Shown piece by piece: positions 1-64,000 of a stretch of DNA of 64,000 nucleotides. The translations under genes were made by a program, and so were the position numbers. The stretch is from Escherichia phage vB_EcoM_SA20RB. The stretch lies in sequence record OL960581; one strand, written 5' to 3'. The notes under the pieces were generated by a model. The model did not search any database. It was not told where the DNA came from and saw only the letters and a list, made by a program, of their open reading frames with translations. Numbering within the stretch: position 1 is the stretch's first letter; each line of letters begins with the position of its first letter.

Positions 1-1
1 T

Positions 2-511
2 CCAGCTGGTTATAATCGTGGTCAGATTTTGAACGTTATTAAACTTGCTATTGAAACTCGCCAGGCGCAGCGCGACCGTTTATACCAAGAAGCTATCAAC
101 CCGGTAACCGGTACAGGTGGTGATGGTTACGTATTGTATGGTGATAAAACAGCTACTTCTGTTCCTTCTCCATTTGATCGTATTAACGTTCGTCGTCTGT
201 TTAATATGTTGAAAACGAATATCGGACGTAGTTCAAAATATCGTTTGTTCGAATTAAACAACGCGTTTACTCGTTCATCGTTCCGCACAGAAACTTCCCA
301 GTACTTACAGGGAATTAAAGCTCTCGGTGGAATTTATGAATATCGTGTAGTTTGCGATACAACAAATAACACTCCGTCAGTAATTGATAGAAATGAGTTT
401 GTTGCAACATTCTACATTCAACCGGCGCGCAGTATAAATTATATTACTTTGAATTTCGTCGCAACTGCTACTGGTGCAGATTTCGATGAGTTAACTGGTC
501 TTGCAGGTTAA
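2..511 (+). CDS. 18: Tail sheath protein gp18, C-terminal fragment (5' end lies outside window)
   Basis: Frame open from window edge to TAA at 509-511; sits immediately upstream of tail tube gene 19 as in T-even phages. Confidence 0.8.
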   Translation, partial: PAGYNRGQILNVIKLAIETRQAQRDRLYQEAINPVTGTGGDGYVLYGDKTATSVPSPFDRINVRRLFNMLKTNIGRSSKYRLFELNNAFTRSSFRTETSQYLQGIKALGGIYEYRVVCDTTNNTPSVIDRNEFVATFYIQPARSINYITLNFVATATGADFDELTGLAG

Positions 512-527
512 TACGGTGCATTCTAAA

Positions 528-545
528 GGCCTGTTTCGGCAGGCC
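528..545 (+). terminator. GC hairpin GGCCTG-TTTCGG-CAGGCC after gene 18
   Basis: Perfect 6-bp inverted repeat 17 nt after stop codon. Confidence 0.4.
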
Positions 546-546
546 A

Positions 547-554
547 TATAAATA
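547..554 (+). promoter_or_regulatory. T4-type late promoter box TATAAATA
   Basis: Exact TATAAATA about 75 nt upstream of gene 19 start. Confidence 0.55.
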
Positions 555-605
555 CACTATATCCTTAATTCTTTAATTCTATATGCCCTAGGTTAAACAT
601 AGGGA

Positions 606-613
606 TATAAATA
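606..613 (+). promoter_or_regulatory. T4-type late promoter box TATAAATA (second copy before gene 19)
   Basis: Exact TATAAATA 15 nt upstream of gene 19 ATG. Confidence 0.6.
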
Positions 614-627
614 CTACAGAGGCTAAT

Positions 628-1119
628 ATGTTTGTAGATGATGTAACACGAGCGTTTGAATCTGGTGATTTTGCTCGACCTAACTTATTCCAAGTAGAAA
701 TTTCTTATCTTGGACAAAATTTTACGTTTCAATGTAAAGCCACTGCTTTACCAGCTGGTATTGTAGAAAAAATTCCAGTCGGATTCATGAACCGTAAAAT
801 TAACGTAGCAGGCGATCGTACATTCGATGACTGGACTGTTACAGTAATGAACGATGAGGCACATGATGCTCGCCAGAAGTTTGTTGATTGGCAAAGCATT
901 GCTGCTGGGCAAGGGAACGAAATTACTGGTGGAAAACCAGCAGAGTATAAAAAGAGCGCTGTTGTTCGCCAATATGCTCGTGACGCTAAAACTGTAACAA
1001 AAGAAGTCGAAATTAAAGGTCTGTGGCCTACTAACGTGGGTGAACTTCAATTAGATTGGGATTCAAACAATGAAATCCAAACCTTTGAAGTAACTCTCGC
1101 TCTCGATTATTGGGAATAA
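628..1119 (+). CDS. 19: Tail tube protein gp19
   Basis: 163-aa ORF, ATG with GAGG RBS; length and sequence match T4 gp19; position between 18 and 20. Confidence 0.93.
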   Translation: MFVDDVTRAFESGDFARPNLFQVEISYLGQNFTFQCKATALPAGIVEKIPVGFMNRKINVAGDRTFDDWTVTVMNDEAHDARQKFVDWQSIAAGQGNEITGGKPAEYKKSAVVRQYARDAKTVTKEVEIKGLWPTNVGELQLDWDSNNEIQTFEVTLALDYWE

Positions 1120-1125
1120 AATGAA

Positions 1126-1141
1126 TGGGGAGAAATCCCCA
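1126..1141 (+). terminator. Hairpin TGGGGA-GAAA-TCCCCA after gene 19
   Basis: 6-bp perfect stem 7 nt after stop codon. Confidence 0.5.
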
Positions 1142-1151
1142 TCCTGCTTAA

Positions 1152-2776
<1,625 letters not shown>

Positions 2777-2777
<1 letters not shown>

Positions 2778-3019
2778 TGGAAGGTTTAATTGAAGCTATT
2801 AAATCAAACGACCTCGTAGCCGCTCGTAAATTATTTGCTGAAGCCATGGCTGCAAGAACGATTGATTTAATTAAAGAAGAAAAAATCGCTATCGCTCGTA
2901 ATTTCTTAATCGAAGGTGAAGAACCTGAAGACGAGGATGATGACGAAGATGGTGATGATAAAGACGACAAAAAAGACAAAGACTCTGACGAAGATGACGA
3001 AGACGAGGATGATGAATAA
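2777..3019 (+). CDS. 67: Prohead core protein gp67 with poly-acidic C-terminus
   Basis: 80-aa ORF, TAATG overlap with gene 20 stop; Asp/Glu-rich tail typical of T4 gp67. Confidence 0.85.
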
Positions 3020-3444
3020 TGCTTCTGATCCCTGAAACTCATGAATTAGTTCTCGAGAATGTCGAAGCACTTATTCCTGAAGCACAGGGTCGCTTTGACG
3101 AATTGTCTTCTGCTTTAAATAAAGACGATATAAATACAATTATCGAGAATATGCTTGATGATGAAACTGATTTAGCAGTTGCATTAGCTTCTATTAATGA
3201 AAATATGCCGTTAAATGAATTCATTGTTAAGCATGTTTCAGCTCGTGGTGAAATTACACGTACTAAAGACCGCAAAACGCGCGAACGTAATGCATTTCAA
3301 ACCACTGGGCTGTCTAAAGCAAAACGTAGACAAATTGCTCGCAAAGCTACCAAAACGAAGATTGCCAATCCAGCAGGTCAATCTCGTGCTCAGCGTAAGC
3401 GTAAAAAAGCTCTTAAACGCCGTAAAGCATTAGGATTAAGCTAA
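3019..3444 (+). CDS. 68: Prohead core protein gp68
   Basis: 141-aa ORF, TAATG overlap with gene 67; basic C-terminus; T4 position. Confidence 0.85.
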
Positions 3445-4082
3445 TGAATGAACCCCAATTACTAATTGAAACTTGGGGTCAACCTGGCGAAATTATTGAT
3501 GGTGTGCCAATGCTTGAATCCCACGATGGAAAAGACTTAGGTTTAAAACCGGGTTTATACATCGAAGGAATATTCATGCAAGCAGAAGTCGTCAATAGAA
3601 ATAAACGTCTTTATCCAAAACGCATATTAGAAAAAGCGGTAAAAGACTATATTAATGAGCAAGTTTTAACTAAACAAGCTCTCGGAGAATTAAATCATCC
3701 TCCACGCGCTAATGTTGACCCGATGCAAGCCGCTATCATTATAGAAGATATGTGGTGGAAAGGAAATGACGTATACGGACGAGCTCGTGTTATTGAAGGT
3801 GACCACGGTCCTGGAGATAAATTAGCAGCTAATATTCGTGCCGGATGGATTCCAGGAGTTTCTTCTCGTGGATTAGGTTCATTGACTGACACAAATAAAG
3901 GTTATCGTATCGTAAACGAAGGATTCAAATTAACTGTAGGTGTTGATGCAGTATGGGGTCCAAGTGCTCCAGATGCATGGGTAACTCCTAAGGAAATTAC
4001 CGAATCACAGACGGCGGAAGCCGATACAAGTGCCGATGACGCCTATATGGCTCTCGCAGAGGCCATGAAAAAAGCGTTATAA
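3444..4082 (+). CDS. 21: Prohead core protease gp21
   Basis: 212-aa ORF, ATG overlapping gene 68 stop; length and position as T4 gp21. Confidence 0.92.
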   Translation: MNEPQLLIETWGQPGEIIDGVPMLESHDGKDLGLKPGLYIEGIFMQAEVVNRNKRLYPKRILEKAVKDYINEQVLTKQALGELNHPPRANVDPMQAAIIIEDMWWKGNDVYGRARVIEGDHGPGDKLAANIRAGWIPGVSSRGLGSLTDTNKGYRIVNEGFKLTVGVDAVWGPSAPDAWVTPKEITESQTAEADTSADDAYMALAEAMKKAL

Positions 4083-4085
4083 ATA
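4078..4085 (+). promoter_or_regulatory. T4-type late promoter TATAAATA before gene 22
   Basis: Exact TATAAATA overlapping gene 21 stop, 28 nt upstream of gene 22 ATG. Confidence 0.55.
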
Positions 4086-4112
4086 TTATTATCTAAACAA
4101 CAGGACTACAAA

Positions 4113-4922
4113 ATGCTTAAAGAACAACTGATTGCTGAAGCGCAAAAAATTGATGCTTCCGTTGCTCTTGATAGTATTTTCGAATCAGTTAATATTTCTC
4201 CGGAAGCAAAAGAAACTTTCGGCACTGTATTCGAAGCTACCGTCAAGCAGCACGCCGTTAAATTAGCTGAATCTCATATCGCTAAAATTGCTGAAAAAGC
4301 AGAAGAAGAAGTAGAAAAAAATAAAGAAGAAGCCGAAGAAAAAGCTGAGAAGAAAATCGCTGAGCAAGCTTCTAAATTCATCGACCATCTTGCGAAAGAA
4401 TGGCTCGCTGAAAATAAATTAGCAGTTGATAAAGGCATCAAAGCCGAACTGTTTGAATCCATGCTTGGTGGATTAAAAGAGCTCTTTGTTGAACACAACG
4501 TTGTTGTTCCAGAAGAATCAGTTGATGTTGTAGCTGAAATGGAAGAAGAGCTGCAAGAACATAAAGAAGAATCAGCTCGTCTGTTCGAAGAACTTAATAA
4601 GCGTGACGCATATATCAATTATGTGCAGCGTGAAGTGGCATTGAGCGAAAGTACTAAAGATCTGACTGAGTCTCAAAAAGAAAAAGTCTCTGCTCTGGTC
4701 GAAGGTATGGATTATTCAGATGAATTCTCAAGTAAATTGAGTGCCATCGTAGAAATGGTGAAGAAGTCTAATAAAGATGAAAGCACTATTACTGAGGGTA
4801 TAAATACTCCTGATACTGAAGCAGCCGGACTGAATTTCGTCACTGAAGCTGTAGAAGATAAAGCTGCACCTGGTGCAGAAGATATTGTAAGTGTATATGC
4901 GAAAGTCGCATCTCGTTTCTAA
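4113..4922 (+). CDS. 22: Prohead core scaffold protein gp22
   Basis: 269-aa highly acidic, coiled-coil-like ORF between 21 and 23. Confidence 0.9.
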   Translation: MLKEQLIAEAQKIDASVALDSIFESVNISPEAKETFGTVFEATVKQHAVKLAESHIAKIAEKAEEEVEKNKEEAEEKAEKKIAEQASKFIDHLAKEWLAENKLAVDKGIKAELFESMLGGLKELFVEHNVVVPEESVDVVAEMEEELQEHKEESARLFEELNKRDAYINYVQREVALSESTKDLTESQKEKVSALVEGMDYSDEFSSKLSAIVEMVKKSNKDESTITEGINTPDTEAAGLNFVTEAVEDKAAPGAEDIVSVYAKVASRF

Positions 4923-4940
4923 TTTTAAAGGTTAACACAA

Positions 4941-6506
4941 ATGACTATCAAAACTAAAGCTGAACTTTTGAACAAATGGAAGCCATTACTGGAAGGTGAA
5001 GGTTTACCGGAAATTGCTAATAGCAAACAAGCGATTATCGCTAAAATCTTTGAAAACCAGGAAAAAGATTTCCAGACAGCTCCAGAGTACAAAGACGAAA
5101 AAATCGCTCAGGCGTTCGGTTCTTTCTTAACAGAAGCTGAAATCGGTGGTGACCACGGTTACAATGCTACTAACATCGCTGCAGGTCAGACTTCTGGCGC
5201 AGTAACTCAGATTGGCCCAGCTGTTATGGGTATGGTACGTCGTGCTATTCCTAACCTGATTGCTTTCGATATTTGCGGTGTTCAGCCGATGAATAGCCCG
5301 ACCGGTCAGGTATTCGCACTGCGTGCTGTATACGGTAAAGACCCAATTGCTGCCGGCGCTAAAGAAGCATTCCACCCAATGTATGGTCCAGATGCAATGT
5401 TCTCTGGTCAGGGTGCTGCTAAGAAATTCCCGGCTCTGGCTGCTAGCACAGAAACCACAGTAGGTGATATCTATACTCACTTCTTCCAGGACACTGGTAC
5501 TGTGTATCTGCAGGCTTCTGCTCAAGTAACAATTAGTGCAAGCGCAACTGATGCAGCTAAATTAGATGCTGAAATTAAGAAACAAATGGAAGCTGGTGCA
5601 TTGGTAGAAATCGCTGAAGGTATGGCTACTTCTATCGCTGAACTCCAGGAAGGTTTCAACGGTTCTACCGATAACCCATGGAATGAAATGGGCTTCCGTA
5701 TCGATAAACAAGTTATCGAAGCTAAATCTCGCCAGCTGAAAGCTGCTTACTCTATCGAATTAGCACAAGACCTCCGCGCTGTTCACGGTATGGATGCTGA
5801 TGCTGAACTGTCTGGTATTCTGGCTACCGAAATCATGCTGGAAATCAACCGCGAAGTTGTTGATTGGATTAACTACTCAGCTCAGGTTGGTAAATCTGGT
5901 ATGACCCTGACTCCAGGTTCTAAAGCTGGTGTATTTGACTTCCAGGATCCGATTGATATTCGTGGTGCTCGCTGGGCGGGTGAATCCTTTAAAGCTCTGT
6001 TGTTCCAGATTGACAAAGAAGCAGTTGAAATTGCTCGTCAGACCGGTCGTGGTGAAGGTAACTTCATTATCGCTTCCCGTAACGTAGTTAACGTTCTGGC
6101 TTCAGTTGATACTGGCATTTCTTATGCTGCACAGGGTCTGGCTACCGGCTTTAACACTGATACTACCAAGTCAGTATTTGCTGGTGTTCTGGGTGGTAAA
6201 TACCGTGTATATATCGACCAGTATGCTAAACAGGATTATTTCACTGTAGGTTATAAAGGTCCGAACGAAATGGATGCTGGTATTTACTATGCTCCATATG
6301 TAGCTCTGACTCCGCTGCGTGGTTCCGATCCGAAGAACTTCCAACCAGTAATGGGATTCAAAACTCGTTACGGTATCGGTATCAACCCATTTGCAGAATC
6401 CGCTGCTCAGGCTCCGGCTTCTCGCATCCAGAGCGGTATGCCTTCTATTCTGAATAGCCTTGGTAAAAACGCTTACTTCCGCCGTGTATATGTTAAAGGT
6501 ATCTAA
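4941..6506 (+). CDS. 23: Major capsid protein gp23
   Basis: 521-aa ORF, ATG start; T4 gp23 length and sequence. Confidence 0.97.
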   Translation: MTIKTKAELLNKWKPLLEGEGLPEIANSKQAIIAKIFENQEKDFQTAPEYKDEKIAQAFGSFLTEAEIGGDHGYNATNIAAGQTSGAVTQIGPAVMGMVRRAIPNLIAFDICGVQPMNSPTGQVFALRAVYGKDPIAAGAKEAFHPMYGPDAMFSGQGAAKKFPALAASTETTVGDIYTHFFQDTGTVYLQASAQVTISASATDAAKLDAEIKKQMEAGALVEIAEGMATSIAELQEGFNGSTDNPWNEMGFRIDKQVIEAKSRQLKAAYSIELAQDLRAVHGMDADAELSGILATEIMLEINREVVDWINYSAQVGKSGMTLTPGSKAGVFDFQDPIDIRGARWAGESFKALLFQIDKEAVEIARQTGRGEGNFIIASRNVVNVLASVDTGISYAAQGLATGFNTDTTKSVFAGVLGGKYRVYIDQYAKQDYFTVGYKGPNEMDAGIYYAPYVALTPLRGSDPKNFQPVMGFKTRYGIGINPFAESAAQAPASRIQSGMPSILNSLGKNAYFRRVYVKGI

Positions 6507-6519
6507 TCTTTGACGATTT

Positions 6520-6539
6520 AAGGGACCTTCGGGTCCCTT
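6520..6539 (+). terminator. Intrinsic terminator hairpin AAGGGACC-TTCG-GGTCCCTT after gene 23
   Basis: 8-bp perfect stem, TTCG loop, followed by T-run. Confidence 0.6.
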
Positions 6540-6554
6540 TAGTTGTTTTTATGG

Positions 6555-6562
6555 TATAAATA
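6555..6562 (+). promoter_or_regulatory. T4-type late promoter TATAAATA for gene 24
   Basis: Exact TATAAATA 28 nt upstream of gene 24 ATG. Confidence 0.6.
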
Positions 6563-6589
6563 AATCATATAAACCAAAAGGAAAGCGCA

Positions 6590-7873
6590 ATGGCTAAAAT
6601 CAACGAACTTCTGCGCGAATCAACCACAACGAATAGCAACTCAATCGGTCGCCCAAATCTCGTTGCTTTGACTCGCGCTACCACTAAATTAATATATTCT
6701 GACATTGTAGCAACGCAAAGAACTAATCAACCTGTTGCTGCTTTTTATGGTATCAAATACCTTAACCCAGACAATGAATTTACATTTAAAACTGGTGCTA
6801 CTTACGCTGGCGAAGCTGGATATGTAGACCGAGAACAAATCACAGAATTAACAGAAGAGTCTAAATTAACTCTCAATAAAGGCGATTTATTCAAATATAA
6901 TAATATCGTTTATAAAGTATTAGAAGATACACCATTTGCTACCATTGAAGAAAGCGATTTAGAACTAGCTCTTCAGATTGCAATTGTTCTTTTAAAGGTT
7001 CGTCTATTTTCTGACGCAGCGTCAACGAGCAAATTTGAAAGCTCTGATAGCGAAATTGCTGATGCTAGATTCCAGATTAATAAATGGCAAACCGCAGTTA
7101 AATCTCGTAAACTTAAAACTGGCATTACAGTTGAATTAGCACAAGATTTAGAAGCAAATGGATTCGATGCTCCTAATTTCTTGGAAGATTTGCTTGCAAC
7201 TGAAATGGCGGATGAAATCAATAAAGATATTCTACAGTCTTTGATTACAGTGTCAAAACGCTATAAAGTTACAGGAATTACTGATACTGGATTCATTGAT
7301 TTGAGTTATGCATCTGCACCTGAAGCTGGTCGTTCATTATACCGAATGGTGTGTGAAATGGTTTCGCATATCCAAAAAGAATCAACTTATACTGCAACGT
7401 TCTGTGTTGCTTCAGCTCGTGCCGCTGCGATTCTTGCTGCATCAGGTTGGTTAAAACATAAACCAGAAGATGATAAATATCTTTCACAAAATGCCTATGG
7501 GTTCTTAGCTAATGGTTTACCGCTTTATTGCGATACTAACAGCCCATTAGATTATGTAATCGTTGGCGTAGTAGAAAATATTGGTGAAAAAGAAATTGTC
7601 GGATCAATTTTCTATGCTCCGTATACAGAAGGTCTTGACTTAGATGACCCTGAACATGTAGGTGCATTTAAAGTTGTAGTTGATCCAGAAAGTTTGCAGC
7701 CATCTATCGGTTTATTGGTTAGATATGCTTTATCTGCAAATCCTTACACTGTAGCAAAAGACGAAAAAGAAGCAAGAATAATTGATGGTGGAGACATGGA
7801 TAAAATGGCGGGTCGTTCAGATTTGTCTGTTTTATTAGGTGTTAAGCTACCAAAAATTATCGTCGATGAATAA
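6590..7873 (+). CDS. 24: Capsid vertex protein gp24
   Basis: 427-aa ORF, gp23 paralogue, T4 length. Confidence 0.93.
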   Translation: MAKINELLRESTTTNSNSIGRPNLVALTRATTKLIYSDIVATQRTNQPVAAFYGIKYLNPDNEFTFKTGATYAGEAGYVDREQITELTEESKLTLNKGDLFKYNNIVYKVLEDTPFATIEESDLELALQIAIVLLKVRLFSDAASTSKFESSDSEIADARFQINKWQTAVKSRKLKTGITVELAQDLEANGFDAPNFLEDLLATEMADEINKDILQSLITVSKRYKVTGITDTGFIDLSYASAPEAGRSLYRMVCEMVSHIQKESTYTATFCVASARAAAILAASGWLKHKPEDDKYLSQNAYGFLANGLPLYCDTNSPLDYVIVGVVENIGEKEIVGSIFYAPYTEGLDLDDPEHVGAFKVVVDPESLQPSIGLLVRYALSANPYTVAKDEKEARIIDGGDMDKMAGRSDLSVLLGVKLPKIIVDE

Positions 7874-7877
7874 AACA

Positions 7878-7897
7878 AAGGGACCTTTCGGTCCCTT
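7878..7897. terminator. Bidirectional terminator hairpin AAGGGACC-TTTC-GGTCCCTT between convergent genes 24 and rnlB
   Basis: 8-bp stem flanked by A-run and T-run, so usable on both strands. Confidence 0.6.
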
Positions 7898-7902
7898 TTT
7901 AT

Positions 7903-8907
7903 TTAACTTACCAATTCAATCCAAGCCGGGCGAAGTACATCTTGTACCATTTTAACTAATTCCTTTTTAATCAAAGAAGGATTATCCGCTTGAGTTAAAG
8001 TAATACCTTCACGAGAAGTTTCTTCCAAAATATCTTGAACAGTTAGTCCCATCACCTTTCCAAAATCCTTCGGACCAATTTCGCCAATTTTAGAAATAAC
8101 GTTATTTACCCGGTTCAGTGTAACGTAACAAGCTAAAATTCCCACCAATTTGTTATCAGCTTCTGACAGTTCAACTTTAGCTTTAATAGGCTTATCAGAC
8201 TTTTTCTTTTCGCTAAATTTAGAGTTCTTGCATTTAATAGCTACACGATTGCCATTAGGCATCCAAGAAGGATAACAAGGTTTCAATACATAACCTTCAG
8301 CGGTAAATACTTCGCCTTTTGCTTCGGCATTCCAAACGCATTTATTTGCATCAACTAATCCAGCATGGTCTACTGTAAAATTATAATCTTGAACGACAGA
8401 ATCTAAATCGTTTGGCAATTTAATAAGCTCTTCAAATTTACCGCGACCTAAAAGTGGAGCCATTTTAAATTTAAATGTATTACAGAATGATTCCATCATA
8501 TAATCATCGACATAAGTCACATCACCACTTTCGGTAGTAACAATAATGTCAAATACATAAAAATCTTTATCGCCATAATCGACATTCTTCTGAATGCCAG
8601 GTCCAGCGAATTCGCCAAAGACTTGATAAGATACAACCGCTGAAGTTTCCATAATATCTTGTACTGCTTTAATGGAATCAGCATAATTCTTTAGAATAAT
8701 TTCATACCCAAAGAAATCTTCAGCAGGAAGAATCGGTCCAGTACGTTTAGCACAAGTTGCTTTATCGCGCTCAATAATCAACGAGAAATTTGTACCATGA
8801 ATCTTTTCACGAGCTACCCATTCGCCGCCAGTCAATCCTAGACTGTAAAGTTTTTCAATGAATTTAGAGTTGTAATGATTTTCAAGACTGCTATACTTTT
8901 TAAACAT
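7903..8907 (-). CDS. rnlB: RNA ligase 2 (Rnl2)
   Basis: 334-aa ORF with nucleotidyltransferase KxHG motif (EKIHGTN); T4 24.1 position. Confidence 0.9.
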
Positions 8908-8916
8908 AATTAATCC

Positions 8917-9195
8917 TCAAAATGTAATTTCTAACCAATCACCATCACGCTGATCACTATTGACTTTAAAGCTAAATCCTTCTTTTCTCAGCCAATCACC
9001 AATTTCTTCAGTAATCAATTTATCGCGAGCGGTACAATAATAACTAAAATATGTTTTACCTTGTTCAGCTGCTTTATTAGCAAGTTCTGAAAAATCTTTA
9101 ATAAAACACTCTAGCTTAAACTGTTTACTTTTAAGTGCTTTTTCGCGTAATTGATTAGCAAAAGATTCATTTTCATAAAGATCATACTGTTCCAT
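8917..9195 (-). CDS. Hypothetical protein (T4 24.2 position)
   Basis: 92-aa ORF with ATG start, tightly packed in operon. Confidence 0.6.
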   Translation of the reverse strand: MEQYDLYENESFANQLREKALKSKQFKLECFIKDFSELANKAAEQGKTYFSYYCTARDKLITEEIGDWLRKEGFSFKVNSDQRDGDWLEITF

Positions 9196-9397
9196 TTTTC
9201 ACCTTTTTATTAATATGTCTTTTTCTATAGACAACTTTTTCTCGAGTCTCAAATTTATTCTTAGCAGTCATAGCTCGAGCCCATAATACAGCCACTTCTT
9301 TCGCCTGTAAGTTCAATTCACGAGCAATTTCAATGAATGACTTTCCAGACTCATGGAGTGTAAACACCACAACCTCAGTTCTCATAATCAATCTCAT
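9182..9397 (-). CDS. Hypothetical small protein with helix-turn-helix-like segment (T4 24.3 position)
   Basis: 71-aa ORF; segment SGKSFIEIARELNLQAKEV resembles an HTH. Confidence 0.55.
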   Translation of the reverse strand: MRLIMRTEVVVFTLHESGKSFIEIARELNLQAKEVAVLWARAMTAKNKFETREKVVYRKRHINKKVKNGTV

Positions 9398-9466
9398 GTT
9401 ATCGAGTTGGTGCCATTATATACATCGTTTTCCGATTGTGTTTTGTGTGCTTTCAAAATGAAGAAA

Positions 9467-9480
9467 GGGGCCGAAGCCCC
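9467..9480 (-). terminator. Hairpin GGGGC-CGAA-GCCCC downstream of hoc
   Basis: 5-bp GC stem just 3' of hoc stop on minus strand. Confidence 0.45.
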
Positions 9481-9485
9481 TGAGA

Positions 9486-10904
9486 TTATGGATAGGTATA
9501 GATGATACCAGTTTCTAAAGCAGTTTTATGAATGATGTATCCATTACGTGATTCTTGAACATCAACTTCTGGATAGTCTTTCATCATCTTCTGAAGAGTG
9601 TAACGATGCAAGTAGTATTTACTATCTGGATCTTCAGTTTTCCAATCTTTACCTTCTTCAGTCATTTTTTGGATTTCATCCATAACCCACCAACCGCACC
9701 AGATATAAGCTGAAGTACGATGTGGAAGAGGATGAACATAAGGTAATTCACCTTCTGGTTCCGGAGCAACTTTATCAGTTACCTGAACTTGACCTTCTGC
9801 TGTGATAGTTTTGCTATCATAATCAGTGGCAGTAACAGTTGCAGTAACTTCAATAGTTTGACTTCCAATAGATGATGTATCAACGGTGTATACATTAGTT
9901 GACCCTTCTACAGGAGAAGAATCTTTCTTCCATGAATACGTAATTTGTGCTTCTTCCGGAGCATCCGTAACATTAGCAGTAAATGTAGCCGAAGCATCTT
10001 GCTGAACATTAATAGAAGGAGGAGTCAATGTAACCTGTGGATTCATTGTCTTCTTATTAACTGTCAATGATACTTCATTAGAAGTAACTTCCTTTTCATT
10101 ATAATTTTCTGCAGTTACTTGGGCTACGCATTTAATTCTTTTTACTCCACTTGTAGTTGGAGTATAGTTAAATGTAGAGTTAGTTTCTCCACCAACTTGT
10201 GAATCATCTACATACCACTGATACGTGGCAGACGCTCCATCAGGTTGAGAAGCTAAGGCAGCAGTAAATTGAACCGGGGTTCCAATTACTCCAGCAGCAG
10301 GACTAGCAGGAGTTACTGCCAAGGTAGTTGTCTGCGTCTTTTTATTAACAGTCAGTGACACTTCATTAGAAGTAACTTCCTTTGTATCATAATCTGCCGC
10401 GGTTACTTGAGCTACACACTTAATTGTTTTAACTCCGCTTGTGGAAGGAGTGTAATTGAATGTAGCAGAAGTTGCTTCGCCTACAGGAGAACCGTCAACG
10501 TACCATTGATACGTAGCAGTTGCGCCAGATGGCTGTGAAGCTAAGGCAGCAGTAAATTCAACGGCTGTTCCGATTACTCCTTCTGGAGGACTATTAGGAG
10601 TTACAGCTAAGGTAGTTGTTTGTGTCTTATTTTGAACTGTGATAGTTATAGTAGCTTCTGCTGTTTCAGCATCAGTATCTGGAACTGGGTTTGTTGCAAC
10701 TACTTTAATAGTTTTTTGACCGGCAGGTCCTTTTAGTACATAACTAAAAGTTGCTTCAGTTCCATCTTGTGGAACATCGTCTACAGTCCAAGCATATGTA
10801 ATAGGTCCATCTCCAGTTTGACCACTGGGTGTAGCAGTAAACTGCTGAGTCTGATCTATAACTCCAGTAGGTGTTTTAGGAGTTATATCAACTGTAAAAG
10901 CCAT
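9486..10904 (-). CDS. hoc: Hoc, highly immunogenic outer capsid protein, with four Ig-like repeats
   Basis: 472-aa ORF; MAFTVDITPKTPTG N-terminus and conserved capsid-binding C-terminus (YVHPLP...IYTYP); internal 96-aa tandem duplication. Confidence 0.9.
   Translation of the reverse strand: MAFTVDITPKTPTGVIDQTQQFTATPSGQTGDGPITYAWTVDDVPQDGTEATFSYVLKGPAGQKTIKVVATNPVPDTDAETAEATITITVQNKTQTTTLAVTPNSPPEGVIGTAVEFTAALASQPSGATATYQWYVDGSPVGEATSATFNYTPSTSGVKTIKCVAQVTAADYDTKEVTSNEVSLTVNKKTQTTTLAVTPASPAAGVIGTPVQFTAALASQPDGASATYQWYVDDSQVGGETNSTFNYTPTTSGVKRIKCVAQVTAENYNEKEVTSNEVSLTVNKKTMNPQVTLTPPSINVQQDASATFTANVTDAPEEAQITYSWKKDSSPVEGSTNVYTVDTSSIGSQTIEVTATVTATDYDSKTITAEGQVQVTDKVAPEPEGELPYVHPLPHRTSAYIWCGWWVMDEIQKMTEEGKDWKTEDPDSKYYLHRYTLQKMMKDYPEVDVQESRNGYIIHKTALETGIIYTYP
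10053..10628 (-). repeat. Tandem duplication of a 288-bp Ig-like domain unit inside hoc
   Basis: Residues 93-188 and 189-284 are near-identical (KTQTTTLAVTP...SNEVSLTVNK). Confidence 0.7.
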
Positions 10905-10913
10905 AAGTTATCC

Positions 10914-11594
10914 TTATTTTAATGTTACGAAAGAAGAATTGCGTGTTTCACGAATTAGAACTGATCCGTCGCGATTAATGTAATAAATTAAGCTAAATAA
11001 AGTTTGGTGTGCCAACGCATGTTCAAAACTAGTTGGGTGAGATTTCCAATCCGGAGTTTCAGCAATCCACTGGTAAATCCACCAAGGAACAGTGCAGAAT
11101 CCTGGATTTTTTCCAATTAGCTGAAGATTCGGACTAAAGTTTTCCGGAAGAGTAAATACAGACGGCTTTTCAGATTCAATAATCTCAGCTACAGCCTGTT
11201 CGAATTTTTCTTCAACAAAAGGAGTATCTTCAATCAAAACATCGGTATTTTCAGGAATTTTATCCGTTTCTACTACTTCAATTTTAATGTCAGATTTAAC
11301 CGGAGAATCAATCAGAAGTGCTGCTTCTGGATTGACTTCTTCATCGTCATATTTTAACCCCTCTGCAGCATCAGCAGCATTGATTAAGTCTTTAATAGAT
11401 AACCCATCAGTCTCTGGCATAGGTTCACTAGCGAGCTTCTGGAGGGCTTCTTCAATATCAACAACGATATTATCAAAAGATTTATTCTTTTTGACCTTTA
11501 TACCAAACTGTTCAGCATATTCAGCTAATTTAGCCTTAGCTTCTTTATTATCATCAAGAGCCTTCAGCTCTGCAATATAATCTTTATCTATCAT
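10914..11594 (-). CDS. inh: Inh, inhibitor of prohead protease
   Basis: 226-aa ORF convergent with hoc, T4 position and length. Confidence 0.8.
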   Translation of the reverse strand: MIDKDYIAELKALDDNKEAKAKLAEYAEQFGIKVKKNKSFDNIVVDIEEALQKLASEPMPETDGLSIKDLINAADAAEGLKYDDEEVNPEAALLIDSPVKSDIKIEVVETDKIPENTDVLIEDTPFVEEKFEQAVAEIIESEKPSVFTLPENFSPNLQLIGKNPGFCTVPWWIYQWIAETPDWKSHPTSFEHALAHQTLFSLIYYINRDGSVLIRETRNSSFVTLK

Positions 11595-11607
11595 AATATT
11601 TCCTCAG

Positions 11608-11615
11608 TATAAATA
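11608..11615 (+). promoter_or_regulatory. T4-type late promoter TATAAATA before uvsW
   Basis: Exact TATAAATA 30 nt upstream of uvsW ATG. Confidence 0.55.
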
Positions 11616-11644
11616 TAGATATATTTATTACATGGTATTTAGAC

Positions 11645-13156
11645 ATGACTGACATTAAAGTACATTTTTATGATTTTAGTCACGTGAGAATTGATTGTGA
11701 AGAAAGTACATTTCATGAACTCCGTGATTTCTTTAGCTTTGAAGCTGATGGGTATCGTTTTAATCCGAAGTACAAATATGGCCACTGGGATGGACGAATC
11801 CGTCTTTTAGATTATAATCGTCTTCTTCCATTCGGCTTAGTCGGACAAATTAAAAAGTTCTGCGATAACTTTGGCTATAAAGCTTGGATTGACCCACAGA
11901 TTAACGAAAAAGAAGAATTATCAAGAAAAGATTTTGATGAATGGCTTTCTAAGTTAGAAATCTATTCAGGAAATAAAAGAATTGAACCACACTGGTATCA
12001 AAAAGATGCAGTGTTCGAAGGATTAGTTAATCGTCGTAGAATTCTTAATCTTCCAACATCCGCAGGTAAATCTTTAATTCAAGCTTTGCTTGCACGTTAT
12101 TATTTGGAAAATTATGAAGGTAAAATTCTTATCATTGTTCCAACAACTGCTCTGACAACTCAGATGGCTGATGACTTTGTTGACTATCGTTTATTCAGTC
12201 ATGCAATGATAAAGAAAATCGGCGGTGGAGCATCAAAAGATGATAAATATAAAAATGATGCACCGGTAATTGTTGGTACATGGCAAACTGTAGTAAAACA
12301 ACCAAAAGAATGGTTCTCACAGTTTGGAATGATGATGAATGATGAATGCCATCTTGCCACAGGAAAAAGTATTTCATCTATCATATCAGGTTTAAATAAC
12401 TGCATGTTCAAATTCGGTTTGTCTGGTTCATTACGTGATGGCAAAGCCAATATCATGCAGTATGTTGGAATGTTTGGTGAAATATTTAAGCCAGTAACGA
12501 CTTCTAAATTAATGGAAGATGGACAAGTAACTGAGCTAAAAATTAATAGTATTTTTCTTCGTTATCCTGATGAGTTCACTACTAAATTAAAGGGAAAAAC
12601 TTACCAAGAAGAAATAAAAATTATTACTGGGCTCAGTAAAAGAAATAAATGGATCGCTAAATTAGCTATTAAACTTGCGCAAAAAGATGAAAACGCTTTT
12701 GTCATGTTTAAGCATGTATCACATGGTAAAGCTATTTTCGATTTAATTAAAAATGAATACGATAAAGTTTATTACGTATCAGGGGAAGTTGATACCGAAA
12801 CACGCAACGTAATGAAAACCCTAGCTGAAAACGGTAAAGGAATAATTATAGTAGCTAGTTATGGTGTATTTTCTACTGGTATTTCAGTTAAAAATCTGCA
12901 TCACGTTGTTTTAGCACACGGTGTTAAATCTAAAATTATTGTATTGCAAACAATAGGTCGCGTATTACGTAAGCATGGTTCTAAAACAATCGCAACGGTC
13001 TGGGACCTCATAGATGATTGCGGTGTTAAGCCAAAATCTGCTAATACGAAAAAGAAATATGTTCATTTGAACTATCTTTTAAAACACGGCATTGATCGTA
13101 TTCAGCGATACGCAGATGAAAAATTTAATTACGTAATGAAAACAGTTAATTTATAA
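11645..13156 (+). CDS. uvsW: UvsW DNA/RNA helicase (SF2)
   Basis: 503-aa ORF; Walker A PTSAGKS and DECH box (MMNDECH). Confidence 0.93.
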   Translation: MTDIKVHFYDFSHVRIDCEESTFHELRDFFSFEADGYRFNPKYKYGHWDGRIRLLDYNRLLPFGLVGQIKKFCDNFGYKAWIDPQINEKEELSRKDFDEWLSKLEIYSGNKRIEPHWYQKDAVFEGLVNRRRILNLPTSAGKSLIQALLARYYLENYEGKILIIVPTTALTTQMADDFVDYRLFSHAMIKKIGGGASKDDKYKNDAPVIVGTWQTVVKQPKEWFSQFGMMMNDECHLATGKSISSIISGLNNCMFKFGLSGSLRDGKANIMQYVGMFGEIFKPVTTSKLMEDGQVTELKINSIFLRYPDEFTTKLKGKTYQEEIKIITGLSKRNKWIAKLAIKLAQKDENAFVMFKHVSHGKAIFDLIKNEYDKVYYVSGEVDTETRNVMKTLAENGKGIIIVASYGVFSTGISVKNLHHVVLAHGVKSKIIVLQTIGRVLRKHGSKTIATVWDLIDDCGVKPKSANTKKKYVHLNYLLKHGIDRIQRYADEKFNYVMKTVNL

Positions 13157-13181
13157 GGGCTTTGGCCCTTTGGAGAAAAAG

Positions 13182-13412
13182 ATGTTACTAGAATTTAAAC
13201 AATTTCTTTATGAAGCTTCTATTGATGAATTTATGGGTAAAATTGCCTCTTGTCAAACATTAGAAGGTCTAGAAGAACTTGAAGCTTATTACAAGAAAAG
13301 AGTTAAAGAAACTGAATTAAAAGATACTGATGACATCTCTGTGAGAGATGCTTTGGCAGGAAAAAGAGCTGAATTAGAAGATTCAGACGATGAAGTAGAA
13401 GAAAGCTTTTAA
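13182..13412 (+). CDS. uvsW.1: UvsW.1 small acidic protein
   Basis: Track ORF starts at TTG 13170; ATG at 13182 with GGAG RBS gives 76 aa. Confidence 0.7.
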   Translation: MLLEFKQFLYEASIDEFMGKIASCQTLEGLEELEAYYKKRVKETELKDTDDISVRDALAGKRAELEDSDDEVEESF

Positions 13413-13467
13413 ATTAAAAAAGGCCCAACCAAAAAGGAAGGGCCAAAACTATAGACTAAAGGTCACA

Positions 13468-13635
13468 CTATAGCAAAAGTTGTGTTTCATTTAATTGTTC
13501 TTCCGAACTTTCTGAAACTGGTAGTTCTTTAATGTAATTATAACAAGGCCCAGGATGTACAGGACCTTTGTCTGTTTCAACAACCAATGCAGAATCGATT
13601 GGAGTTTTACAGACAACACAAATCTTATCTGACAT
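13468..13635 (-). CDS. Small Cys-containing protein (T4 uvsY.-2 position), 55 aa
   Basis: ATG-to-TAG ORF below the track length cutoff, translated by hand: MSDKICVVCKTPIDS...HPGPCYNY; RBS GGAG upstream. Confidence 0.55.
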   Translation of the reverse strand: MSDKICVVCKTPIDSALVVETDKGPVHPGPCYNYIKELPVSESSEEQLNETQLLL

Positions 13636-13663
13636 GATTGTCTCCTCTAAATTATATATCTAT

Positions 13664-13888
13664 TTATATAACTCTCATATGCATATCAATGCCCATATCT
13701 TTAGAATAAAAATATTCATCAAGATATCCGGCAAATTTTCCTTTAATATAAAGTACATCTTCACCGCATGGATGGTCGGCCAGGATACGAATATCCTGAC
13801 GCTTGAGATTATACTTTTTCATTAAGAATTGAATTTCCGTTTCAAATTCTTCTTCATAATTAAAAGCATCATCAATGCTATATTTCAT
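13664..13888 (-). CDS. Hypothetical protein (T4 uvsY.-1 position)
   Basis: 74-aa ORF, start codon overlaps uvsY stop. Confidence 0.6.
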   Translation of the reverse strand: MKYSIDDAFNYEEEFETEIQFLMKKYNLKRQDIRILADHPCGEDVLYIKGKFAGYLDEYFYSKDMGIDMHMRVI

Positions 13889-14301
13889 TATTTTCCAGCC
13901 TCAAATGCTCGCATGTCTTGAATATGCTTAATAGCAAATCCACGTGATTTAATAGCATCAAGAGCTCCGCTACAGAAATCCAATAAAATTCCCCAATATT
14001 GTAATGAAGTATCAACTTTTAAAACATCCTTATCAGCTGATAGAACTGTCTTCATTTCTGATTTCTCATAACGGTCCATACTAAATTCATCACCATCTCC
14101 TCGTCCCGAGTAGTAGTCTAATTTAGCTTTAAGAGCAACTTTTTTCTGTGCGTCAATTCTAAGCATTTCCTTTTTAATACTTGAATGCTTATTGAGCCAT
14201 TTACTATATAACATCACATTATTAGCTGCTTCATACTGTAATTTAGTCGAATCTATAAACACATCTTTCTTCAATTCTTCTTGAAGATCTTCTAATTTCA
14301 T
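13888..14301 (-). CDS. uvsY: UvsY recombination mediator
   Basis: 137-aa ORF, T4 UvsY length and position. Confidence 0.9.
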   Translation of the reverse strand: MKLEDLQEELKKDVFIDSTKLQYEAANNVMLYSKWLNKHSSIKKEMLRIDAQKKVALKAKLDYYSGRGDGDEFSMDRYEKSEMKTVLSADKDVLKVDTSLQYWGILLDFCSGALDAIKSRGFAIKHIQDMRAFEAGK

Positions 14302-14341
14302 ATTGTTCTCTATTCAATTGTTATTGGATGGACTTAGATTC

Positions 14342-14369
14342 ATTATACCACGTTTATACGTGAAGCATT
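14342..14369 (-). promoter_or_regulatory. MotA-dependent middle promoter before uvsY (MotA box TGCTTCA, 13-nt spacer, TATAAT)
   Basis: Minus strand reads aaTGCTTCAcgtataaacgtggTATAATg ending about 40 nt upstream of uvsY ATG. Confidence 0.55.
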
Positions 14370-14766
14370 ATACTCTGTTACTGGAAGCCAGTTGTAGTTT
14401 TATCTGCTCAATATCATCAGGGTTATCGATGACCGAAAAGCGTATTTCTACTATCAGAGTATAATCATCATAAACTGGTATTACATTAACTGCTAATTTA
14501 TCAATACGTGGCTCGTAGTTTCTTACTGCGCTTTCAATGTTACGCTCAACAGTATCAGCAGTAAGAGGAGTCATATTCTCAAAAAGCTGATCAGATAAAT
14601 CGCATCCAAATTCTGGGTCAAATGGCCTTGACCCTTTCCTGGTTGTAATAATTCCTAAAAGACTATTTTTAATTGACCTTAATCCAAGAGATCTGGAAAC
14701 GTCTTTGTCCCAATCCATTTTCATTTCTGGGTCAATGTCAGAATAAAGCTTATTAATATTTGCCAT
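14368..14766 (-). CDS. 25: Baseplate wedge protein gp25
   Basis: 132-aa ORF, T4 length and position. Confidence 0.9.
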   Translation of the reverse strand: MANINKLYSDIDPEMKMDWDKDVSRSLGLRSIKNSLLGIITTRKGSRPFDPEFGCDLSDQLFENMTPLTADTVERNIESAVRNYEPRIDKLAVNVIPVYDDYTLIVEIRFSVIDNPDDIEQIKLQLASSNRV

Positions 14767-15392
14767 TACAATAGCTCAAAGAATTCTTTGAGTCCTCTTA
14801 TTACATGAGCGTGAGATTTTCCACACTCTGGACACTTAATTGGAACAGCCAAATAAACAGTAGGCTTTAAAAGCATATCTTTTATAGCTACAATATCTGA
14901 CTCTGTGATGATAGAATATAAATCTTCCAACTCTTTTTCATTTAAGTCTTCAATTGGAATGCTTTCACCGTTAGCATGAATCGTTTCTATACATGATACT
15001 ATCATGTGGGCTATATTTTTATCATCAAAAATTTTAGGGTAATGGAACTTAATTTTAATGTCACCCAGTGTATACCAGAGGTCTTCTGGTGCATCTATTT
15101 GTGTATGTAATAGATTTATATGGGTTGGTATTTCAGTTCCGCAGGTGCACTTCCAGGAGTTTTCGTGATTAACTTCTCCAAGAGAATGTGCCCATAAATG
15201 AATCAATAGTAGTTCTGATTCTTGGCGGTTTAAATCTTTTGCATTTGTGCATTCTTTGATTAGCTTTTTAACGATCTCTTCTACTGAACCGTTCTTTTTA
15301 GCAGTAATAAGTTCTAGATATTCTTTAAGAGTAAATGCGCGACAGTTGATTATTTTAGAACCAACTCTCACATCAAATTTGTATTCATACAT
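14766..15392 (-). CDS. 26: Baseplate hub protein gp26
   Basis: 208-aa ORF, stop overlaps gene 25 start. Confidence 0.88.
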
Positions 15393-15413
15393 ATTTAGCT
15401 CCTTTATTTATCA

Positions 15414-15425
15414 TATTTATAAATA
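15414..15425. promoter_or_regulatory. Back-to-back divergent late promoters in palindrome TATTTATAAATA (genes 26 and 51)
   Basis: TATAAATA on plus 15418-15425 and on minus 15414-15421 in the 50-bp divergent intergenic region. Confidence 0.55.
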
Positions 15426-15442
15426 GAATAAAAGGAGCATCT

Positions 15443-16192
15443 ATGGCAAACATTATTCGTTGTAAATTACCAGATGGTGTTCATCGTTTTAAACCATTTA
15501 CGGTAGAAGATTATCGAGATTTTTTGTTAGTTCGAAACGATATAGAACATCGGTCACCACAAGAACAAAAAGAAATAATTGCTGATTTAATTGCTGATTA
15601 TTTTGGAGACTATCCGAAGACTTGGCAACCATTTATATTTTTGCAGGTATTTGTAGGGTCAATAGGTAAAACTAAAGTACCGGTCACATTTGTATGTCCA
15701 AAATGTAAAAAAGAAAAGACAGTTCCATTTGAAATATATCAAAAAGAATTAAAGGAACCTGTTTTTGATGTAGCTAATGTTAAAATTAAATTAAAGTTTC
15801 CTTCTGAGTTTTATGAAAATAAAGCAAAGATGATTACTGAAAATATTCATTCTGTTCAAGTAGATGAAACATGGTATGATTGGAAGGAAATTAGTGAATC
15901 AAGTCAAATAGAACTTGTTGATGCCATCGAGATAGAAACATTAGAAAAAATTCTCGATGCAATGAATCCTATTAATTTAACGCTACACATGTCCTGCTGT
16001 GATAAGTATGTAAAAAAATACACTGATATAGTAGATGTGTTTAAGCTATTAGTTAACCCAGATGAGATATTTACTTTTTATCAAATTAATCACACACTCG
16101 TAAAAAGTAATTATAGCTTAAATTCAATAATGAAAATGATTCCTGCCGAGCGCGGATTCGTATTAAAACTGATTGAGAAGGATAAACAATAA
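15443..16192 (+). CDS. 51: Baseplate hub assembly catalyst gp51
   Basis: 249-aa ORF, T4 position and length. Confidence 0.88.
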
Positions 16193-17367
16193 TGAGTATG
16201 TTGCAACGCCCAGGATATCCAAATCTCAGCGTTAAATTATTTGATAGCTACGACGCTTGGAGTAATAATAGATTTGTTGAATTAGCTGCTACTATTACCA
16301 CATTAACTATGCGGGATTCTCTTTATGGCCGAAATGAAGGAATGCTGCAGTTTTATGATTCTAAAAATATCCATACAAAAATGGATGGAAATGAAATAAT
16401 TCAGATTTCTGTAGCTAATGCAAACGATATTAATAATGTTAAAACACGAATTTATGGATGTAAGCATTTTTCCGTGTCAGTAGATTCAAAGGGTGATAAC
16501 ATCATTGCTATTGAATTGGGAACTATTCATTCTATAGAAAATCTTAAATTTGGCAGACCGTTTTTCCCTGATGCAGGTGAATCTATAAAGGAAATGCTTG
16601 GCGTCATTTATCAAGATCGCACATTATTAACTCCAGCGATAAATGCTATAAATGCTTATGTTCCTGATATTCCGTGGACTAGCACATTTGAAAACTATTT
16701 GTCGTATGTCAGAGAAGTTGCTCTAGCTGTAGGAAGTGACAAATTTGTGTTTGTGTGGCAAGACATCATGGGAGTTAACATGATGGACTATGATATGATG
16801 ATAAATCAAGAACCGTATCCAATGATTGTCGGTGAGCCATCTTTAATAGGCCAATTCATCCAAGAATTAAAATATCCATTAGCATATGATTTCGTTTGGT
16901 TGACTAAATCGAATCCTCACAAACGTGACCCAATGAAAAACGCTACTATCTATGCGCATTCATTTTTAGATTCTTCATTGCCAATGATTACTACAGGAAA
17001 GGGCGAAAACTCTATTGTAGTGTCAAGGTCAGGTGCTTATTCTGAAATGACTTATAGGAATGGATATGAAGAAGCTATTCGTCTTCAAACTATGGCACAA
17101 TACGATGGCTATGCTAAATGTTCTACTGTCGGTAATTTTAACTTGACTCCTGGCGTTAAAATTATTTTTAATGATAGTAAAAACCAATTTAAAACAGAAT
17201 TTTACGTTGATGAAGTTATCCATGAATTATCTAATAATAATTCAGTAACTCATTTATATATGTTCACTAATGCAACGAAACTGGAAACAATAGACCCAGT
17301 TAAGGTTAAAAATGAATTTAAATCTGATACTACCACTGAAGAAAGTAGTTCTTCCAATAAGCAATAA
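16192..17367 (+). CDS. 27: Baseplate hub protein gp27
   Basis: 391-aa ORF. Confidence 0.92.
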
Positions 17368-17845
17368 AGAAGTTTCTATTCCTAAAATGGGTCTTAAACA
17401 TTATAACATTTTAAAAGATGTTAAAGGTCCTGATGAAAATTTAAAACTTCTTATTGATTCTATTTGCCCGAATTTATCACCAGCAGAAGTTGATTTCGTT
17501 TCCATTCATTTATTGGAATTTAATGGAAAGATTAAATCTCGTAAAGAAATAGATGGTTATACTTATGACATTAATGATGTTTATGTATGCCAAAGATTAG
17601 AATTTCAATACCAAGGAAATACATTTTATTTTAGACCTCCTGGAAAATTTGAACAATTTTTAACGGTGAGCGATATGTTATCCAAATGCTTGCTTAAGGT
17701 CAATGATGAAGTTAAAGAAATTAATTTTCTTGAGATGCCAGCATTCGTTTTAAAATGGGCAAATGATATTTTTACAACTTTAGCAATTCCTGGCCCTAAT
17801 GGTCCAATAACCGGAATTGGCAATATTATTGGATTATTTGAATGA
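17312..17845 (+). CDS. 28: Baseplate hub distal protein gp28
   Basis: 177-aa ORF overlapping 3' end of gene 27. Confidence 0.85.
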
Positions 17846-19614
17846 AAAAGCCACAAGAAATGCAAACGATGCGTAGAAAAGTTATTTCAGATAATAAACC
17901 AACACAGGAAGCAGCTAAATCCGCTTCTAACACTTTATCTGGACTTAACGATATATCTACGAAATTGGATGATGCTCAAGCTGCTTCTGAATTAATTGCT
18001 CAAACTGTCGAAGAAAAATCGAATGAAATAATTGGAGCAATTGACAATGTAGAAAGCGCAGTGAGTGATACTACTGCTGGTTCTGAGTTAATTGCTGAAA
18101 CTGTCGAAATTGGCAATAATATTAATAAAGAAATCGGTGAATCGCTCGGAAGTAAATTAGATAAATTAACAAGTTTACTCGAGCAAAAAATCCAGACAGC
18201 CGGAATTCAACAAACAGGAACTAGTTTAGCTACGGTTGAAAGCGCTATTCCTGTTAAAGTTGTTGAGGACGATACAGCTGAATCTGTGGGTCCTTTATTA
18301 CCGGCTCCTGAAGCAGTTAATAATGATCCTGATGCTGATTTTTTCCCTACCCCTCAGCCAGTTGAACCTAAACAAGAATCGCCAGAAGAAAAACAGAAAA
18401 AAGACGCATTTAACTTAAAATTATCTCAAGCTTTAGATAAATTAACAAAGACTGTTGATTTTGGATTTAAGAAATCTATTTCAATTACTGATAAAATATC
18501 AAGCATGTTATTTAAGTATACCGTCAGTGCTGCTATTGAAGCCGCTAAAATGACTGCAATGATATTGGCTGTTGTTGTTGGAATAGATCTGCTGATGGTT
18601 CATTTCAAATATTGGTCAGATAAATTTTCGCAGGCTTGGGATTTGTTTAGTTCAAACTTTACTAAATTCTCTAGCGAAACCGGAACATGGGGTCCTTTAT
18701 TACAGAGCATCTTTAGTTCTATTGATGAAATTAAAAAATTCTGGGAAGAGGGAGATTGGGGCGGTTTGACGGTAGCTATTGTAGAAGGGCTTGGAAAGGT
18801 TCTTTATAATTTAGGAGAACTTATTCAGCTTGGAATGGCTAAATTATCTGCTGCAATTCTTCGAGTCATTCCTGGCATGAAGGATACCGCTGATGAAGTA
18901 GAAGGAAGAGCACTAGAAAATTTCCAAAATTCTACTGGAGCATCTCTCAATAAAGAAGACCAGGAAAAAGTTGCAAATTATCAAGATAAACGAATGAACG
19001 GAGACCTTGGTCCGATAGCAAAAGGATTAGATAAAATTGCTAATTGGAAAACTCGTGCATCTAACTGGATTCGTGGCGTTGATAATAAAGAAGCACTAAC
19101 TACCGACGAAGAACGCGCAGCAGAAGAAGAAAAATTAAAGCAACTTTCACCAGAAGAAAGAAAAAATGCTTTAATGAAGGCTAATGAAGCCCGGGCCGCG
19201 ATGATTCGTTTTGAAAAATATGCTGATTCAGCTGATATGAGTAAAGACTCAACGGTTAAATCAGTTGAAGCTGCCTATGAAGACCTTAAAAAACGGATGG
19301 ATGACCCGGATTTAAATAATTCACCGGCAGTTAAAAAAGAACTTGCTGCTAGATTTTCTAAAATTGATGCTACTTATCAAGAGCTCAAGAAAAATCAGCC
19401 TAATGCCAAACCTGAAACTTCTGCTAAATCGCCAGAAGCAAAACAAGTCCAGGTAATAGAAAAGAACAAAGCACAGCAAGCTCCTGTTCAACAAGCATCT
19501 CCTTCAATCAATAATACTAATAATGTTATTAAGAAAAATACTGTCGTTCATAATATGACACCCGTAACGAGCACGACTGCTCCTGGTGTATTTGATGCGA
19601 CCGGAGTTAATTAA
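17842..19614 (+). CDS. 29: Baseplate hub / tail length determinator gp29
   Basis: 590-aa ORF. Confidence 0.9.
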   Translation: MKKPQEMQTMRRKVISDNKPTQEAAKSASNTLSGLNDISTKLDDAQAASELIAQTVEEKSNEIIGAIDNVESAVSDTTAGSELIAETVEIGNNINKEIGESLGSKLDKLTSLLEQKIQTAGIQQTGTSLATVESAIPVKVVEDDTAESVGPLLPAPEAVNNDPDADFFPTPQPVEPKQESPEEKQKKDAFNLKLSQALDKLTKTVDFGFKKSISITDKISSMLFKYTVSAAIEAAKMTAMILAVVVGIDLLMVHFKYWSDKFSQAWDLFSSNFTKFSSETGTWGPLLQSIFSSIDEIKKFWEEGDWGGLTVAIVEGLGKVLYNLGELIQLGMAKLSAAILRVIPGMKDTADEVEGRALENFQNSTGASLNKEDQEKVANYQDKRMNGDLGPIAKGLDKIANWKTRASNWIRGVDNKEALTTDEERAAEEEKLKQLSPEERKNALMKANEARAAMIRFEKYADSADMSKDSTVKSVEAAYEDLKKRMDDPDLNNSPAVKKELAARFSKIDATYQELKKNQPNAKPETSAKSPEAKQVQVIEKNKAQQAPVQQASPSINNTNNVIKKNTVVHNMTPVTSTTAPGVFDATGVN

Positions 19615-19622
19615 GGAATAAT

Positions 19623-20717
19623 ATGGCAATTGTTAAAGAAATAACTGCTGATTTAATTAAAAAGTCCGGTGAGAAAATTTCAGCCGGACAGAGTACTAAA
19701 TCAGAAGTAGCAACTAAAACATACACTGCCCAGTTTCCAACTGGGCGTGCTAGTGGTAATGACACTACAGGGGACTTCCAGGTAACAGATCTATATAAGA
19801 ATGGATTATTATTTACTGCATACAATATGTCATCTAGGGATTCTGGAAGTCTTAGATCGATGAGATCTAACTACTCTTCTTCATCTTCGAGTATTTTAAG
19901 TACAGCTAGAAACACTATTAGTAGTACAGTATCAAAACTATCAAATGGATTAATATCAAACAATAATTCAGGAACAATAAGTAAAGCTCCTGTGGCAAAT
20001 ATTCTTTTGCCGAGATCTAAATCTGATGTTGATACATCATCACACCGATTTAATGATGTTCAAGAAAGTCTTATCAGCAGAGGCGGAGGTACTGCTACTG
20101 GCGTGTTAAGTAATATTGCTTCAACTGCAGTATTTGGTGCGCTAGAAAGTATAACACAAGGTATAATGGCTGATAATAATGAACAGATTTATACGACAGC
20201 CAGAAGTATGTATGGCGGTGCTGAGAATAGAACTAAAGTGTTTACATGGGATTTGACTCCACGTTCAACAGAAGATTTAATGGCTATTATTAATATCTAT
20301 CAATATTTTAACTATTTTTCTTATGGTGAAACGGGCAAATCTCAATATGCTGCTGAAATAAAGGGGTATTTGGATGATTGGTATCGTTCTACGTTAATTG
20401 AACCTTTATCTCCGGAAGACGCAGCTAAAAATAAAACGCTATTTGAGAAAATGACATCGAGTTTAACTAACGTTCTAGTAGTTTCAAACCCGACAATTTG
20501 GATGGTGAAAAACTTTGGTGCAACATCTAAGTTTGATGGAAAAACGGAAATATTTGGCCCATGCCAAATACAGAGCATCAGATTTGATAAAACACCTAAT
20601 GGTAACTTTAACGGATTAGCTATTGCTCCAAACCTCCCTAGTACATTTACTCTTGAGATTACTATGAGAGAAATTATCACGTTAAACCGTGCTTCTTTAT
20701 ATGCGGGGACTTTTTAA
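19623..20717 (+). CDS. 48: Baseplate tail tube cap gp48
   Basis: 364-aa ORF. Confidence 0.9.
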   Translation: MAIVKEITADLIKKSGEKISAGQSTKSEVATKTYTAQFPTGRASGNDTTGDFQVTDLYKNGLLFTAYNMSSRDSGSLRSMRSNYSSSSSSILSTARNTISSTVSKLSNGLISNNNSGTISKAPVANILLPRSKSDVDTSSHRFNDVQESLISRGGGTATGVLSNIASTAVFGALESITQGIMADNNEQIYTTARSMYGGAENRTKVFTWDLTPRSTEDLMAIINIYQYFNYFSYGETGKSQYAAEIKGYLDDWYRSTLIEPLSPEDAAKNKTLFEKMTSSLTNVLVVSNPTIWMVKNFGATSKFDGKTEIFGPCQIQSIRFDKTPNGNFNGLAIAPNLPSTFTLEITMREIITLNRASLYAGTF

Positions 20718-21682
20718 TGTATTCTTTAGAGGAATTTAATAATCAAGCAATAAACGCAGATTTCCAACGTAATAATATGTTTAGCTGCGTTTTTGCGACA
20801 ACTCCATCAACTAAAAGCTCTTCGTTGATAAGTTCAATTAGCAACTTTTCTTATAATAACTTGGGTCTAAATTCAGATTGGTTAGGATTGACTCAAGGCG
20901 ATATTAATCAGGGAATTACCACGCTAATTACTGCTGGCACACAAAAACTGATAAGAAAATCAGGGGTTAGTAAATATCTTATTGGTGCCATGAGTCAACG
21001 CACAGTTCAAAGTTTATTGGGCTCATTTACAGTTGGTACATATTTAATTGACTTCTTTAACATGGCATATAACTCATCTGGATTGATGATATATTCTGTA
21101 AAAATGCCAGAGAATAGATTATCCTATGAAACTGACTGGAACTATAATTCTCCTAATATTCGTATAACTGGGAGAGAATTAGACCCTTTGGTTATTTCAT
21201 TTAGAATGGATTCAGAAGCTTGTAACTATCGTGCAATGCAAGACTGGGTTAACGCTGTTCAAGACCCAGTAACTGGATTGCGTGCTTTGCCACAAGATGT
21301 CGAGGCAGATATTCAGGTTAATCTTCATGCTCGTAATGGATTACCTCATACTGCGGTGATGTTCACTGGATGCATTCCAGTGTCAGTGAGCGCTCCTGAG
21401 TTATCATATGATGGAGATAACCAAATAACTACATTTGATGTTACTTTTGCGTATAGAGTCATGCAGGCTGGGTCGGTTGATAGACAAGCTGCGCTTGAAT
21501 GGCTTGAATCTGCTGCTATAAACGGTATTCAAAGCGTTCTTGGAAATAGTGGAGGTGTTACTGGACTATCTAATTCGCTTTCACGACTTAGTAGATTAGG
21601 AGGAACTGCTGGAAGCATTTCAAACATTAATACTATGACGGGAATTGTCAACTCGCAAAGTAAAATATTAGGAGCAATATAA
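20717..21682 (+). CDS. 54: Baseplate tail tube initiator gp54
   Basis: 321-aa ORF, gp19/gp48 paralogue. Confidence 0.9.
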   Translation: MYSLEEFNNQAINADFQRNNMFSCVFATTPSTKSSSLISSISNFSYNNLGLNSDWLGLTQGDINQGITTLITAGTQKLIRKSGVSKYLIGAMSQRTVQSLLGSFTVGTYLIDFFNMAYNSSGLMIYSVKMPENRLSYETDWNYNSPNIRITGRELDPLVISFRMDSEACNYRAMQDWVNAVQDPVTGLRALPQDVEADIQVNLHARNGLPHTAVMFTGCIPVSVSAPELSYDGDNQITTFDVTFAYRVMQAGSVDRQAALEWLESAAINGIQSVLGNSGGVTGLSNSLSRLSRLGGTAGSISNINTMTGIVNSQSKILGAI

Positions 21683-21685
21683 CAA

Positions 21686-21705
21686 TGGGGACCTTTCGGT
21701 CCCCA
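21686..21705. terminator. Bidirectional terminator hairpin TGGGGACC-TTTC-GGTCCCCA between 54 and the alt block
   Basis: 8-bp perfect stem, T-run on plus side. Confidence 0.6.
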
Positions 21706-21710
21706 TATTT

Positions 21711-22001
21711 TTATTTACGGAATGAAATAAAAGCAGCAACTGAAGCAACTAAACTGTCTTCAATATAAACTTCAATTTTTACCGGAGCTTCTGACTCAAA
21801 TTTACCTGTTACTACACCTTGGAAAATGCTTTCAGTCTGTTCTGGCTTTGAAAAATTTTCAGAAGGAAAAATTCCGAACTTTTTATCTGTTCCAAAAATT
21901 TTGATAAATTCATCGTAAACCGCTTCATTAAAAGCATTATCAGCAGGAATAACGCCTTCAACTACGAGTTCTTGACCTAAAAAGCGCAAAGAAGATTTCA
22001 T
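21711..22001 (-). CDS. Hypothetical protein (T4 alt.-3 position)
   Basis: 96-aa ORF with ATG start. Confidence 0.6.
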   Translation of the reverse strand: MKSSLRFLGQELVVEGVIPADNAFNEAVYDEFIKIFGTDKKFGIFPSENFSKPEQTESIFQGVVTGKFESEAPVKIEVYIEDSLVASVAAFISFRK

Positions 22002-22032
22002 TTTGTGTTCCTCATGTTATATCAGTAAGTCT

Positions 22033-22062
22033 ACTATAACACAACATGAGGGACTTGTAAAC
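22033..22062 (-). promoter_or_regulatory. T4 early-type promoter (GTTTAC -35, TATAGT -10)
   Basis: Minus strand reads GTTTACaagtccctcatgttgtgtTATAGT; near-identical element recurs at 37812-37841. Confidence 0.45.
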
Positions 22063-24119
22063 TACATCTTGAACTTTTTAGACATTCCGTTGATGTTAAC
22101 CAAAGAAGCTAAGATTTGAGAAACTTCGTTTTCCTCTTCTTTTGATTCTTCTACAAGGAATTGGTTAAATCCAGTCATTGGACGAACTTCACCAGTTTCC
22201 ATCAGATGATCGCCATCATATACCGATTCTTCTAATTGTTCAGAAGGAGGAACGATTGTGCCTTCGATTAGATACTTGTTATAAGCAGTTTCTTTCATCA
22301 TGTACGTGCTTACTTTATTAATCTTCAACAAAATTCCACGCGGTAAAATAACTTCAGCTTCTGATGGAAATCCTGATAAATGACCTGGAACGATAACTTT
22401 AATTCGCTCAGCTCCTTTTATTACCATACCTACGCTAGTTTCAGCATCTTCATTAGCATATGCAGAATGACTACCCATATGCATTAAATCTTCAGCATCA
22501 ACGGAACCTTCTCCTTCACCAGAAAATACTGCACCGGAATCATCTAGAGCCATATAGTTTTTACCATGCTCACCGAAGATATTTGGTTTAAGCGATGTTG
22601 ATACGAAGTTCTTGAAATAGAACATTTTATTTTCAATATTATGACGTAAAGTTTTAAAGGTAACTTCTTGTCCACGGTAAAGTGTAGTTCCTGGAGGAAG
22701 AACTGATCCTTTGGCAAAGGCAGAATCCATTGTCTCGATGTGTTTAATAGCTCGTTCCATGTATTCTTCACGGGTAGAATCTGGTTTACCCAAGAGGAAC
22801 GAGTTCATTTCAACATATGAATCTGCACAATAATCTTCAATTACATCAGACTCAGCCTGAGTCAGTCCTTTTGGAGTTACTTCGGTGCTTGCGTATTCAT
22901 ATGCCTGAGCAGCAGATTCATTAATCAATTTATAAATGCTATTCATGACAAATTGAATAATAGCTACTTTTTCGTCTGGCGTGGCTTTAGAACCTTTAAC
23001 TAAATCATTGATAATTTTCTTAATAACATCAAAGCTATTAGAAATATTAATGTCAGCGAGATCGCTTAAAATTTTATCAGTTTTATAATCAAAAAATTCT
23101 TTATTCTTTAAATATTCTTTAGAACCTTGATATGTTATATCGCTCTGCAGCTTGATAGATGGATCACGTAAACGTGCATGGGCCAATGCAATATGATTTC
23201 GGAAGCTTTCTAGTTCATAATCGTTAGATTTAAAACGAGAAGCACTTCTCATACCACCGATAGCTCCTTTGCCGAAGTTTGAACCAATCTGAATAACACC
23301 AGAGTTCATTGGTCCTTCTGCTTTATATACCGGAACTTTAGATTCAAACTCTTGATATTTCTTGGCAGCGAAGCTATCACCCTGAAGTGAAGCATCGACA
23401 GTAGAATATTGAGCTTGTGCTGCTAATCGACGACTAATTTTAGTTTTCTGAATAACAGCTTGATCCGTGCGCTTATCATTTTCTAAAGCAATAGAAGCAG
23501 CAACAGCAACAGCTTTAGGAACAGCATTACCTGTTTTAACATCTACATAAACATCACCAACCTTTGATTCAACTTTTGTGAATAACTCAGTTGAAATAGG
23601 AGGTACACCTGGAATGTCTTCTAAATTGGCATTTTTACGGTAAACCATAATATATGCATACTTTTTATCATAATCCCAAATTTCCTTTAAAAGAACATAT
23701 CGACCTGCTCCTTTAGTACGTACTAAACGGTCAGCAATAACTTGCATTTGACGAGCAGCGCCATTTGTTTTACTTTTTAGTACGCGGAATAGGCATGCGT
23801 CAATTTTATACTGTTTCATTGTTTGAAGAGCAGTATCAAAAACCGCATTAATGACACCAATTGGATTTCCACCCAAGTTTTTAAGTTTAACGAGCGATAG
23901 TTTCTCATTGACACCTATCATTACGATATGCATCATTTTATCGCCTGGCTTAACGTTTTTATTTGTATCACCGCCAGAGGTGTATGTACAAAATCTAAAT
24001 CCAGGAAGCACACTTTCTTCGCCGGCTTGAATAGCAAAAATTTGAGGTATTTTATGCTTAGGATTTAAGTTAACAACCGGCGCCGAAGCGCCGTCAAATA
24101 ATTCTGTAATAAGTTCCAT
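22062..24119 (-). CDS. Alt-family ADP-ribosyltransferase paralogue (second copy)
   Basis: 685-aa ORF; N-terminal ~230 aa near-identical to adjacent Alt; C-terminal R-S-E triad (LYRGQ, FVSTSL, SEAEVILPRG). Confidence 0.85.
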   Translation of the reverse strand: MELITELFDGASAPVVNLNPKHKIPQIFAIQAGEESVLPGFRFCTYTSGGDTNKNVKPGDKMMHIVMIGVNEKLSLVKLKNLGGNPIGVINAVFDTALQTMKQYKIDACLFRVLKSKTNGAARQMQVIADRLVRTKGAGRYVLLKEIWDYDKKYAYIMVYRKNANLEDIPGVPPISTELFTKVESKVGDVYVDVKTGNAVPKAVAVAASIALENDKRTDQAVIQKTKISRRLAAQAQYSTVDASLQGDSFAAKKYQEFESKVPVYKAEGPMNSGVIQIGSNFGKGAIGGMRSASRFKSNDYELESFRNHIALAHARLRDPSIKLQSDITYQGSKEYLKNKEFFDYKTDKILSDLADINISNSFDVIKKIINDLVKGSKATPDEKVAIIQFVMNSIYKLINESAAQAYEYASTEVTPKGLTQAESDVIEDYCADSYVEMNSFLLGKPDSTREEYMERAIKHIETMDSAFAKGSVLPPGTTLYRGQEVTFKTLRHNIENKMFYFKNFVSTSLKPNIFGEHGKNYMALDDSGAVFSGEGEGSVDAEDLMHMGSHSAYANEDAETSVGMVIKGAERIKVIVPGHLSGFPSEAEVILPRGILLKINKVSTYMMKETAYNKYLIEGTIVPPSEQLEESVYDGDHLMETGEVRPMTGFNQFLVEESKEEENEVSQILASLVNINGMSKKFKM

Positions 24120-24122
24120 GAT

Positions 24123-26219
24123 TTATCCTTGAACGAACTTGTAAGGCATGTTTGCAATATCTATGCAAGATGCAATAATTCCAAGAGATGATTCTACTTT
24201 TTGTTTAACATTTGATGAAACAAATGATGCAAAGTCAACTCTGTCTTCTATTTCAATATCACCTGTCATTGCAACTACTTCACCAGTTTCCATTAGACGG
24301 TCACCGTCATAAATTACTGATTCGGTGAGTTCTTCCGTAGTCATAACTTCAGCTTGAATGAGTTTTGTATTATTAGATGTTGTTCCGTCATTATTAGAAG
24401 CATCAGTTATTTTATTAACTTTGACCATCAATCCGCGTGGTAGAATTACTTCAGCTTCTGTTGCTATTCCTAGACTTCCTGGATATACAACATTAACTTT
24501 ATGAGCTCCATCAATTGCCCATCCTATTTGAACTTTAACGTATTCAGGATTTTCTTTATACGCTCTTATTTCGTTTGGATTAATAGTTATTCCTTCTTCA
24601 TTTTTATCAACTGTCAATTCATTACGAGCTTCTGGTTCTAAAAGACCAATACCAGCATGTGTAATTCCAAAACGTCCAAAAATGATAGGAGTTAAAGAAG
24701 TAGATACAAAATTTCTGAAATAGAACACTTTATTTTTAACTAGTGCTTCGTATATAGGAGCAGTCATGCTTTGAGCACGATAAACTGTAATGCCTTCTGG
24801 TATACGATCACCATTTTCAAAAGCTGAATCTAAGTTATTTATAGCAGATTCAATTTCTTTTTCACTCATTACATCATATCGTTCTGGATTGTAACGACCC
24901 AAAAGAAGATTATTGATGTCAGTATATCCTGAACCACAATACTCTCTAATGCCGCGCTTTTGTGATGGAGTATATTTAGAACCATCACGGGCAATAGTAA
25001 TATCAATCATTGGACCTGCACCAATTCCAGAAAAGCTATAAATCATTCTTTTAAGGAATTTAGTTTTTGCTGCGTTCCAGGAATTTTTAGTTATTTCTTC
25101 CCAGACTTCATCTGGCTGCCCTTTACGAGTTTTATTATGTTTATCAAGCCAATTATCTTTATATTCTTCAAAGAATTGATTAACAGCTGCTGCGTATTTC
25201 TCTAAACATTTTATTGAAGTAGTTGGTTCATTTTTAATCGCATTAAGAATTACATCTTTAATTTTTTCAGAAACTTCATTAACCTCACTTTTTGAAAAGA
25301 ATTTATAATCATAGTGAAGTTCATTTGCAGTTCCTTCAGCAATAATTTTTGCTGTCTTTGTTTTAGAAGCTAATGAATTAATTCCAAGCTTCATTTCTTC
25401 TGCTTCGGGAATTAAAGGAGCGGTAGCAGGTTTATTGAAATTAGCTGCGGTAGATTCATACTTCTGGAATAATTCACTTTCAAATCTAGAAGATTCTAAT
25501 GATTGACTTTGCGCAATTGCTCTACGGGAAATTTTAACTTTAACGATTACAGCTTGGTCAGAACGTTTATCATTTTCTTGCGCAATAGATGCAGCAATTG
25601 CCTCATTTTTAGTTACTTGAGCTCCAGTATCTTTATTGATATAAACATCACCAACCTTCGATTCAACTTTAGTAAAGAGCTCGGTACTAATTTCCGGAAC
25701 TCCTGGAATGTCTTCTAGTGATACATTTTTGCGATGTATAAGAATATATGCATACTTTTTATCGTAATCCCAAAGTTCCTTAAGAAGGACGTATCTGCCG
25801 CCTGAGCGACTACGGATAAGTCTATCAGCAATAAGTTGAATTTGACGAGCTTGACCAGCAGTTTTAGACTTAAGAATACGGAGCATGCAGGCATCAATTT
25901 TATACTGACGCATCGTCTGCATCGCAACAGTAAAAACTGAATTGATGTAATTAATTGGGCTTGGACCGAGACCTTTTAATTTAGCAATTGAACCTTTAGC
26001 AGTTAATGTAAAAGGAACAATATGCATCATTTTATCGCCCATTTTTAAATCGCGATTAGTATCACCTCCAGATGTATAGGTACATAAACGAAAGCCTGGT
26101 TGTTCAATTGCGTCATCAACATGAACTGAAAAAATTTGCGGTATTTTCTTCTTTGGATTTAAGTTTGTAATCGGAAGAGTAGTATCTTCGTCAAATAATT
26201 CTGTAATGAGTTCCATCAT
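24123..26219 (-). CDS. alt: Alt ADP-ribosyltransferase
   Basis: 698-aa ORF starting ATGATG; R-S-E triad (VYRAQ, FVSTSL, TEAEVILPRG); late promoter upstream. Confidence 0.88.
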   Translation of the reverse strand: MMELITELFDEDTTLPITNLNPKKKIPQIFSVHVDDAIEQPGFRLCTYTSGGDTNRDLKMGDKMMHIVPFTLTAKGSIAKLKGLGPSPINYINSVFTVAMQTMRQYKIDACMLRILKSKTAGQARQIQLIADRLIRSRSGGRYVLLKELWDYDKKYAYILIHRKNVSLEDIPGVPEISTELFTKVESKVGDVYINKDTGAQVTKNEAIAASIAQENDKRSDQAVIVKVKISRRAIAQSQSLESSRFESELFQKYESTAANFNKPATAPLIPEAEEMKLGINSLASKTKTAKIIAEGTANELHYDYKFFSKSEVNEVSEKIKDVILNAIKNEPTTSIKCLEKYAAAVNQFFEEYKDNWLDKHNKTRKGQPDEVWEEITKNSWNAAKTKFLKRMIYSFSGIGAGPMIDITIARDGSKYTPSQKRGIREYCGSGYTDINNLLLGRYNPERYDVMSEKEIESAINNLDSAFENGDRIPEGITVYRAQSMTAPIYEALVKNKVFYFRNFVSTSLTPIIFGRFGITHAGIGLLEPEARNELTVDKNEEGITINPNEIRAYKENPEYVKVQIGWAIDGAHKVNVVYPGSLGIATEAEVILPRGLMVKVNKITDASNNDGTTSNNTKLIQAEVMTTEELTESVIYDGDRLMETGEVVAMTGDIEIEDRVDFASFVSSNVKQKVESSLGIIASCIDIANMPYKFVQG

Positions 26220-26239
26220 ATCCTCTCTAGTGTTTATTC

Positions 26240-26247
26240 TATTTATA
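26240..26247 (-). promoter_or_regulatory. T4-type late promoter TATAAATA before alt
   Basis: Exact reverse-complement box about 20 nt upstream of alt start. Confidence 0.55.
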
Positions 26248-26252
26248 AAATT

Positions 26253-26270
26253 AAAGGCCCGAAGGCCTTT
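26253..26270 (-). terminator. Hairpin AAAGGCC-CGAA-GGCCTTT
   Basis: 7-bp stem at 3' end of the small ORF upstream of alt. Confidence 0.45.
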
Positions 26271-26457
26271 AATAATCTATTGGTAAGAGAGTACGATATA
26301 TTTCAAACTTTGGACCTTTTTCGTAGGCATCAAATGTTTCTGTAAATTTATTATAAGCATATGCATCTATAAATTCAATCATAATTTGTGATACAGAAGT
26401 AGAAACATCTCCACCTTCTTTTTGAGCAACGACAATTGTTTCTAAGTAAGCTTTCAT
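26269..26457 (-). CDS. Hypothetical small protein between gene 30 and alt
   Basis: 62-aa ORF with ATG start, overlaps ligase stop. Confidence 0.5.
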   Translation of the reverse strand: MKAYLETIVVAQKEGGDVSTSVSQIMIEFIDAYAYNKFTETFDAYEKGPKFEIYRTLLPIDY

Positions 26458-27917
26458 AGACCAGTTACCTCATGAAAATCACCAAATACATCCTCGAATG
26501 TATTAGCTTTAGTTTTATCTTCACGTAAACGAATCGCAATCGGAAGAAATAATTTAACGTAATCAGTGCGGCCATCAGATTTTAGCCAACCGTTGCATTC
26601 GCACTCTAGAATTTTTCCAATATAATAATTTTGGTTTTCCATAATGCGAGTACGGTCAAGTTCATGTGATTTTACACCGGCTTTATCTTTTAAGCCTGAA
26701 CCAGCATTTACTTTAATTTTTCCACACTCTGATTCAAGAATAAATCCACCTGCTTTAGTAGGGTCTTTACGGTGAGGATAAATTCCTACAATTTTTAAAT
26801 CAACATCAATTACTTCTTTAAATTTATAGAGATTTTTTGAACGAGCATTTTCCCACAATCCATCGGTATTTTTGAGAATAATACCTTCAAGACCTTGGTC
26901 AATATATTTTTTATAAATTACCTTAGCTTCATCTAGGTTATTTACTACCTGGTTTTCAATTAAAATTACTTTATCATATCCTGATGTCATTTGTTCTAGT
27001 TTAGAAAAACGTACATCATATTTTAAACGAAACGCCGGAAGACCGTATATTTCTACCAACGGGACATAATCCCAGACCTGAAACTTCATGCATTTGGCTT
27101 CTTTTTCGGAAATGGTTCCTTTTAAGGATTTATTGGCGATTCCATTAGAAGTAGTACGAGATTCCGCTACTTCGGCGAATTCTTTAGCTTTACTAATTTC
27201 AGGATAAGCATCAAAAAGAAAATCTAGGCCTTCTGGTTCCTTTTTAACTTGCTCATGGTATACCAATTCGCCATCAATTAACACACCTTCTGGATGAATC
27301 TGGCGGGCTTCAGCAGTCATTTTGATTAACTCTTCCTTAAGAAGATCTAATCCTAGATATTCATTACCAGCTCGTGATAAAAGACGAACATCATCTAATT
27401 CATCACCTCGAACTTCAGCAAAACACCGAGCTCCATCTGCTTTTAGCTGTGCAAAAGCTGGAAACTTGATATTCTTACTAATGCCTTTTTCATCATAAGA
27501 ACTTGCCAGCATTTGAGGTTGTTCAGGAATTAAACCTGGCCAAACTTTGTTTGCAATAGATACTGAAGCACCGCATTCAAGGTCTCGCATCATAACTCGA
27601 CGCAAAACTTCAACATCATCCTTTTTACCATCAGTGATATATCCAGTTAATTCCTCAATTGCAGCATTTCCAGTCAATTTCCGAGTAGCTAACGTGAATT
27701 CAATGAAGTCAAGCATATCGGTAATAGTCAGCATTCCAAAACTCTGGGTAGCAATACCAGGTTTAGGCCATTTCTTTATATAATACTGTAACCCACGAGA
27801 ATAAGTCAGACGATATACCCGTTTAAGCAATTCATTATCTTTATTCTTTTCAAGAATTGCTTGCTTCTGCTTAGTTGATCCAATAGATGCTATTTCATTC
27901 AGAATTTTAAGAATCAT
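26454..27917 (-). CDS. 30: ATP-dependent DNA ligase gp30
   Basis: 487-aa ORF; adenylation motif KADG (FAQLKADGARCF). Confidence 0.95.
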   Translation of the reverse strand: MILKILNEIASIGSTKQKQAILEKNKDNELLKRVYRLTYSRGLQYYIKKWPKPGIATQSFGMLTITDMLDFIEFTLATRKLTGNAAIEELTGYITDGKKDDVEVLRRVMMRDLECGASVSIANKVWPGLIPEQPQMLASSYDEKGISKNIKFPAFAQLKADGARCFAEVRGDELDDVRLLSRAGNEYLGLDLLKEELIKMTAEARQIHPEGVLIDGELVYHEQVKKEPEGLDFLFDAYPEISKAKEFAEVAESRTTSNGIANKSLKGTISEKEAKCMKFQVWDYVPLVEIYGLPAFRLKYDVRFSKLEQMTSGYDKVILIENQVVNNLDEAKVIYKKYIDQGLEGIILKNTDGLWENARSKNLYKFKEVIDVDLKIVGIYPHRKDPTKAGGFILESECGKIKVNAGSGLKDKAGVKSHELDRTRIMENQNYYIGKILECECNGWLKSDGRTDYVKLFLPIAIRLREDKTKANTFEDVFGDFHEVTGL

Positions 27918-28183
27918 TGTTCATCCTTCAGAGTTTGATTTACAGCTCTATTATAAATCAATTCATCATTAAGCTCAGGCAAAGACTTATGATATGTAGT
28001 TCTAACTTTATTTCCTTGCATCCAGTGCTTGACATAAATGAAACCTTGCTCTACACATTTTTTAAAAATTCGTTCGTCTTTTTGAGCTCGGAATTCTGGA
28101 TTGCATCTAAAAAATTGATTTACGTGACCGTAATCACGTGTAGTATTACCTTCATTTTCATAAATAGTGTGAACGACAAACAT
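27914..28183 (-). CDS. Hypothetical protein (T4 30.1 position)
   Basis: 89-aa ORF, start/stop overlaps with neighbours. Confidence 0.6.
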   Translation of the reverse strand: MFVVHTIYENEGNTTRDYGHVNQFFRCNPEFRAQKDERIFKKCVEQGFIYVKHWMQGNKVRTTYHKSLPELNDELIYNRAVNQTLKDEQ

Positions 28184-29046
28184 TAGAATGCTCCTTGGAA
28201 AATATTATCACCACTAGTAAATCTATTAAAATACCCTGCATCGCCAGGCTTGGTATAACTCCACGTATGGAATGGATTCATATGATATGGGTGTGTATAA
28301 TATGGATTATATGGATGTGTATAATATGGATTATACGGATTAAATCCAGGAGTTCTCCAGGTAGTGTTCCAACGAAAAGAATCGTTTTTAACCATCTTCT
28401 CAATTACATCTTTTATAGCTTTTTCACTATCAAAACTTTCTTTATTTTCCTTTGGTGAAAAAAGCTTATTTTCTATATCATTCCATGTATAAACTCGCTG
28501 TGCAGTTTTTGGAATTTTATCACGCTCTCCTCGAGCCATCCAATAAACCGGAACATTTAATATTTCACTCGCATGGTCGCAGTGGTGAGCGAGATCGTCA
28601 ATATAACAAATTACGTTATATTTCTCTTTTGCCTTTTTGAATAACTCTTCTTTTGAAGAATCATGACCACACATCATTACTTCTGAGAAGGCACCAGGAA
28701 AAAGAGCATTCAAATTAAATTGACGATTCAACAGAGCGTCAATAGAATCACCCAATGCTGTAACAGCTACAAAATTATAATCTTCTTTTAATTTGTTAAT
28801 TACACACAGGGCATCTTTATACGGAGACAAATAACGAATAAAATCTGAACGATTGTATTTTTCAATTAACTTGACACCAAGTTCTTCATCACAATTAAAG
28901 AGTTTACCTGGAGAAATAAATTTCTCATCTTGGATCATTTTTAAAATATGTTCTAACGGAAGATTATATTTCTGAGCAAAATAAGGAAGGCCTGATTGCC
29001 AGCTTAAACATACTCCATCAATATCAGTCAAAATAGTTGGCTTCAT
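28183..29046 (-). CDS. HAD-like phosphatase-fold protein with C-terminal YNPYYTHP tandem repeat (T4 30.2 position)
   Basis: 287-aa ORF; N-terminal DxDG motif (ILTDIDGV) and later YIDD; perfect tandem repeat near C-terminus. Confidence 0.6.
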   Translation of the reverse strand: MKPTILTDIDGVCLSWQSGLPYFAQKYNLPLEHILKMIQDEKFISPGKLFNCDEELGVKLIEKYNRSDFIRYLSPYKDALCVINKLKEDYNFVAVTALGDSIDALLNRQFNLNALFPGAFSEVMMCGHDSSKEELFKKAKEKYNVICYIDDLAHHCDHASEILNVPVYWMARGERDKIPKTAQRVYTWNDIENKLFSPKENKESFDSEKAIKDVIEKMVKNDSFRWNTTWRTPGFNPYNPYYTHPYNPYYTHPYHMNPFHTWSYTKPGDAGYFNRFTSGDNIFQGAF

Positions 29047-29501
29047 AGAGAGTCTCTTAATAGGTTTAACACATCAATAAATTCAGCTTCGGTTAGTATT
29101 GTATCATCTTTTGTTAGACCACTAGCCATGCTATGCTTCAAAACTTTTCCTTTCGAGGCTTGTAATGCATTGCGAAATCCCTTGTTTTGGATCGCTGCTT
29201 CAAAATATGCATTTGTGTATAATTCTTTCCATGCTTCGGAATATCTTGAAAACGGAGTTCCAAGCCAGAACAACGTGCCACGGTCCTGAGCTCTTGCATA
29301 AGACCTTCCAGCTTGTTGGGCGGCAAGCCCGGATAACCCAAATATACGACGCTGTTGTTCAACATTTTTCACCTTGCACCCTTGGAGGAATCCTTCAAGA
29401 CCTCCAAATTGAATACCATCCATAACGAAAGGCCATTTGGCGAAATTACTTAATGCACATGATGGCCACCTAAAATTGCTTCTAATCTCTAACTCAGACA
29501 T
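29043..29501 (-). CDS. NADAR (YbiA/DUF1768)-family protein (T4 30.3 position)
   Basis: Track ORF starts at TTG 29507; ATG at 29501 gives 152 aa; motif LSNFAKWPF..DG..F...E.F.Q..K resembles the NADAR signature. Confidence 0.7.
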   Translation of the reverse strand: MSELEIRSNFRWPSCALSNFAKWPFVMDGIQFGGLEGFLQGCKVKNVEQQRRIFGLSGLAAQQAGRSYARAQDRGTLFWLGTPFSRYSEAWKELYTNAYFEAAIQNKGFRNALQASKGKVLKHSMASGLTKDDTILTEAEFIDVLNLLRDSL

Positions 29502-29700
29502 TTTCAATGCTTATAATTTCAACATCAGCCCAATGACCATAGCAAGGAAGACGAAATTCAACTGGCCAGTTAGGGTCCTTTTCTAATATAATAGACTTAA
29601 CTTGTGGTTCTTCATGTTCATCTGTATACGGATTTTTATCTGTTACTTTATATGTGACCTTAATGTACTGAATTCCAAAAATCTTATTAATTATATTCAT
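29494..29700 (-). CDS. Hypothetical small protein
   Basis: 68-aa ORF, ATG start, operon packing. Confidence 0.5.
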   Translation of the reverse strand: MNIINKIFGIQYIKVTYKVTDKNPYTDEHEEPQVKSIILEKDPNWPVEFRLPCYGHWADVEIISIENV

Positions 29701-29894
29701 ACTAATTCCTTTAATCCATAGATAGGAGATAATTCATCACCCATACGAAGGTCTTCATTTCCATCTACCCAGGAAACAATATAAGCATCTTTTACTTGAA
29801 CATCTCCCAATTTAAATGCAGGTAAAACCTTAGAAATTAATCCAGGTATACCAATTCCCTTTAATTCAACAGTTTGACCTAAAAAGAATTTCAT
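29697..29894 (-). CDS. Hypothetical small protein
   Basis: 65-aa ORF, ATG start, overlapping stop/start. Confidence 0.5.
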   Translation of the reverse strand: MKFFLGQTVELKGIGIPGLISKVLPAFKLGDVQVKDAYIVSWVDGNEDLRMGDELSPIYGLKELV

Positions 29895-30181
29895 TAGAAC
29901 CTCATCTGAAAACCATGCGATTTAACATTACCACCACCAATATCAGAGATATTAATTTCGCGCGCAATTGAAGGGTCAATGTCAATTTCGCGATTGAGTT
30001 TAGTGATAGCTAAAGTATCACGCCCATTTACAGTACGGAACTCTAAAGGGCAGACTACATTAACGTAGTTTTTAATTGATTCACTGGTAGGTTGCAAATG
30101 AGCAGGAAGGTCTTTAGGTGCCTTAGAGAAAACCACTTCACAGAAATTTTTGCGGGTATCAAAATAAGTAGTCATAAACAT
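29894..30181 (-). CDS. Hypothetical protein
   Basis: 95-aa ORF, ATG start. Confidence 0.55.
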   Translation of the reverse strand: MFMTTYFDTRKNFCEVVFSKAPKDLPAHLQPTSESIKNYVNVVCPLEFRTVNGRDTLAITKLNREIDIDPSIAREINISDIGGGNVKSHGFQMRF

Positions 30182-30223
30182 AGTATTTTCCTCAGTAAGG
30201 GGCCGAAGCCCCTCATTTTTATT

Positions 30224-30589
30224 TTAAATATCAAATTCGTTAAGAACTACATCAAAGATCGCTTCAAGATGCTCAGGTTTAGCTCTGTTACTCAGAATAT
30301 GACGAATCCAAGTTTTAACCAGAAGCTTACGATTGACGCCATTCCAGCAAGGATGAGTACCTAAATCGCGTTGACGGAAATCATCATCTAATGCGATTTT
30401 AAAAGAAGAACCTTCTTTCGTGATTGAAACCGTGATGCCATTTTCAAATCGCATATAAACGTAGTTAGGAGTCATATACTGTTCAATTTCGCATACTGAT
30501 CCATTTTGATGTTTCCAAAGGCAGATAGTATCAATAGAACCTGCAATACCATTAGAAACATATTTACGTTCAAAGTTGATGTAGTTCAT
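30224..30589 (-). CDS. Hypothetical protein (30.6-like position)
   Basis: 121-aa ORF; early-type promoter element upstream at about 30600-30650. Confidence 0.6.
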   Translation of the reverse strand: MNYINFERKYVSNGIAGSIDTICLWKHQNGSVCEIEQYMTPNYVYMRFENGITVSITKEGSSFKIALDDDFRQRDLGTHPCWNGVNRKLLVKTWIRHILSNRAKPEHLEAIFDVVLNEFDI

Positions 30590-30657
30590 TTTTATTCTCC
30601 GAGATGTTTAATTGCGGTACAGGTATATAATATCATATCCTGTACCAAAGTAAACAA

Positions 30658-30990
30658 TTATTTTACTACTTTCCAATGTTGCATGTCAAGTTTACCAACT
30701 TTTTTCATCTTCTCAATTAAGCGTTCGGCACGTTGGCGGGCTGTAACATAATACCATTCACCCAATTCATTTTGTTCAATTTTTCCAACGATTACTGTAT
30801 TCAATTCATAAATCCAACCAGTAAAGAAATTATGAACTTGAATTGTAAAGGTGAAATCTGTTCCCATACCTTCTGTTGTTTCTACTTCAATAATATCACC
30901 TTCAACTGCCATTAAGAACCACATAGTTTCATCATATTTACCATTGAAGCATTTAGTTTTAACTGTAGCGTTCAGATTAATCGTTTTCAT
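30658..30990 (-). CDS. Hypothetical protein (30.7-like position)
   Basis: 110-aa ORF; early-type promoter element upstream at about 31000-31050. Confidence 0.6.
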   Translation of the reverse strand: MKTINLNATVKTKCFNGKYDETMWFLMAVEGDIIEVETTEGMGTDFTFTIQVHNFFTGWIYELNTVIVGKIEQNELGEWYYVTARQRAERLIEKMKKVGKLDMQHWKVVK

Positions 30991-31070
30991 TTTATTCTCC
31001 TTTGTTTGTGTAAGATAATACTATCACAAAGGAACTATACTGTAAACAACTTTATGCAATCTTTGGAAAA

Positions 31071-31096
31071 TAAAAAAGGACTCCCGAAGGAGTCCT
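31071..31096 (-). terminator. Intrinsic terminator hairpin AGGACTCC-CGAA-GGAGTCCT with U-run
   Basis: 8-bp perfect stem; A6 on plus gives U-run on minus transcript. Confidence 0.5.
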
Positions 31097-31100
31097 CAAC

Positions 31101-31319
31101 TTATGCTTTCTGCTTACCAAAACGAGAAGCATCATCTCGAAGAACCGCACGTGCTCGGCGCATGATCTTCTCAACAGTTTGATTGATACGAGAGTTCGAC
31201 CCACGCTTGTAACCAGCGCGTTTAGAATCACCAACTTTCTTTTCAACTGCTTTCTTTGCTTTAGCTTGTTTTGCCATTATAAATTCTCTTTTAAATGAAA
31301 ATGCAGGACTTATTGGCAT
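31101..31319 (-). CDS. Small highly basic protein (start may be internal ATG at 31277, giving 58 aa MAKQAKAKK...)
   Basis: ORF rich in K/R; two candidate ATG starts. Confidence 0.5.
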   Translation of the reverse strand: MPISPAFSFKREFIMAKQAKAKKAVEKKVGDSKRAGYKRGSNSRINQTVEKIMRRARAVLRDDASRFGKQKA

Positions 31320-31471
31320 TGCCTGCGAAAGCCCTCAAGGGGTACTTAGGTTTTGAATATTTACCGACAGGATAACCATAAACCTCGTCAACATTCAAGA
31401 GGTACACCGTAAAACAAAGTTCGACGGCTCCTCGTTTTAACTTCACACTAAGGCAGTGACTCTCCAATAAA

Positions 31472-31720
31472 TTACTTCAGTGTTACCACAAAGTGACGAA
31501 CTGCTTTTCGTGCAGCAGAAGCCAGAGGCTTAGCATACTTAAGTTCATCTTTTTCCTGAAGCTCAGCGGCTAATGCAGTTTGAGCAGGATTCAGATGTTT
31601 GAAATAACGCAGGATTTCAAGAGCTTCGGCTTCAACATCAATAGATGCGCCATAGTTTTCGTGACCATTATTCCATGCGTTTCGTTGCAGTTCAAGAGCG
31701 TGTTGTAATTGTTTAATCAT
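31472..31720 (-). CDS. rIII: rIII lysis inhibition accessory protein
   Basis: 82-aa ORF immediately before gene 31 in map order, as in T4. Confidence 0.7.
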   Translation of the reverse strand: MIKQLQHALELQRNAWNNGHENYGASIDVEAEALEILRYFKHLNPAQTALAAELQEKDELKYAKPLASAARKAVRHFVVTLK

Positions 31721-31867
31721 TTAAAAATTCTCGTTAGAGATTAAAACTCGGTAGTCACGTTCTTCTGAATTTCATCTTCTTTCGACAGATCTCTCAGTTG
31801 TAGACTACCACATAGAATTGTTCGGTTAACTTATTATTCCGACACCCAATTCATATTATTATTTATA

Positions 31868-32203
31868 TCACTTATAAAGACACGGAATAGCTTTATAGTG
31901 ACAGGTTACGAATTTTTGTTTAATTTCTTTTGGCTGCTTAAGACCCAGAGCTACAAAAGGATGAGGAACGTTTCGAATTTGACCAACTGGAAGAGAAGTC
32001 AAATCACCAACTTCGCAGAAACCTTCAGGAACATCAGGACCAACAGAGTGAACTACACACAGTTCAGGAACTTCACCTTGGACACGTTTACCAATAATAA
32101 GTCCTGATTCTGTAACTTCTTCATCACCGGCTTGTGCAGGTTCAGAAACTAAAATAACATATTCACCGACAGCACGAATTGGTAGCTGTTGTACTTCAGA
32201 CAT
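31868..32203 (-). CDS. 31: Co-chaperonin gp31 (GroES analogue)
   Basis: 111-aa [22 protein letters not shown]... Confidence 0.93.
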
Positions 32204-32259
32204 CGTTTTTCCTTTTTGTTAACAGATGAATTAATAATAACAAATAATTCTTAAAGCAT

Positions 32260-32568
32260 TTATTTACCAATAAATTGAAGCAAATGCTCAACTTTCATGC
32301 CATTAACGGAAATCAATTTGTCAATAGAAAAACCTCGCCATGCACCGAGCTCAACATCAAATACCGGAATCATATCAGTAGATTCTTTCCGAGTAGATTC
32401 AGTCAATTTACCAGTTTGCATGGTTGGCATAAAGTCTGCATCACGAGTGCCTTTCATGGTACGAATAGTACCATCAGACTTTTCAAAAACCACGTTTGAA
32501 ATACCCATGGACAATTTAGTTTTCAAAATTTCACGAATTGCTACTTTCTGTTCAGTTGTCAATTTCAT
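32260..32568 (-). CDS. Hypothetical protein (31.1 position)
   Basis: 102-aa ORF. Confidence 0.6.
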   Translation of the reverse strand: MKLTTEQKVAIREILKTKLSMGISNVVFEKSDGTIRTMKGTRDADFMPTMQTGKLTESTRKESTDMIPVFDVELGAWRGFSIDKLISVNGMKVEHLLQFIGK

Positions 32569-32805
32569 TTATTTACCTATTACAGTTTTAATATGGGTTG
32601 TTCCACGTTCTTTAAGAGTGGAAAGCAACTTTTGGCATTTTTCTAAATCAGATTTCCAACTATACGGCCTATCAATACAAACCCATTCTGACTTATAATA
32701 CTGTTTCCATTTAGAGAAAAAATACTTCTTATACTCTACAGCAAATGAAATGTTCTCGTTAGAATAAGAACTAATTGCTGTGAGCTGTACCAAACGAAAT
32801 TTCAT
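32569..32805 (-). CDS. Hypothetical protein (31.2 position)
   Basis: 78-aa ORF. Confidence 0.55.
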   Translation of the reverse strand: MKFRLVQLTAISSYSNENISFAVEYKKYFFSKWKQYYKSEWVCIDRPYSWKSDLEKCQKLLSTLKERGTTHIKTVIGK

Positions 32806-33386
32806 TATTCACCACAGAATTCGTTGATATTTTCCCAATTTAACTTATTCAAGTTTTTCTTAGGAACATTAAACACTTCAATACCTGCATTTCGCAGAAT
32901 ATCATCCCAGCCAGGTTTATTCTTATCGTATGTTTCGCAATAAACCAGTTTTTTAATTCCAGATTGAGCTATGGCTTTTGCACAATCCGGACAAGGAGAA
33001 AGTGTTACATACATAGTAGCACCTTCAATTGAAGAACCATTTCGCGCAGCAAACAAAATCGCATTTAGTTCAGCATGAATTTCATTTTTAGACGACCACT
33101 CAGAGTGAGCACTACGATGTTCTTTCGCCAAGACAAAACGATCAGTTGAACCAAATGATACACATTCAGGCTTATGACCTTGAATAATAGTATGTTTAGG
33201 CTTATTTAGCAACCAACCTTGCTCAACAGCATAATCGCAGCAATTCACACCCCCGGCAGGTGAACCATTATATCCGGTAGAAATAATACGTCCATTCTTT
33301 TCAATTACCGCTCCTACCTTCCAGGAGCAACATTTTGATTCTTGTGATACTAAATATGCAATTTGAAGTACTGTACTCGCTTTCAT
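32805..33386 (-). CDS. cd: dCMP deaminase
   Basis: 193-aa ORF with zinc-binding deaminase motifs HAE...PCxxC (HAELNAI, SPCPDCAKAI). Confidence 0.93.
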   Translation of the reverse strand: MKASTVLQIAYLVSQESKCCSWKVGAVIEKNGRIISTGYNGSPAGGVNCCDYAVEQGWLLNKPKHTIIQGHKPECVSFGSTDRFVLAKEHRSAHSEWSSKNEIHAELNAILFAARNGSSIEGATMYVTLSPCPDCAKAIAQSGIKKLVYCETYDKNKPGWDDILRNAGIEVFNVPKKNLNKLNWENINEFCGE

Positions 33387-33721
33387 TTCATAATCACCAG
33401 ATAAGCAGATTTAGCAGTTTCAACACGATAAATTTCGTGACGAAGTTTAGTTATACTTTTAATAACAGAACTAATTATATTCTGCCCATCTTTAAAGCGG
33501 TTTTTCTTATCAATAAAAATTGCACCAACCATCTTTTTGTGAAGCTCAACAGGATACTTCGTCACAATAATAGCATCATACACAGAAGGATGAATACTGT
33601 TCACCAGAGTATCGTTCATTAAAGTTATTCTAATGAACTGTGCTGTTTCAGAATCAAGCGCTCTATGATCGCCAGTATCATTTTCAAGACAATTATCAAT
33701 TATATCAGTTAAATTCATCAT
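33383..33721 (-). CDS. Hypothetical protein (cd.1 position)
   Basis: 112-aa ORF. Confidence 0.55.
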   Translation of the reverse strand: MMNLTDIIDNCLENDTGDHRALDSETAQFIRITLMNDTLVNSIHPSVYDAIIVTKYPVELHKKMVGAIFIDKKNRFKDGQNIISSVIKSITKLRHEIYRVETAKSAYLVIMK

Positions 33722-33954
33722 AGTACGCCATACACCCTTTGTGCTTCAACTAATCCATCAAAATCCAGTTTAAGATGTGTTATTTGGTCACCATCACCTG
33801 GATTCACAATTACTAATACTGAACGAGGAGTTTCGGTAATAACACGAACCGATGTTTCAGGAAATCGTTCAGAAACCTTATTTACCAATTCCTGAGCAAA
33901 TAGTTTAACTTTTTCTTGGAATTCTTTAGTAGTAATTGGTTTTTCACTTAGCAT
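33718..33954 (-). CDS. Hypothetical protein (cd.2 position)
   Basis: 78-aa ORF. Confidence 0.55.
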   Translation of the reverse strand: MLSEKPITTKEFQEKVKLFAQELVNKVSERFPETSVRVITETPRSVLVIVNPGDGDQITHLKLDFDGLVEAQRVYGVL

Positions 33955-34475
33955 GTTGATCCCAGCTCCTTACTTTCAACGTTTTTAACTAATTTGACAG
34001 AAACTAATTCGGCATCTTGGGTAATCATTACCGGGCCTTCTTCATACTCTTCAAGATATTCTAGAGCTTTCTTTTTAGCTTCTTCCTTCGTATCAGTTTG
34101 AGCATAGATATAAAACATACAACCAGTAATACCTACTACTTTCCACTTAATTTCTTTATCAGTTTTAATTTCAAATTTACTGATAGAGTCATCTTTTTGA
34201 ACTTCTTCGAAAAAATAATATTCTGACATATAAGTAATTGAAAATAGCGGGCTTTCTTTATAAGATTCGCCCATTACATCAACAGCTTTATACCAGCAAT
34301 CGTCAATTTCGCGTTTAATGCTAATAACATTTTTCGCAGGATCTATTTTTACTTTAAATGAATTTTCCCCAATAAACTGAGCAATTCGTTTATTAGCCCC
34401 ACAAGTTTCATTAAAAATATCTTTATATCCAGCTTTAAAGCGATAAACCTTATCTTCTTCAAACCATTCGCTCAT
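33948..34475 (-). CDS. Hypothetical protein (cd.3 position)
   Basis: 175-aa ORF; early-type promoter element upstream. Confidence 0.6.
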   Translation of the reverse strand: MSEWFEEDKVYRFKAGYKDIFNETCGANKRIAQFIGENSFKVKIDPAKNVISIKREIDDCWYKAVDVMGESYKESPLFSITYMSEYYFFEEVQKDDSISKFEIKTDKEIKWKVVGITGCMFYIYAQTDTKEEAKKKALEYLEEYEEGPVMITQDAELVSVKLVKNVESKELGSTC

Positions 34476-34537
34476 TTCAATTTCCTCATTTGTTTTGGTA
34501 GAGCTATAATATCACAACTCTACCGTAAAGTAAACTA

Positions 34538-34813
34538 TTAAATTGCTTTGAATTCTGATGTCTGTGATTCAAAGCGAATATCGCCTTTGATGACTAGCTC
34601 AGCATCAAGACCGAATACGACAATAATATGAGCAGAACCTGGATACAGAGTAATTGCAATAGAATCCACCTGGTCTGGAAGCAAAGTATTCAATACATGA
34701 GTCACTTGAGCATGAATTCGAAGCTCAGCTGCATTATCAAGCTTTTCAAACATATTATTAGCAATAATTTGGCTAAACACTACTTCTACGATTTTAGAAT
34801 AAGTTGGAAACAT
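34538..34813 (-). CDS. Hypothetical protein (cd.4 position)
   Basis: 91-aa ORF. Confidence 0.55.
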   Translation of the reverse strand: MFPTYSKIVEVVFSQIIANNMFEKLDNAAELRIHAQVTHVLNTLLPDQVDSIAITLYPGSAHIIVVFGLDAELVIKGDIRFESQTSEFKAI

Positions 34814-34815
34814 AT

Positions 34816-35016
34816 TTACCTCACATAATTTTCTTCAAGCCAATCAATAACATCCAACGCATTATCAAAAGTTGAACCATCTACTTTATCTTCTGTTTCA
34901 TAATCAAGAACATCTAAGCCTACTCTTCCATCAACAATAGGCCATAAACAAAATAGATATTTCTTTTCTTTTTCAATTTTATCACAAAGTCGATAAATCT
35001 TTTCTATGTTATTCAT
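34816..35016 (-). CDS. Hypothetical small protein (cd.5 position)
   Basis: 66-aa ORF. Confidence 0.5.
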   Translation of the reverse strand: MNNIEKIYRLCDKIEKEKKYLFCLWPIVDGRVGLDVLDYETEDKVDGSTFDNALDVIDWLEENYVR

Positions 35017-35205
35017 AAGTTTTCCATGGTAAAGGCAGTTTAGTTTTCTTTACTGTTAGTTCAACATCAGGATTCTTTTCTCTTAATTTAAGGCATTCCT
35101 CCCAAGCTCTGATTTCACTAGTGAATACACAAAATTGTCCATTACTAGTACCAACTAAACCACTATTTACAATAACAATAGACCAAGTTTCATGATGCCA
35201 CGCCA

Positions 35206-35206
<1 letters not shown>
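35009..35206 (-). CDS. Hypothetical small protein
   Basis: 65-aa ORF overlapping neighbours. Confidence 0.5.
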
Positions 35207-36409
<1,203 letters not shown>

Positions 36410-36413
<4 letters not shown>

Positions 36414-36646
36414 TTATTTTTCTCAACTAATGATTGAATATAATCATGCAGGTCTTTAGATGCTTTACCCCACTTATTTTGATATTCATTTTTAAGATTA
36501 GCACGTGATTGAGCTAATAAAACATCATTGGTTGGAGGTAAAGATTCTAATCGTTGAATCTGGCGTCCATAAATCATTGCAGCCATCTCGGATTCATAAA
36601 TCAATCCTTTGAGATGTTCAAATTGATGCCATGAAATCATTTGCAT
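36410..36646 (-). CDS. Hypothetical small protein
   Basis: 78-aa ORF. Confidence 0.5.
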
Positions 36647-36936
36647 TTATCCTCTTTTAACTCTTGGCGATAATAACATATCATAGTTTTTTGGTCATGT
36701 ACATATCGTTTTACATCATTAAGCCAAATACGAAATTCCTGGGAATCTTCGAATGGCATACCGACCCAAGCTTTACCATCAATAACTTTAACTTGCCAGG
36801 ATAGTTTAGCTTCATCATATGACTTTATCTGCACAGGCCAATTAGGATGAACTGTTTCTTTCTTTACTTCTAGAGGCTTTGTCGAACAACCAACTAGAAG
36901 ACCAATAGATAATATTACTGCTGATAGTTTAATCAT
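36637..36936 (-). CDS. Outer-membrane spanin (lipoprotein; T4 PseT.2-like)
   Basis: 99-aa ORF with signal peptide and lipobox LLVGC; directly downstream of i-spanin-like gene. Confidence 0.65.
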   Translation of the reverse strand: MIKLSAVILSIGLLVGCSTKPLEVKKETVHPNWPVQIKSYDEAKLSWQVKVIDGKAWVGMPFEDSQEFRIWLNDVKRYVHDQKTMICYYRQELKEDKCK

Positions 36937-37286
36937 TTAGAAAGGTCCTGGATGTCTTCTGCGAACTTGTTGAAGGAGTTGTTGATTTGTTTTTCAACCA
37001 ATCCTGGCTTATGAGCCACCACATCCGCCTTCTTTGCGTCTTTGCGCAGTTTTTCATTTTCACGCTCAATAGCAGCAATTGCCTCACGATTTTTATTATT
37101 CATCGCATCAATATAATTATACTGAATTCGCAAATTATCTAATGCTAAAGCGTTTTCATTGGCCGTTTTTGTAATTTCTACAACAGACGTTTCTAATCTT
37201 TCAATTTTACTTTTTAAAATTAAAGAAGTTCCGCCCAATGCAATTACAATTAATAGCAAGCCTGCTGTCGTATTACTTAATTGCAT
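36933..37286 (-). CDS. Inner-membrane spanin (T4 PseT.3-like)
   Basis: 117-aa ORF with N-terminal TM helix (AGLLLIVIALGGTSLIL) and coiled-coil periplasmic part. Confidence 0.65.
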   Translation of the reverse strand: MQLSNTTAGLLLIVIALGGTSLILKSKIERLETSVVEITKTANENALALDNLRIQYNYIDAMNNKNREAIAAIERENEKLRKDAKKADVVAHKPGLVEKQINNSFNKFAEDIQDLSK

Positions 37287-37783
37287 AAAGTTTTAATAAC
37301 CTCTATAATATCGTCTTGAGAAAGACCGTTAATTAAAATATGATGTTCAGCAGGAGATTTAGAAATTTTAAAGCATGCCTCAACATCTTCTGCCATATCC
37401 GATGCGCTACGATTTGGATTACTGATTCCAAGACGATGTTTTCCCGTCAAAGGATTAACGATGATGTAGCATTTACAATTATTGATATGAACATTAGGTT
37501 GAGTCTGATTAATGAACACATCACAATCATATTTCGCAAGCTGATTTTCTAAAAAGACTTTCATCTCCTCAACTGCATCAGGAAGCATATCACGGGCTTG
37601 CTCAAGACGACGATTTCGATATTCTTTAATGGTCGTTTTCCGCTTGACTTGCTTAGCTAAATCTTTCTTAAGATCGGTGATATATCCAACTCGACGATTT
37701 CCTTTAAATACAGAAATCCCATCTGTAGTATCACCGTATGCTTCAACGACCATCTCAGTAGTAATAAGCTGCAAATCCATCAT
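37277..37783 (-). CDS. alc: Alc, inhibitor of host transcription
   Basis: 167/168-aa ORF (two adjacent ATGs) at T4 alc position. Confidence 0.75.
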   Translation of the reverse strand: MMDLQLITTEMVVEAYGDTTDGISVFKGNRRVGYITDLKKDLAKQVKRKTTIKEYRNRRLEQARDMLPDAVEEMKVFLENQLAKYDCDVFINQTQPNVHINNCKCYIIVNPLTGKHRLGISNPNRSASDMAEDVEACFKISKSPAEHHILINGLSQDDIIEVIKTLCN

Positions 37784-37811
37784 AAAGTCCTCATGTTATG
37801 TCAGTAAAATT

Positions 37812-37841
37812 ACTATAACACAACACGAGGGACTTGTAAAC
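37812..37841 (-). promoter_or_regulatory. T4 early-type promoter before alc
   Basis: Minus strand GTTTACaagtccctcgtgttgtgtTATAGT; near-identical to element at 22033-22062. Confidence 0.45.
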
Positions 37842-37844
37842 AGC

Positions 37845-39432
<1,588 letters not shown>

Positions 39433-39440
39433 AATAAAAT

Positions 39441-39454
39441 GGGCCTTGCGGCCC
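39441..39454 (-). terminator. Hairpin GGGCC-TTGC-GGCCC after nrdB
   Basis: 5-bp GC stem 6 nt after nrdB stop. Confidence 0.4.
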
Positions 39455-39459
39455 ACTCC

Positions 39460-40629
39460 TTAAAAATATTTTTTAAAACTCATCATAACTTTATCATCAA
39501 CATCATTATCAATCTGTGCTACAAGGTAAGATGACAGTTCTACTTCTTGTGGCGCGGATTGAACATTATCAGAATTAAGATATTCACGAATCCAAGGATA
39601 CGGGTGTTTAACCGGAGCATCGGTAATTGGGCATGGAAGACCGCACTGTTTCATACGAGATACAGTTAAGTAATCAATAAAGCTCCACATGCTATTTGTA
39701 TTTAATCCAGGAACATCACCATCTTTAAATAAATGAACTGCCCAGTCTTTTTCTTGACGGTTAACTTCCATGAAAATATCAACTGCTTCTTGTTCACACT
39801 CTTGGGTGATTTTAACCCATTCATCACCATCAGTGCCAAGTTGAAGTTGACGAATAATATATTGGGTGCCTTTAAGGTGAAGCTGCTCATCACGTGCAAT
39901 GAACTTCATAATCTTGGCATTACCTTCCATGATTTCCATGTTCTTATGGAAGTTAAAGGTACATGCGAAAGATACATAAAAACGAATAGCTTCCAATGCG
40001 TTGATTACGTGCAGGCAGAGGTAAAGAGATTTCATTAGTGCTCGTTTAGTACATTCAACAACTTTGCCTAACTCTTCTTTACGAAATCCTTCTGATAAAA
40101 TTCCTTCATAATCTTCAACCGCATTCTGATATTCACGAGTCTTAACTAGAACATCATCATAATAGCGACCGATAGATTCAGCACGTTTCATGATAGCTTC
40201 ATCTAGTACAATCTCATCAAATACCTTCGATGGATCAGTATAAAGATTTCGCATGATATGAGTATATGAACGACTGTGAATAGTTTCACTAAAAGTCCAT
40301 GTAGCAACCCATGTATCAAGACTTGGGTCTGAAATTAATGACATAAGTACAGCAGACGGTGCACGACCCTGAATGCTATCTAGAAGTGATTGATACTTCA
40401 AGTTATTAGTAAAAATATCTTGCTGATACTGAGGAAGCTTGTTAAATTGTGCAGCATCCATCATCAAGTTTACTTCTTCAGGACGCCAGAAAAATGATAA
40501 TTGCTTTTCGGTTAAATCTTCAAAAACTTTATGGCGTTGAATATCATAACGCGCAATACCAAGACCTGAACCGAAGAACATAGGTTCTTTTAAAACATCA
40601 ACTGGATTTGTATTAAAAACTGTGCTCAT
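39460..40629 (-). CDS. nrdB: Ribonucleotide reductase small subunit, uninterrupted
   Basis: 389-aa continuous ORF, no intron-sized break. Confidence 0.95.
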   Translation of the reverse strand: MSTVFNTNPVDVLKEPMFFGSGLGIARYDIQRHKVFEDLTEKQLSFFWRPEEVNLMMDAAQFNKLPQYQQDIFTNNLKYQSLLDSIQGRAPSAVLMSLISDPSLDTWVATWTFSETIHSRSYTHIMRNLYTDPSKVFDEIVLDEAIMKRAESIGRYYDDVLVKTREYQNAVEDYEGILSEGFRKEELGKVVECTKRALMKSLYLCLHVINALEAIRFYVSFACTFNFHKNMEIMEGNAKIMKFIARDEQLHLKGTQYIIRQLQLGTDGDEWVKITQECEQEAVDIFMEVNRQEKDWAVHLFKDGDVPGLNTNSMWSFIDYLTVSRMKQCGLPCPITDAPVKHPYPWIREYLNSDNVQSAPQEVELSSYLVAQIDNDVDDKVMMSFKKYF

Positions 40630-40680
40630 AAATTTTCCGCTTAGTTAATAGATAGTGACTCGTCCGTGAGTCAAATTATA

Positions 40681-42945
40681 TCATAATTTACAGGATGAAC
40701 AATCTTCAGCTTTTGGAGTTTCTATTTCATAATCATCAGTACCAGAACCGTCGCGAGTATTATGATAATAGAAATTTTTTCCGCCAAAATACCAAAAGTA
40801 CAAAAGGTCATCAATCATTATTGACATTGGAACCTTTCCTTTTGGAAAAATCTGCGGGTCATAATATGTATTCGCTGAAGCTGATTGACATACCCATTTC
40901 AGCATAATAGCTACCTGCGTAAGATAAGGTTTATTACCTTTCTTAGCTAATTTCCATGTATAATCATATAGGTCTATGTTATGTTCAATATTGGGCACGA
41001 CTTGATTAAAGGAACCCTCTTTTGATTCTTTAACAGAGACTGGTCCACGTGGAGGCTCGATACCGTTTGTACTGTTAGAAACTTGGGAAGATGACTCACA
41101 TGGCATAAGTGCTGATAATGTGCTATTACGGATGCCAAAGAGCTTAAGGTCTTCCCGCAGCGACGACCAGTCACAAACGTATTTTGGAGCTGCGATTTGG
41201 TCAATCTTTTTATTGTACCAGTCGATAGGTAATTCGCCTCGAGACCAACGAGTGTCTGAATAATATTCGCAAGGTCCTTTTTCTTTGGCGAGCTTAATGG
41301 ATGCTTTAATGAGTCCATACTGTAATCTCTCAAATAGTTCATGTGTTAAATCGTTAGCATCTTCATAAGAAGCAAAGTTACTTGCCAACCAAGCTGCATA
41401 GTTAGTAACACCTACACCAAGATTTCGACGCTTTTTAGCCTTTTCTGCTTCAGGAACTGGATATCCTTGGTAATCCAAAAGATTATCAAGAGCACGAACT
41501 TGGACTTCTGCTAATTCATTAATTTTATCTTGGTCTTGCCAATCGAAGTTATCTAACACAAATGCAGATAACGTGCACAATCCAATTTCAGCATCAGGAC
41601 TATTCACATCATTTGTTGGAATAGCAATTTCACAGCACAAGTTACTCTGACGAATAGGTGCCTTTTCACGAATAAATGGAGTATAGTTATTCGTATTATC
41701 AATGAACTGTACATAAATCCTTGCTGTTCCTGATCGTTCAGTCATGAGCAATTCAAACAGTTCACGGGCTTTAATACGCTTTTTGCGAATATTAGGGTCT
41801 TTTTCTGCGGCTTCATACAATTCACGGAAACGGTCTTGGTCTTTAAAATAAGAATAATAAAGCTCGCCACCCATTTCGTGTGGACTGAACAAAGTAATGT
41901 AGTCGTTCTTTCCGAATCGTTCCATCATCAAATCATTCAGTTGAACGCCATAATCCATATGACGGATACGGTTTTCTTCTACGCCTTTGTTATTTTTCAA
42001 AACGAGAAGATTTTCAACTTCCAAATGCCAAATAGGATAATAAGCAGTAGCAGCGCCGCCACGAATTCCGCCTTGTGAACATGATTTAACAGCAGTCTGA
42101 AAATGTTTCCAAAAAGGAATAACGCCAGTATGACGCACTTCACCTGTGCCAATCTTAGAACCTTCAGCACGAATCATACCAACGTTAATGCCAATTCCAG
42201 CTCGTTTAGAAATATACTCAACAATTGAAGCAGAAGCCTTATTGATAGACTTCAGCGAATCACCTGCTTCAATAACAACGCATGAACTAAACTGTCGAGT
42301 TGGAGTACGACAACCAGCCATAATAGGAGTTGGCAATGAAATCTGTCGAGTAGATACTGCTTCATAAAAACGGATAACGTGTTTTAATCTATCAACAGGT
42401 TCATCTTGATGCAATGCCATTCCAATAGTCATAAATGCAAACTGTGGAGTTTCATAAATTTGACCAGTGGTTTTATCTTTAACTAGATATTTTTCTTTTA
42501 ATTGCATCGCCCCGGAATAAGTAAATTCCATATCCCGCTCATGCTTAATTTTTGATTCTAAAAATGTAATTTCTTCGGCAGAATATTTTGACAACAATTC
42601 AGGGTCGTATTTACCTTCATTTACACAGTAAGAAATATGATCAATAAATGAACGTGGTTCATACTGCCCATAAACATGCTTACGAAGAGCGAACATTAAA
42701 CAGCGTGCAGCTACATATTGATAATCAGGCTCTTCAACTGAAATAGAATTCGCAGCAGCCTTAATGACAATGGTTTGAATGTCATCAGTTGTCATTCCAT
42801 CACGGAGATATGATTTAATATTTTCATATAATTCATAAGGATCTACAGATGTTCCTTCAGCTGCCCAAGATAAAACTTTAATAATTTTTTGCGGGTCAAA
42901 GCTCTGAGAAACACCACTACTTTTGATAACATTAATTAATTGCAT
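40681..42945 (-). CDS. nrdA: Ribonucleotide reductase large subunit
   Basis: 754-aa ORF; active site NLCCEI and C-terminal CSSCKL redox pair. Confidence 0.95.
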   Translation of the reverse strand: MQLINVIKSSGVSQSFDPQKIIKVLSWAAEGTSVDPYELYENIKSYLRDGMTTDDIQTIVIKAAANSISVEEPDYQYVAARCLMFALRKHVYGQYEPRSFIDHISYCVNEGKYDPELLSKYSAEEITFLESKIKHERDMEFTYSGAMQLKEKYLVKDKTTGQIYETPQFAFMTIGMALHQDEPVDRLKHVIRFYEAVSTRQISLPTPIMAGCRTPTRQFSSCVVIEAGDSLKSINKASASIVEYISKRAGIGINVGMIRAEGSKIGTGEVRHTGVIPFWKHFQTAVKSCSQGGIRGGAATAYYPIWHLEVENLLVLKNNKGVEENRIRHMDYGVQLNDLMMERFGKNDYITLFSPHEMGGELYYSYFKDQDRFRELYEAAEKDPNIRKKRIKARELFELLMTERSGTARIYVQFIDNTNNYTPFIREKAPIRQSNLCCEIAIPTNDVNSPDAEIGLCTLSAFVLDNFDWQDQDKINELAEVQVRALDNLLDYQGYPVPEAEKAKKRRNLGVGVTNYAAWLASNFASYEDANDLTHELFERLQYGLIKASIKLAKEKGPCEYYSDTRWSRGELPIDWYNKKIDQIAAPKYVCDWSSLREDLKLFGIRNSTLSALMPCESSSQVSNSTNGIEPPRGPVSVKESKEGSFNQVVPNIEHNIDLYDYTWKLAKKGNKPYLTQVAIMLKWVCQSASANTYYDPQIFPKGKVPMSIMIDDLLYFWYFGGKNFYYHNTRDGSGTDDYEIETPKAEDCSSCKL

Positions 42946-43262
42946 AAGTCCTCAACTTGAAAATCGTCTTTAAACAATCGGTTAACTATATGAGCTATTA
43001 TATCACCATGACACGGCTTTGGTTTACATGTGCATCCTAGCCTCATTCCACGTAAAGGCTCTAAATGTGCTTTAGTTATTTCTCCGGATTTAATTCGACG
43101 TATAAAATCTTTTTTGAATAATTCAATGGCAGCCTCCCGGCTGCCAGCATCTTTACCGACGTAATTTCCCCAAAATGTACCACGGTGAATATTAACATCA
43201 AAGTCGGATTTATATTTATTCACTACCCGGCATAGACGGCCCGCGCGGTAATAGTTCGTCAT
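42936..43262 (-). CDS. Hypothetical protein (nrdA.1 position)
   Basis: 108-aa ORF, Cys/His-containing. Confidence 0.5.
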
Positions 43263-43491
43263 ATTGTTTTTCCGTTAAAACAGTAATATCATAATAACAA
43301 TCTGAAGAAGTTTTAACTGTAGAAATTTTATTGTCAAAATACTCACGAGTCATTTTATGAGTATAATATTTTTTGCCATAAATGATAATAGGCTGTTCTG
43401 GTCCTGGAACTTCTAACTCGCTTGGATTAGGAAGTGTAAAAAGAACGACACCAGAAGTATCCTTAAATCGTAAAATCATATATCCTCTCAA
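43216..43491 (-). CDS. Hypothetical protein (nrdA.2 position)
   Basis: 91-aa ORF overlapping downstream gene. Confidence 0.5.
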
Positions 43492-43502
43492 TTAAATTAA
43501 AA

Positions 43503-44363
43503 TTACACCGCCATCTTTCCTTTCAAGACACCATGGGACTGATAATCTTTGAGAACGAAATCTCGTGCTGTCATATATTCAGTTAACCAATACATTTGAG
43601 TTTCAGTATCGCATTGACTGAATCCATTAGGCCAATTAATACTAAGTTTGCATAGATCCATAGGAGTTCTATTTAATATCTCTTTGCATTGCTCAATATG
43701 GTTAGAATAAATGTGTGTATTACCACCCGAGAATACCAAATCGCCCGGAACTAGTTCACACATGTCAGCAACAATATGTAAAAGAGCAGCATAACTCGCG
43801 ATGTTAAATGGAAGACCGAGGAAAACATCTACCGAACGTTGATACCATTGTAGGTCAAGGTATCCGTTACGCACATTAAACTGATAGAACATATGACAAG
43901 GTGGTAATGCCATCTGCTTGAGTTCAGCTGGATTCCATGCCGACACAATTTGACGTCTATCATTGGGAAATGTTTTAATACGATTAACAACTTCTACAAT
44001 TTGATCTACACCACCAAAATCACGCCACTGTTTTCCGTAAATTGGACCAAGTTCACCGCTATGATAACCTAAGTCTTTGGCCTGGTTTTCGTAGTTTTCA
44101 TCCCAAATTGTTTTTCCTGCAATTAAAGATCCATGAGTACGTTGACGTAAATCATTTACGTTAGTACTTCCTGATAAGAACCACAATAACTCAGAAATAC
44201 ATGCATTCCAGGCGAGCTTCTTAGTTGTTACTGCAGGAAAACCTTTAGTTAAATCCCAGCGTAATTTAGTACCGAACAAAGCAATTGTTCCTGTGCCTGT
44301 TCGGTCATCAGTTTCATAGCCGTTTTCAAAAATGTCTTTAATTAAATCTTGGTATTGTTTCAT
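43503..44363 (-). CDS. td: Thymidylate synthase, uninterrupted
   Basis: 286-aa continuous ORF; catalytic Cys in LPPCH. Confidence 0.95.
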   Translation of the reverse strand: MKQYQDLIKDIFENGYETDDRTGTGTIALFGTKLRWDLTKGFPAVTTKKLAWNACISELLWFLSGSTNVNDLRQRTHGSLIAGKTIWDENYENQAKDLGYHSGELGPIYGKQWRDFGGVDQIVEVVNRIKTFPNDRRQIVSAWNPAELKQMALPPCHMFYQFNVRNGYLDLQWYQRSVDVFLGLPFNIASYAALLHIVADMCELVPGDLVFSGGNTHIYSNHIEQCKEILNRTPMDLCKLSINWPNGFSQCDTETQMYWLTEYMTARDFVLKDYQSHGVLKGKMAV

Positions 44364-44407
44364 TTAGTACCTTATATAAATTATAATACATTTTATGAAG
44401 CTAATAA

Positions 44408-44755
44408 TTAATACGGTTTAGCATCAAATTTTCTTTCAATTTCAGGCGTAAAATACAATTCTTTACCACGCTTGGAAAAGCGACCAATAATATGATAATT
44501 ATTCTCATCAAACGTGATATTGCCGATATCCATAGCTTTCAACCAAATATCGATATTTCTGTCAAGCTTTATATCAAAATTCCAATACGGAGAACTATTA
44601 CCGAAAATACTACAAGCGGATTCAGTGAAACAACTGCTATAAATCTTGTCTTTAGGAACTACTAATTGATAGACGCCTTTAATAAACTGAGGACCCTGCC
44701 AATTTGGTTGTTTCGCGTCTTTTTCTAATAGAATAGGGTAATAATTAAAATTCAT
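44408..44755 (-). CDS. Hypothetical protein between frd and td
   Basis: 115-aa ORF with ATG start; no recognisable motif. Confidence 0.55.
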   Translation of the reverse strand: MNFNYYPILLEKDAKQPNWQGPQFIKGVYQLVVPKDKIYSSCFTESACSIFGNSSPYWNFDIKLDRNIDIWLKAMDIGNITFDENNYHIIGRFSKRGKELYFTPEIERKFDAKPY

Positions 44756-44774
44756 ATTTTCCGCCAGTGTTATT

Positions 44775-45597
<823 letters not shown>

Positions 45598-45601
<4 letters not shown>

Positions 45602-45840
45602 TTTAATTCCTCAATATAAAATATGTCAGACGGTTCAATATAATTGTTAGAGCGTTGGCCATGATAATTATAAATGCAAAAGTAAAATTTATTTTTAAAT
45701 TTATTTCGCACTAAAGAAACCGTATAGTAATCACCATTTAAGGTTTGAACGACAAATAAATTATCATAATAAGTTAGATTTTTGTAGATATCAGCAATAT
45801 CTATGTCTTCCCCAACCTTAAGCAAATTTAGTGTTTTCAC
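45598..45840 (-). CDS. Hypothetical protein (frd.2 position)
   Basis: 80-aa ORF. Confidence 0.55.
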
Positions 45841-45849
45841 TATATTTCC

Positions 45850-46092
45850 TCAGACAGACTTTTTCACAATTTTCCAATCAGCTTTAAACTGATCAACGTC
45901 AGAATGGTAAATCCAGAATCCTGCGCTTTCTCCATCCTCATAAAGAGGGCATCCATCGCATTCATCTTCCCATCCCATATCACGCAAAAGACGTTCAGCT
46001 TTTTCAACAAGTTCAGAATCTTTACCGATGATATTAAAATACCATTTACCCCTAACTTCTGAATCTTTAATGCTCTGACGTTGTAATCTCAT
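45850..46092 (-). CDS. Hypothetical protein (frd.3 position)
   Basis: 80-aa ORF; early-type promoter element upstream. Confidence 0.55.
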   Translation of the reverse strand: MRLQRQSIKDSEVRGKWYFNIIGKDSELVEKAERLLRDMGWEDECDGCPLYEDGESAGFWIYHSDVDQFKADWKIVKKSV

Positions 46093-46146
46093 TTTATTCT
46101 CCTTAGTTGATAGGGTAATAGTATCACACTACTACCCTTCTGTAAA

Positions 46147-46524
46147 CTACTTTTTGAAAGTTTTTCGCAAAAGTTCAATGATTTCATCTACATTGTTTTC
46201 GTCAACAATGCAATGAATTTTTGTTACGCCAGAAACCTTGTCTTCGACTTCATCTTCAGAAGTCGGTTCTTTATACTCACGAAAACAATGAAATTCATCT
46301 TCGCAAATTTCTAAAAGTCTATCTTTGAGATAAAAATGCTTTCCATTTGCACATTCAATGTGTTTTACTGCTTTGTATCCATTGGCGACGGAAACTTCTT
46401 TAACTTCAAACCATCCGCCATTATCTCGAATAGCTTTAACTATTGATGAATTAGAACGTGGGCTATAATTAATAAATGTATCAATAAGTCTTGGAACAAG
46501 TTCATACTTTTTGCCAATATACAT
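46147..46524 (-). CDS. Hypothetical protein
   Basis: 125-aa ORF with several Cys/His; own early-type promoter element upstream. Confidence 0.55.
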   Translation of the reverse strand: MYIGKKYELVPRLIDTFINYSPRSNSSIVKAIRDNGGWFEVKEVSVANGYKAVKHIECANGKHFYLKDRLLEICEDEFHCFREYKEPTSEDEVEDKVSGVTKIHCIVDENNVDEIIELLRKTFKK

Positions 46525-46568
46525 TACGTTTTCCTCATTTTAACGGGGCTGTAATAGCCCCCTGATAA

Positions 46569-46820
46569 TTATTGTTCAATCAATCCCATGTAAAATTCTG
46601 CGTCTTCAGAATCCATGCCGTCACAATACTCATTAGCCATAAAGCGGGTGAGGTCTTCAAGAGGACCTTCAATGACAATAGAAAAATTGCAATAATTGGG
46701 ATCATCGTGAATACTTGTGATACTAAGTTCAGGATAACGATTACGAATAATTTCTTCAATATATTCAAAATCAACGATGTCAATATCAACTTTAGCCATA
46801 TTATTTTCCTCTTTAATCAT
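46569..46820 (-). CDS. Hypothetical acidic small protein
   Basis: 83-aa ORF; early-type promoter GTTTAC...TACTAT upstream. Confidence 0.5.
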
Positions 46821-46903
46821 CAGCAGTATTGCCGATAGTTGTATAGTACCACGGAAGAACAGGGATGTAAACAGTTTTGTGAAAAAATTTTTGAAATAAA
46901 AAA

Positions 46904-46922
46904 GGGGACCTCTAGGGTCCCC
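46904..46922 (-). terminator. Gene 32 transcription terminator hairpin GGGGACC-TCTAG-GGTCCCC
   Basis: 7-bp stem 20 nt after gene 32 stop; A-run on plus gives U-run on transcript. Confidence 0.6.
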
Positions 46923-46944
46923 AATTAATTAGTAATATAATCTA

Positions 46945-47853
46945 TTAAAGGTCATTCAAAAGGTCATCCAGGTCCGTGTCATCAGCACTAGATGAACTGC
47001 CAGAGCTTGAGCTCATAAAATCATCTTCAGTTTTTGTTTTGAAGTCATCAACATTAAATGCATCCAAATCATCAGCAACTTTATCAGCTTTCTTAGCGGC
47101 AGTCGCTGCGGCACCACCCATAGCAGCAGTTCCCATAACTTGACTGAACTTAGTGCTCAGTTCTTCAAACGATTTGAATTTATCTTTAGAAGTCATTTCA
47201 GAAAGGTCAACCATTTGTTCGAACAGTTCTTTCTGGAAAGATTCATCATCAATGTTTGGAATCGCAGATTGATTCAGGAATTTAGATTCGTCGTAGTTAC
47301 TAAAACCAGAAACTTGTTTAACTTTCAGTACAAAGTTAGCACCTTCCCACGGACAAGTTACATCAACCGGAGTTTCACCCATTTCAACATCAACTGCAAT
47401 CATTGCATTGATTTTATCCCAGATTTTCTTACCGAAACGGTATTTAAATACTTTACCTTCATTTTCTGGAGCAGCTGGGTCTTTTACAACAAGAATGTTA
47501 GCCCAGTAAGAAGTTTTACGTTTAACAAGACCGTACTCTTTATTGTCAGTGTTATACAAATCATTTTTACTGATGTACTGACATACTGGACAAGAATCGT
47601 AATCACCGTAGGTAGATGAGCATGTTTCGATATACCATTTACCATTTTTCTTGAAACCGTGATTTACAAGAAGTGCAAATGGTGCTTGTTCATCATTTTT
47701 AGACGGAAGAAAACGAATTACTGCTTGACCGTTACCCGCATTATCGAGTTTCAGTTTCCACTCGCCTTTATCTTCAGAAGAAAAACCACCTTTATTTCCA
47801 GCCAGTTTAGCCATTTGTGCAGCGAGTTCAGCAGTAGATTTACGTTTAAACAT
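46945..47853 (-). CDS. 32: Single-stranded DNA-binding protein gp32
   Basis: 302-aa ORF; zinc site H..C...C..C and acidic C-terminal tail. Confidence 0.95.
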
Positions 47854-47920
47854 TTTTATTTCCTTTTTAATTTAATTTAATTTAATTAACAGTTGGTGCT
47901 ATGACACTTTACCTCATAGC
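47854..47920 (-). promoter_or_regulatory. Gene 32 autoregulatory translational operator (pseudoknot plus UUAAA-repeat leader)
   Basis: Minus strand reads GCUAUGAGGUAAAGUGUCAUAGCACCAACUGUUAAUUAAAUUAAAUUAAAUUAAAAAGGAAAUAAAA then AUG. Confidence 0.7.
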
Positions 47921-48546
47921 TGGCATAATTCGCAATACTCTGGGTCTTCGAGAGGTATCCAACCTGAGTTGAAATACTTTACCATCGATTTAGCAGTTGT
48001 ATCAGTTATATTTATATTACCTTTAACTCTTCGCCATCCAGGAGTTTTACCGTACAGATTAGAGGATAATAATAACACATAATTCTCGTAAGCAATATGA
48101 GATAATTTCCAAGACTCTATATTAGCTCGTGATGTTTTCCAAGGTCTAAAATCGTCACGGTTCATATAATTAGCCAATCTCATATGCTCTCTAACTTCCG
48201 GGTCTTTGGCTGGATGAGTTTCACCACTCACACCAAATCCACCACCAGCATATACCAGATTAAAATAGTCTGGATTATCTCTGGCATTTACTTCAAGTTG
48301 GTATTTTCGTTCTGCTTCAATAACATCCAAGTCATCATCAATTTGAATTATTTTAACGCTCGGTTTTTGAAGCATTAGCGCATTCAAAAATCTTTTTTGT
48401 TTACATGAGCTCCAGTATTCCTTTCCGGAAGAGTCATATATTATTCCGTTCTCAAATGAGCAATTTAATTTACTACCGATATAGTAGTATGGCGGAGTCT
48501 TATTTTTGACACGGTCTTCAAATGTAAACCAATATACTATATTCAT
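47914..48546 (-). CDS. GIY-YIG homing endonuclease (seg-like, T4 segG position)
   Basis: 210-aa ORF with N-terminal GIY-YIG-like motif (IVYWF...PYYYIGSK); sits between 32 and 59. Confidence 0.7.
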   Translation of the reverse strand: MNIVYWFTFEDRVKNKTPPYYYIGSKLNCSFENGIIYDSSGKEYWSSCKQKRFLNALMLQKPSVKIIQIDDDLDVIEAERKYQLEVNARDNPDYFNLVYAGGGFGVSGETHPAKDPEVREHMRLANYMNRDDFRPWKTSRANIESWKLSHIAYENYVLLLSSNLYGKTPGWRRVKGNINITDTTAKSMVKYFNSGWIPLEDPEYCELCQL

Positions 48547-48547
48547 A

Positions 48548-49201
48548 TTAATACTTGCAAGATTTCACAGTTTCAATGAAAACACTTTTGGCTTTCTGTG
48601 AATCAATATTTAAAATTTTTCTATAAGCTTTTAACTTTATAGAATAATTATTCCAGACTAAATTATCAGTCTGTTCATCATGTTTATCGATTATATTTAA
48701 AAACGAATCAAGCAAGATAAACGTCTCAAACGAAATTATATTCGATTGAAGTAGTTTAAAAATATAACTTGATTGAACTTTTGGATTATATTCAAAAATT
48801 TCTTTAAAAGCAGAAACTTCAACTTTTTTACTAAAATAATAAATGTTGCGAATATCTTCTTCAAACTTAAATTTAATTTGCTTTAAGCGTCCGATATATT
48901 CACGATAAAACACAAGTGCATCAGCGTCAGAGATGTCACCAATCCAAGCATCTTGGTTAGCAACAAGATTGCTTATAAAGATTAAAGCAAGTTCCTTTAA
49001 TTTATATTTTTCTGATAACTTCTGGAAAAAATACTTATCCCTTCGCTTTTGATAAGCGGCATCAGACACCCGCATGCACCAATTATACTTAATTACATCA
49101 TACTTTCCATTCATATGTTGTTTTATCATTAAGTATAATTTATAAACTGATTTACCATCAATGTATCTTTCACCACCAGCAGGCATGCGGAGTTTAATCA
49201 T
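48548..49201 (-). CDS. 59: Helicase loader gp59
   Basis: 217-aa ORF. Confidence 0.92.
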   Translation of the reverse strand: MIKLRMPAGGERYIDGKSVYKLYLMIKQHMNGKYDVIKYNWCMRVSDAAYQKRRDKYFFQKLSEKYKLKELALIFISNLVANQDAWIGDISDADALVFYREYIGRLKQIKFKFEEDIRNIYYFSKKVEVSAFKEIFEYNPKVQSSYIFKLLQSNIISFETFILLDSFLNIIDKHDEQTDNLVWNNYSIKLKAYRKILNIDSQKAKSVFIETVKSCKY

Positions 49202-49536
49202 AGTAGAAAATCTAATGTATTAGTTTTTTCACAACGAACAACAGAAGGACGTAAAAGATTTTCGTCGATAGCTTCTGACTGAATTTTTTCAATTATACCC
49301 GAAGGAATAAATTTAGCAAATTGAGTTTCAGGAATAGAATTTTCTTCTAAGAATGCTGTTGTAGCTTCAAGATAACTCATTCCAAACTCTTCTACCATTT
49401 TTTCAATAATAAATCCATTTTCTTGACGGTCAAGAAGCTTTGCTATTTCATCCTTTTCTTTCTTAATTGAAAGTTCTTTTTCTGAAAGACCGGTCTCATC
49501 GACCGGACGAATATCATTTAGAGAAAACTGTGTCAT
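49198..49536 (-). CDS. 33: Late transcription co-activator gp33
   Basis: Track ORF starts at TTG 49545; ATG at 49536 gives 112 aa (MTQFSLNDIRP...). Confidence 0.88.
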   Translation of the reverse strand: MTQFSLNDIRPVDETGLSEKELSIKKEKDEIAKLLDRQENGFIIEKMVEEFGMSYLEATTAFLEENSIPETQFAKFIPSGIIEKIQSEAIDENLLRPSVVRCEKTNTLDFLL

Positions 49537-49783
49537 AAAGTTCAACTACCTCTTCAGTTTCAGCTTCAAACACATCACGGTTATCTTTATGATACAAAGC
49601 TAATAGACGATTAAACATCTTACCATCAACGCCAAGTTCATCTTTGGCACGAATTCGAATATCTTTAATCAATTCATTATAACCAGAAATTTTCAGTTTA
49701 TGGTCAGATGCTTCTTTAATAAATTTAGCTAAGTCTTCGCCATGGATAGCTTCATCAAATTCAACCATTTCTTTTTTAGCCAT
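49514..49783 (-). CDS. dsbA: dsDNA-binding protein DsbA
   Basis: 89-aa ORF overlapping gene 33 start. Confidence 0.85.
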   Translation of the reverse strand: MAKKEMVEFDEAIHGEDLAKFIKEASDHKLKISGYNELIKDIRIRAKDELGVDGKMFNRLLALYHKDNRDVFEAETEEVVELYDTVFSK

Positions 49784-49791
49784 TATTCACC

Positions 49792-50709
49792 TCAAAATTC
49801 ATTAATGCTATTAGTTAATTTAGAAAGACCCGCTTTTACAAAATATGAATAAATTTTGCCGCGCGGTGGTAATTTATATGAATTATAGTAATTCACAATG
49901 TTTGAAGCAATATTATCAGGAATATAATCAAAATCAATTAGAACTAAATTTTCTTTATACCGATTATATTCAGATTCAGTGAGAAGCACCTTAGCTTGCT
50001 CACGGTCATTAGCAATAGCTTCAACAATAGAGGTTTTCATTGAAGGAGTTCGTTCACCTTCAACTCTGGTAAACCAAAAGTCAGATCGTACTTTAACTGA
50101 AGCAACGTTATCCTTTTTGTCACCTTTAAGGATTTTAGTCATACAGTCAATTTCAGCAGAACCGCTTTTAATTTTAACCCATTTCTTGTGCATCGGTGAC
50201 CATTGCTTAACATTTGGGTATTTGTGAAGTTGAGTAAAGTCACCATCCGATGAAATGATTAAAATCTTATGTCCTTCTAAAGAGAACTTTTTAACAAGAA
50301 CAGCAATATGGTCATCTGCTTCATACTTATCAATATCCATAACAATGTATGGCATATAAGCTTTCAATTCATCTATAACTTTATGACTGGATTCAAAATA
50401 ACCTTCCCAGTCCCAAGTAGATTCTTCTCGTGCTTTTCCACGGTTTTTCTTATAATAATAAGCAAAATCACGACGCCAGTATCCAGATTTCGCGTTATCA
50501 ATACACAGTACAATTTTAGTGTATCCAAGAGTTTTTGCTTTTTTGACATTAAACTTAATTGAGTTCAATATCAAATGACGAACCATTGATAAATTAATTT
50601 TTTCTTTATCTGGGAAGTTTACCAAAGCAGTTGAAAGCGCAATTTGACTAAAGTCAATTAAGCAGATTCCTTCTTTGTAATCTTCATCCAGCATCATTTC
50701 TAAATCCAT
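49792..50709 (-). CDS. rnh: RNase H (5'-3' exonuclease / flap endonuclease)
   Basis: Track ORF starts at TTG 50724; ATG at 50709 gives 305 aa (MDLEMMLDEDY...). Confidence 0.92.
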   Translation of the reverse strand: MDLEMMLDEDYKEGICLIDFSQIALSTALVNFPDKEKINLSMVRHLILNSIKFNVKKAKTLGYTKIVLCIDNAKSGYWRRDFAYYYKKNRGKAREESTWDWEGYFESSHKVIDELKAYMPYIVMDIDKYEADDHIAVLVKKFSLEGHKILIISSDGDFTQLHKYPNVKQWSPMHKKWVKIKSGSAEIDCMTKILKGDKKDNVASVKVRSDFWFTRVEGERTPSMKTSIVEAIANDREQAKVLLTESEYNRYKENLVLIDFDYIPDNIASNIVNYYNSYKLPPRGKIYSYFVKAGLSKLTNSINEF

Positions 50710-50771
50710 ATGAACCTCGTTCAATTAGTGAGATTTCTATTATATACCATCCGAATCTTAAAGTAAACAAG

Positions 50772-50779
50772 TATAAATA
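50772..50779 (+). promoter_or_regulatory. T4-type late promoter TATAAATA for gene 34
   Basis: Exact box 35 nt upstream of gene 34 ATG. Confidence 0.6.
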
Positions 50780-50813
50780 CTTATTATTGAAAACACAATA
50801 GGAGCCCGGGAGA

Positions 50814-53800
50814 ATGGCCGAGATTAAAAGAAAGTTCAGAGCAGAAGACGGTCTGGACGCAGGTGGCGATAAAATAATCAACGTAGCTTTAGCTGATCGT
50901 ACCGTAGGAACTGACGGTGTTAACGTTGATTACCTAATTCAAGAAAACACAGTTCAACAATATGATCCAACTCGTGGATATTTAAAAGATTTTGTAATCA
51001 TTTATGATAACCGCTTTTGGGCTGCTATAAATGATATTCCAAAACCAGCAGGAACTTTTAATAGTGGACGCTGGAGAGCATTGCGTACTGATGCTAACTG
51101 GATTACAGTTTCATATGGTTCATATCAATTAAAATCCGGTGAAGCTATTTCGGTTAACACTGCAGCTGGTAATGATATTACGTTTACTTTACCATCTTCC
51201 CCAATTGACGGTGATACTATCGTTCTCCAAGATATTGGAGGAAAACCTGGAGTTAACCAAGTTTTAATTGTAGCTCCAGTGCAAAGTATTGTAAACTTCA
51301 GAGGTGAACAAGTACGTTCAGTACTAATGACTCATCCAAAGTCACAGCTAGTTTTAATTTTTAGTAATCGTCTGTGGCAAATGTATGTAGCTGATTATAG
51401 TAGAGAAGCTGTAGTTGTAACACCAGCGAATACTTATCAAGCACAATCCAACGATTTTATCGTACGTAGATTTACTTCTGCTGCACCGATAAATATTAAA
51501 CTTCCGAGATTTGCTAATCACGGCGATATTATTAATTTCGTCGATTTGGATAAATTAAACCCTCTTTATCATACAATTGTTACTACATATGATGAAACGA
51601 CATCAGTACAAGAAGATGGAACTCATTCCATTGAAGGCCGTACATCGATTGACGGTTTCTTGATGTTTGATGATAATGAGAAATTATGGAGATTGTTTGA
51701 CGGGGACAGTAAAGCACGTTTACGTATCATAACAACTAATTCAAACATTCGTCCAAATGAAGAAGTTATGGTATTTGGTGCGAATAATGGAACAACTCAA
51801 ACGATTGAGCTTCAGCTTCCAACTAATATTTCTGTTGGTGATACTGTTAAAATTTCCATGAATTACATGAGAAAAGGACAAACGGTTAAAATCAAAGCTG
51901 CCGGTGAAGATAAAATTGCTTCTTCAGTTCAATTGCTGCAATTCCCAAAACGTTCAGAATATCCACCTGAAGCTGAATGGGTGACTGTCCAAGAATTAGT
52001 TTTTAACGGTGAAACTAATTATGTTCCAGTTTTACAACTTGCTTATATAGAAGATTCTGATGGAAAATACTGGGTTGTACAGCAAAACGTTCCAACTGTA
52101 GAAAGAGTTGATTCTTTAAATGATTCTACTAGAGCAAGATTAGGCGTGATTGCTTTAGCTACACAAGCGCAAGCTAATGTCGATTTAGAAAATTCTCCGC
52201 AAAAAGAATTAGCAATTACTCCAGAAACATTAGCTAACCGTACTGCTACAGAAACTCGTAGAGGTATCGCAAGAATAGCAACCACTGCTCAAGTAAATCA
52301 GAACACCACATTCTCTTTTGCTGATGATATTATCATCACTCCTAAAAAGCTGAATGAAAGAACTGCTACAGAAACTCGTAGAGGTGTTGCTGAAATTGCT
52401 ACGCAACAGGAAACTAATGCAGGTACTGATGATACTGCAATCATCACTCCTAAAAAGCTTCAAGCTCGTCAGGGTTCTGAATCATTATCTGGTATTGTAA
52501 CCTTTGTATCTACCGCAGGAGCTACTCCAGCTTCTAGTCGTGAATTAAATGGTACAAACGTTTATAATAAAAACACTAATAATTTAGTTGTTTCGCCTAA
52601 AGCTCTGGATCAGTATAAAGCTACTCCAACACAGCAAGGTGCAGTAATTTTAGCAGTTGAAAGCGAAGTAATTGCTGGACAGAGTCAAGAAGGATGGGCA
52701 AATGCGGTTGTAACACCAGAAACGTTACATAAAAAGACATCAACTGATGGAAGAATTGGTTTAATTGAAATTGCTACGCAAAGTGAAGTTAATACAGGAA
52801 CTGATTATACTCGTGCAGTCACTCCTAAAACTTTAAATGACCGTAAAGCAACTGAAAGTTTAAGTGGTATAGCTGAAATTGCTACGCAAGTTGAATTCGA
52901 CGCAGGCGTCGACGATACTCGTATCTCTACACCATTAAAAATTAAAACTAGATTTAATAGTACTGATCGTACTTCTGTTGTTGCTCTATCTGGATTAGTT
53001 GAATCAGGAACTCTCTGGGACCATTATACCCTTAATATTCTTGAAGCAAATGAGACACAGCGTGGTACACTTCGTGTAGCTACACAAGTTGAAGCTGCTG
53101 CAGGAACATTAGATAATGTTTTAATAACTCCTAAAAAGCTTTTAGGTACTAAATCTACCGAATCGCAGGAAGGTGTTATTAAAGTTGCAACTCAGTCTGA
53201 AACTGTAACTGGAACGTCAGCAAATACTGCTGTATCTCCAAAAAATTTAAAATGGATTGTACAGAGTGAACCTACTTGGGCAGCTACTACTGCGATAAGA
53301 GGCTTTGTTAAAACTTCATCTGGCTCAATTACATTCGTTGGTAATGATACAGCTGGTTCAACGCAGGACTTAGAGTTATATGAGAAAAATAGCTATGCAG
53401 TATCACCATATGAATTAAACCGTGTATTAGCAAATTATTTGCCATTAAAAGCAAAAGCTGCTGACGCAAATTTATTGGATGGTCTAGATTCATCCCAGTT
53501 CATTCGTAGGGATATTGCACAGACTGTTAATGGTTCACTAACCTTAACCCAACAAACGAATCTGAGTGCCCCTCTTGTATCATCTAGTACTGCTACGTTT
53601 GGCGGATCAGTTTCGGCAAACAGCACATTAACTATTTCTAATACTGGAACGGCAACTCGTCTGATTTTTGAGAAAGGACCTCAAACTGGAACTAACCCAG
53701 TACAGACGATGACTATCAGAGTTTGGGGAAATCAGTTTGGTGGCGGTTCAGATACAACACGTTCTACTGTATTTGAAGTTGGTGATGAAACGTCTAATCA

Positions 53801-54683
53801 CTTTTATTCTCAACGCAATAAAGCTGGGAATATAACGTTTAGTATCAATGGTACTGTAATGCCAATAAATGTTAATGCTTCGGGTTCTTTGAATGCGAAC
53901 GGCGTTGCAACATTTGGTAGCTCAGTTACAGCAAATGGTGAATTCATCAGCAAGTCTGCAAATGCTTTCAGAGCAATAAACGGTGATTATGGATTCTTTA
54001 TTCGTAATGATGCTGCTAACACCTATTTTATGCTTACTGCATCGGGTGATCAGACTGGCGGATTTAATGGATTACGTCCTTTAGCTATTAATAATGCATC
54101 TGGTCAAGTAACGATTGGTGAAAGCTTAATCATTGCCAAAGGTGCTACTATAAATTCAGGTGGTTTAACTGTTAACTCGAGAATTCGTTCTCAAGGTACT
54201 AAAACATCTGACCTATACACCCGTGCGCCAACATCTGATACTGTAGGATTCTGGTCAATTGACATTAATGATTCAGCTACTTATAACCAGTTCCCGGGTT
54301 ATTTTAAAATGGTTGAAAAAACTAATGAAGTGACTGGACTTCCATACTTAGAACGTGGCGAAGAAGTTAAATCTCCTGGTACATTAACTCAGTTTGGTAA
54401 CACACTTGATTCGCTTTACCAAGATTGGATTACTTATCCAACGACTCCAGAAGCGCGCACCACTCGCTGGACACGCACATGGCAGAAAACCAAAAACTCC
54501 TGGTCAAGTTTTGTTCAGGTATTTGATGGAGGTAACCCTCCTCAACCATCTGATATTGGTGCTTTACCATCTGATAATGCTACAATGGGGAATCTTACTA
54601 TTCGTGATTTCTTACGAATTGGTAATGTTCGCATTATTCCTGACCCAGTGAATAAAACGGTTAAATTTGAATGGGTTGAATAA
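50814..54683 (+). CDS. 34: Long tail fibre proximal subunit gp34
   Basis: 1289-aa ORF. Confidence 0.95.
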   Translation: MAEIKRKFRAEDGLDAGGDKIINVALADRTVGTDGVNVDYLIQENTVQQYDPTRGYLKDFVIIYDNRFWAAINDIPKPAGTFNSGRWRALRTDANWITVSYGSYQLKSGEAISVNTAAGNDITFTLPSSPIDGDTIVLQDIGGKPGVNQVLIVAPVQSIVNFRGEQVRSVLMTHPKSQLVLIFSNRLWQMYVADYSREAVVVTPANTYQAQSNDFIVRRFTSAAPINIKLPRFANHGDIINFVDLDKLNPLYHTIVTTYDETTSVQEDGTHSIEGRTSIDGFLMFDDNEKLWRLFDGDSKARLRIITTNSNIRPNEEVMVFGANNGTTQTIELQLPTNISVGDTVKISMNYMRKGQTVKIKAAGEDKIASSVQLLQFPKRSEYPPEAEWVTVQELVFNGETNYVPVLQLAYIEDSDGKYWVVQQNVPTVERVDSLNDSTRARLGVIALATQAQANVDLENSPQKELAITPETLANRTATETRRGIARIATTAQVNQNTTFSFADDIIITPKKLNERTATETRRGVAEIATQQETNAGTDDTAIITPKKLQARQGSESLSGIVTFVSTAGATPASSRELNGTNVYNKNTNNLVVSPKALDQYKATPTQQGAVILAVESEVIAGQSQEGWANAVVTPETLHKKTSTDGRIGLIEIATQSEVNTGTDYTRAVTPKTLNDRKATESLSGIAEIATQVEFDAGVDDTRISTPLKIKTRFNSTDRTSVVALSGLVESGTLWDHYTLNILEANETQRGTLRVATQVEAAAGTLDNVLITPKKLLGTKSTESQEGVIKVATQSETVTGTSANTAVSPKNLKWIVQSEPTWAATTAIRGFVKTSSGSITFVGNDTAGSTQDLELYEKNSYAVSPYELNRVLANYLPLKAKAADANLLDGLDSSQFIRRDIAQTVNGSLTLTQQTNLSAPLVSSSTATFGGSVSANSTLTISNTGTATRLIFEKGPQTGTNPVQTMTIRVWGNQFGGGSDTTRSTVFEVGDETSNHFYSQRNKAGNITFSINGTVMPINVNASGSLNANGVATFGSSVTANGEFISKSANAFRAINGDYGFFIRNDAANTYFMLTASGDQTGGFNGLRPLAINNASGQVTIGESLIIAKGATINSGGLTVNSRIRSQGTKTSDLYTRAPTSDTVGFWSIDINDSATYNQFPGYFKMVEKTNEVTGLPYLERGEEVKSPGTLTQFGNTLDSLYQDWITYPTTPEARTTRWTRTWQKTKNSWSSFVQVFDGGNPPQPSDIGALPSDNATMGNLTIRDFLRIGNVRIIPDPVNKTVKFEWVE

Positions 54684-54691
54684 GAGGTATT

Positions 54692-55807
54692 ATGGAAAAA
54701 TTTATGGCAGAGTTTGGACAAGGATATGTCCAAACGCCATTTTTATCGGAAAGTAATTCAGTAAGATACAAAATAAGTATAGCGGGTTCTTGCCCGCTTT
54801 CTACAGCAGGACCATACGTTAAATTTCAGGATAATCCTGTCGGAAATCAAACATTTAGCGCAGGTCTTCATTTAAGAGTTTTTGATCCTTCCACCGGAGC
54901 ATTAGTTGATAGTAAGTCATATGCTTTTTCGACTTCAAATGATACTACATCAGCTGCTTTTGTTAGTTTCATGAATTCTTTGACGAATAATAGACTTGTT
55001 GCTATATTAACTAACGGAAAGGTTAATTTTCCTCCTGAAGTAGTATCTTGGCTAAGAGCCGCAGGAACGTCTGCTTTTCCATCTGATTCTATATTGTCAA
55101 GATTCGACGTATCATATGCTGCTTTTTACACTTCTTCTAAAAGAGCTATTGCATTAGAGCATGTTAAATTAAGTAATAGAAAAAGCACAGATGATTATCA
55201 AACTATTTTAGATGTTGTATTTGACAGTTTAGAAGACGTTGGAGCTACCGGATTTCCAAGAAGAACGTATGAAAGCGTTGATCAATTTATGTCGGCAGTT
55301 GGCGGAACTAATAATGAAATTGCGCGATTGCCAACTTCAGCTGCCATAAGTAAATTATCTGACTATAATTTAATTCCTGGTGATGTTCTTTATCTTAAAG
55401 CTCAGTTATATGCTGATGCCGATTTACTTGCGCTTGGAACTACAAATATATCTATCCGTTTTTATAATGCATCGAATGGATATATTTCTTCAACACAAGC
55501 TGAGTTTACCGGACAAGCTGGGTCTTGGGAATTAAAGGAAGATTATGTAGTTGTTCCAGAAAATGCAGTAGGATTTACGATATACGCACAAAGAACTGCA
55601 CAAGCCGGTCAAGGTGGCATGAGAAATTTAAGCTTTTCTGAAGTGTCAAGAAATGGAGGTATTTCGAAACCTGCTGAATTTGGCGTCAATGGTATTCGTG
55701 TTAATTATATCTGTGAATCTGCTTCACCTCCGGATATAATGGTACTTCCTACGCAAGCATCGTCTAAAACTGGTAAAGTGTTTGGGCAAGAATTTAGAGA
55801 AGTATAA
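54692..55807 (+). CDS. 35: Long tail fibre hinge protein gp35
   Basis: 371-aa ORF. Confidence 0.9.
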   Translation: MEKFMAEFGQGYVQTPFLSESNSVRYKISIAGSCPLSTAGPYVKFQDNPVGNQTFSAGLHLRVFDPSTGALVDSKSYAFSTSNDTTSAAFVSFMNSLTNNRLVAILTNGKVNFPPEVVSWLRAAGTSAFPSDSILSRFDVSYAAFYTSSKRAIALEHVKLSNRKSTDDYQTILDVVFDSLEDVGATGFPRRTYESVDQFMSAVGGTNNEIARLPTSAAISKLSDYNLIPGDVLYLKAQLYADADLLALGTTNISIRFYNASNGYISSTQAEFTGQAGSWELKEDYVVVPENAVGFTIYAQRTAQAGQGGMRNLSFSEVSRNGGISKPAEFGVNGIRVNYICESASPPDIMVLPTQASSKTGKVFGQEFREV

Positions 55808-55812
55808 ATTGA

Positions 55813-55830
55813 GGGAGCCTTCGGGTTCCC
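55813..55830 (+). terminator. Hairpin GGGAGCC-TTCG-GGTTCCC with T-run after gene 35
   Basis: 7-bp stem (one G-U pair), TTCG loop, T5 run. Confidence 0.5.
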
Positions 55831-55838
55831 TTTTTCTT

Positions 55839-55846
55839 TATAAATA
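55839..55846 (+). promoter_or_regulatory. T4-type late promoter TATAAATA for gene 36
   Basis: Exact box 24 nt upstream of gene 36 ATG. Confidence 0.6.
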
Positions 55847-55869
55847 CTATTAAAATAAAGGGGCATACA

Positions 55870-56529
55870 ATGGCTGATTTAAAAGTAGGTTCAACAACCG
55901 GAGGCTCTGTCATTTGGCATCAAGGAAATTTTCCATTGAATCCAGCCGGTGACGATGTACTCTATAAATCATTTAAAATATATTCAGAATATAATAAACC
56001 ACAAGCTGCTGATAACGATTTCGTTTCTAAAGCTAATGGCGGTATTTATCTAAACCGAGTTACCTTTAACCAGGGTATTCAAGTCCCGGGAGCTGGCAAT
56101 GGTCTGACCGGGATGTTTGTTGGGCCAGGTGATGGAGCAACTTATGATAATGTTAACCTTGATATAATATCTTGGTATGGTATCGGATTTAAATCATCTC
56201 AAGGAACAGGACCTAGGACAATTGTTTTTAACGTTCGTGACGGTGAAATTTCGGCCCGTGGTAATATAAATTCACAGCGTCAGGTGCGAGCCGAAGCCGC
56301 AGCGCCCATTGCCGCAAATGACCTTACTAGAAAGGACTATGTTGATGGAGCAATAAATACTGTTACGGCAAATGCGAACTCTAGAGTGTTACGATCTGGC
56401 GATACTATGACGGGTAACTTAACCGCACCAAACTTTTTCTCGCAGAATCCTGCATCTCAACCTTCACACGTTCCGCGATTTGACCAAATCGTAATTAAGG
56501 ATTCTGTTCAAGATTTCGGCTATTATTAA
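55870..56529 (+). CDS. 36: Long tail fibre distal connector gp36
   Basis: 219-aa ORF. Confidence 0.9.
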   Translation: MADLKVGSTTGGSVIWHQGNFPLNPAGDDVLYKSFKIYSEYNKPQAADNDFVSKANGGIYLNRVTFNQGIQVPGAGNGLTGMFVGPGDGATYDNVNLDIISWYGIGFKSSQGTGPRTIVFNVRDGEISARGNINSQRQVRAEAAAPIAANDLTRKDYVDGAINTVTANANSRVLRSGDTMTGNLTAPNFFSQNPASQPSHVPRFDQIVIKDSVQDFGYY

Positions 56530-56537
56530 GAGGACTT

Positions 56538-59500
56538 ATGGCTACTTTAAAACAAATACAATTTAAAAGAAGCAAAACCGCAGGTGCACGTCCTGCTGCT
56601 TCAGTATTAGCCGAAGGTGAATTGGCTATAAACTTAAAAGATAGAACACTTTTTACTAAAGATGATTCAGGAAATATCATTGATTTAAGCATTTCCACTG
56701 GCGGTAATATCAGTGGAAATATCACTCAAACTGGTGATTATTTACAAAATGGAACATATAATCTTAATGGAAACCAGTTTGTTTATGCAGGAAAATATAT
56801 TGAATTTTTACCTAAAACTGCTGGTAATGGTGCTTGGGCAAACCAACATAAAAATAAAGCTCCTATCTTTACCGATTTGAGTTCAACTACTTCTACTTCA
56901 GAATACCATCCGCTAATTAAACAACGCTATAAAGATGGAACTTTTTCTGTTGGTACGTTAGTAAATGAAGGAAGTTTTAAAATTCAATATATCAATGAAT
57001 CTGGTGATTCAAAATATTGGACTTTTAATCGAAACGGTAGTTTTATTGTAGATAATGGCAGTATTGAAGTCCGTGCAGGTAATATTTCGGCTTCAGGTAA
57101 TATTAACTCGGCAACTGGATTTGTTTCTGCACCGCGCGTCAATACAAAAAATATTAACCTGAGTTCTAAAACCTTTATACCGAATAATGACACGGGTTAT
57201 GACATTGTTTCTTTACCTACTTGGATTTATAATCCACCAGCAGATGGTTCTGACCGTGATACAAACGGATTGAACTACATGCGTAAAATGCGGGCTTCAA
57301 ATACTTCTAGCATTTTCCATGAAATAGTTGACTGTCGTTCGGGAAAGCCGCAAGAAATTTCTTGGTGGACCGGCGTAGGACCTTCGTCTTTCCAGTGGGC
57401 GTTTGATACCTCTGGACGTATTACCGCAGGTAAATCTATTTCAGTAGGTCTTCCTGATAATGGTACAAATGGGCGTTATCCTTTAGAGTCTGCCATTTCC
57501 ATTGGTATTGCAATTGGCGATAACGATACTGGTATTAAATGGGTCCGTGATGGCGTTTATGACCTGATGGCTAACGGTATTTCATCCGCTACCATTTTGA
57601 ATAATGGTATTAATAGTACTAAAAAATTGATGGTTGGTTATAGCCGTGATTCCGGCTCTACTTGGGATTTCCCAAATAACAACCAGGCAATGTTTACTGC
57701 GCGTACCGATGTTGATGGTAATAATAACGGCGATGGTCAGACTCATATCGGTTATAGCAGCAATTCTAAAATGTATCACTATTTCCGTGGCACAGGTCGT
57801 ATGTCTGTTAGCATGGGCGATGGACTTCTTGTTGAGCCAGGTATTTTAGATATTAAAACTGGGTCTAATAGAGTTGCTATTAGAGCAGATGGTACATTTG
57901 ACTCAACCCAACGTATTTCAATGCGCACTGGGTTATTTTTATCAGGTGATGACAATACCAATGCTCTGTCATTTAAAGCGCCTACAGGTGTTGACGGGAC
58001 AAAAACCATTAACTGGGATGCAGGTACTCGTAATGGTCAGAATAAAAATACTGTAACCATTAAAGCGTGGGGTAACTCATTTAACTCAAATCCGGGTAAT
58101 AGAGAAACTGTATTCGAAGTTTCAGATTCACAAGGTTATTATTTCTACGCTCAACGTACTAATCCTGCGCCAGGTCAAACAGTAGGTCCGGTTAACTTTA
58201 AATTTAACGGAACTGTCGAAACAGGCCATATCATAGGCCTTGGTAATATAAGTGCCTCTGGTACAGGTTCTTTTGGTGGCAATGTTACCATGTCTAATGG
58301 TTTGTTTGTTCAAGGTGGTTCTTCTATTACTGGACAGGTAAAAATTGGTGGAACAGCTGATGCATTAAGAATTTGGAATGCTGAATATGGTGCTATTTTC
58401 CGCCGTTCGGAAAGTAATCTTTATATTATCCCGACTCCTAAAGGTGCCGGAGAATCAGGCGGTATAAGTAATCTTAGACCATTGATAATAGAACTGAACA
58501 CCGGCACAGTTAAAATGTCGCATGATGTTCATTTAGGAGATTCTGGATCTGGTACAGGATTATTACAAGTAAGTAATAGTCTTAAAACTATTAAAATGAT
58601 ATGTCCAGTAACTATTAATGAACGTAATGCAGCGCTTACTTTAGATTCTCCTTCATCTTCTTCTGCTAATTATTTGCAGGGTTCTAAAGCTGGAACTAGA
58701 TCGTGGTATGTTGGTCTTGGTGGTGCTGGAAATGATTTATCACTTTATAGCCAATCTTATGGACATGGTCTTGTTATAAGTGATAATTTCACGTCAATCA
58801 CTAAACCTCTTAAAGTCGGAAATGCCCAACTAGGAACTGACGGTAATATTACCAACGGTTCAGGAAACTTTGCCAACTTAAATACCACGTTAAATCGTAA
58901 AGTTAATTCTGGATTTATTACTTACGGTTCAACTGCTGGATGGTATAAGTTTGCAACAGTAACAATGCCACAATCTACTTCGACAGTCTTCTTTAAAATA
59001 GTTGGAGGTTCTGGATTTAATAGCGGATTATTCACCCAATGTAATATTGCTGAAATTGTTTTACGTACTAGTAATGAAAGACCTGCTGACTTAAATGCTG
59101 TATTATACACAAGAACATCTGGAATGTATAGCGCAGCATTTAGAAATATTTCAGTTAACAATGTCTCTGGAAATACATATGACATTTATGTTTATGCTGG
59201 AACATATTGTAATCAACTAGTTTGTGAGTGGTCATGTACCGAAAATGCTACTGTTAGTGTTATTGGTATTAACTCATCTACCCAATCACCGGTGGATGCT
59301 CTTCCAGATACAGCAGTCGATGGGCAAGTTGCTAATGTTCTTAATAATTTAGTTGATCGTGGCAAAGTTAAGCGCTTCGAAGCTGATTCTGAAATAGCTA
59401 TTAATAATCAAACCGGTATTCGTATCAGAAGCAACAGCGATAAAACTGGTTCTGTTGCTACAATGCTACGAAATGATGGCGGTAGTTTTTATATTCTATT

Positions 59501-60347
59501 TACAGATAAAAATGCCACCGATGGCGCAGCAACCGTTAATGGTGATTGGAATAGTAAACGTCCTTTTGCAATTAACTTAACAACCGGCGAAGTGCTAATG
59601 AATAACGGCATAGCTGTTCGCAGCGCTGCTTTATTCTATAATAGTATAAATGTCAAAGATAACGGTTCTATTAACTTTGATAAGTCTGGTGCTAACCCAA
59701 GAAATATGAGAATATTTCATGCTGGCGATGCTTCTCGTGGTAACCGTATTGAAATTGCAGATGAAACTAACTATATTGCTTACTTTGAAAAAGCTCCAGG
59801 TGGAGCTAACCGCTTTGTAGTAAATAATGCTACTGTAGCTGGTGTTAATCAAATGAATTCATTTGGTATTAACATCAATAACGCACTTGGTGGAAATAGT
59901 ATAGCATTTGGTGATAATGATACTGGAATTAAACAATCCGGCGACGGACTTCTTGATATTATTACTAACGCCGCACGCCGAATGAGATTCCAGACGGGTG
60001 ACACTTATTCTGACATGAATATAAATGCCCCAAACGTTTATATTCGTTCTGATATTCGTTTGAAATCTAATTTCAGACCTATTGAAAATGCTCTTGAAAA
60101 GGTTGAACAGCTTGATGGTTTAATCTATGATAAAGCTGACTATATAGGTGGTGAAATTGTTCAGACTGAAGCGGGTATTGTGGCTCAAACACTGCAAGAC
60201 GTTTTACCAGAAGCAGTTCGTGAAGTTGAAGACATTAAGGGTAATAAAATACTCACTGTTTCTTCTCAATCCCAGATTGCTCTTCTAGTTGAAGCTGTGA
60301 AAACACTTTCTTCTCGTGTAAAAGAACTTGAATCTAAACTTATGTAA
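56538..60347 (+). CDS. 37: Long tail fibre distal subunit gp37 with C-terminal intramolecular-chaperone-like domain
   Basis: 1269-aa ORF; last ~99 aa (SDIRLKSNFRPIENALEKVEQLDGLIYDK...) resemble self-cleaving fibre chaperone domains. Confidence 0.92.
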   Translation: MATLKQIQFKRSKTAGARPAASVLAEGELAINLKDRTLFTKDDSGNIIDLSISTGGNISGNITQTGDYLQNGTYNLNGNQFVYAGKYIEFLPKTAGNGAWANQHKNKAPIFTDLSSTTSTSEYHPLIKQRYKDGTFSVGTLVNEGSFKIQYINESGDSKYWTFNRNGSFIVDNGSIEVRAGNISASGNINSATGFVSAPRVNTKNINLSSKTFIPNNDTGYDIVSLPTWIYNPPADGSDRDTNGLNYMRKMRASNTSSIFHEIVDCRSGKPQEISWWTGVGPSSFQWAFDTSGRITAGKSISVGLPDNGTNGRYPLESAISIGIAIGDNDTGIKWVRDGVYDLMANGISSATILNNGINSTKKLMVGYSRDSGSTWDFPNNNQAMFTARTDVDGNNNGDGQTHIGYSSNSKMYHYFRGTGRMSVSMGDGLLVEPGILDIKTGSNRVAIRADGTFDSTQRISMRTGLFLSGDDNTNALSFKAPTGVDGTKTINWDAGTRNGQNKNTVTIKAWGNSFNSNPGNRETVFEVSDSQGYYFYAQRTNPAPGQTVGPVNFKFNGTVETGHIIGLGNISASGTGSFGGNVTMSNGLFVQGGSSITGQVKIGGTADALRIWNAEYGAIFRRSESNLYIIPTPKGAGESGGISNLRPLIIELNTGTVKMSHDVHLGDSGSGTGLLQVSNSLKTIKMICPVTINERNAALTLDSPSSSSANYLQGSKAGTRSWYVGLGGAGNDLSLYSQSYGHGLVISDNFTSITKPLKVGNAQLGTDGNITNGSGNFANLNTTLNRKVNSGFITYGSTAGWYKFATVTMPQSTSTVFFKIVGGSGFNSGLFTQCNIAEIVLRTSNERPADLNAVLYTRTSGMYSAAFRNISVNNVSGNTYDIYVYAGTYCNQLVCEWSCTENATVSVIGINSSTQSPVDALPDTAVDGQVANVLNNLVDRGKVKRFEADSEIAINNQTGIRIRSNSDKTGSVATMLRNDGGSFYILFTDKNATDGAATVNGDWNSKRPFAINLTTGEVLMNNGIAVRSAALFYNSINVKDNGSINFDKSGANPRNMRIFHAGDASRGNRIEIADETNYIAYFEKAPGGANRFVVNNATVAGVNQMNSFGININNALGGNSIAFGDNDTGIKQSGDGLLDIITNAARRMRFQTGDTYSDMNINAPNVYIRSDIRLKSNFRPIENALEKVEQLDGLIYDKADYIGGEIVQTEAGIVAQTLQDVLPEAVREVEDIKGNKILTVSSQSQIALLVEAVKTLSSRVKELESKLM

Positions 60348-60349
60348 AA

Positions 60350-60365
60350 GAGGGCTTCGGCCCTC
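60350..60365 (+). terminator. Hairpin GAGGGC-TTCG-GCCCTC after gene 37
   Basis: 6-bp stem, TTCG loop, 3 nt after stop. Confidence 0.5.
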
Positions 60366-60377
60366 TAAGGATTTTTA

Positions 60378-61169
60378 ATGGCAATTGTAGGTGTTCCTGG
60401 CTGGATTGGTGAATCTGCCGTAAATGAAACTGGACAACGCTGGATGGATGCTGCGATGAAAGCAGTTCGTGTTTCAGTTCCTGGTTGGATGAGCTCAATG
60501 GCTGGACAATCTAAAGAAGTATATTACAGTATTGGTGCTAGCAATTCTTATAATAAAGACACACTAATAAATTGGATAAAAGCCCAAGGAAGTACTCCTG
60601 TTGTTATTACAATTACAGGCAATATCGTTTCTTCATCGACAGGTCAACCATGCTTAGATTTTCCTAGCTCATTAACTAATGCATACGTTACCTTAAATAT
60701 TAATAGCGGGGTTCATGTATTAGGTCGGGGAGGAAATGGCGGAAGTAACTCTGCCGGTGGAGCAGGCGGAACTGCAATAAATAACGGAATTGGAACTCGT
60801 TTAAGAATAAACAATAATGGTATTATCGGTGGTGGTGGTGGCGGGGGCGCTGGTGCTAGATATCATCCTTTCCCCCAAATGGATATGATATTTGGTGGCG
60901 GCGGCGGTCGTCCATTTGGTGCAGCAGGTGCAGCAGGCGGCGGCGCAGCGGCAGCATCTGCCGCTACAATTTCTGCTCCTGGTAAAGGCACTGTTTCTGG
61001 GGTTCACCATGGAGGAGATGGTGGAGATTTGGGGGCTGCGGGCAAATCTTCATATATTCAAGGTGGTACTGGAGGAACTGTTCACTCGGGTGGCGCAGCA
61101 GGTAAAGCTGTTACTGGTAATGCTCCAACTTGGACTAAAGTTGGTACAATATATGGTGCAAGAGTATAA
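60378..61169 (+). CDS. 38: Receptor-binding adhesin gp38 (T2/T6 type, glycine-rich motifs)
   Basis: 263-aa ORF; conserved MAIVGVPGWIG N-terminus and GKAVTGNAPTWTKVGTIYG C-terminus bracket poly-Gly blocks. Confidence 0.88.
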   Translation: MAIVGVPGWIGESAVNETGQRWMDAAMKAVRVSVPGWMSSMAGQSKEVYYSIGASNSYNKDTLINWIKAQGSTPVVITITGNIVSSSTGQPCLDFPSSLTNAYVTLNINSGVHVLGRGGNGGSNSAGGAGGTAINNGIGTRLRINNNGIIGGGGGGGAGARYHPFPQMDMIFGGGGGRPFGAAGAAGGGAAAASAATISAPGKGTVSGVHHGGDGGDLGAAGKSSYIQGGTGGTVHSGGAAGKAVTGNAPTWTKVGTIYGARV

Positions 61170-61200
61170 TTTTGAATAAATATCCTTAAAAGGAGGGTCT

Positions 61201-61857
61201 ATGGCAGCACCTAGAATATCATTTTCGCCCTCTGATATTCTGTTTGGTGTTCTAGATCGCTTGTTCAAAGATAACGCTACCGGGAAAGTTCTTGCTTCCC
61301 GGGTAGCTGTCGTAATTCTTTTGTTTATAATGGCGATTGTTTGGTATAGGGGAGATAGTTTCTTTGAGTACTATAAGCAATCAAAGTATGAAACATACAG
61401 TGAAATTATTGAAAAGGAAAGAAATGCACGCTTTGAATCTGTCGCCCTGGAACAACTCCAGATAGTTCATATATCATCTGAGGCAGACTTTAGTGCGGTG
61501 TATTCTTTCCGCCCTAAAAACTTAAACTATTTTGTTGATATTATAGCATATGAAGGAAAATTACCTTCAACAATAAGTGAAAAATCACTTGGAGGATATC
61601 CTGTTGATAAAACTATGGATGAATATGCAGTTCATTTAAATGGACGTCATTATTATTCCAACTCAAAATTTGCTTTTTTACCAACCAAAAAGCCTACTCC
61701 CGAAATAAATTACATGTACAGTTGTCCATATTTCAATTTGGATAATATCTATGCTGGAACAATAACCATGTACTGGTATAGAAATGATCATATAAGTAAT
61801 GACCGCCTTGAATCAATATGTGCTCAGGCGGCCAGAATATTAGGAAGGGCTAAATAA
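61201..61857 (+). CDS. t: Holin T
   Basis: 218-aa ORF, single TM (VAVVILLFIMAIVWY) and large C-terminal periplasmic domain. Confidence 0.93.
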   Translation: MAAPRISFSPSDILFGVLDRLFKDNATGKVLASRVAVVILLFIMAIVWYRGDSFFEYYKQSKYETYSEIIEKERNARFESVALEQLQIVHISSEADFSAVYSFRPKNLNYFVDIIAYEGKLPSTISEKSLGGYPVDKTMDEYAVHLNGRHYYSNSKFAFLPTKKPTPEINYMYSCPYFNLDNIYAGTITMYWYRNDHISNDRLESICAQAARILGRAK

Positions 61858-62130
61858 TTATTTGTTCGTATACATCTCTAGATATCGATATACACCCTCA
61901 AAACCCTCGTTGAATTCGTCGATGAGGGTTTTCTTATCTTCTTGAGTTAATTCAGAAACAATTTTACGGAATGAATTCTGATTTAATTTTCTACCTTCAT
62001 GCGTTACTCCAATCTCATTCAGAAATGCAATAAAATTAGCACGATTCTCAACAATATCTTCTCTGGAAAATTTAATCAAAATAGACGCAACAGTAATAAT
62101 TTCACGAACTGTATCAATATTTTTATTCAT
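61858..62130 (-). CDS. asiA: Anti-sigma70 factor AsiA
   Basis: 90-aa ORF MNKNIDTVREIITVASILIKF... Confidence 0.93.
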   Translation of the reverse strand: MNKNIDTVREIITVASILIKFSREDIVENRANFIAFLNEIGVTHEGRKLNQNSFRKIVSELTQEDKKTLIDEFNEGFEGVYRYLEMYTNK

Positions 62131-62139
62131 TAACTATAC

Positions 62140-62295
62140 CACTCAATTAGTTGACTTTATTATAATATCATCAGACGCTTGATTTGTAAACTGGTCTGTG
62201 TTATTTTCTTCAAAAATTTTTTCTACGAATTCCTTGAACGACTCACGTTCCTGAGCTACATTATGCTCGATTACTTTTTCAAGATTATGACTCAT
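62140..62295 (-). CDS. Candidate 51-aa small ORF between arn and asiA
   Basis: Hand-translated (MSHNLEKVIEHNVAQERESF...); ATG overlaps arn stop (ATGA); below track cutoff; contains the asiA early promoter region. Confidence 0.35.
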
Positions 62296-62570
62296 TCGAA
62301 ATAATCTTCAATTTCATAATCAAGGACATAAATCATTATAGTTTTTAATACATCATCAATACTTTTTCCTGGAGCTGGAATTACGTAAAAATATCCCGCC
62401 TTTGAGGTATCTTTATAAGTTCCAACCAAGAAATCATTATTCTCGAGATGTAGTTCTTCAACTAATTCATTAACAATTGAGTGGTATAAATTTGGTAGAA
62501 ACTTATATAGCTTTTCTAGAATATCAATTTTGATTGTGTATTGAACCACAGATTGAGAATCAATAATCAT
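62292..62570 (-). CDS. arn: Arn, anti-restriction nuclease (McrBC inhibitor)
   Basis: 92-aa acidic ORF at T4 arn position. Confidence 0.65.
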   Translation of the reverse strand: MIIDSQSVVQYTIKIDILEKLYKFLPNLYHSIVNELVEELHLENNDFLVGTYKDTSKAGYFYVIPAPGKSIDDVLKTIMIYVLDYEIEDYFE

Positions 62571-62653
62571 AGACCTTCCCCTTATGTTTCTGTTTGCGAT
62601 TAGATTCTTTAAACGCTTTCTTCTTATCCTTATGAACAGAAGCTTTATTAAAA

Positions 62654-62872
62654 TTATGTTTTGCGACTAAATTGTTCATAGTGCTGAATTACCTCTCTCA
62701 AACATTTGCATGTGAATGAAAACTTTTTAGCTACACCACATTCAAATATATGTTCTCTTAAATCACGTGTGTCAGTATATCCCATCTCAACAATAAAATG
62801 TCGTATTAGATTTTTATCTTTATCATTGAGAGAATTAAAATAATCGGATTTTGAATTAATTTCCCTGGCCAA
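62654..62872 (-). CDS. Hypothetical small protein (arn.1 position)
   Basis: 72-aa ORF. Confidence 0.5.
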   Translation of the reverse strand: MAREINSKSDYFNSLNDKDKNLIRHFIVEMGYTDTRDLREHIFECGVAKKFSFTCKCLREVIQHYEQFSRKT

Positions 62873-63152
62873 ATTGAATAACCTTTAGTTGACGTTTTAG
62901 TTCTTTTATCATTTCTTCGTTCATCGCAATATAAAGATCGCGTAAAGCAGGTTTTAACATGTCATTTATTATAGAACTAAATGGACATACATAATCTTTT
63001 CCTACAAGCTTTTTAGTGAATTCCATATCGCAGAACTTAAATCCCGGTTCATTGGCATAAATTCCCCAATTAGTTGACATCATTTTATTAGCATATTCCA
63101 GTGCCTGGATTTGATTCATAATTCCATCAATTTGAAACTTTTTAATATTCAT
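62856..63152 (-). CDS. Hypothetical protein (arn.2 position)
   Basis: 98-aa ORF. Confidence 0.5.
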   Translation of the reverse strand: MNIKKFQIDGIMNQIQALEYANKMMSTNWGIYANEPGFKFCDMEFTKKLVGKDYVCPFSSIINDMLKPALRDLYIAMNEEMIKELKRQLKVIQFGQGN

Positions 63153-63613
63153 TAGTAAAGGTCCTCAGAGTAAAGTTCTTTTTCACTACCACCGCGTTCA
63201 ATACGTACTTGTCCGGCGTAAGTTGCAATAATCATTGCTTCTTCACGTGTCCAATAATTACTATATTGGTCAATAAACCCTTGGTCATCATCACAAACTT
63301 GCTGAGTAACTAATTGAGGTTTAACTACATCTAAAACTTCTGCCATATCTTTAGAATAATGACGAGCACCTGGAATAACAAGAGTTCGTCCATCTTTTAA
63401 TTTAAAACGGTTGGCTGCGCAAACAATTCGTCGTTGATACTTTTGGTTTTCGTCCCAATATGCGGTTTGCCAACAGATTTCAGGAACTTCTGCAAGAATA
63501 TCTTCTTCTGTGCATTTATAACCATGTGCTTTAAATTTTTCAACAAGACTTTCTGGAGTTTCACGAGATAAAGGCACATTCAGCATTTTTAAACGATTAA
63601 TAAATGGGTTCAT
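63152..63613 (-). CDS. Hypothetical protein (arn.3 position)
   Basis: 153-aa ORF. Confidence 0.55.
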
Positions 63614-63939
63614 TTAAACCATCCTTTAATACGCTGCCACAAAGTTTTCTGTTGAGCTTTGTTAACACCAATTGAGCGAATAACTGGTTGAGATTCCTGG
63701 AATTCTTTATAATCAGCAAGGTAAATTTCGTAAGCTGAATCCGTAAAGGAACTTATCGCTGCCATGAAATTATTGCGAATACCTACTGGAGCATCTTTAC
63801 TTTCACGAATAATCATGTATTTACCAGTCTTAATCTTTACAATAGTTCCAAGATAAGCTCCGTGGTACCAGATGTCCCACCCCTCTTGAGTGGGTTCTGC
63901 ACAACGACGAAGTTCATTGATAATTTCTAACTTGTTCAT
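63610..63939 (-). CDS. Hypothetical protein (arn.4 position)
   Basis: 109-aa ORF. Confidence 0.5.
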
Positions 63940-64000
63940 TATTTATTCCTCACAGTTCAGATGCTACGGTGATTACTGCTTCAATGTTTTCTGCCGAGCG

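Follow-up and report, generated by a model that had tools for sequence, protein, structure and literature searches.

Hoc is the usual example when the adherence of phages to mucus is discussed, and it is in wide use as a scaffold for display and vaccines. In the DNA analysed here, a stretch of 64,000 nt from Escherichia phage vB_EcoM_SA20RB (OL960581) that we refer to as the window, the hoc gene carries two adjacent copies of a 288-nt segment. This raises the question of whether the extra copy arose recently in this phage or is an older feature shared with its relatives. Our analysis makes the second answer very likely: the window hoc would be a common, old two-unit allele whose units diverged long ago and whose arrays are reshuffled by recombination, with the extra domain lengthening the Hoc fibre.

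The hoc gene and its tandem repeat

The gene occupies positions 9486-10904 on the minus strand and encodes 472 aa plus a stop codon; in the ORF list it lies between a 24.3-like ORF and inh. We searched the protein against PDB sequences with phmmer, and the best match was T4 Hoc (5vf3_Z, 376 aa; E = 2.3e-216). The alignment fell into two stretches, with query residues 1-103 on T4 Hoc 1-103 and query residues 189-472 on T4 93-376 (576 bits), indicating that T4 Hoc has exactly one 96-aa unit fewer than the window Hoc. The gene order rnlB - 24.2 - 24.3 - hoc - inh - uvsW is the same as that annotated in T4, e11/2, ime09, and Pu-Krd-SF5. Over its first 25 kb, the window shares 97.9% identity with the Tequatrovirus phages ime09, G50, and IME339, and its source is a Tequatrovirus (T4-type) phage.

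Expression signals were read from the sequence on both sides of the gene. A Shine-Dalgarno sequence, AAGGA (10911-10915, minus strand), stands 6 nt before the hoc ATG and overlaps the inh stop codon. An intrinsic terminator-like hairpin, GGGGC-TTCG-GCCCC followed by TTTCTT (9461-9480, minus strand), begins 5 nt past the hoc stop codon, and a terminator is annotated at the matching relative place in the e11/2 and G50 records. Two further observations concern the neighbouring inh gene (10914-11594). In the T4 record, a homing endonuclease gene of 618 nt separates inh from uvsW, whereas the window has a mere 50-nt gap (11595-11644) before uvsW (11645-13156); the same gap without a homing endonuclease is found in e11/2, slur14, Pu-Krd-SF5, IME339, G50, and ime09. 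In addition, a 97-aa ORF lies antisense within inh (11287-11580, plus strand); it is of low complexity, rich in Ser, Ala, and Leu, and is probably not a gene.

We then delimited the repeat. Tandem Repeats Finder reported one array in the region, at 10048-10628, with a period of 288, 2.0 copies, 78% matches, no indels, and a score of 726. A direct-repeat search returned two 288-nt copies with a start-to-start spacing of exactly 288 nt. The interval 10053-10628 coincides with exact codon boundaries, with 10341-10628 encoding residues 93-188 and 10053-10340 encoding residues 189-284. An adjacent 288-nt repeat in this in-frame register is far beyond chance. The period of 288 nt equals 96 aa and one all-beta domain per unit, which is the layout of an in-frame tandem domain duplication. 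The first-pass annotation had described a tandem 288-bp duplication at 10053-10628, and its position and architecture were confirmed.

The results showed that the 472-aa protein is Hoc, with four Ig-like domains and a capsid-binding domain, all encoded on the minus strand. Ig-like domain 1 (aa 1-92; 10629-10904) aligns with T4 Hoc 1-92 and is all-beta in the AlphaFold model (pLDDT about 85-93). Unit 1 (aa 93-188; 10341-10628), the first copy of Ig-like domain 2, was delimited by the repeat searches and by its match in e11/2; it has an EA centre, which we call A type, and matches the Pfam families PKD, BiPBP_C, and Ig_2. Unit 2 (aa 189-284; 10053-10340), the second copy, has a GE centre, termed B type; it was delimited by the repeat searches and by phmmer alignment to T4 93-188, and contains the best PKD stretch (197-267). 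Ig-like domain 3 (aa 285-376; 9777-10052) corresponds to T4 189-280, has Ig_3 and I-set Pfam matches at 289-373, and is modelled as all-beta (pLDDT about 90-95). The capsid-binding domain at the C terminus (aa 377-472; 9489-9776) is nearly identical to T4 Hoc 281-376 and was modelled with pLDDT below 60.

In the Pfam comparison, PKD scored 41.9 bits against a curated cut-off of 23.5, and BiPBP_C, PKD_3, and PKD_4 were also over their cut-offs; the scores of Ig_2, Ig_3, and I-set were just under theirs. The AlphaFold2 model had a mean pLDDT of 83.6 and predicted all-beta blocks at residues 1-91, 93-188, 189-284, and 285-376 with values of about 85-95; its input alignment was shallow, with 32 close relatives, and the low-confidence C-terminal domain was left out of use. 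The best PDB matches of the model in Foldseek were four-Ig fragments of Dscam1 (the N-terminal four Ig domains) and ICAM-5 (D1-D4), with a probability of 1.00 over 410-440 columns. Thus phmmer, Pfam, the AlphaFold model, and Foldseek all upheld the earlier count of four Ig-like repeats in 472 aa, against three in T4. Comparison of hoc with itself and alignment to T4 Hoc, a kind of check that the first-pass annotation had proposed, likewise showed that the two units are adjacent and that T4 is without one of them.

Unit number and unit types among T4-type phages

A whole-gene query matched 680 phage records. Among the best 60 of these, dozens contained a single 1419-nt piece at 93.5-97.1% identity, including Pu-Krd-SF5, KFS-EC3, IME340, PP01, slur02, and SHFML-11. 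Record spans were used instead of BLAST coverage, since the query is also covered in full (100%), by two joined pieces, when a gene has only one unit. In 60 evenly spaced records of the 680, 19 matches spanned about 1419 nt, 31 spanned 1131 nt, 2 seemed longer, and 8 were divergent or partial. When unit 1 alone was the query, matches were found at 890 places distributed over 616 records. The resulting 1.44 units per record is in keeping with approximately 365 genomes with one unit, 225 with two, and 20-25 with three or four. As estimated from the evenly spaced sample, the 1419-nt two-unit allele occurs in about one third of the T4-type genomes on deposit (about 200 of roughly 600).

Protein lengths fell into the same series, in which alleles with 1, 2, 3, and 4 units encode 376, 472, 568, and 664 aa. 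Among the best 120 protein clusters, Hoc was 376 aa in 80, 472 aa in 29, and 568 aa in 7, with one cluster each at 570, 567, 468, and 361 aa. The longest Tequatrovirus array that we found was in slur14 (LN881736.1, L002:1146-3140), whose 664-aa Hoc has four head-to-tail units with mutual identity of 72-84%.

Three of the matching records were unusual. MG010123.1, named 'Staphylococcus phage SAJK-IND' (32,172 nt), contains a full two-unit Tequatrovirus hoc at 18685-20103 with 94.2% identity and is probably a mislabelled or contaminated submission. In KX452698.1 (Shigella phage KNP5), the hoc match at 109965-112036 consists of two pieces over 2072 nt and covers 76% of the query; in OQ067374.1 (phage a20), the match at 13728-15143 covers 29%, and the annotation gives two Hoc-like CDSs and a hypothetical protein. 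The hoc genes of KNP5 and a20 may be interrupted or partly replaced.

We next compared 166 units, taken from the best 120 protein clusters and the window. Identity between the two units of one protein was 74-85% in every one of the 31 two-unit proteins. Mean identity was 88% among first units and 88% among second units, against 80% between the two classes, and nearest neighbours followed position: first units paired with other first units and second units with second units, a pattern of positional orthology. An EA centre was found in 29/31 first units and a GE centre in 28/31 second units. Almost every two-unit allele has this A-then-B order, which, as judged from the unit sequences, speaks for one or a few old origins of the array and against many recent independent duplications. 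We propose that the old array (A then B) arose once or a few times and then spread among T4-type phages, and that later exchange between hoc alleles would have altered the number and the types of units.

Evidence for such exchange came from close relatives of the window. The three phages that are 97.9% identical to it over 25 kb all have arrays that differ from its own. In ime09 there are two units, of types unlike those of the window in both positions. IME339 has one unit, which informative-site patterns resolve into a mosaic of A and B tracts; by the same patterns, the unit of T4 is B type with an A-type 3' cassette. G50 (MK327942.1, L027:1469-2629) encodes a 386-aa Hoc with a single unit. 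The first 218 nt of this unit are a 100% match to window unit 1, the nucleotides after them are a 100% match to window unit 2 in its 3' part, and a tandem duplication of 30 nt, in which NEKEVTSNED is repeated, comes next. A crossover joining unit 1 to unit 2 in a window-like allele would produce such a structure. When other records with the exact U1::U2 junction and 30-nt duplication of G50 were sought, only G50 and its RefSeq copy were found; since the allele is confined to this record and its copy, it may represent a genuine contraction or an error of assembly. Chimeras with an A-type (EA) centre and the unit-2-type 'ENYNEKE' 3' cassette occurred in 6/83 one-unit clusters and in several independent phages, including T6. 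Near-identical backbones with different arrays, together with these A-5'/B-3' chimeric units, support the view that recombination between hoc alleles reshuffles both the number (1 to 4) and the composition of the units. The unit ends are the most conserved segments of the unit and are plausible exchange points. The first-pass annotation had named the repeat as a likely site of recombinational expansion and contraction. The 1-4-unit alleles, the differing arrays in 98% identical backbones, and the chimeras agree with this on an evolutionary time scale, but not with ongoing slippage of identical copies.

Recombination may also have created the array itself. In this alternative, co-infecting phages with diverged A- and B-type single-unit alleles underwent unequal, out-of-register recombination, and the one-unit alleles are ancestral and not secondary losses. 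A-type and B-type units each do occur as the only unit of one-unit alleles (e11/2 and T4, respectively), and the 83 single units comprised 66 with EA and 15 with GE centres. The conserved unit ends and the longest exact runs common to both window units, of 24 nt (unit positions 246-269) and 22 nt (71-92), could guide such an exchange, and three- and four-unit arrays are likewise made of diverged units. However, frequent independent events of this kind should also yield B-A, A-A, and B-B arrays, and the bias towards A-then-B is strong; a single old event of this kind would leave the same data as an old one-time duplication whose copies then diverged and were differentially lost. We regard this origin as possible, at rather less than even probability. 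The flanks were considered as a means of choosing between duplication in situ and heteroallelic crossover: domain 1 and domain 3 with the C-terminal domain were both nearer to e11/2 than to T4. As hoc alleles are mosaic, this similarity is uninformative on the origin of the array.

A broader proposal, which we advance only tentatively and with more doubt than conviction, is that domain 2 of Tequatrovirus Hoc is a recombining cassette array, in which at least 2-3 anciently diverged types (A, B, B'), maintained throughout the genus and joined in 1-4 units, are exchanged independently of the backbone. If true, the array would provide combinatorial tuning of fibre length and of glycan or antibody recognition, and a 'non-essential' decoration protein would by implication be under balancing or diversifying selection. 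Full-text literature searches returned no specific description of the Tequatrovirus domain-2 array.

Divergence and age of the two units

The two units of the window match at 77/96 residues (80%) and are 78% identical in nucleotide sequence. They differ at 63/288 nt, with 13, 11, and 39 differences at codon positions 1, 2, and 3, respectively. Nei-Gojobori estimates, used for both the hoc units and the flanks, gave dS 0.96, dN 0.12, and dN/dS 0.13 between the units; a dS near 1 is close to saturation and may be inflated if one unit type came from a more distant lineage. For the flanks (domain 1; domain 3 plus the C-terminal domain), dS between the window and four other phages was 0.07-0.31, and the maximum over all sampled Tequatrovirus pairs was 0.42. 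These results showed that the synonymous divergence between the units is approximately 3-10 times that of the hoc flanks across T4-type phages, that the units diverged long ago, and that both are under purifying selection. Of the 19 amino-acid differences that separate them, 13 fell at predicted non-strand positions, which make up 42% of all positions (Fisher p = 0.01); on the model, this concentration would be the expected pattern for a conserved Ig core with variable loops.

The same measures bear on the possibility that the extra domain has no functional consequence and is a neutral variation in length, with the number of units drifting through recombination and without effect on fitness. 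Hoc is dispensable in the laboratory (PMC10385173, PMC3012670), and very similar backbones are found with alleles of 1-4 units, as such drift would allow. Neutrality is nevertheless unlikely, given the dN/dS of the units and the reading frames, which were intact in 38/38 multi-unit proteins examined; the concentration of unit differences in loops and the persistence of two old unit types across the genus also speak against it. Moreover, single substitutions or changed domain content in Hoc have been shown to alter mucin binding (PMC11853027, and PMC9271167 to the extent that it is cited there).

A recent tandem duplication in the lineage of the window phage, as implied when the first-pass annotation called the copies near-identical, would account for their perfect head-to-tail adjacency, equal length, lack of indels, and single reading frame. 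However, it is contradicted by the nucleotide identity of 78% and by the dS of 0.96. In a lineage-specific duplication, the copies would be near-identical and mutually closest; here, each unit is nearer to units elsewhere (91-98%) than to its neighbour. Window unit 1 is 92.4% identical in nucleotide sequence (dS 0.24) to the sole unit of e11/2 and 77.8% to that of T4, and window unit 2 is 91.3% identical (dS 0.23) to the sole unit of T4 and 77.4% to that of e11/2; both are 96-98% identical to the corresponding units of Pu-Krd-SF5. The architecture is also shared with the roughly 200 deposited genomes estimated above. When recent duplicates were sought across 38 multi-unit proteins, none was found, the top within-protein unit identity being 85%. 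A recent duplication is therefore very improbable, and since the copies are not near-identical, none particular to the phage of the window took place. What remains of the earlier claim that tandem duplication created the extra domain is the adjacent, in-frame copy of domain 2; the recent event in the phage lineage does not stand, given the dS and the commonness of the allele.

An artefact of sequencing or assembly is scarcely credible as the source of the repeat: tandem repeats are prone to mis-assembly, and the relative G50 has a suspicious chimeric unit with its 30-nt duplication, but the window ORF is intact, both units are 100% identical in protein to units of independent database proteins (P0009 and P0012), the 1419-nt gene is recovered as one BLAST piece in dozens of independent genomes, and with 63/288 positions differing the units cannot be collapsed or expanded by typical assemblers. 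Judging from these sequence comparisons, the two-unit hoc of the window is an ordinary allele found in nature, not one newly produced by duplication.

Expected function and comparison with known Hoc proteins

On our preferred reading, an old two-unit allele, the extra domain would change the exposed part of the fibre and leave its attachment as in T4. Cryo-EM has shown that the C-terminal Hoc domain binds gp23* hexamers, and T4 Hoc forms a fibre about 180 Å long (PMC10385173). The C-terminal domain of the window Hoc is homologous to T4 Hoc residues 281-376, as expected of a member of the Hoc family. Because its last 96 residues are near-identical to those of T4 Hoc, C-terminal anchoring is probable here as well, and, as in T4, each gp23* hexamer of the mature capsid should carry one Hoc at its centre. 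The added domain would make the outward fibre longer by the length of roughly one Ig domain, about 22 nm instead of roughly 18 nm, and should show a second, non-identical domain-2 surface.

In the BAM model of mucus adherence, Ig-like domains that decorate the capsid bind mucin glycans directly. In PNJ-9 Hoc, residues S183, L184, and T185 of domain 2 are reported to bind MUC2 fucose (PMC11853027). We found S-L-T in both window units, at 183-185 and 279-281, as a sequence motif that was mapped in PNJ-9 hoc, which has 65% nucleotide identity to T4 hoc. It is plausible that the extra domain changes reach, avidity, or ligand range for glycans of mucus and cell surfaces. Approximately one third of T4-type phages have at least two different domain-2 copies, which bears on how mucin-binding experiments limited to the T4 allele are read. 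Allele differences of a whole Ig domain matter for the choice of therapeutic phages, and variation in the number of Hoc units bears on the design of longer or shorter display fibres.

Variation in the number of Hoc domains is already known. Hoc homologues have been described as a conserved capsid-binding domain with variable strings of 1 to 10 Ig-like domains (Fokine et al. 2023, PMC10385173), and a natural Hoc without domain 3 has been reported (Fu et al. 2024, PMC11853027). Since such variation was already published and the allele is common in databases, the two-unit hoc is a minor discovery.

The window Hoc and T4 Hoc are alike in gene position, domain 1, domain 3, and the capsid-binding domain at the C terminus, with window residues 189-472 corresponding to T4 93-376 with hardly a change. 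They differ in that T4 Hoc has one domain-2 unit, with a B-type centre and an ALS-type 3' cassette, whereas the window has an extra A-type unit before it, adding 96 aa. The 472-aa Hoc proteins of Pu-Krd-SF5, KFS-EC3, ime09, PP01, slur02, SHFML-11, and IME340 are encoded by a 1419-nt gene and have two units as in the window. Their genes are 94-97% identical to that of the window over the whole length, the protein clusters are 90-96% identical, and the differences are allelic only. UGKSEcP1/2 (568-570 aa) and slur14 (664 aa) contain the 96-aa unit of the window, with the same conserved ends (KTQTTTLAVTP ... VTSNEVSLTVNK), arranged head to tail, but have one or two units more, and the units within one array are 72-84% identical.

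More distant Hoc proteins have gained or lost other domains and are only 35-50% identical to the window Hoc overall. They include PNJ-9 Hoc, which is without domain 3, the Hoc of Serratia phage Muldoon, with 10 Ig-like domains, and those of IMG/VR T-even contigs, of 281, 376, and 470 aa. Two of these contigs, of about 170 kb (L009:2501-3910 and L010:2501-3907), encode a 470-aa Hoc in which domain 3 and not domain 2 is duplicated, the copies being 58% and 77% identical in amino-acid sequence in global alignments of the domains. Their clade is 47-49% identical to the window Hoc and includes L011, with a Hoc of 376 aa, and L015, with a Hoc of 281 aa without domain 2. The duplication of domain 3 and the absence of domain 2 in this other T-even clade indicate that gain and loss of hoc domains is recurrent.

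Follow-up and report, generated by a model that had tools for sequence, protein, structure and literature searches.

Tandem alt genes in a T2/T6-like phage

The window that we analyzed, a stretch of 64,000 nucleotides (record OL960581), comes from Escherichia phage vB_EcoM_SA20RB, a T2/T6-like Tequatrovirus. It carries two adjacent open reading frames of 698 and 685 amino acids on the minus strand, as the first-pass annotation had claimed. They are here called copy 1 and copy 2 (Table 1). Only 3 nt separate the stop codon of copy 1 from the start codon of copy 2, and the pair sits between gene 30/alt.1 and alt.-3/gene 54; no third alt gene is present in the window. Copy 1 likely starts at its second ATG, at position 26216, where the protein begins with MELITE and comes to 697 amino acids, the form annotated in related records. 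Membership of both proteins in the Alt family was borne out, as each passed the PF03496 gathering cut-off of 23.4 bits, copy 1 with 129.7 bits (E value of 1e-37) and copy 2 with 73 bits (E value of 3e-20). Copy 1 matched the family phrog_802, while phrog_23015 and phrog_15247, the alt.-1/alt.-2 families, matched copy 2 better than copy 1.

Table 1. Coordinates of the paralogue pair, its modules, and its flanking elements in the window
Feature	Position	Strand	Remarks
Terminator-like hairpin, AAAGGCC-TTCG-GGCCTTT	26253..26270	-	Closes alt.1, immediately 5' of the late box; read from sequence
T4-type late promoter consensus, TATAAATA	26240..26247	-	20 nt before first ATG of copy 1
Copy 1, Alt orthologue of T2/T6 allele	24123..26219	-	698 aa from first ATG
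Copy 1 N-terminal module	25509..26216	-	MELITE propeptide and alpha/beta N domain, to ..KISRR
Copy 1 middle region	24987..25508	-	aa ~238-411
Copy 1 ADP-ribosyltransferase domain	24321..24986	-	R481, S506-T-S508, E588-x-E590; ends at LTE-633
Copy 1 acidic C-terminal propeptide	24126..24320	-	65 aa after LTE, with YDGDRLMETGE
Copy 2, intact Alt paralogue	22062..24119	-	685 aa
Copy 2 N-terminal module	23412..24119	-	aa 1-236
Copy 2 middle region	22875..23411	-	aa 237-415; disordered linker, then helical domain
Copy 2 ADP-ribosyltransferase domain	22227..22874	-	R482, S507-T-S509, E587-x-E589; ends at LEE-631
Copy 2 acidic C-terminal propeptide	22065..22226	-	54 aa after LEE, with YDGDHLMETGE
Pair boundary	22002..22062	-	Early-promoter-like GTTTAC-17-TGtTATAGT and alt.-3 leader hairpin
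alt.-3, DUF5498	21711..22001	-	96 aa; Pfam E value of 1e-64; downstream neighbor, outside the paralogue pair

Copy 1 is the positional orthologue of T4 Alt (gpAlt, NP_049811), the head-packaged NAD:arginine ADP-ribosyltransferase, and is 70% identical to it overall. The identity is unevenly spread, at 99% in the N module, 31 to 33% in the middle, 62% in the transferase domain, and 92% at the C terminus, so that in its middle and catalytic domain T4 Alt is a different allele. The T6 and T2 Alt proteins are 99% and 98.6% identical to copy 1, respectively. We also considered T4 Alt as a hybrid of the two copies and ruled this out, as T4 Alt is collinear with copy 1 throughout. Copy 2, whose middle is unrelated in sequence to that of T4 Alt, is 41% identical both to copy 1 and to T4 Alt, and its counterparts in T2 and T6, the second genes there, match it at 98% identity.

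The tandem pair is real and, as a genomic feature, is already known: the records of T2, T6, and hundreds of relatives include it in their annotation, and in itself it adds nothing new. The T2 and T6 genes (AYD82792/AYD82791 and AXN58233/AXN58232) form the same pair in the same order, with lengths of 697 and 685 amino acids and 98 to 99% protein identity to the copies described here, which is essentially no difference. The label given there to the second gene is simply "hypothetical protein ... similar to alt." In Shfl2, ime09, KRT47, and others, the same pair is annotated as "Alt-like RNA polymerase ADP-ribosyltransferase (x2)," the usual annotation among some 400 records. Precedents in different phage genera are the full-length and partial tandem alt duplications in Aeromonas phage 44RR (ORF187c/ORF188c) and in RB49 (ORF183c) (Nolan et al. 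2006, PMC1524935).

The late box said to lie about 20 nt upstream of copy 1 was found at that distance, with TATAAATA reading from 26247 to 26240 on the minus strand. The window holds 17 matches to this motif against 8.9 expected by chance; the one before copy 1 lies between genes and is shared by T4 and T6, and as a consensus match only it marks a putative late promoter of the pair. The hairpin that closes alt.1 has the same sequence in T4 and T6, a terminator is annotated at its position in the fPS-65 record, and a conserved terminator upstream of alt has been described (Nolan et al. 2006, PMC1524935). T4 shares both the terminator and the late box but has an additional 5-nt GAATA repeat in the stretch from the box to the start codon. 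The 3-nt gap after copy 1 contains no late box for copy 2, which has its own AGGA ribosome-binding site. At the downstream boundary with alt.-3, a predicted early promoter is annotated in the fPS-65 record. T4 mutants with a C-terminal extension of alt.-3 escape the CmdTAC defence (PMC11618068).

Shared ends, unlike middles, and conserved catalytic motifs

The first-pass annotation had described a near-identical N terminus, a divergent middle of about 250 residues, and re-convergence on a catalytic core. The N terminus is indeed shared, but the first ~236 amino acids are 67% identical rather than near identical. The middle is divergent, although the span without detectable similarity is shorter, about 175 residues (residues ~237 to 412). 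Beyond it the catalytic motifs align, yet the transferase domains as a whole are still diverged, at 36% identity. Within these domains, the copies differ most in a long variable insert that the Alt proteins carry between S-T-S and E-x-E, presumably about 40 residues more than in iota Ia by its numbering.

Profile comparison of the copy 1/T4-type and copy 2-type middle regions found no relation (hhalign probability of <1%, with shallow alignments), so the two middle domains are either very diverged homologues or unrelated. The copy 2 middle is clearly related by profile comparison to the middle of the JS10/KM16-type Alt proteins. A phmmer search of 1.84 billion representative proteins with residues 237 to 415 of copy 2 returned no matches, not even to its own family; this result is uninformative about the origin of the region, and the representative of the family probably has another middle type. 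An AlphaFold2 model of the region (pLDDT of 77.5) is all-helical from about residue 273. Its best viral match in a fold search, the single suggestive one in the viral library, was another Alt-family protein (probability of 0.91, TM of 0.51, E value of 0.36). The middle domain is one candidate for setting substrate specificity, the transferase domains being strongly diverged as well, and different host targets for the two copies, as first proposed from their divergence alone, are plausible.

That the R-S-E residues are positionally conserved held up on pairwise alignment, which places the arginine, S-T-S, and E-x-E in the same columns of both copies. These columns are at least 90% conserved among 19 full-length homologues of all types, and all three motifs are intact and conserved across the copy 2 family. 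Both copies match the same family as C3 exoenzyme, VIP2, iota-toxin Ia, and CdtA, the R-S-E clade of PF03496, with the arginine and E-x-E (Q-x-E in C3) in register. The arginine and E-x-E of copy 1 align with those of CdtA, and the copy 2 family profile aligns with the Y-R-G and Q-x-E motifs of a C3-like transferase. The S-T-S motif aligns imprecisely to the solved structures but exactly between both copies and T4 Alt. Differences from the binary toxins lie in delivery, by phage ejection for Alt and by the toxin B component for VIP2, iota Ia, and CdtA, and in architecture. The binary-toxin enzymes carry a docking domain, an inactive version of the transferase fold, N-terminal to the active one, whereas the Alt N domain gave no transferase matches and the Alt proteins show no second domain of this kind.

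We consider it very unlikely that the chief role of copy 2 is a structural or scaffolding one in the head core, or that it has become a pseudo-enzyme, its transferase domain in either case having ceased to act on host proteins. Alt has been described as a T4 head core protein besides being an enzyme (PMC11404850), which would suit a structural role, and the weaker PF03496 score of copy 2 (73 versus 130 bits) would suit a pseudo-enzyme. A single-sequence search with copy 2 against solved structures likewise gave no match, its catalytic domain being linked to known transferases by profiles only. Against this stand the intact arginine, S-T-S, and E-x-E motifs. When ADP-ribosylation by T4 Alt was assayed, the E577A mutation, at a residue chosen by the authors as essential for transferase activity, abolished it (PMC11404850). 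We presume that E577 belongs to the E-x-E motif, the second glutamate of which is position 576 by our count; that copy 2 has kept this motif is therefore a point in favor of its activity.

Prohead protease sites and a model for both enzymes

The domain plan of T4 Alt, its R/S-T-S/E-x-E motifs, and both of its gp21 cleavage motifs are common to the two copies. T4 Alt is cut by the gp21 protease at ITE-6 and LTE-619 (PMC5694885), and the calculated mass of the mature protein, 68.2 kDa, equals the published value. Both copies begin with MELITE, an N-terminal site of the ITE-6 type. The C-terminal site is LTE-633 in the first copy and LEE-631 in the second, with SV(I)YDGDxLMETGE coming next in both, and the C-terminal propeptide of copy 1 is homologous to the 63-amino-acid propeptide cut from T4 Alt at LTE-619 (PMC5694885). 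All nine Alt types aligned show the (L/I)-x-E-S pattern, and YDGDxLMETGE is also conserved across them. Since the two prohead-protease sites mapped in T4 Alt are present in either copy, head packaging and injection are probable for both, which strengthens the earlier reading of a virion-borne enzyme; for copy 2, packaging and enzyme activity are both probable on sequence grounds.

If copy 2 were instead made late, left out of the head, and active inside the producing cell, it would behave as ModA and ModB do. We found nothing positive in favor of this reading and give it hardly any weight, as copy 2 retains the parts present in packaged T4 Alt, namely the MELITE propeptide, the entire N module, the L-x-E-S site, and the C-terminal propeptide, and these are conserved across all Alt types.

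We read the locus, with good confidence, as a late operon of two genes for paralogous arginine-specific mono-ADP-ribosyltransferases, both packaged and injected, and most likely with different host targets. On this model, the two proteins would follow a common plan of MELITE propeptide, alpha/beta N domain, linker and helical middle, and C3/VIP2-type catalytic domain, ending in an L-x-E protease site followed by serine and an acidic propeptide. Both would be made late and incorporated in the prohead core, where the gp21 prohead protease would trim both ends and leave mature proteins of about 70 kDa (copy 1) and 69 kDa (copy 2). Ejected with the DNA, they would modify host proteins in an NAD-dependent manner in the first moments of infection. 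The parts predicted to serve delivery, the N module and the propeptides, are shared, while the middle domain and the catalytic surface loops differ, so that different sets of host proteins would most likely be modified.

Loss of copy 2 in T4 and its conservation elsewhere

T4 lacks the counterpart of window positions 22082 to 23771, that is, 1,699 bp between two copies of the 9-bp repeat CTAAAAAGT, one at each edge. T4 DNA aligned with copy 2 at its first ~350 nt and last ~20 nt only. The first ~116 codons of copy 2 have their counterpart in the T4 genes alt.-1 and alt.-2 (NP_049810 and NP_049809), which the T4 record calls an old duplication of the beginning of alt; a stop codon splits the T4 remnant in two, and the gene is intact here. 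Judged from these alignments, copy 2 represents, in intact form, the ancestral gene that was deleted in T4, with alt.-1/alt.-2 as its remnant. T4 thrives without copy 2, and alt itself is non-essential in T4 (PMC9026906).

Among the 543 records matching the locus, 400 (about three-quarters) have a second intact Alt-type gene. The body of copy 2 is at least 95% identical in these ~400 phage records and so is under strong conservation. At the first position, near-identical flanks enclose no fewer than three cassette alleles. In phage PST the two alt genes are fused into one, and chimeras show recombination inside the N module. The N-domain fold is also found N-terminally in other large phage proteins, which bear unrelated enzyme domains.

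This distribution bears on whether copy 2 might be active and packaged but redundant with copy 1, acting on the same targets for extra dosage or robustness. The ease with which the locus collapses, by deletion in T4 and fusion in PST, would be expected if one copy were enough, and architecture, processing motifs, and operon are common to both copies. We nevertheless regard redundancy as unlikely, given that the catalytic domains are 36% identical and the middles unrelated in sequence, and that an almost invariant copy 2 body in 400 genomes, next to several first-position alleles, suggests distinct, separately selected functions.

Going beyond the two-enzyme model, we tentatively view the Alt locus as a polymorphic locus for injected effectors, in which a constant delivery module of propeptides and N domain would be joined to exchangeable middle-transferase cassettes and copy 2 would be separately selected for a host target of its own, a reading to which we give slightly less than even chances. 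It is favored by the first-position alleles set against the near-invariant copy 2 cassette, by the N-module chimeras, and by the N-domain fold fronting unrelated enzyme domains. The target of copy 2 would then possibly be a defence or stress-response protein, and copy 2 would have been overlooked because it is deleted in the model phage T4.

In the open-access literature, we found neither functional or biochemical work on the second paralogue nor proteomics of it from virions, and this enzyme, lost by T4, does not appear to have been studied. Knowledge of Alt comes almost entirely from T4, a minority type, for most of the records matching the locus also have a different Alt allele, with a catalytic domain only 62% identical to that of T4. 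Findings on early host ADP-ribosylation may therefore not carry over from T4 to T2, T6, and therapeutic T4-like phages. T2 and T6 themselves are ready-made systems for the second enzyme.

Gene organization and transcription signals at the alt locus

The two adjacent minus-strand open reading frames (ORFs) described in the first-pass annotation, here called copy 1 and copy 2, are present, and lie in a minus-strand series that runs from 27.9 to 21.7 kb through gene 30, alt.1, copy 1, copy 2, and alt.-3, with the plus-strand genes 54 and 48 converging on the locus (coordinates are tabulated below). The late box that had been placed upstream of the first copy is found there as well. The alt.1 gene is closed by a hairpin, directly after which come TATAAATA, the T4-type late promoter consensus, then GAGGA, and then two adjoining ATG codons. 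The window contains 17 instances of TATAAATA versus 8.9 expected by chance; this one is intergenic and is kept, along with the hairpin, in both T4 and T6, and its match to the consensus makes it a predicted late promoter. The gap between the two long ORFs is 3 nt, too small to accommodate another promoter, and the pair accordingly looks like a single transcription unit, with the copy 2 start preceded by AGGA at 6 nt.

A second TATAAATA occurs within copy 1, over the codons A-I-N-N and about 715 nt ahead of copy 2. It is found in the T6 allele but not in those of T4 and fPS-65, and could be either a chance occurrence or an internal late promoter driving copy 2. The paired ATG codons that open copy 1 are likewise found in T4. 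Related records begin at the second ATG, giving a 697-amino-acid copy 1. The length of the Alt propeptide is given as 7 residues in one review (PMC9026906) versus six in the primary paper (PMC5694885), and therefore the true start of copy 1 may merit a look.

Features of the alt locus and related sites in the window
Feature	Position	Strand	Remark
DNA ligase (gene 30)	26454-27917	-	
alt.1	26269-26457	-	Pfam Phage_blade
TATAAATA, predicted late promoter	26247-26240	-	
Paired ATG codons	26214-26219	-	starts at 26219 and 26216
Copy 1	24123-26219	-	698-aa ORF
TATAAATA within copy 1	24836-24843	-	
Copy 2	22062-24119	-	685-aa ORF
CTAAAAAGT, first flank	23772-23780		
Copy 2 middle region	22875-23411		
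Stretch absent from T4	22082-23771		1,699 bp
CTAAAAAGT, second flank	22073-22081		
alt.-3 leader	22002-22062	-	
alt.-3	21711-22001	-	DUF5498
Copy of alt.-3 leader	37788-37841	-	54 bp; ahead of alc (PF17527)

Divergence between the two copies

Aligned end to end, copy 1 and copy 2 are 41% identical. Identity is 67% over the N-terminal ~236 residues (the N module), undetectable over the next ~175 residues (the middle region), 36% over the transferase domain, and 40% over the C-terminal tail. An N-terminal part is indeed shared, as first proposed, but at 67% identity it is not near-identical; the coding regions of the two N modules show 69% nucleotide identity, and their longest common word is 21 nt. 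Complete divergence is a fair description of the middle region, since profile-profile comparison of the copy-2-type with the copy-1/T4-type middle regions, using shallow alignments of 10 to 20 sequences, gave a probability of <1%. The same method matched the copy 2 middle region to that of the JS10/KM16-type Alt with 98% probability at 24% identity. A phmmer search with the copy 2 middle region gave zero matches, its own family included, among 1.84 billion cluster representatives, probably because the 50%-identity representative of the family carries another middle type. A model of this region (pLDDT 77.5, from a shallow alignment of 10 to 20 sequences) consists of a disordered linker followed by a helical domain, and its single suggestive structural match was to the equivalent segment in a "split" Alt from an Acinetobacter phage (probability 0.91, TM 0.51, E 0.36).

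Conservation of the catalytic domain

Both copies pass the gathering score of Pfam PF03496. The catalytic residues are R481, S-T-S 506-508, and E588/E590 in copy 1, R482, S-T-S 507-509, and E587/E589 in copy 2, and R478, S-T-S 503-505, and E574/E576 in T4 Alt. A lack of positional conservation of the R-S-E residues had been named beforehand as one result that would tell against the first-pass reading; no such lack was seen, since the Arg, S-T-S, and E-x-E motifs of the two copies occupy aligned columns and 19 full-length homologues of all types show at least 90% conservation in the catalytic columns. The motifs of CdtA are in register with the Arg and E-x-E of copy 1, and in the copy 2 family profile the Arg and E-x-E align with Y-R-G and Q-x-E of a C3-like transferase. 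In every sequence-level feature tested, both proteins have the appearance of R-S-E transferases. Neither is built like the binary-toxin enzymes, since their N and middle domains have no transferase fold.

The spacing from S-T-S to E-x-E is ~77 to 79 residues in both copies; in iota toxin Ia it is ~40 residues. With 2 to 6 identities per 30 columns, it ranks with the least conserved segments, and in R-S-E class enzymes the loop just ahead of E-x-E contacts the substrate. The specificity difference first proposed could therefore involve the segment preceding E-x-E in addition to the middle domain. The known targets of T4 Alt are Arg265 of the RNA polymerase alpha subunit and MazF.

Predicted packaging and processing

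T4 Alt is a head-core protein, present in ~40 copies and ejected together with the DNA (PMC9026906). Mass spectrometry has established that the prohead protease gp21 trims six residues from it at ITE-6 and 63 at LTE-619, leaving a mature protein of 68.2 kDa (PMC5694885), the same mass that we computed from sequence. Both window proteins open with MELITE. Each also has an L-x-E-S site (LTE-633 for copy 1, LEE-631 for copy 2), after which come YDGDxLMETGE, itself strongly conserved, and then an acidic tail. All nine Alt types aligned retain the (I/L)-x-E motifs. Cleavage at these sites would yield mature products of 70.2 kDa from copy 1 (residues 8-633 in the 698-aa numbering) and 69.1 kDa from copy 2 (residues 7-631). 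By each sequence-level test applied, the two proteins resemble Alt-type packaged proteins, and the retention of these N- and C-terminal elements is our chief ground for expecting copy 2 to be packaged and processed as Alt is.

Distribution of the pair and loss of the second copy from T4

Public sequence records already contain the pair, in T2 and T6 as well as hundreds of related phages, and paralogous alt duplications in T4-like phages, the T4 remnant included, have been mentioned in the literature (Nolan et al. 2006, PMC1524935). In nucleotide sequence, the 4.9-kb region shows 98% identity to Shigella phages KRT47 and Shfl2, phage ime09, and numerous further phages; 543 phage records match it, 376 of them covering 80% or more of its length without a break, and the usual annotation is "Alt-like RNA polymerase ADP-ribosyltransferase (x2)." Both T2 and T6 have the same gene pair (697 and 685 amino acids), their proteins being 98 to 99% identical to those of the window. 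Searching open-access papers for functional work on the second paralogue turned up none.

T4 Alt is the positional orthologue of copy 1, but the match is mosaic, with 99% identity in the N module, 31 to 33% in the middle region, 62% in the transferase domain, and 92% at the C terminus; its identity to copy 2 is 41%. In place of the intact pair, T4 has alt and only two small ORFs, alt.-1 and alt.-2, which its own record explains as an old duplication covering the beginning of alt. When T4 DNA was aligned to the window, the counterpart of alt.-1/alt.-2 was the opening ~350 nt of copy 2, and the alignment picked up again within the final ~20 nt of that gene. The stretch missing from T4 (at 11041-11113 of the T4 sequence, L001) is edged in the window by a pair of 9-bp repeats, CTAAAAAGT, of which T4 retains one, and the PHROG families of alt.-1 and alt.-2 match copy 2 far better than copy 1. 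T4 therefore stems from a two-copy ancestor, most of copy 2 having been removed through a deletion between short repeats, and this refines the description in the T4 record.

When the phage collection was searched in translation with each middle-plus-transferase segment and matches were counted per record, the copy 2 cassette was found in 400 records, the copy 1 (T2/T6) cassette in 313, and the T4 cassette in 170, all at 95% identity or more, with a further 34 records at 80 to 90% for the copy 1 type. The first position holds at least three alleles between near-identical flanks, the second holds one almost invariant sequence or nothing, and the alleles at the two positions appear to assort in combination; in phage fPS-65, for example, copy 2 stands next to a T4-type Alt. 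Chimeras also occur. Database proteins P0003 to P0007 carry the copy 2 body on N modules that form a graded series between copy-2-like and copy-1-like, and the single alt of Yersinia phage PST (686 amino acids; 2805-4865 of the PST sequence, L003) has ~100 leading residues of the copy 1 type and the remainder of copy 2, the product to be expected from unequal recombination across the N-module coding regions of a tandem pair.

The alt.-3 leader

Within a stable hairpin (-21.5 kcal/mol), the alt.-3 leader contains GTTTAC-17-TGtTATAGT, which is early-promoter-like; the 3' arm of the hairpin covers the alt.-3 ribosome-binding site. We infer that a read-through late alt mRNA would hold this site closed and that transcripts from the internal alt.-3 promoter would be without the 5' arm. 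A copy of the leader, 91% identical, lies ahead of alc. T4 escapes the CmdTAC defence system through mutants with a C-terminal extension of alt.-3 (PMC11618068); the alt.-3 product in the window is of the normal 96-amino-acid length.

Follow-up and report, generated by a model that had tools for sequence, protein, structure and literature searches.

We propose that the product of gene 30.2 (gp30.2) is probably an NT5C-like, capped HAD phosphomonoesterase that carries a disordered tail of the T-even type, and that the repeat within this tail represents a near-neutral, in-frame polymorphism. The stretch of DNA analyzed (64 kb; "the window") comes from a Tequatrovirus, a T4-like phage, and the open reading frame under study is the homologue of the T4 early-region gene 30.2, which is uncharacterized in T4; no experimental study of gp30.2 was found in the literature searched. 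The N terminus of the protein, read from the sequence, is MKPTILTDIDGVCLSW. The protein is 100% identical to a protein of Shigella phage vb_GEC_SH_GT, is homologous to T4T gp30.2 and matched PHROG 420 with an E value of 1.6e-89. T4 gp30.2 (278 aa) and the Tevenvirinae homologues of PHROG 420 are orthologues of about 87-88% identity at the same locus, and the gene order 30.3-30.2-30.1-30-alt is shared by the window and T4T (Table 1). Homologues were detected in 1439 phage records, and far more than a thousand sequenced T4-like phages carry the gene. The wider family comprises 1326 representatives.

Table 1. Coordinates of gene 30.2, its predicted protein regions, its repeat tract and its neighbors in the window.
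Feature	Position	Strand	Basis or remark
Gene 30.2 homologue (287 aa + stop codon)	28183..29046	-	ORF list and sequence
Predicted HAD-superfamily phosphatase core with cap, residues 1-195	28462..29046	-	AF2, Foldseek and pN/pS
HAD motif I, D8-I-D10-G-V12 (putative nucleophile Asp and acid/base Asp)	29011..29025	-	Alignments and AF2
Predicted alpha-helical C1 cap, residues about 13-75	28822..29010	-	AF2 helices between motifs I and II
HAD motif II, T96	28759..28761	-	At least 90% conserved; end of strand 91-96
HAD motif III, K132	28651..28653	-	Invariant in A1 and A2; directly before helix 133-142
HAD motif IV, D150-D151 (YIDD, residues 148-151)	28594..28599	-	End of strand 145-150
Amphipathic helix 207-220 (SEKAIKDVIEKMVK), core-tail linker	28387..28428	-	Helix in both AF2 models
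Aromatic/Pro/His-rich tail, predicted disordered, residues 225-287	28186..28374	-	pLDDT and composition
24-nt tandem repeat encoding PYNPYYTH	28282..28338	-	TRF and direct reading
Repeat copy 1	28315-28338	-	Direct reading
Repeat copy 2	28291-28314	-	Direct reading
Partial third copy (CCATATCAT)	28282-28290	-	Direct reading
Second in-frame indel hotspot, TAGTGG	28211..28216	-	DNA alignment of tails
AAGGAG Shine-Dalgarno for 30.1	28191..28196	-	Inside last codons (Q-G-A) of 30.2
30.3 = AdfN (NADAR, anti-DarTG1), upstream neighbor	29043..29507	-	PF08010, E 1.4e-68
30.1 (DUF3045), downstream neighbor	27914..28183	-	Pfam match; order as in T4T
DNA ligase, beyond 30.1	26454-27917		Pfam match
alt, beyond DNA ligase	24123-26219		Pfam match

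The original prediction had read a HAD-type phosphohydrolase from a DxDG motif at the start of this ORF and a YIDD further on. Both elements are present in the ORF, and the assignment was borne out by the invariant or nearly invariant catalytic residues, a confidently modeled core, structural matches and links to NT5C. Residues 1-195 are a predicted HAD-superfamily phosphatase. Sequence searches of Pfam, NCBIfam and PDB with the 287-aa protein gave no useful match (for Pfam, even at E ≤ 1), and the sole PDB sequence match, RanGAP (E 1.6), was dismissed as noise. The AF2 model showed pLDDT values >90 across residues 1-195, a region with a pN/pS of 0.03. When this predicted model was used as the query, Foldseek returned 117 PDB matches at E ≤ 1e-3; nearly all of the best 50 of them were HAD-superfamily enzymes, at a probability of 1.00. 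The matches in BFVD were phage HAD proteins and 5'-nucleotidases.

Conservation of the catalytic motifs was judged over 51 close and 52 distant sequences. Motif I has the canonical HAD form DxDx[T/V], for which DxDG was a less exact description. In both alignments (A1 and A2), D8 and D10 never vary, and G11 is either invariant or reaches at least 90% conservation. In motif IV, D151 never varies in A2, and in A1 the conservation of D150 and of D151 is 90% or more. Each motif lies at its canonical strand end in the AF2 model, with motif I at the end of strand 4-7. The predicted cap consists of helices 16-26, 32-40, 46-49 and 54-65 (pLDDT >90) and is similar in a second AF2 model. It holds the highly conserved segment W16-QSGLPYFAQKY, in which W16 shows no variation in A1 and at least 90% conservation in A2, and in the alignment with 2jao the Phe of DGVLADF stands opposite W16.

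The nearest relatives of gp30.2 appear to be the 5'(3')-deoxyribonucleotidases (NT5C), through a link that is transitive and structural only. The NT5C enzymes (PF06941; human/mouse cdN/mdN 2jao, 2i7d and 1q92; Staphylococcus epidermidis 3bwv) share with the 30.2 core the HAD Rossmannoid fold, a DxDGV motif I, the Thr and Lys residues, a DD motif IV, a helical C1 cap and a similar length (about 190-200 aa overall), at an identity of about 17-23%. Unlike them, the 30.2 family has a nearly invariant cap segment, WQSGLPYFAQKYNLP, and gp30.2 has a C-terminal extension of 90 residues made up of a helix and a disordered repeat tail. Among the Foldseek matches listed, the highest target TM-scores (0.6-0.71) were those of the deoxyribonucleotidases 3bwv, 2jao, 2i7d and 4yih; since E-values were equal or better for other HAD subfamilies (YfnB, haloacid dehalogenases) than for nucleotidases, Foldseek does not single out a substrate class. 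Profiles of the 30.2 family gave their best PDB matches with 2jao (E 0.039) and 3bwv (E 2e-4), and the Pfam NT5C model was matched by 15 of the 52 distant family members at E ≤ 0.01. The family member P0208, which aligns to residues 5-197 of gp30.2 (E 5e-16), passed the NT5C gathering score (34.1 vs 24.8 bits), and the window protein itself fell below the gathering threshold of PF06941. Fusion proteins of the family (P0151, P0204, P0102, P0142 and others) have extra regions without Pfam domains, which therefore gave no clue to function.

By comparison with the HAD superfamily, residues 1-195 would constitute a Mg2+-dependent, catalytically competent phosphomonoesterase on a divergent phage branch of the NT5C-like group. 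D8 would attack the phosphate to form an aspartyl-phosphate intermediate and D10 would act as the acid/base, with T96 and K132 probably holding the phosphate and D150/D151 the Mg2+. Since the predicted active site is capped, a small phosphoester is the most likely substrate. The leading candidate is a (deoxy)nucleoside monophosphate, which would be processed as part of the nucleotide/DNA-metabolism programme of the phage. T-even phages salvage host dNMPs, however, so that a phosphatase acting on dNMPs in general would appear to waste them, which counts against this candidate. Placement among the capped NT5C-like HAD enzymes suggests a concrete and cheap assay for one of the T4 early genes that remain "hypothetical."

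We also considered that gp30.2 could be a Pnk- or Tpp1-like polynucleotide 3'-phosphatase that would heal the ends of DNA or RNA for the ligase whose gene lies two places downstream. Gene 30.2 lies directly upstream of (30.1-)DNA ligase in Tequatrovirus, Klebsiella phage Roth68, Acinetobacter phage W16 and Aeromonas phage SW69-9, but this linkage is weak evidence because gene order is conserved generally across T4-like phages. A weak match to PHROG 415, "polynucleotide kinase" (E 0.0018), a match of one of the 52 relatives to Pfam HAD_PNKP (E 0.0032) and the presence of some phage kinase-phosphatases low in the BFVD match list point in the same direction. Matches to NT5C, however, greatly exceeded those to PNKP in both number and strength, and the 30.2 protein itself did not match Pfam PNKP (PF25109). 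The window already encodes, about 7 kb from 30.2, a Pnk whose HAD_PNKP domain is genuine (E 1.3e-58). Its T4 counterpart PseT, a polynucleotide kinase/3'-phosphatase, also belongs to the phage HAD phosphatases and has DxDxT as its nucleophile motif, but its HAD_PNKP domain represents a different HAD branch: comparison of the 30.2 family profile with the phosphatase domain of the window's Pnk gave an hhalign probability of 2.4%. Caps are typical of HAD enzymes that act on small molecules, whereas macromolecule-directed HAD enzymes are cap-less. The PseT phosphatase is cap-less and acts on polynucleotide ends, and the model of gp30.2 has a four-helix C1 cap. An end-healing role for gp30.2 is therefore improbable in our estimation.

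The upstream neighbor of 30.2 encodes AdfN, a NADAR protein with anti-DarTG1 function (PMC11825919), and the stop codon of 30.3 overlaps the start codon of 30.2 (ATGA). Placement among the HAD phosphatases also marks gp30.2 as a candidate partner of AdfN. gp30.2 might work with the translationally coupled AdfN, either as the "additional T-even protein" that AdfN may need or as an anti-defense accessory that dephosphorylates an ADP-ribose-derived or nucleotide product or signal. A PF08010 gene is directly upstream of 30.2 in the window, T4T, a Mosigvirus-like contig and Acinetobacter phage W16, and some host systems couple HAD 5'-nucleotidases to enzymes that process ADPr (PMC9503650). Free dNMP-type molecules can also trigger defense (bioRxiv 10.64898/2026.01.15.699771). 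The 30.2 family is, however, much wider than its pairing with AdfN. No PF08010 was found among the upstream ORFs tested in Klebsiella phage Roth68 (five ORFs) and Aeromonas phage SW69-9 (one adjacent ORF), members from Vibrio and Pseudomonas jumbo phages occur in other contexts, and the 1326 family representatives are mainly stand-alone proteins of about 200 aa. Phage T2 has a 30.2 homologue and yet is restricted by a system that senses m6-dAMP (bioRxiv 10.64898/2026.01.15.699771). Neither PADLOC nor anti-defense families matched 30.2, PADLOC gave no match for four relatives either, and the literature searched contained no experimental link between AdfN and 30.2. Taken together, we regard a functional partnership with AdfN as unlikely. 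A more specific version is that gp30.2 is a counter-defense accessory. Its disordered aromatic tail would anchor the enzyme to AdfN or to the machinery of replication and dNTP synthesis, and there it would clear a product or alarm molecule derived from nucleotides, for example a phosphoester derived from ADP-ribose or a modified dNMP set free when host DNA is degraded. We give this version quite a small chance; if it were true, gp30.2 would be the "additional T-even protein" behind the phage specificity of AdfN, and tail length variants would tune partner binding.

The C-terminal part of gp30.2 differs markedly from the core. The linker helix (residues 207-220 in one AF2 model and 205-220 in the other) belongs to a segment with a pN/pS of 0.24, and pN/pS in the tail that follows is 0.31, vs 0.03 in the core. 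The tail is weakly constrained and lineage-specific. It contains Y9 T8 P8 N7 F6 G5 H4 W3 among its 63 residues, and its pLDDT was mainly <50 in the window AF2 model (10-residue block means 35-54), although low pLDDT values do not by themselves prove disorder. Tails of 30 aa or more are present in 58 of 100 close homologues vs 4 of 142 distant family representatives. A search of 5.8 billion proteins with the tail alone returned just three fragmentary 30.2 gene calls, indicating that the tail is not a portable module. Judged from these sequence comparisons, the tail appears to be confined to the 30.2 proteins of T4-type phages; it would have been added only there, and it is translated.

The tail of T4 gp30.2 has the same layout as that of the window protein, consisting of a helix, WNTTWRTPGFNPYN, a PY/His-rich segment and the end ...GDNIFQGAF. 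The T4 tail contains NPYNPYHPYQTHPFQTW and a GIEYLYNRPT motif; the window protein, unlike T4, has an allele with two copies of PYNPYYTH and a degenerate DAGYFNRFT in place of GIEYLYNRPT. Fold-back of the conserved GIEYLYNRPT motif onto the core was also considered, but it was not supported by the second AF2 run, carried out on the T4-type tail, in which pLDDT stayed <50 throughout (31-42).

The tail may have no function of its own and may simply be tolerated, slippage-made low complexity that is kept in frame only for coupling to the ribosome-binding site (RBS) and start of 30.1, a reading that we consider possible but doubtful. Hardly any distant family members have the tail, tails of different genera do not align, constraint on the tail is relaxed and its sequence is predicted to be disordered. 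Its most conserved stretch coincides with the AAGGAG and TAATG signals of 30.1: the 30.2 stop and 30.1 start overlap as TAATG (28181-28185), an RBS is annotated at the equivalent site in phages SV76 and U115, and the embedded RBS, as a constraint at the DNA level, can explain the invariant ...NIFQGAF end of 30.2. The pN/pS of the tail is nevertheless still well below 1. The segment WNTTWRTPG, which is far from the RBS, was invariant in 20 of the 20 Tequatrovirus alleles compared, and the F/L-NPYN that follows it varied in one of the 20. Other genera have independently retained aromatic/proline-rich tails, many of them with a G-[IL]-E-Y-L-x-x-Q-P-T motif, which points to selection on the peptide. 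Under the reading that we prefer, the tail would most likely serve as a flexible, "sticky" docking segment.

The tandem repeat lies within this tail, which around it reads ...FNPYNPYYTHPYNPYYTHPYHMNPFHTW.... TRF reported a period of 24, 2.3 copies, 93% matches and a score of 98. The repeat had been described as perfect, which is true of the peptide, since the two PYNPYYTH copies are identical, and does not hold for the DNA, in which the units CCGTATAATCCATATTATACACAT and CCATATAATCCATATTATACACAC are identical at 22 of 24 positions, with two synonymous third-codon differences. Three TRF arrays with a score of at least 50 were found in the whole window, and this repeat is its sole tandem repeat with a period of 6-60 and at least 90% identity. 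No comparable tandem repeat appeared in 100 first-order Markov simulations, so the repeat is well beyond chance.

The repeat had also been predicted to be prone to slippage, and comparison of copy number among related phages showed that it does vary, from one to three copies. One copy was found in D5505, two copies plus PYN in RPN226 and three copies in BYEP01 (a single record each), whereas exactly two copies, counted with a 192-nt synthetic three-copy query, were found in the window and in at least 57 GenBank phage genomes. An exact-pattern scan for the copy junction found none in IMG/VR and one metagenome contig, which has two copies; alleles with more than three copies were seen neither in relatives nor in the IMG/VR and metagenome contig scans. 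The units of D5505 and BYEP01 combine parts of copy 1 with parts of copy 2, which is what misalignment within a two-copy allele would be expected to produce. The two synonymous differences between the copies are fixed and common to diverged phages, which, together with the prevalence of the two-copy form over single records of the others, indicates that the tract is old and stable. The surroundings of the repeat are an indel hotspot of 9-nt ATCCATAT-like repeats. We suggest that the doubled PYNPYYTH arose as an old 24-nt duplication within this patch, with units being gained or lost in frame through replication slippage or unequal recombination. The outcome would be a near-neutral length polymorphism of one to three copies rather than a genetic switch.

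Like simple-sequence-repeat loci of phase variation, the tract shows slippage-type differences in copy number among close, nearly identical phages, and it is accompanied by the ATCCATAT-like hotspot and a second one at TAGTGG, which encodes SG in the window and SGSG in Shfl2, ECML-134, G4500 and SV76. The original prediction had accordingly raised the possibility of a contingency locus, which would switch or tune gp30.2 at high frequency by phase or antigenic variation. Unlike such loci, the tract consists of 2.3 copies of a 24-nt unit, a multiple of 3, rather than a long hypermutable array of a short unit. All 21 alleles inspected are in frame with the same C terminus, their indels all being multiples of 3, so that neither the frame nor the downstream C terminus is ever lost; this indicates a slippage-driven length polymorphism, not an on/off locus. 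Promoter switching is not apparent either: promoter-like sites in the repeat DNA were at shuffle expectation, no terminators were found in the tract, and an RNA role was rejected after finding no Rfam families and an RNA folding z-score of +0.44. gp30.2, moreover, would be an intracellular enzyme rather than a surface antigen. With the two-copy form stable across at least 57 genomes, a contingency function is highly improbable.

The PrP octarepeat PHGGGWGQ and FUS-like Tyr "sticker" domains are analogies for coding repeats and Tyr-rich disorder. The 30.2 repeat may be likened to them in its unit of eight residues, which includes a single His and several aromatics, its variable copy number and its predicted disorder, but it differs in having no sequence homology to them and only one to three copies. 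The repeat serves mainly as a caution, since what looks remarkable in the peptide of a phage enzyme here proves to be a slowly varying in-frame length polymorphism in a tail predicted to be disordered, and not a switch. Tail haplotypes of the T4 type and the window type also recombine, as in phage Ozark.

The original prediction for the 287-aa product of gene 30.2 was a HAD-type phosphohydrolase, and the N-terminus ILTDIDGVCLSW and the YIDD motif on which it was based are both present. Since the protein alone had no match in Pfam, NCBIfam or PDB sequences, its fold assignment rests on motifs, predicted structure, fold search and a link to NT5C. Across 51 close and 52 distant homologues, D8, D10 and K132 never varied. 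D151 was likewise fixed among the distant homologues and reached at least 90% conservation among the close ones; for G11, W16, T96 and D150, invariance or conservation of at least 90% was seen in one set or in both. Together they coincide exactly with HAD motifs I-IV. In the AlphaFold model, residues 1-195 (the core) had pLDDT >90, each motif lay at its canonical position, the end of a strand, with four helices (residues 16-65) intervening between motifs I and II. Foldseek against PDB gave 117 matches at E <= 1e-3, and the best 50 of the 117 were almost all HAD-superfamily enzymes (probability 1.00). The highest target-normalised TM-scores among the matches listed (0.6-0.71) belonged to 5'(3')-deoxyribonucleotidases, and a viral structure library returned phage HAD proteins and 5'-nucleotidases. 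Family profiles matched S. epidermidis deoxyribonucleotidase-like 3bwv (E 2e-4) and mouse cdN 2jao (E 0.039). Pfam NT5C was matched by 15 of the 52 distant members; one of these, P0208, exceeded the NT5C gathering score and could be aligned with the window protein over residues 5-197 of the latter (E 5e-16). Motif conservation, model, fold matches and NT5C link together support the HAD reading well, and several GenBank records already label the protein HAD-like hydrolase, phosphatase or 5'-nucleotidase.

On this basis we interpret gp30.2 as a divergent, NT5C-like phosphatase of the nucleotidase type, with putative chemistry and substrate. In HAD enzymes, a cap over the active site suggests that the substrate is a small phosphoester, not a polymer end. 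The true Pnk of the same window is also a HAD phosphatase (HAD_PNKP), but its domain showed no relation to the 30.2 family at the profile level. An exhaustive profile search found 1326 family representatives at 50% identity, most of them 190-210 aa, i.e. the core alone. The protein gp30.2 is a divergent representative of an enzyme type already known, and its lineage-specific tail is predicted to be disordered.

The window is a segment of a T4-like (Tequatrovirus) genome, with the T4 gene order 30.3, 30.2, 30.1, 30, alt.1, alt. The product is 100% identical to a Shigella phage vb_GEC_SH_GT protein and ~87-88% identical to T4 gp30.2; 1439 phage records contain homologues. Its group, PHROG 420, is labelled "unknown function", and gp30.2 was mentioned nowhere in the literature searched. 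From 30.3 through 30.2 and 30.1 to 30, the stop of each gene overlaps the start of the next (ATGA, 29043-29046; TAATG, 28181-28185; ATGA, 27914-27917), suggesting translational coupling of the four consecutive genes, and the AAGGAG Shine-Dalgarno of 30.1 (28191-28196) sits within the final codons of 30.2. In Tequatrovirus and in T4-like phages of Klebsiella, Acinetobacter and Aeromonas, 30.2 is found just ahead of (30.1 and) DNA ligase. Also noted downstream was a cluster for nucleotide and nucleic-acid metabolism (32805-42945, minus strand).

Features of the 30.2 region, the metabolism cluster and the tail repeat
Feature	Position	Strand	Evidence
PF08010 NADAR protein (30.3/AdfN), full length, 154 aa	29043-29507	-	PF08010 E 1.4e-68
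ORF under study (30.2), 287 aa	28183-29046	-	ORF list, sequence
Repeat, full 24-nt unit, copy 1	28315-28338	-	direct reading
Repeat, full 24-nt unit, copy 2	28291-28314	-	direct reading
Repeat, partial third unit	28282-28290	-	direct reading
DUF3045 protein (30.1)	27914-28183	-	Pfam
ATP-dependent DNA ligase (30)	26454-27917	-	Pfam
62-aa ORF	between DNA ligase and Alt genes	-	
Alt ADP-ribosyltransferase	24123-26219	-	Pfam
dCMP deaminase	32805-33386	-	
Pnk	35206-36114	-	
RNA ligase 1	37845-39005	-	
NrdB	39460-40629	-	
NrdA	40681-42945	-	

Gene 30.3 encodes AdfN, which removes DarT1 ADP-ribosylation; full-length alleles are associated with DarTG1 resistance, the frameshifted RB69 allele is sensitive, and the authors considered that an additional T-even protein may be needed (PMC11825919). 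This possible need makes gp30.2, by position only, a candidate partner of AdfN. The NADAR gene lies directly upstream of 30.2 in the window (ATGA overlap), T4-likes, a Mosigvirus-like contig and an Acinetobacter phage, whereas the upstream ORFs that were tested in Klebsiella Roth68 and Aeromonas SW69-9 included no NADAR gene. The main value of the analysis lies in this candidate link and in a testable function for a T4 gene so far uncharacterised. Inside 30.3, a 75-aa out-of-frame ORF (29138-29365, minus strand) occupies the place of the T4-annotated 30.3'.

Distant family members adjoin radical-SAM/QueE genes or replication genes. In Vibrio phage VH1_2019 (KVP40-like; locus L029, 2501-5190), the member has QueE, of 7-deazaguanine synthesis, and a radical-SAM protein as neighbours, a different context, that of base modification. 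The 302-aa metagenomic protein P0013 joins a 30.2 core directly to DUF3045 (30.1-like) in one reading frame, without the aromatic tail; it represents a natural fusion or else a read-through/assembly artefact. GenBank naming is inconsistent: 30.1 homologues are "putative baseplate tail tube cap" (JLBYU31, teqsoen), 30.2 of 303Ecol101PP is "RNA repair pathway DNA polymerase beta", and the 30.2 homologue P0076 of Acinetobacter phage AB1I1M-1 bears the NCBI name "DNA ligase".

Beyond the core, residues 196-224 (the linker) contain a predicted amphipathic helix, and residues 225-287 (the tail) mostly had pLDDT <50; in a second model, for which a T4-type allele was used together with an alignment containing many tail-bearing homologues, the tail again stayed low (31-42). 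The 63-residue tail (Y9, T8, P8, N7, F6, G5, H4, W3) almost lacks aliphatic and acidic residues. Among close (Tevenvirinae) homologues, 58 of 100 had a tail of at least 30 aa, against only 4 of 142 distant representatives. Tails of different genera could not be aligned; they are repeatedly rich in aromatics and proline, and many close with G-I-E-Y-L-x-x-Q-P-T, of which DAGYFNRFT is the window's degenerate version. When the tail alone was searched against 5.8 billion proteins, nothing but fragments of 30.2 itself came back. Among 20 Tequatrovirus alleles pN/pS rose from 0.03 (core) to 0.24 (linker) and 0.31 (tail), so the tail is translated and under weak constraint. The very end of the protein is invariant; as its codons overlap the AAGGAG ribosome-binding site and TAATG stop/start of 30.1, it may be conserved for DNA-level reasons. 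The compared loci L011-L025 show two tail haplotypes, T4-type (...HPYQTHPFQTWNYIKPGGIEYLYNRPT...) and window-type (...THPYHMNPFHTWSYTKPGDAGYFNRFT...), and phage Ozark is an apparent recombinant, T4-type in the first half of the tail and window-type in the second.

The tail carries the tandem peptide repeat first noted (...FNPYNPYYTHPYNPYYTHPYHMNPFHTW...), for which TRF reported a period of 24 at 2.3 copies with 93% matches. It had been called perfect, which holds for the peptide and fails for the DNA, as the two full units differ at two synonymous sites (22/24 nt identical). No other tandem repeat in the 64-kb window combines a period of 6-60 with an identity of 90% or more, and none arose in 100 Markov simulations. 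Among alleles on the same tail haplotype, PYNPYYTH occurs once in D5505 (279 aa), twice in the window and G50 (287 aa) and also in Shfl2 (289 aa, with one more SG at the TAGTGG hotspot), twice plus PYN in RPN226 (290 aa) and three times in BYEP01 (295 aa). The predicted proneness to slippage was thus supported by real, in-frame and infrequent variation among relatives. The two-copy form was found in at least 57 GenBank phages, including the window, G50 and Shfl2, and likewise in one metagenome contig. In D5505 the sole unit, and in BYEP01 the middle one, are chimeric between copies 1 and 2, as would be expected from misaligning a two-copy allele. Diverged phages have the same two synonymous inter-copy differences, so the duplication is old and mostly stable. 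Indels in the tail DNA cluster at short ATCCATAT-like units and at TAGTGG (28211-28216), present once in the window (SG) and twice (SGSG) in Shfl2, ECML-134, G4500 and SV76 (loci L012, L014, L015 and L017). All were multiples of three. Neither frame nor promoter switching is possible, and the suggested contingency locus was not supported. The tract showed no promoter-like excess, terminator, Rfam family or unusual RNA structure. Another repeat in the window (10048-10628; 288-nt unit, 2.0 copies, 78% identity, TRF score 726) resembles a duplication, within a coding gene, of a domain of ~96 aa, which could, as a guess, be an Ig-like decoration-protein domain.

Follow-up and report, generated by a model that had tools for sequence, protein, structure and literature searches.

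The window, a 64,000-nt stretch of the Escherichia phage vB_EcoM_SA20RB genome (OL960581), carries a gene that, judged by its sequence, is the orthologue of T4 gene 30.3 (adfN) in a T4-like phage (Tequatrovirus). The gene, its functional elements and the relevant neighbors are the following:

29043..29501, minus strand: adfN (T4 gene 30.3), 152 codons and a stop codon, for a predicted phage-clade NADAR DNA ADP-ribosylglycohydrolase
29394..29396, minus strand: Glu36 codon (GAA), catalytic glutamate, invariant in the 53 family members, aligned with YbiA E48
29373..29375, minus strand: Lys43 codon (AAG), phosphate-coordinating lysine, present in at least 90% of the family, aligned with YbiA K55
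29133..29135, minus strand: His123 codon (CAT), invariant, the phage-clade residue at the last-strand position where other NADARs have the third catalytic Glu/Asp
29049..29090, minus strand: C-terminal helix, residues 138-151, intact according to the AlphaFold2 model and to the T4 alignment, gap-free through the last residue
29138..29365, minus strand: ORF 30.3', 75 aa, +1 frame inside adfN, annotated in T4 and open in the window
29494..29700, minus strand: gene 30.4, 68 aa, its end sharing 8 nt (ATGTCTGA) with the beginning of adfN
28183..29046, minus strand: gene 30.2, 287 aa, with a phosphatase-like HAD-fold domain at residues 1-200 and NPY repeats in a disordered tail
22062..24119 and 24123..26219, both minus strand: tandem, full-length paralogues of 685 and 698 aa, Alt-type ADP-ribosyltransferases that each match PF03496

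The ORF for a 152-aa product, placed at 29043-29501 by the initial annotation, proved to be real and to be read from the minus strand, with an ATG at 29501 and a stop codon at 29043-29045; the program-made ORF list starts this frame two codons upstream of the ATG, at a TTG. The product has the same length as T4 gp30.3 and aligns with it without gaps, 147 of the 152 residues being identical. The five differences (K22Q, T82V, E89P, N111D and M125I, window to T4) all sit at variable columns of the 53-sequence family alignment. The functional allele of T2 shares 96.7% identity with the window protein. The PF08010 (Phage_30_3) profile was matched over the entire model with E=1.4e-68 and 229.5 bits (gathering threshold of 36 bits), and the matching PHROG family is phrog_652, which has no known function. 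Over the 4 kb around the gene, the sequence shares 98.8% identity with Shigella phage vb_GEC_SH_GT and at least 90% with hundreds of Tequatrovirus genomes. The order of genes is that of T4: alt, alt.1, 30 (ligase), 30.1, 30.2, 30.3 with the embedded 30.3', 30.4 and 30.5. Homologues of gp30.3 were found in 1510 phage records, with Escherichia, Klebsiella, Aeromonas, Acinetobacter and Vibrio among the hosts.

The embedded frame was considered as a separate functional element and rejected. Gene 30.3 of the window differs from that of T4 at 22 nucleotides, which change only 5 of 152 residues in gp30.3 versus 15 of 75 in 30.3', which indicates that the latter is not under purifying selection. The codons of E36 and K43 lie upstream of 30.3', so the published phenotypes of the inactivating E36A and K43A mutations belong to gp30.3. 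Hence, 30.3' is probably not a functional protein, as far as the pattern of substitutions tells. Still, the +1 frame is open, for 54-126 codons, in four diverged homologues.

On the upstream side, the 8-nt overlap between the stop of 30.4 and the start of adfN suggests that both genes are translated as one unit. On the other side, the start of gene 30.2 overlaps the adfN stop by 4 nt (ATGA), so that 30.4, adfN and 30.2 are tightly packed on one strand. A consensus scan for promoters and terminators between 27800 and 31400 revealed 14 promoter-like sites versus 15.2±3.3 in shuffled sequences; since there was no excess, no transcription unit is claimed. The two Alt genes lie on the same strand at distances of 2.8 and 4.9 kb from adfN. 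The second alt is full-length in this phage, whereas in T4 the duplication survives, beside one alt, only as the degenerate remnants alt.-1 and alt.-2. Around this duplication, the 62-aa alt.1 orthologue (26269..26457, minus strand) matched PF24647 ('Phage blade protein', a recent family of Pfam) with E=7.5e-29, and the alt.-3 orthologue (21711..22001), downstream of the second alt copy, matched DUF5498.

The initial annotation had assigned the product to the NADAR family on the basis of the motif LSNFAKWPF..DG..F...E.F.Q..K, which residues 17-43 (LSNFAKWPFVMDGIQFGGLEGFLQGCK) match exactly. The window protein alone gave no match to the Pfam NADAR profile PF08719 at E<=1, no match was found for gp30.3 or gp30.2 in the NCBIfam search, and none for the window protein in the phmmer search against PDB sequences. 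The assignment thus rests on profile and fold evidence. The gp30.3 family profile detected E. coli YbiA (2b3w) with E=0.0042 over the motif, the best sequence-level match in PDB, and hhalign aligned the family with YbiA over residues 17-123 with 94.1% probability and E=1.3e-7. Individually, 21 of the 53 family members matched PF08719 (best E 1.5e-7). Rather than matching the NADAR/DUF1768 profile directly, the window protein falls under the separate phage model PF08010, and its homology to NADAR stood at the level of the family. From the family alignment AlphaFold2 produced a confident model (pLDDT 92.9, pTM 0.88), which contained the NADAR fold, an alpha-helical core flanked by small beta-hairpins; in the fold comparison E. 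coli YbiA was the second-best match. Altogether, the modelled fold, the profile-profile alignment and the catalytic residues agree, and the membership of the window protein in the NADAR family was confirmed at the level of sequence and structure prediction.

The glutamate and lysine of the motif are both conserved among the 53 family members, as had been anticipated. Glu36 corresponds to the NADAR catalytic glutamate (PnNADAR E43, E. coli C7 E88, YbiA E48) and Lys43 to the phosphate-coordinating lysine (Pn K50, C7 K95, YbiA K55). The hhalign alignment stops at K122, opposite V124 of YbiA, and places H123 opposite YbiA E125. This third catalytic position is occupied by Glu in the YbiA-type, Asp in the DarG1/BC4488-type and His in the phage NADARs (PMC11543638, PMC11125620, PMC12945103). 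Substitution E36A or K43A abolishes the function of T4 AdfN (PMC11257639). The RB69 protein lacks its last 15 residues owing to a 1-nt insertion, and this phage is sensitive to DarTG1 because the frameshift removes the C-terminal helix (PMC11825919). From the retained E36, K43 and H123 and the intact C-terminal helix, the window allele is predicted to be functional. Gp30.3 products of 86-109 aa, truncated or fused, were noticed in phages SV76, UGJNEcP4, vB_Eco_NR1 and vB_EcoM-RPN226 (P0008, P0015, P0017 and P0061); such phages may, like RB69, be naturally sensitive to DarTG1, or else these alleles may reflect frameshifts introduced by sequencing or annotation.

The anti-DarTG1 function of this gene is already known from papers published in 2023-2025 (Nat Commun 2025; Toxins 2024; Mol Cell 2023). 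Phage NADARs were recognized already in the classification of De Souza and Aravind, as cited in PMC11543638, and by Schuller et al. 2023. T4 gp30.3 was renamed AdfN, for anti-DarT factor NADAR, by Johannesman et al. (bioRxiv 2024, Nat Commun 2025; PMC11257639, PMC11825919), who mapped DarTG1 resistance to gene 30.3 in phage crosses. Deletion of the gene made T4 and T2 approximately 10^4-fold sensitive to DarTG1, complementation supported the role of both alleles, ectopic expression of AdfN rescued RB69, and the purified protein stripped ADP-ribose from DNA (PMC11257639, PMC11825919). AdfN is a guanine-specific DNA ADP-ribosylglycohydrolase, necessary and sufficient against DarTG1. The cloned T4 enzyme hydrolyzes guanosine-ADPr, not thymidine-ADPr, and does not rescue uninfected cells from DarT1 toxicity (Toxins 2024, PMC11125620). 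Cytidine-ADPr is not removable by it (2026, PMC12945103), and AdfN gives no protection against DarTG2 (PMC11825919). Full activity of T4 AdfN was seen only during T-even infection; DNA modification was ruled out as the cause since T4-GT7 behaves as the wild type, and the authors postulated a 'potentiating factor' encoded by T-even phages (PMC11257639, PMC11825919).

The window gene is very probably an adfN orthologue encoding a minimal, core-only NADAR enzyme that reverses the ADP-ribosylation of guanine by DarT1. According to this mechanism, host DarT1 of the DarTG1 defense system would attach ADP-ribose to guanine N2 in replicating phage DNA, and AdfN would hydrolyze the N-glycosidic bond between guanine and ADP-ribose, freeing ADP-ribose and restoring the base, so that replication could proceed. 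Catalysis would be carried out by Glu36, by Lys43 through phosphate binding and by a third residue of the last strand, His123 in the phage clade. The enzyme would be specific for guanine, acting neither on thymidine-ADPr (the DarT2 product) nor on cytidine-ADPr, and its full activity would be limited to infection by T-even phages. The proposal of the initial annotation that DarT-made ADP-ribose is removed from phage DNA was demonstrated experimentally for the 97%-identical T4 gp30.3/AdfN (PMC11825919, PMC11125620) and extends to this phage by orthology. Orthology, fold, catalytic residues and an intact C-terminus were established here, and the activity and the anti-DarTG1 phenotype come from the T4/T2 literature; the behavior of this allele, which we expect to resemble that of T4/T2 AdfN, is thus deduced from orthology.

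The vicinity of Alt raised the question of whether the enzyme might serve the ADP-ribosylation program of the phage itself, either reversing or tuning the Alt/ModA/ModB marks or recycling ADP-ribose and NAD-derived small molecules. Besides the two PF03496 paralogues on the same strand, this would fit a comparative-genomics paper from 2022, in which NADARs of T4-like phages were reported to be expressed early together with ARTs and soluble ADPr derivatives were favored as the substrates (PMC9503650). The neighborhoods of nine diverged gp30.3-homologue loci, with flanks of 3.5-6 kb inspected for Alt, gave a different picture. An adjacent 30.2 and a nearby Alt were found only in two of them, L008 (Acinetobacter phage) and L010, the closest T4-like ones, and even there 30.4 was not found beside the gp30.3 homologue. 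Both 30.2 and Alt were absent from the flanks in the remaining seven (JSE, Aszh-1, D486, P9VFCI, ATCCa and two jumbo-like contigs). In JSE the homologue directly abuts the ligase gene, in Klebsiella phage ATCCa it sits inside a tRNA cluster, in Vibrio phage D486 two genes upstream of SbcCD-like nuclease genes, and in Rhizobium phage P9VFCI it adjoins a helicase gene. The locus of Aeromonas phage Aszh-1 showed no match to 30.2, Alt or ligase, and in the two jumbo-phage-like contigs the homologue lies amid genes without known function. Conversely, the Shewanella-phage-like contig L009 has 30.2 beside the DNA ligase gene and lacks 30.3. Since the Alt and HAD neighbors are missing from seven of nine loci and 30.2 may be kept without 30.3, their linkage looks like synteny of the T4 module, not like a functional system. 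Alt and 30.2, each present in two of the nine diverged loci, were consequently rejected as conserved partners of gp30.3. The initial annotation was right about two nearby Alt genes and about the HAD fold of gp30.2; the functional link suggested by them did not hold in either case. Furthermore, the activities tested for T4 gp30.3 concern guanine-ADPr in nucleic acids, and its deletion phenotype is specific for DarTG1. We therefore regard a role in the phage's own ADP-ribosylation as very improbable, and recycling of ADP-ribose products, which the initial annotation had mentioned as an alternative, found no support.

It is still less credible that the window protein acts as a YbiA-type housekeeping N-glycosidase on intermediates of the riboflavin pathway. 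Its resemblance to E. coli YbiA at the levels of PDB sequences and folds, and the name 'YbiA (DUF1768 family)' given to homologues in some JGI records, speak for such an activity. However, the glutamate defining that subfamily, E125, is replaced by the invariant histidine, phages lack a riboflavin pathway that such an enzyme could serve, and in the published phylogeny the gp30.3 clade is closest to the DarG1-type NADARs (PMC11257639, PMC11825919). A broader role, directed also against further toxins that ADP-ribosylate guanine in DNA or RNA, would be compatible with the DarT1 function; we consider it unlikely. AdfN acts on the mark and not on the toxin, from which its discoverers argued for its versatility (PMC11257639, PMC11825919); representatives of all NADAR families remove G-ADPr from RNA (2026, PMC12945103), and the homologues are widespread, the 1510 phage records spanning many host genera. 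Against this, DarTG1 is the only defense system known to be countered by AdfN, DarTG2 is not countered, and T-ADPr and C-ADPr are not removed.

The survey of homologues yielded further observations. Metagenomic jumbo-phage-like contigs (L002-L004 and L005-L007, up to 308 kb, with 424 kb listed in the cluster table) encode NADARs of the gp30.3 clade that are ~38% identical to the window protein; NUDIX, Thg1 or PRPP-synthetase genes lie at most a few kb away, and T4-type neighbors are absent. The gp30.3-clade gene of Rhizobium phage P9VFCI (Pootjesviridae) is mis-annotated as a homing endonuclease. The presence of clade members in these contigs and in P9VFCI indicates that the His-type phage NADAR clade reaches well beyond Straboviridae.

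As to the nature of the potentiating factor, gp30.2 was considered, being the sole translationally coupled neighbor kept in the close T4-like group, where its gene follows adfN directly. If it were the factor, gp30.2 might direct AdfN to replicating DNA or stabilize it there, or it might process the ADP-ribose that AdfN sets free. Outside that group it is not co-conserved, and the comparison of the nine diverged loci provided no strong candidate for the factor; we consider the identification of gp30.2 with it to be quite doubtful.

[quoted passage not shown] No new biology follows from the locus described here; its practical outcome is the name adfN for the gene and the prediction that the phage is DarTG1-resistant, unlike the RB69-type phages with truncated alleles.

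Among the known systems, the window gene corresponds to T4 gp30.3/AdfN in its position, overlapping neighbors, E36/K43/H123 residues and C-terminal helix. It differs from DarG1 (BC4488 subfamily; G. lovleyi 8bat and the E. coli C7 NADAR) in having 30.4 and 30.2 as neighbors and no adjacent DarT. Its product lacks the N-terminal extension, consisting of a 152-aa core in comparison with 219 aa in 8bat, and has His instead of the Asp of DarG1 at the third catalytic position; moreover, gp30.3 of the T4 type, in contrast to DarG1, does not work as an antitoxin unless the cells are infected. E. coli YbiA (2b3w), a housekeeping N-glycosidase of riboflavin intermediates encoded in a LexA-controlled operon, has Glu125 where the window protein has His123, and it removes C-ADPr, whereas the T4 enzyme does not. 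The Bas32-type and Bas60-type phage NADARs are likewise orphan enzymes; they undo the modification made by DarT1 and save phages from DarTG1. However, they come from different NADAR clades, were acquired independently, function even when cells are not infected and serve unrelated phages as well; the gp30.3 clade, by contrast, is confined to the context of T-even infection.

Follow-up and report, generated by a model that had tools for sequence, protein, structure and literature searches.

In phage T4 the genes for dihydrofolate reductase (frd) and thymidylate synthase (td) overlap at ATGA, with nothing between them; the original prediction had stated this direct adjacency, correctly. In Escherichia phage vB_EcoM_SA20RB (sequence record OL960581) the two genes are instead separated by an interval of 411 bp, exactly 44364–44774, occupied by an open reading frame for a 115-residue protein that we refer to here as ORF115. 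How did a gene come to stand at this junction, and what is its product likely to do? All positions are those of the window, by which we mean the whole 64,000-nucleotide stretch of DNA that was analysed.

The gene and its spacers

The features of the junction, all on the minus strand and given here in the direction of transcription, are as follows.

44775..45356, minus: frd (dihydrofolate reductase), upstream neighbour, 193 aa
44767..44781, minus: left repeat copy, TAAATGAAATAACAC (alignment A4 and sequence)
44756..44774, minus: 19-nt spacer from the frd stop to the ORF115 ATG, AATAACACTGGCGGAAAAT, read from the sequence
44408..44755, minus: ORF115 (paralogue A, phrog_1928 member), ATG start, TAA stop, 115 aa (ORF list and sequence)
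44364..44407, minus: A/T-rich 44-nt spacer from the ORF115 stop to the td ATG, 16% G+C (sequence)
44401->44380, minus: GCTTCA, 10 nt, TATAAT, a sequence motif in the 44-nt spacer ahead of td
44352..44366, minus: right repeat copy, TAAATGAAACAATAC, at the real td start (alignment A4 and sequence)
43503..44363, minus: td (thymidylate synthase), downstream neighbour, 286 aa, uninterrupted and without an intron

The surrounding genes are arranged as in the nucleotide-metabolism cluster of T4: nrdA, a DUF4326 gene (nrdA.1-like), a DUF5496 gene (nrdA.2-like), td, ORF115 and frd, continuing beyond frd with two small ORFs, a DUF5417 gene (frd.1-like), an FRD2-family gene and gene 32. ORF115 lies on the same strand as frd, starts 19 nt past the frd stop and encodes a predicted product of 13.6 kDa with a pI of 7.7. 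Its base composition (G+C 0.325, GC3 0.29) is like that of its neighbours, which rules out a foreign origin, and no paralogue turned up elsewhere when the 64-kb window was searched in all six frames with an HMM.

An A/T-rich leader had been ascribed to the ORF. Since ORF115 is read from the minus strand, the 44 A/T-rich nucleotides lie downstream of it and form the leader of td. The spacer that does precede ORF115 has 37% G+C, is not notably A/T-rich, and is kept in T2. Within it, 5–10 nt ahead of the ATG, is a weak Shine–Dalgarno-like GGCGGA, the probable ribosome-binding site of ORF115; the putative counterpart for td is an AAGG in the 44-nt spacer. Also contained in the 44-nt spacer is GCTTCA-N10-TATAAT, which, going by the T4 middle-promoter consensus, we take to be MotA-box middle-promoter-like. 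The pattern GCTTYA-N10-13-TANNNT was found 22 times in the 64-kb window against 9.1 expected, the spacer site included, with 14 of the 22 on the minus strand. This putative middle promoter may give td a transcript of its own. The best sigma-70-like match in the region (TTGACC-16-TATAAT, 45004->44977, minus, 11/12) is located inside frd; it is probably a chance occurrence, having no exact counterpart in the 12 loci compared (L001–L012, which include T2 and T4).

The frame had been described as well formed, and it proves to be a genuine gene. ORF115 matches the phrog_1928 HMM with E = 9.3e-36 (123 bits; residues 4–111 on profile positions 2–125 of 126), and a tblastn search found a full-length homologue in 549 phage records, at one place per record. 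Against T2 there are 15 synonymous differences and one non-synonymous difference (dN/dS 0.012), and against phage WilhelmHis dN/dS is 0.045; the same comparisons give 0.25 for frd and 0.10–0.15 for td. Purifying selection on ORF115, as judged from these alignments, is very strong (dN/dS 0.01–0.05), and the constraint on it exceeds that on either frd or td. A chance or decaying frame without function would agree with the viability of T4 without ORF115 and with the fact that no function is known for it, but that reading is already contradicted by dN/dS, as well as by the full-length frame in so many records, by family residues that stay invariant across 25–97% identity and by a confident fold prediction; we consider it practically eliminated.

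Junction types and the descent of ORF115

ORF115 is already known as a gene: hundreds of records list its product as a hypothetical protein, and it is catalogued in phrog_1928 (PHROGs v4, unknown function), of which it is a member showing no difference. At 90% identity or more it is present in 362 of the 549 records, including T2, RB3, RB18, RB32, wV7 and ime09; in these phages and in AR1, hypothetical proteins of the same family fill the same slot between frd and td. Identity to ORF115 is 93–100% within the genus and 29–46% in other genera.

In every locus inspected the homologue is directly 3′ of frd, and among T4-like phages at least six further groups have a diverged orthologue in this frd-adjacent slot. 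The Klebsiella T4-like phage RCIP0032 has one copy, overlapping both frd and td. A homologue likewise follows frd immediately in CC31 (Karamvirus) and a metagenomic relative, in the Kanagawavirus Enterobacter phage Entb_45, in Edwardsiella phage PEi26 and a JGI contig, and in the Mosugukvirus Pectobacterium phage PM2 and the Gelderlandvirus Salmonella phage S16. Orthologues overlap or abut frd in T2, WilhelmHis, RCIP0032, CC31, PEi26, PM2, S16 and three more loci (L011, L015 and L016), and the closest orthologues outside the genus, on two contigs at 62–65% identity, are again the gene directly after frd. With the CC31 orthologue as query, 255 records were recovered, the hosts being Klebsiella, Enterobacter, Salmonella, Citrobacter, Erwinia, Serratia, Kosakonia, Edwardsiella and Cronobacter.

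Following this gene (A) in most of the other-genus genomes examined is a second ORF (B, 113–118 aa). A and B are paralogues (hhalign probability 98.7%, E = 1.7e-16), both match phrog_1928, and they form a tandem pair after frd in CC31, S16 (gp155/gp154) and PM2 (gp191/gp192). By HMM score ORF115 groups with the A-type and not the B-type (136.8 versus 18.9 bits, a margin inflated by the inclusion of close relatives in the A-type HMM). Whereas other genera have the two tandem paralogues, often together with a 68-aa gene and with overlapping stops and starts, here there is a single copy set off by spacers of 19 and 44 nt. The third gene (C, 68–69 aa) lies ahead of td in Entb_45 and in locus L015. 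In Nami and Shinka, close relatives of T4, a 68-aa ORF takes the place of ORF115, with 81% and 69% identity to the td-adjacent C gene of relatives. Among close T4 relatives the A-type junction accounts for about 355–362 records, the C-type for about 135 and the T4-type for a few tens, the last figure being approximate, as it was obtained by subtraction from roughly 520 matching records in the phage collection. On these approximate counts the A-carrying junction appears to be the commonest among the close relatives of T4 (Tequatrovirus), and T4 to be in a minority state.

Because the C gene is common to Nami and Shinka and to other genera, the alternative junctions point to differential loss from one cassette. 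The simplest reading of the sequences is an ancestral frd-A-B-C-td arrangement, conserved among the T4-like phages that infect enterobacteria, of which T2-type phages keep A, Nami-type phages keep C and T4 keeps none. As judged from these junctions, the frd/td overlap of T4 is a derived state in which the gene has been lost; the textbook arrangement is then a derived minority state at a place that commonly holds one to three small genes. Identity to other-genus orthologues is 29–43% for ORF115, 47–52% for Frd, 71–78% for Td and 72–78% for NrdA. Divergence that tracks that of Frd, together with native G+C, argues for the vertical descent of a fast-evolving small protein, and we hold it nearly certain that ORF115 is a real, ancestral, vertically inherited gene.

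The frame had been called inserted, and likened to strain-specific accessory genes. That description does not survive the comparison, given a majority allele, orthologues after frd in other genera, divergence tracking Frd and native composition. The mark of a conserved core gene had been given as an orthologue in this place in T4 itself and every relative: most relatives do have one there, and T4, which lost the gene, does not. The junction nevertheless carries a trace that a recent insertion would explain. Flanking the whole frd–td interval is an imperfect direct repeat, TAAATGAAAYAAYAC, whose copies match at 13 of 15 positions. The frd TGA overlaps a vestigial ATG-AAA-TAA mini-frame in the left copy, which resembles the td start, and the T4 junction corresponds to one repeat copy. 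A recent, strain-specific insertion into a T4-like frd/td overlap would have left the duplicated td start as a target-site scar. The repeat fits a deletion between short repeats in the T4 lineage equally well, however, and with a native composition, the majority allele among close T4 relatives and the same slot filled in at least six other T4-like groups, recent insertion is very improbable.

A related proposal, that ORF115 is a free-standing homing endonuclease and thus a selfish mobile element between frd and td, is present in the databases. The label ‘putative homing endonuclease’ is attached to the gene in two BASEL records, WilhelmHis (MZ501113.1) and KarlGJung (MZ501089.1); the BASEL paper (2021 E. 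coli phage collection) identified putative homing endonucleases in the setting of a comparative-genomics alignment, and the label may have been given on presence/absence alone. Besides this label, presence/absence polymorphism with respect to T4, the flanking 13/15 direct repeat and a short GVYQL string resembling the GIY of I-TevI would agree with such an element, and the likeness to GIY-YIG homing endonucleases (I-TevI, Seg) extends to the two-record label and an 8-residue GIY-like string only. Against it, no GIY-YIG, HNH, LAGLIDADG or other nuclease model matches in Pfam at E up to 10, and when the family profile is compared with I-TevI by hhalign, 8 residues align, with a probability of 0.6%. 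Family members do not conserve the YIG part of the motif, nor is there a conserved YIG/Arg/Glu set. With 115 aa the protein has roughly half the length of I-TevI (245 aa) and of the Seg and Mob enzymes. The position is fixed across genera and the divergence parallels that of Frd, as vertical inheritance would predict; the presence/absence pattern is explained by differential loss, and not by the sporadic spread of a mobile element. We therefore regard the endonuclease reading as scarcely credible. A second label, ‘putative glucose-1-phosphate adenylyltransferase’ (BW-1, OR125554.1; SF2-1, PQ571308.1), finds no Pfam or NCBIfam model in its support. Both labels lack sequence or structure support and should not be propagated.

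Protein family, predicted fold and possible roles

The absence of a recognisable motif, noted when the frame was first described, extends to the databases. Neither the ORF115 protein nor its family profile has a match in Pfam, NCBIfam or PDB sequences; Pfam returned no family for ORF115 even at E up to 10 and chance matches only for 23 family members, and the PADLOC models (PADLOC-DB) gave 0 families at E up to 10. A literature search found nothing on the gene, and phrog_1928 is a family without assigned function, Pfam or NCBIfam model, or solved structure; the A and B proteins of other genera belong to it as well.

When 1.84 billion cluster representatives were searched exhaustively with HMMER, only 22 clusters were recovered, all of 95–116 aa except two longer proteins. 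No evident fusion was found in either of the two, P0021 (321 aa) being a reverse transcriptase with chance matches and P0023 (380 aa) matching in three short stretches only (E = 3e-4, no Pfam family), and both were omitted from the family alignment. Both family alignments, A2 and A3, show Q16, W19, G27, N79, G91, F93, K95 and G97 as conserved, and Y29, R92 and F102 are nearly invariant. The pI of family members ranges from 6.8 to 9.4, which rules out an acidic DNA mimic.

With an alignment of 18 diverse sequences AlphaFold reaches pLDDT 85.4 and pTM 0.79, against pLDDT 59 from four close sequences. The 18-sequence model is a small all-β domain with a helix (residues 68–76) ahead of a long hairpin (86–96 and 99–104). 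ORF115 is predicted to be a single-domain small β-barrel in which one helix lies between strands and the elements follow an OB-like order, for which OB-fold nucleic-acid-binding domains (RPA, Cdc13, Teb1, S1, cold-shock and HIN) offer a tentative comparison. Searched against the PDB with Foldseek, the model had no match at E below 1. Its significant matches among predicted viral structures were only to uncharacterised proteins, the named ones being from T4-like phages (PM2, Muldoon and Cronus).

The small size, the lack of a catalytic set, the aromatic, basic and glycine character of the conserved residues and the OB-like order favour a non-enzymatic binder, and such a function is probable. 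Invariant Q16, W19, G27, Y29 and N79, together with the G91-R-F-x-K-x-G97 hairpin, could form the binding surface. What it binds would be either single-stranded nucleic acid or a protein belonging to the nucleotide-precursor and replication machinery; of these, nucleic acid is a tentative choice that we think rather unlikely, and the net charge of ORF115, about +0.6, is low for a nucleic-acid binder and tells against that choice.

ORF115 would share its direction of transcription with frd and td and belong to the early/middle nucleotide-metabolism cluster. Given the common strand, and the overlapping stops and starts shared with neighbours in other genera, its expression is expected to accompany that of Frd and Td. 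The growth of T4 without it marks the gene as accessory and dispensable, and its accessory role is likely to be one of binding and not catalysis. Adjacency to frd and td is no proof of a functional link, as tight gene packing is general in T4-like genomes. Taken as a whole, the best explanation, to which we assign a probability of about 0.5, is that ORF115 is the surviving paralogue A of the cassette, a non-enzymatic binder made together with Frd and Td.

Counter-defence or host targeting is the main rival to this explanation. A small protein of this kind could bind a host factor, for instance a nuclease or an immunity protein, and neutralise it, with the different alleles reflecting selection by different hosts. 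Three alternative contents of the frd–td interval (A, C or nothing) lie between conserved core genes in close relatives of T4, a pattern typical of accessory or anti-defence loci, and a small protein without an enzymatic motif that is dispensable in T4 would suit such a role. Yet the sequence is extremely constant within the genus (97–100% amino acid identity at the dN/dS given above) and the position is fixed across many genera with different hosts, so that a conserved phage-internal or universal target fits better than an arms-race gene. The alleles, moreover, are explained by differential loss from the ancestral cassette and not by gain of unrelated cargo. PADLOC also gave no match, although that library consists of defence proteins and not anti-defence ones. 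We judge a counter-defence or host-targeting role unlikely, if still worth keeping in mind.

A more specific version of the binder explanation would make the A/B family a new small β-barrel serving as a dedicated accessory subunit or regulator of T-even deoxynucleotide synthesis, in which the A/B protein could bridge Frd and Td to DNA or gp32. Such a component, if real, would have escaped decades of phage genetics for the sole reason that T4 deleted A-B-C; we see this as a distinctly long shot. On present evidence ORF115 is an ordinary conserved hypothetical gene, and a reasonable and cheap genetic target in T2 and T4.

Variation in td and beyond frd

The 3′ two-thirds of td (43503–44100) is a rare allele, at least 95% identical in about 22 phage records (100% in REP4), and sampled Escherichia T4-like records are 72–88% identical over the same stretch. 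Protein identity to T2 is 81% for Td, 99.8% for NrdA and 99.1% for ORF115. The rare allele and the low identity of Td beside neighbours at 99.1% or more point to a recombination breakpoint inside td.

Unlike the intronless td found here, the T4 gene is joined from two pieces around I-TevI. A link between ORF115 and the td intron was considered and is not supported: phage Geo has ORF115 together with a td whose match falls into two parts divided at the intron site, and PST also has ORF115, its td being labelled td-A. In phage Shinka (locus L006, 1538–2718) td is annotated as two CDS pieces about 314 nt apart with no endonuclease ORF between them, and looks like an ORF-less intron beside a C-type junction. 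The thymidylate synthase call in CC31 (locus L009, 3655–4701) is 348 aa long, and that in the closely related metagenomic contig (locus L008, 3655–4515) is 286 aa.

Situated between frd and the DUF5417 (frd.1-like) gene are the two small ORFs of 81 and 80 aa (45356–45601 and 45598–45840, minus), for which no Pfam family was found. The corresponding gap is only 72 nt in T4, holds one small ORF in T2, and contains one together with a DUF2861 gene in Nami; with small-ORF content differing among T4, T2, Nami and this phage, the upstream side of frd is polymorphic too. In Entb_45 (locus L003, 2502–3016) frd itself is annotated as two pseudogene fragments, with A, B, C and td intact; if frd is truly a pseudogene there, the small genes can be maintained in the absence of a functional Frd.

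Follow-up and report, generated by a model that had tools for sequence, protein, structure and literature searches.

The window, i.e. the whole stretch of 64,000 nucleotides analysed from Escherichia phage vB_EcoM_SA20RB (sequence record OL960581), belongs to a T4-type phage (Tequatrovirus), its best match among deposited genomes being approximately 95–97% identical over 20 kb. The region considered here lies on the minus strand, between gene 59 (48548–49201) and gene 32 (46945–47853), which encodes the 302-residue gp32 (Pfam gp32, E = 4.8e-66) and is the homing target of SegG in phages that lack segG, T2 among them (PMC2988022). Between the two is segG (47914–48546), formerly known as ORF 32.1; its 210-residue product is a homing endonuclease of the GIY-YIG family, encoded by a free-standing gene. 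Genes 33, dsbA and rnh are found further upstream of the gene 59 region on the same strand, and gene 34 in the downstream region on the plus strand. At the junction between 59 and segG (48544–48550, minus strand), the TAA stop codon of gene 59 is followed by a single base and then by the ATG of segG. Inspection of the sequence revealed no evident Shine-Dalgarno for segG at this junction which, together with the spacing of the two codons, suggests that translation of segG may be coupled to that of gene 59.

This ORF had been described in the sequence-only reading as a Seg-like GIY-YIG homing endonuclease gene. The alignment to T4 (NP_049855) makes this more specific: it is segG itself, with 633 of 633 nucleotides and 210 of 210 amino acids identical, an ATG start codon, a TGA stop codon (47916–47914) and the motif PPYYYIGSK at residues 18–26. 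It also matches PHROG 7504, “homing endonuclease”, with E = 1.3e-133. The T4 gene is annotated “SegG homing endonuclease; GIY-YIG family” and NP_049855 “site-specific DNA endonuclease; GIY-YIG family”, and T4 SegG was reportedly characterized as a GIY-YIG homing endonuclease by Liu, Belle, Shub, Belfort and Edgell in 2003 (J Mol Biol 334:13). The target of the T4 protein is listed as gene 32 and its mobility as “Yes” (table in PMC2988022; activity also in PMC2330249), and by its identity with this protein of published activity the SegG of the window would be an active homing endonuclease.

Within the sequence of SegG, the YIG motif corresponds to YIGS (residues 22–25) and the GIY motif takes the form IVY (residues 3–5). 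The N-terminal 100 or so residues have the alpha/beta catalytic fold of GIY-YIG enzymes, the catalytic domain covering approximately residues 1–100 and a helical DNA-binding domain approximately residues 112–210. Sequence profiles did not recover the GIY-YIG domain. SegG had no hit to any family in Pfam at E ≤ 1, and hence no GIY-YIG match, nor in NCBIfam at E ≤ 10, and precomputed Pfam domains are absent from all 29 SegG homologues. I-TevI was not recovered in sequence and profile searches of the PDB with SegG, a comparison of SegG with the I-TevI N-terminus by hhalign aligned only YIGS with YVGS (probability 0.2%), and Foldseek returned E = 1.3. I-TevI is also absent from the window according to tblastn. 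These profile misses do not exclude GIY-YIG membership, as the SegG family, which is small (29 clusters), has diverged beyond their reach. When 26 SegG family members were aligned, R12, P19, Y22, I23, G24, S25, K26, C29, Y44, S47, E79, N96 and A100 did not vary, and at least 90% of the sequences have Y5. There are two candidates for the catalytic arginine: R52, located at the start of helix 1 and present in 20 of the 26 sequences, and the invariant R12, whose position between the GIY and YIG motifs is unusual. Putative equivalence to Y6, Y17, R27, E75 and N90 of I-TevI was assigned from the order and spacing of the residues, not from a residue-level structural alignment. SegG differs from I-TevI (td intron) in being free-standing, in its longer GIY-to-YIG spacing and in a beta-hairpin insertion after YIGS, as well as in its published cleavage site, which is hundreds of base pairs away from the insertion site.

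The 3′ end of segG runs into the leader of gene 32. In mRNA sense, this leader includes GAAUUA, UGCC, a single A, GCUAUGA, GGUA, AAGUG, UCAUAGC and ACC, in this order, and forms the H-type pseudoknot of the gene 32 mRNA, which is the nucleation site for gp32 (47898–47925, minus strand; placed from sequence, covariation and literature). Stem 1 pairs UGCC (47925–47922) with GGUA (47913–47910), and stem 2 pairs GCUAUGA (47920–47914) with UCAUAGC (47904–47898). Read by codon, the same RNA consists of GAA and UUA, then UGC, CAG and CUA, then the stop UGA, after which it continues as GGUAAAGUGUCAUAGCACC. The 5′ half of the pseudoknot (47925–47914) is made up of the last three codons of segG and its stop: C208, Q209 and L210 provide the 5′ side of stem 1 and begin the 5′ arm of the second stem, which the UGA (47916–47914) completes with its three bases. 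The location of the stop codon inside the pseudoknot stem, as had been read from the sequence, is therefore correct. Of the extent given with it, 47898–47920, the 47898 end holds, while the pseudoknot actually starts at 47925, so that it shares 12 nt with segG and not 7. The overlap itself has already been stated for T4 by Borjac-Natour et al. 2004 (PMC535899).

The T4 pseudoknot is found at −67 (PMC3014915; PMC535899), whereas that of the window begins at −72 because the leader is 5 nt longer. The remainder of the operator is an A/U-rich unstructured tract (47854–47897, minus strand; from alignments and the description in PMC535899) which carries UUAAA repeats and the Shine-Dalgarno AAGGAAA, and which exceeds that of T4 by one 5-nt repeat and that of T2 by two. 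The number of UUAAA repeats (47866–47888 in the window) increases from T2 to T4, to the window and to HY03, independently of segG. Binding of gp32 and autogenous translational repression at the operator are established for T4 and RB69 (PMC535899; PMC3014915), and by analogy with these two phages repression may be presumed for the combination of operator and gene 32 allele in the window. The gene 32 operators of T2, T4 and RB69 all resemble that of the window, with an H-type pseudoknot in which one A links the two stems, and downstream of it an A/U-rich tract leading to the ribosome-binding site. For T2, 2TPK is the NMR structure of the pseudoknot. The pseudoknot nevertheless exists as two alleles, T4-type, to which the window belongs (UGCC/GGUA, a stem 1 of 4 bp and the loop AAGUG), and T2-type (UGACC/GGUCA, a stem 1 of 5 bp and a longer loop).

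Pairing was evaluated in an alignment of eight distinct T4-like leaders (the one representing the window and T4, that of T2, and those of six diverged IMG/VR loci). All 11 pairs are standard pairs in all 8 leaders (88 of 88 cells), and 6 of the 11 have changes on both sides. None of 500 shuffles attained the observed score, and slid registers dropped to 21–51% paired. Considering the full pairing, the compensatory changes and the outcome of both controls, the predicted pairing exceeds what would arise by chance. An Rfam scan of positions 47700–48700 gave no gene 32 operator family and only chance-level microRNA and snoRNA matches. Minimum free energy folding of the leader, a method which cannot represent a pseudoknot, recovered stem 2, but did not stand out from shuffles (z of −0.16) and was given no weight as evidence. 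Stimulation of −1 frameshifting by the pseudoknot was ruled out, as the sequence 5′ of it contains no slippery heptamer. On the plus strand, a sigma-70-like match is found over the pseudoknot DNA (47901–47929; ATGACA and CATAAT separated by 17 nt, with an upstream TG, 10/12), directed toward segG antisense. This isolated match to the consensus comes from a sigma-70 promoter scan whose total was at chance level (6 sites, 4.0 ± 2.1 expected).

The coding sequence of segG also contains signals for the expression of gene 32. T4 middle and late promoters were sought with dedicated motif searches, and the promoter and RNase E positions given for the window are motif matches mapped from the T4 literature. 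For gene 32, the T4 late-promoter box TATAAATA was located at 48009–48016 and a middle-promoter-like site (MotA box GCTT, N15, TATTAT) at 48069–48093, both within segG on the minus strand, and a site at the latter position is annotated “T4 middle promoter” in phage ASO78A. According to Edgell, Gibb & Belfort 2010 (PMC2988022), the middle and late promoters of gene 32 are situated within segG, which favours its retention, and segG is carried on polycistronic messages with upstream genes. In T4, RNase E cleaves every gene 32 mRNA species at −71, a position immediately preceding the pseudoknot (PMC3014915). The putative corresponding processing site in the window is an AAUUA motif from the motif scan (47926–47930, minus strand, approximately −76), which lies in codons E206–L207 of segG. 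In T2, the 99-nt spacer between 59 and 32 holds a MotA-box/−10 pair and a late TATAAATA box.

Across approximately 500 T-even phage records, segG was found in 140–141 and was missing from about 356–360 related ones, in which genes 59 and 32 are separated by a short T2-like spacer (99 nt in T2). The comparison of this interval across T-even genomes had been proposed in the sequence-only reading, and it yields a gene that is sporadically present among close relatives at a fixed intergenic site. Most copies are very close to that of the window: 118 of 141 have at least 99% nucleotide identity, and when this collection was searched with the protein, 124 of approximately 140 Tequatrovirus copies proved at least 99% identical to the window SegG. 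Within the sensitivity of megablast, no partial copy of segG was found among the 141 carriers. In 15 sequenced examples, the T4-type pseudoknot allele occurs with segG (10/10) and the T2-type allele without it (5/5). The linkage was tested with two chimeric queries against the whole phage collection, giving approximately 496 full-length matches. The 3′ end of segG was joined to a T2-type loop in 0 of 140 full-length matches, and the T2 spacer to a T4-type loop in 0 of 356, which makes the linkage of the T4-type allele with segG perfect (140/140 carriers and 0/356 non-carriers). The lack of chimeras in both sets means that the heterology linked to segG begins at the stop of gene 59 and reaches into the loop of the pseudoknot (approximately 47905–48547), and it is broken only by a 13-nt island, CCAGCUAUGAGGU. 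These boundaries refine the idea of a “chimera” put forward by Borjac-Natour et al. (PMC535899).

Three of the segG copies are broken. That of L005 (1318–1948) contains a frameshift and encodes 64 aa, that of AugustSocin (L091, 345–977) encodes 27 aa when read from its usual start codon, and that of a51 (L093, 343–977) encodes 178 aa. Despite their broken ORFs, in all three the cassette is undiminished in length and the pseudoknot is of the T4 type. A different kind of copy is found in OL964745.1 (“Escherichia phage T4”, 159752 bp), where a segG-like gene at 137448–138068 has 71% protein identity and is annotated as two endonuclease CDS; this points to an unusual variant or to a problem with the assembly.

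More distant members of the SegG family occupy the same slot between 59 and 32 in the Dhakavirus phages PSD2002 and Bp7 (58% identity) and in the Gaprivervirus phages RZ (35%) and VR7, where the gene is named “32.1”. In our extracted loci these genes are located at 1301–1936 in PSD2002 (L086), 1301–1939 in RZ (L087) and 1301–1849 in VR7 (L088), the last being a truncated copy. In both genera there is a 4-nt overlap between the stop of gene 59 and the start of the gene, and the stop codon is outside any pseudoknot. Unlike segG, the PSD2002 gene ends 27 nt before the pseudoknot of its phage is reached, and no recognisable pseudoknot was found in the 49-nt spacer of RZ. As both lack the pseudoknot overlap, it is specific to the T4-type cassette.

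While the coding DNA and protein of segG, its 59–32 position, the pseudoknot overlap (PMC535899), the embedded promoters and the RNase E site are the same in the window as in T4, its surroundings differ by the additional UUAAA repeat, by a gene 59 stop which is TAA and not TGA, and by a T2-like gene 32 (302 aa). The nucleotide alignment of this gene 32 allele shows 17 differences from T2 and 43 from T4; its likeness to T2 begins at nt 52, and the stop codon of gene 59 also follows T2. The window phage is a recombinant, in which a T4-identical segG adjoins a T2-like gene 32. Since segG is located between a T2-like gene 32 and a T2-like gene 59 stop, the crossovers hug the cassette (47802–47905 and 48547–48550).

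Variation in gene 32 was also followed at a short motif, which is CCCACGG in T2, CCCATGG in T4, ASO78A and G8, and CCTACGG in the window, Lv5cm, ph0021 and PsgM02F. In a sample which is small, selected by similarity and not independent, all seven phages with an intact segG differ from the CCCACGG of T2, and all four genomes with CCCACGG are without a working segG. The CCTACGG variant results in a Tyr (TAC) at codon 82 of gp32 (47608–47610), equivalent to His81 of T4 (CAT in T4, CAC in T2), at a position adjoining the zinc-binding cysteines. The Tyr allele is also present in Lv5cm, ph0021, PsgM02F, AugustSocin, a51, SP21535 and L006; two of the phages carrying it have no segG. Assuming a distance of 332 bp to the SegG cut, as reportedly given by Liu et al. 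in 2003, the motif would lie near the expected cut. The departure of the intact-segG phages from CCCACGG could then be a sign of target protection, although this is only a hint.

We consider, with a probability of roughly 85%, that the ORF is segG, a free-standing homing endonuclease gene whose cassette homes into gene 32 and supplies gene 32 signals. In a mixed infection, SegG would cleave the gene 32 of a segG-less relative, which is published for T4 and would be inherited here through sequence identity. Double-strand-break repair from the segG-bearing genome would then convert the gene 32 region of the recipient, and the 59–32 cassette would often be co-copied during this repair, substituting for the T2-type spacer of approximately 60 nt and the 5′ segment of the pseudoknot. 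Because it replaces that spacer, the cassette must supply the middle promoter, the late promoter and the RNase E site of gene 32, along with its own stem 1 and loop. The segG frame continues into the pseudoknot RNA and ends at a UGA which belongs to stem 2. Imprecise deletion of segG DNA would hardly be possible without harm to the expression of gene 32, which is essential, so that segG would be lost only by exact T2-type replacement or would decay by point mutation at constant length. Selection against imprecise deletion had been put forward from the sequence; it agrees with the published argument on embedded promoters (PMC2988022), with the count of 0 partial copies in 141 carriers and with the three decayed copies of full length. 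This support is indirect, however, and the all-or-none presence of segG could also reflect a recent spread, considering that 118 of the 141 copies are at least 99% identical. A retention effect of the embedded signals is plausible, and fits both the all-or-none distribution and the length-preserving decay.

The overlap raises the question, already put in the sequence-only reading, of whether segG and gene 32 are coupled in their regulation, either by gp32 at the pseudoknot hindering the ribosomes that complete segG, with less SegG made under gp32 excess, or by ribosomes terminating at the UGA melting the pseudoknot and transiently easing gp32 autorepression. The geometry permits such a coupling, as segG contributes its final 12 nt to the pseudoknot as the 5′ half; a terminating ribosome would need to unfold both stems, and the polycistronic messages carrying segG and upstream genes (PMC2988022) would offer an RNA on which this could take place. 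Control of segG by gp32 is nonetheless unlikely, because gp32 spreads 3′ from the pseudoknot to the gene 32 ribosome-binding site, away from the segG start located approximately 630 nt upstream (PMC535899), because the RNase E cut at −71 in all gene 32 mRNA species parts segG from the operator (PMC3014915), and because the promoters within segG yield gene 32 mRNAs without the segG start. Moreover, the stop codon of the slot's homologue with 58% identity comes 27 nt ahead of the pseudoknot, indicating that the overlap is not conserved in the family, and a slippery heptamer before the pseudoknot is absent. As for the second form of coupling, most gene 32 mRNA would either start inside segG or be cut by RNase E 5′ of the pseudoknot, so that ribosomes terminating on segG would disturb the operator only on a minority of unprocessed polycistronic transcripts, where melting is possible and probably minor. 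Taken as a whole, the coupling appears improbable to us.

The overlap could also be an accident without selective meaning, the inserted frame having simply run to the first in-frame stop, a UGA already present in the pseudoknot of the recipient. The GCUAUGA arm is indeed identical in T2, HY03 and other segG-less phages, the related endonuclease genes in the same slot have no such overlap, and this is what the chimera proposal of Borjac-Natour et al. (PMC535899) amounts to. On the other hand, the sequences 5′ and 3′ of the 13-nt shared island differ between carriers and non-carriers in perfect linkage with segG, which implies that the cassette brings its own compensated stem 1 (UGCC/GGUA as opposed to UGACC/GGUCA) and does not merely read into that of its host, and the embedded promoters provide an independent reason for retention. 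We regard pure accident as rather unlikely; it largely coincides with the homing-cassette explanation, and differs from it only in denying the retention effect. A further possibility, that segG no longer works and persists solely because it bears the gene 32 promoters and pseudoknot, would be in line with the absence of a Pfam GIY-YIG match and with the decayed copies of L005, AugustSocin and a51. Against it stand an ORF that is intact and identical to a T4 protein of demonstrated activity, the at least 99% protein identity of 124 of the approximately 140 Tequatrovirus copies, and the conservation of the fold and of the Tyr, Glu and Asn residues, and we consider it highly improbable.

The homing cassette has known parallels in segA, segE, mobB and mobC, which like segG contain embedded promoters of downstream genes that disfavour their deletion (PMC2988022). 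Unlike these, segG additionally has 12 nt of coding sequence in common with a structured regulatory RNA. The gene itself, its homing, the embedded promoters, the RNase E processing and the pseudoknot overlap are all known from the T4 literature of 2003–2010. To these, the present analysis adds descriptive elements: the linkage between pseudoknot allele and segG, the count of 0 partial deletions in 141 carriers, the decay by point mutation only, the recombinant with a T2-like gene 32, and the diverged relatives without overlap. From the presence of the T4-type loop in 140/140 carriers and 0/356 non-carriers, it may tentatively be proposed that the mobile cassette carries its own compensated pseudoknot variant, so that homing would rewrite the autoregulatory RNA of the recipient, and in addition that carriers may protect gene 32 by either of two independent motif changes near the expected cut; we hold this combined proposal to be possible, with the odds against it. 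The population-level facts could seed a small comparative study, while opening no new question. The locus is a good teaching example of how a selfish gene can become intertwined with the sequences that control an essential one.
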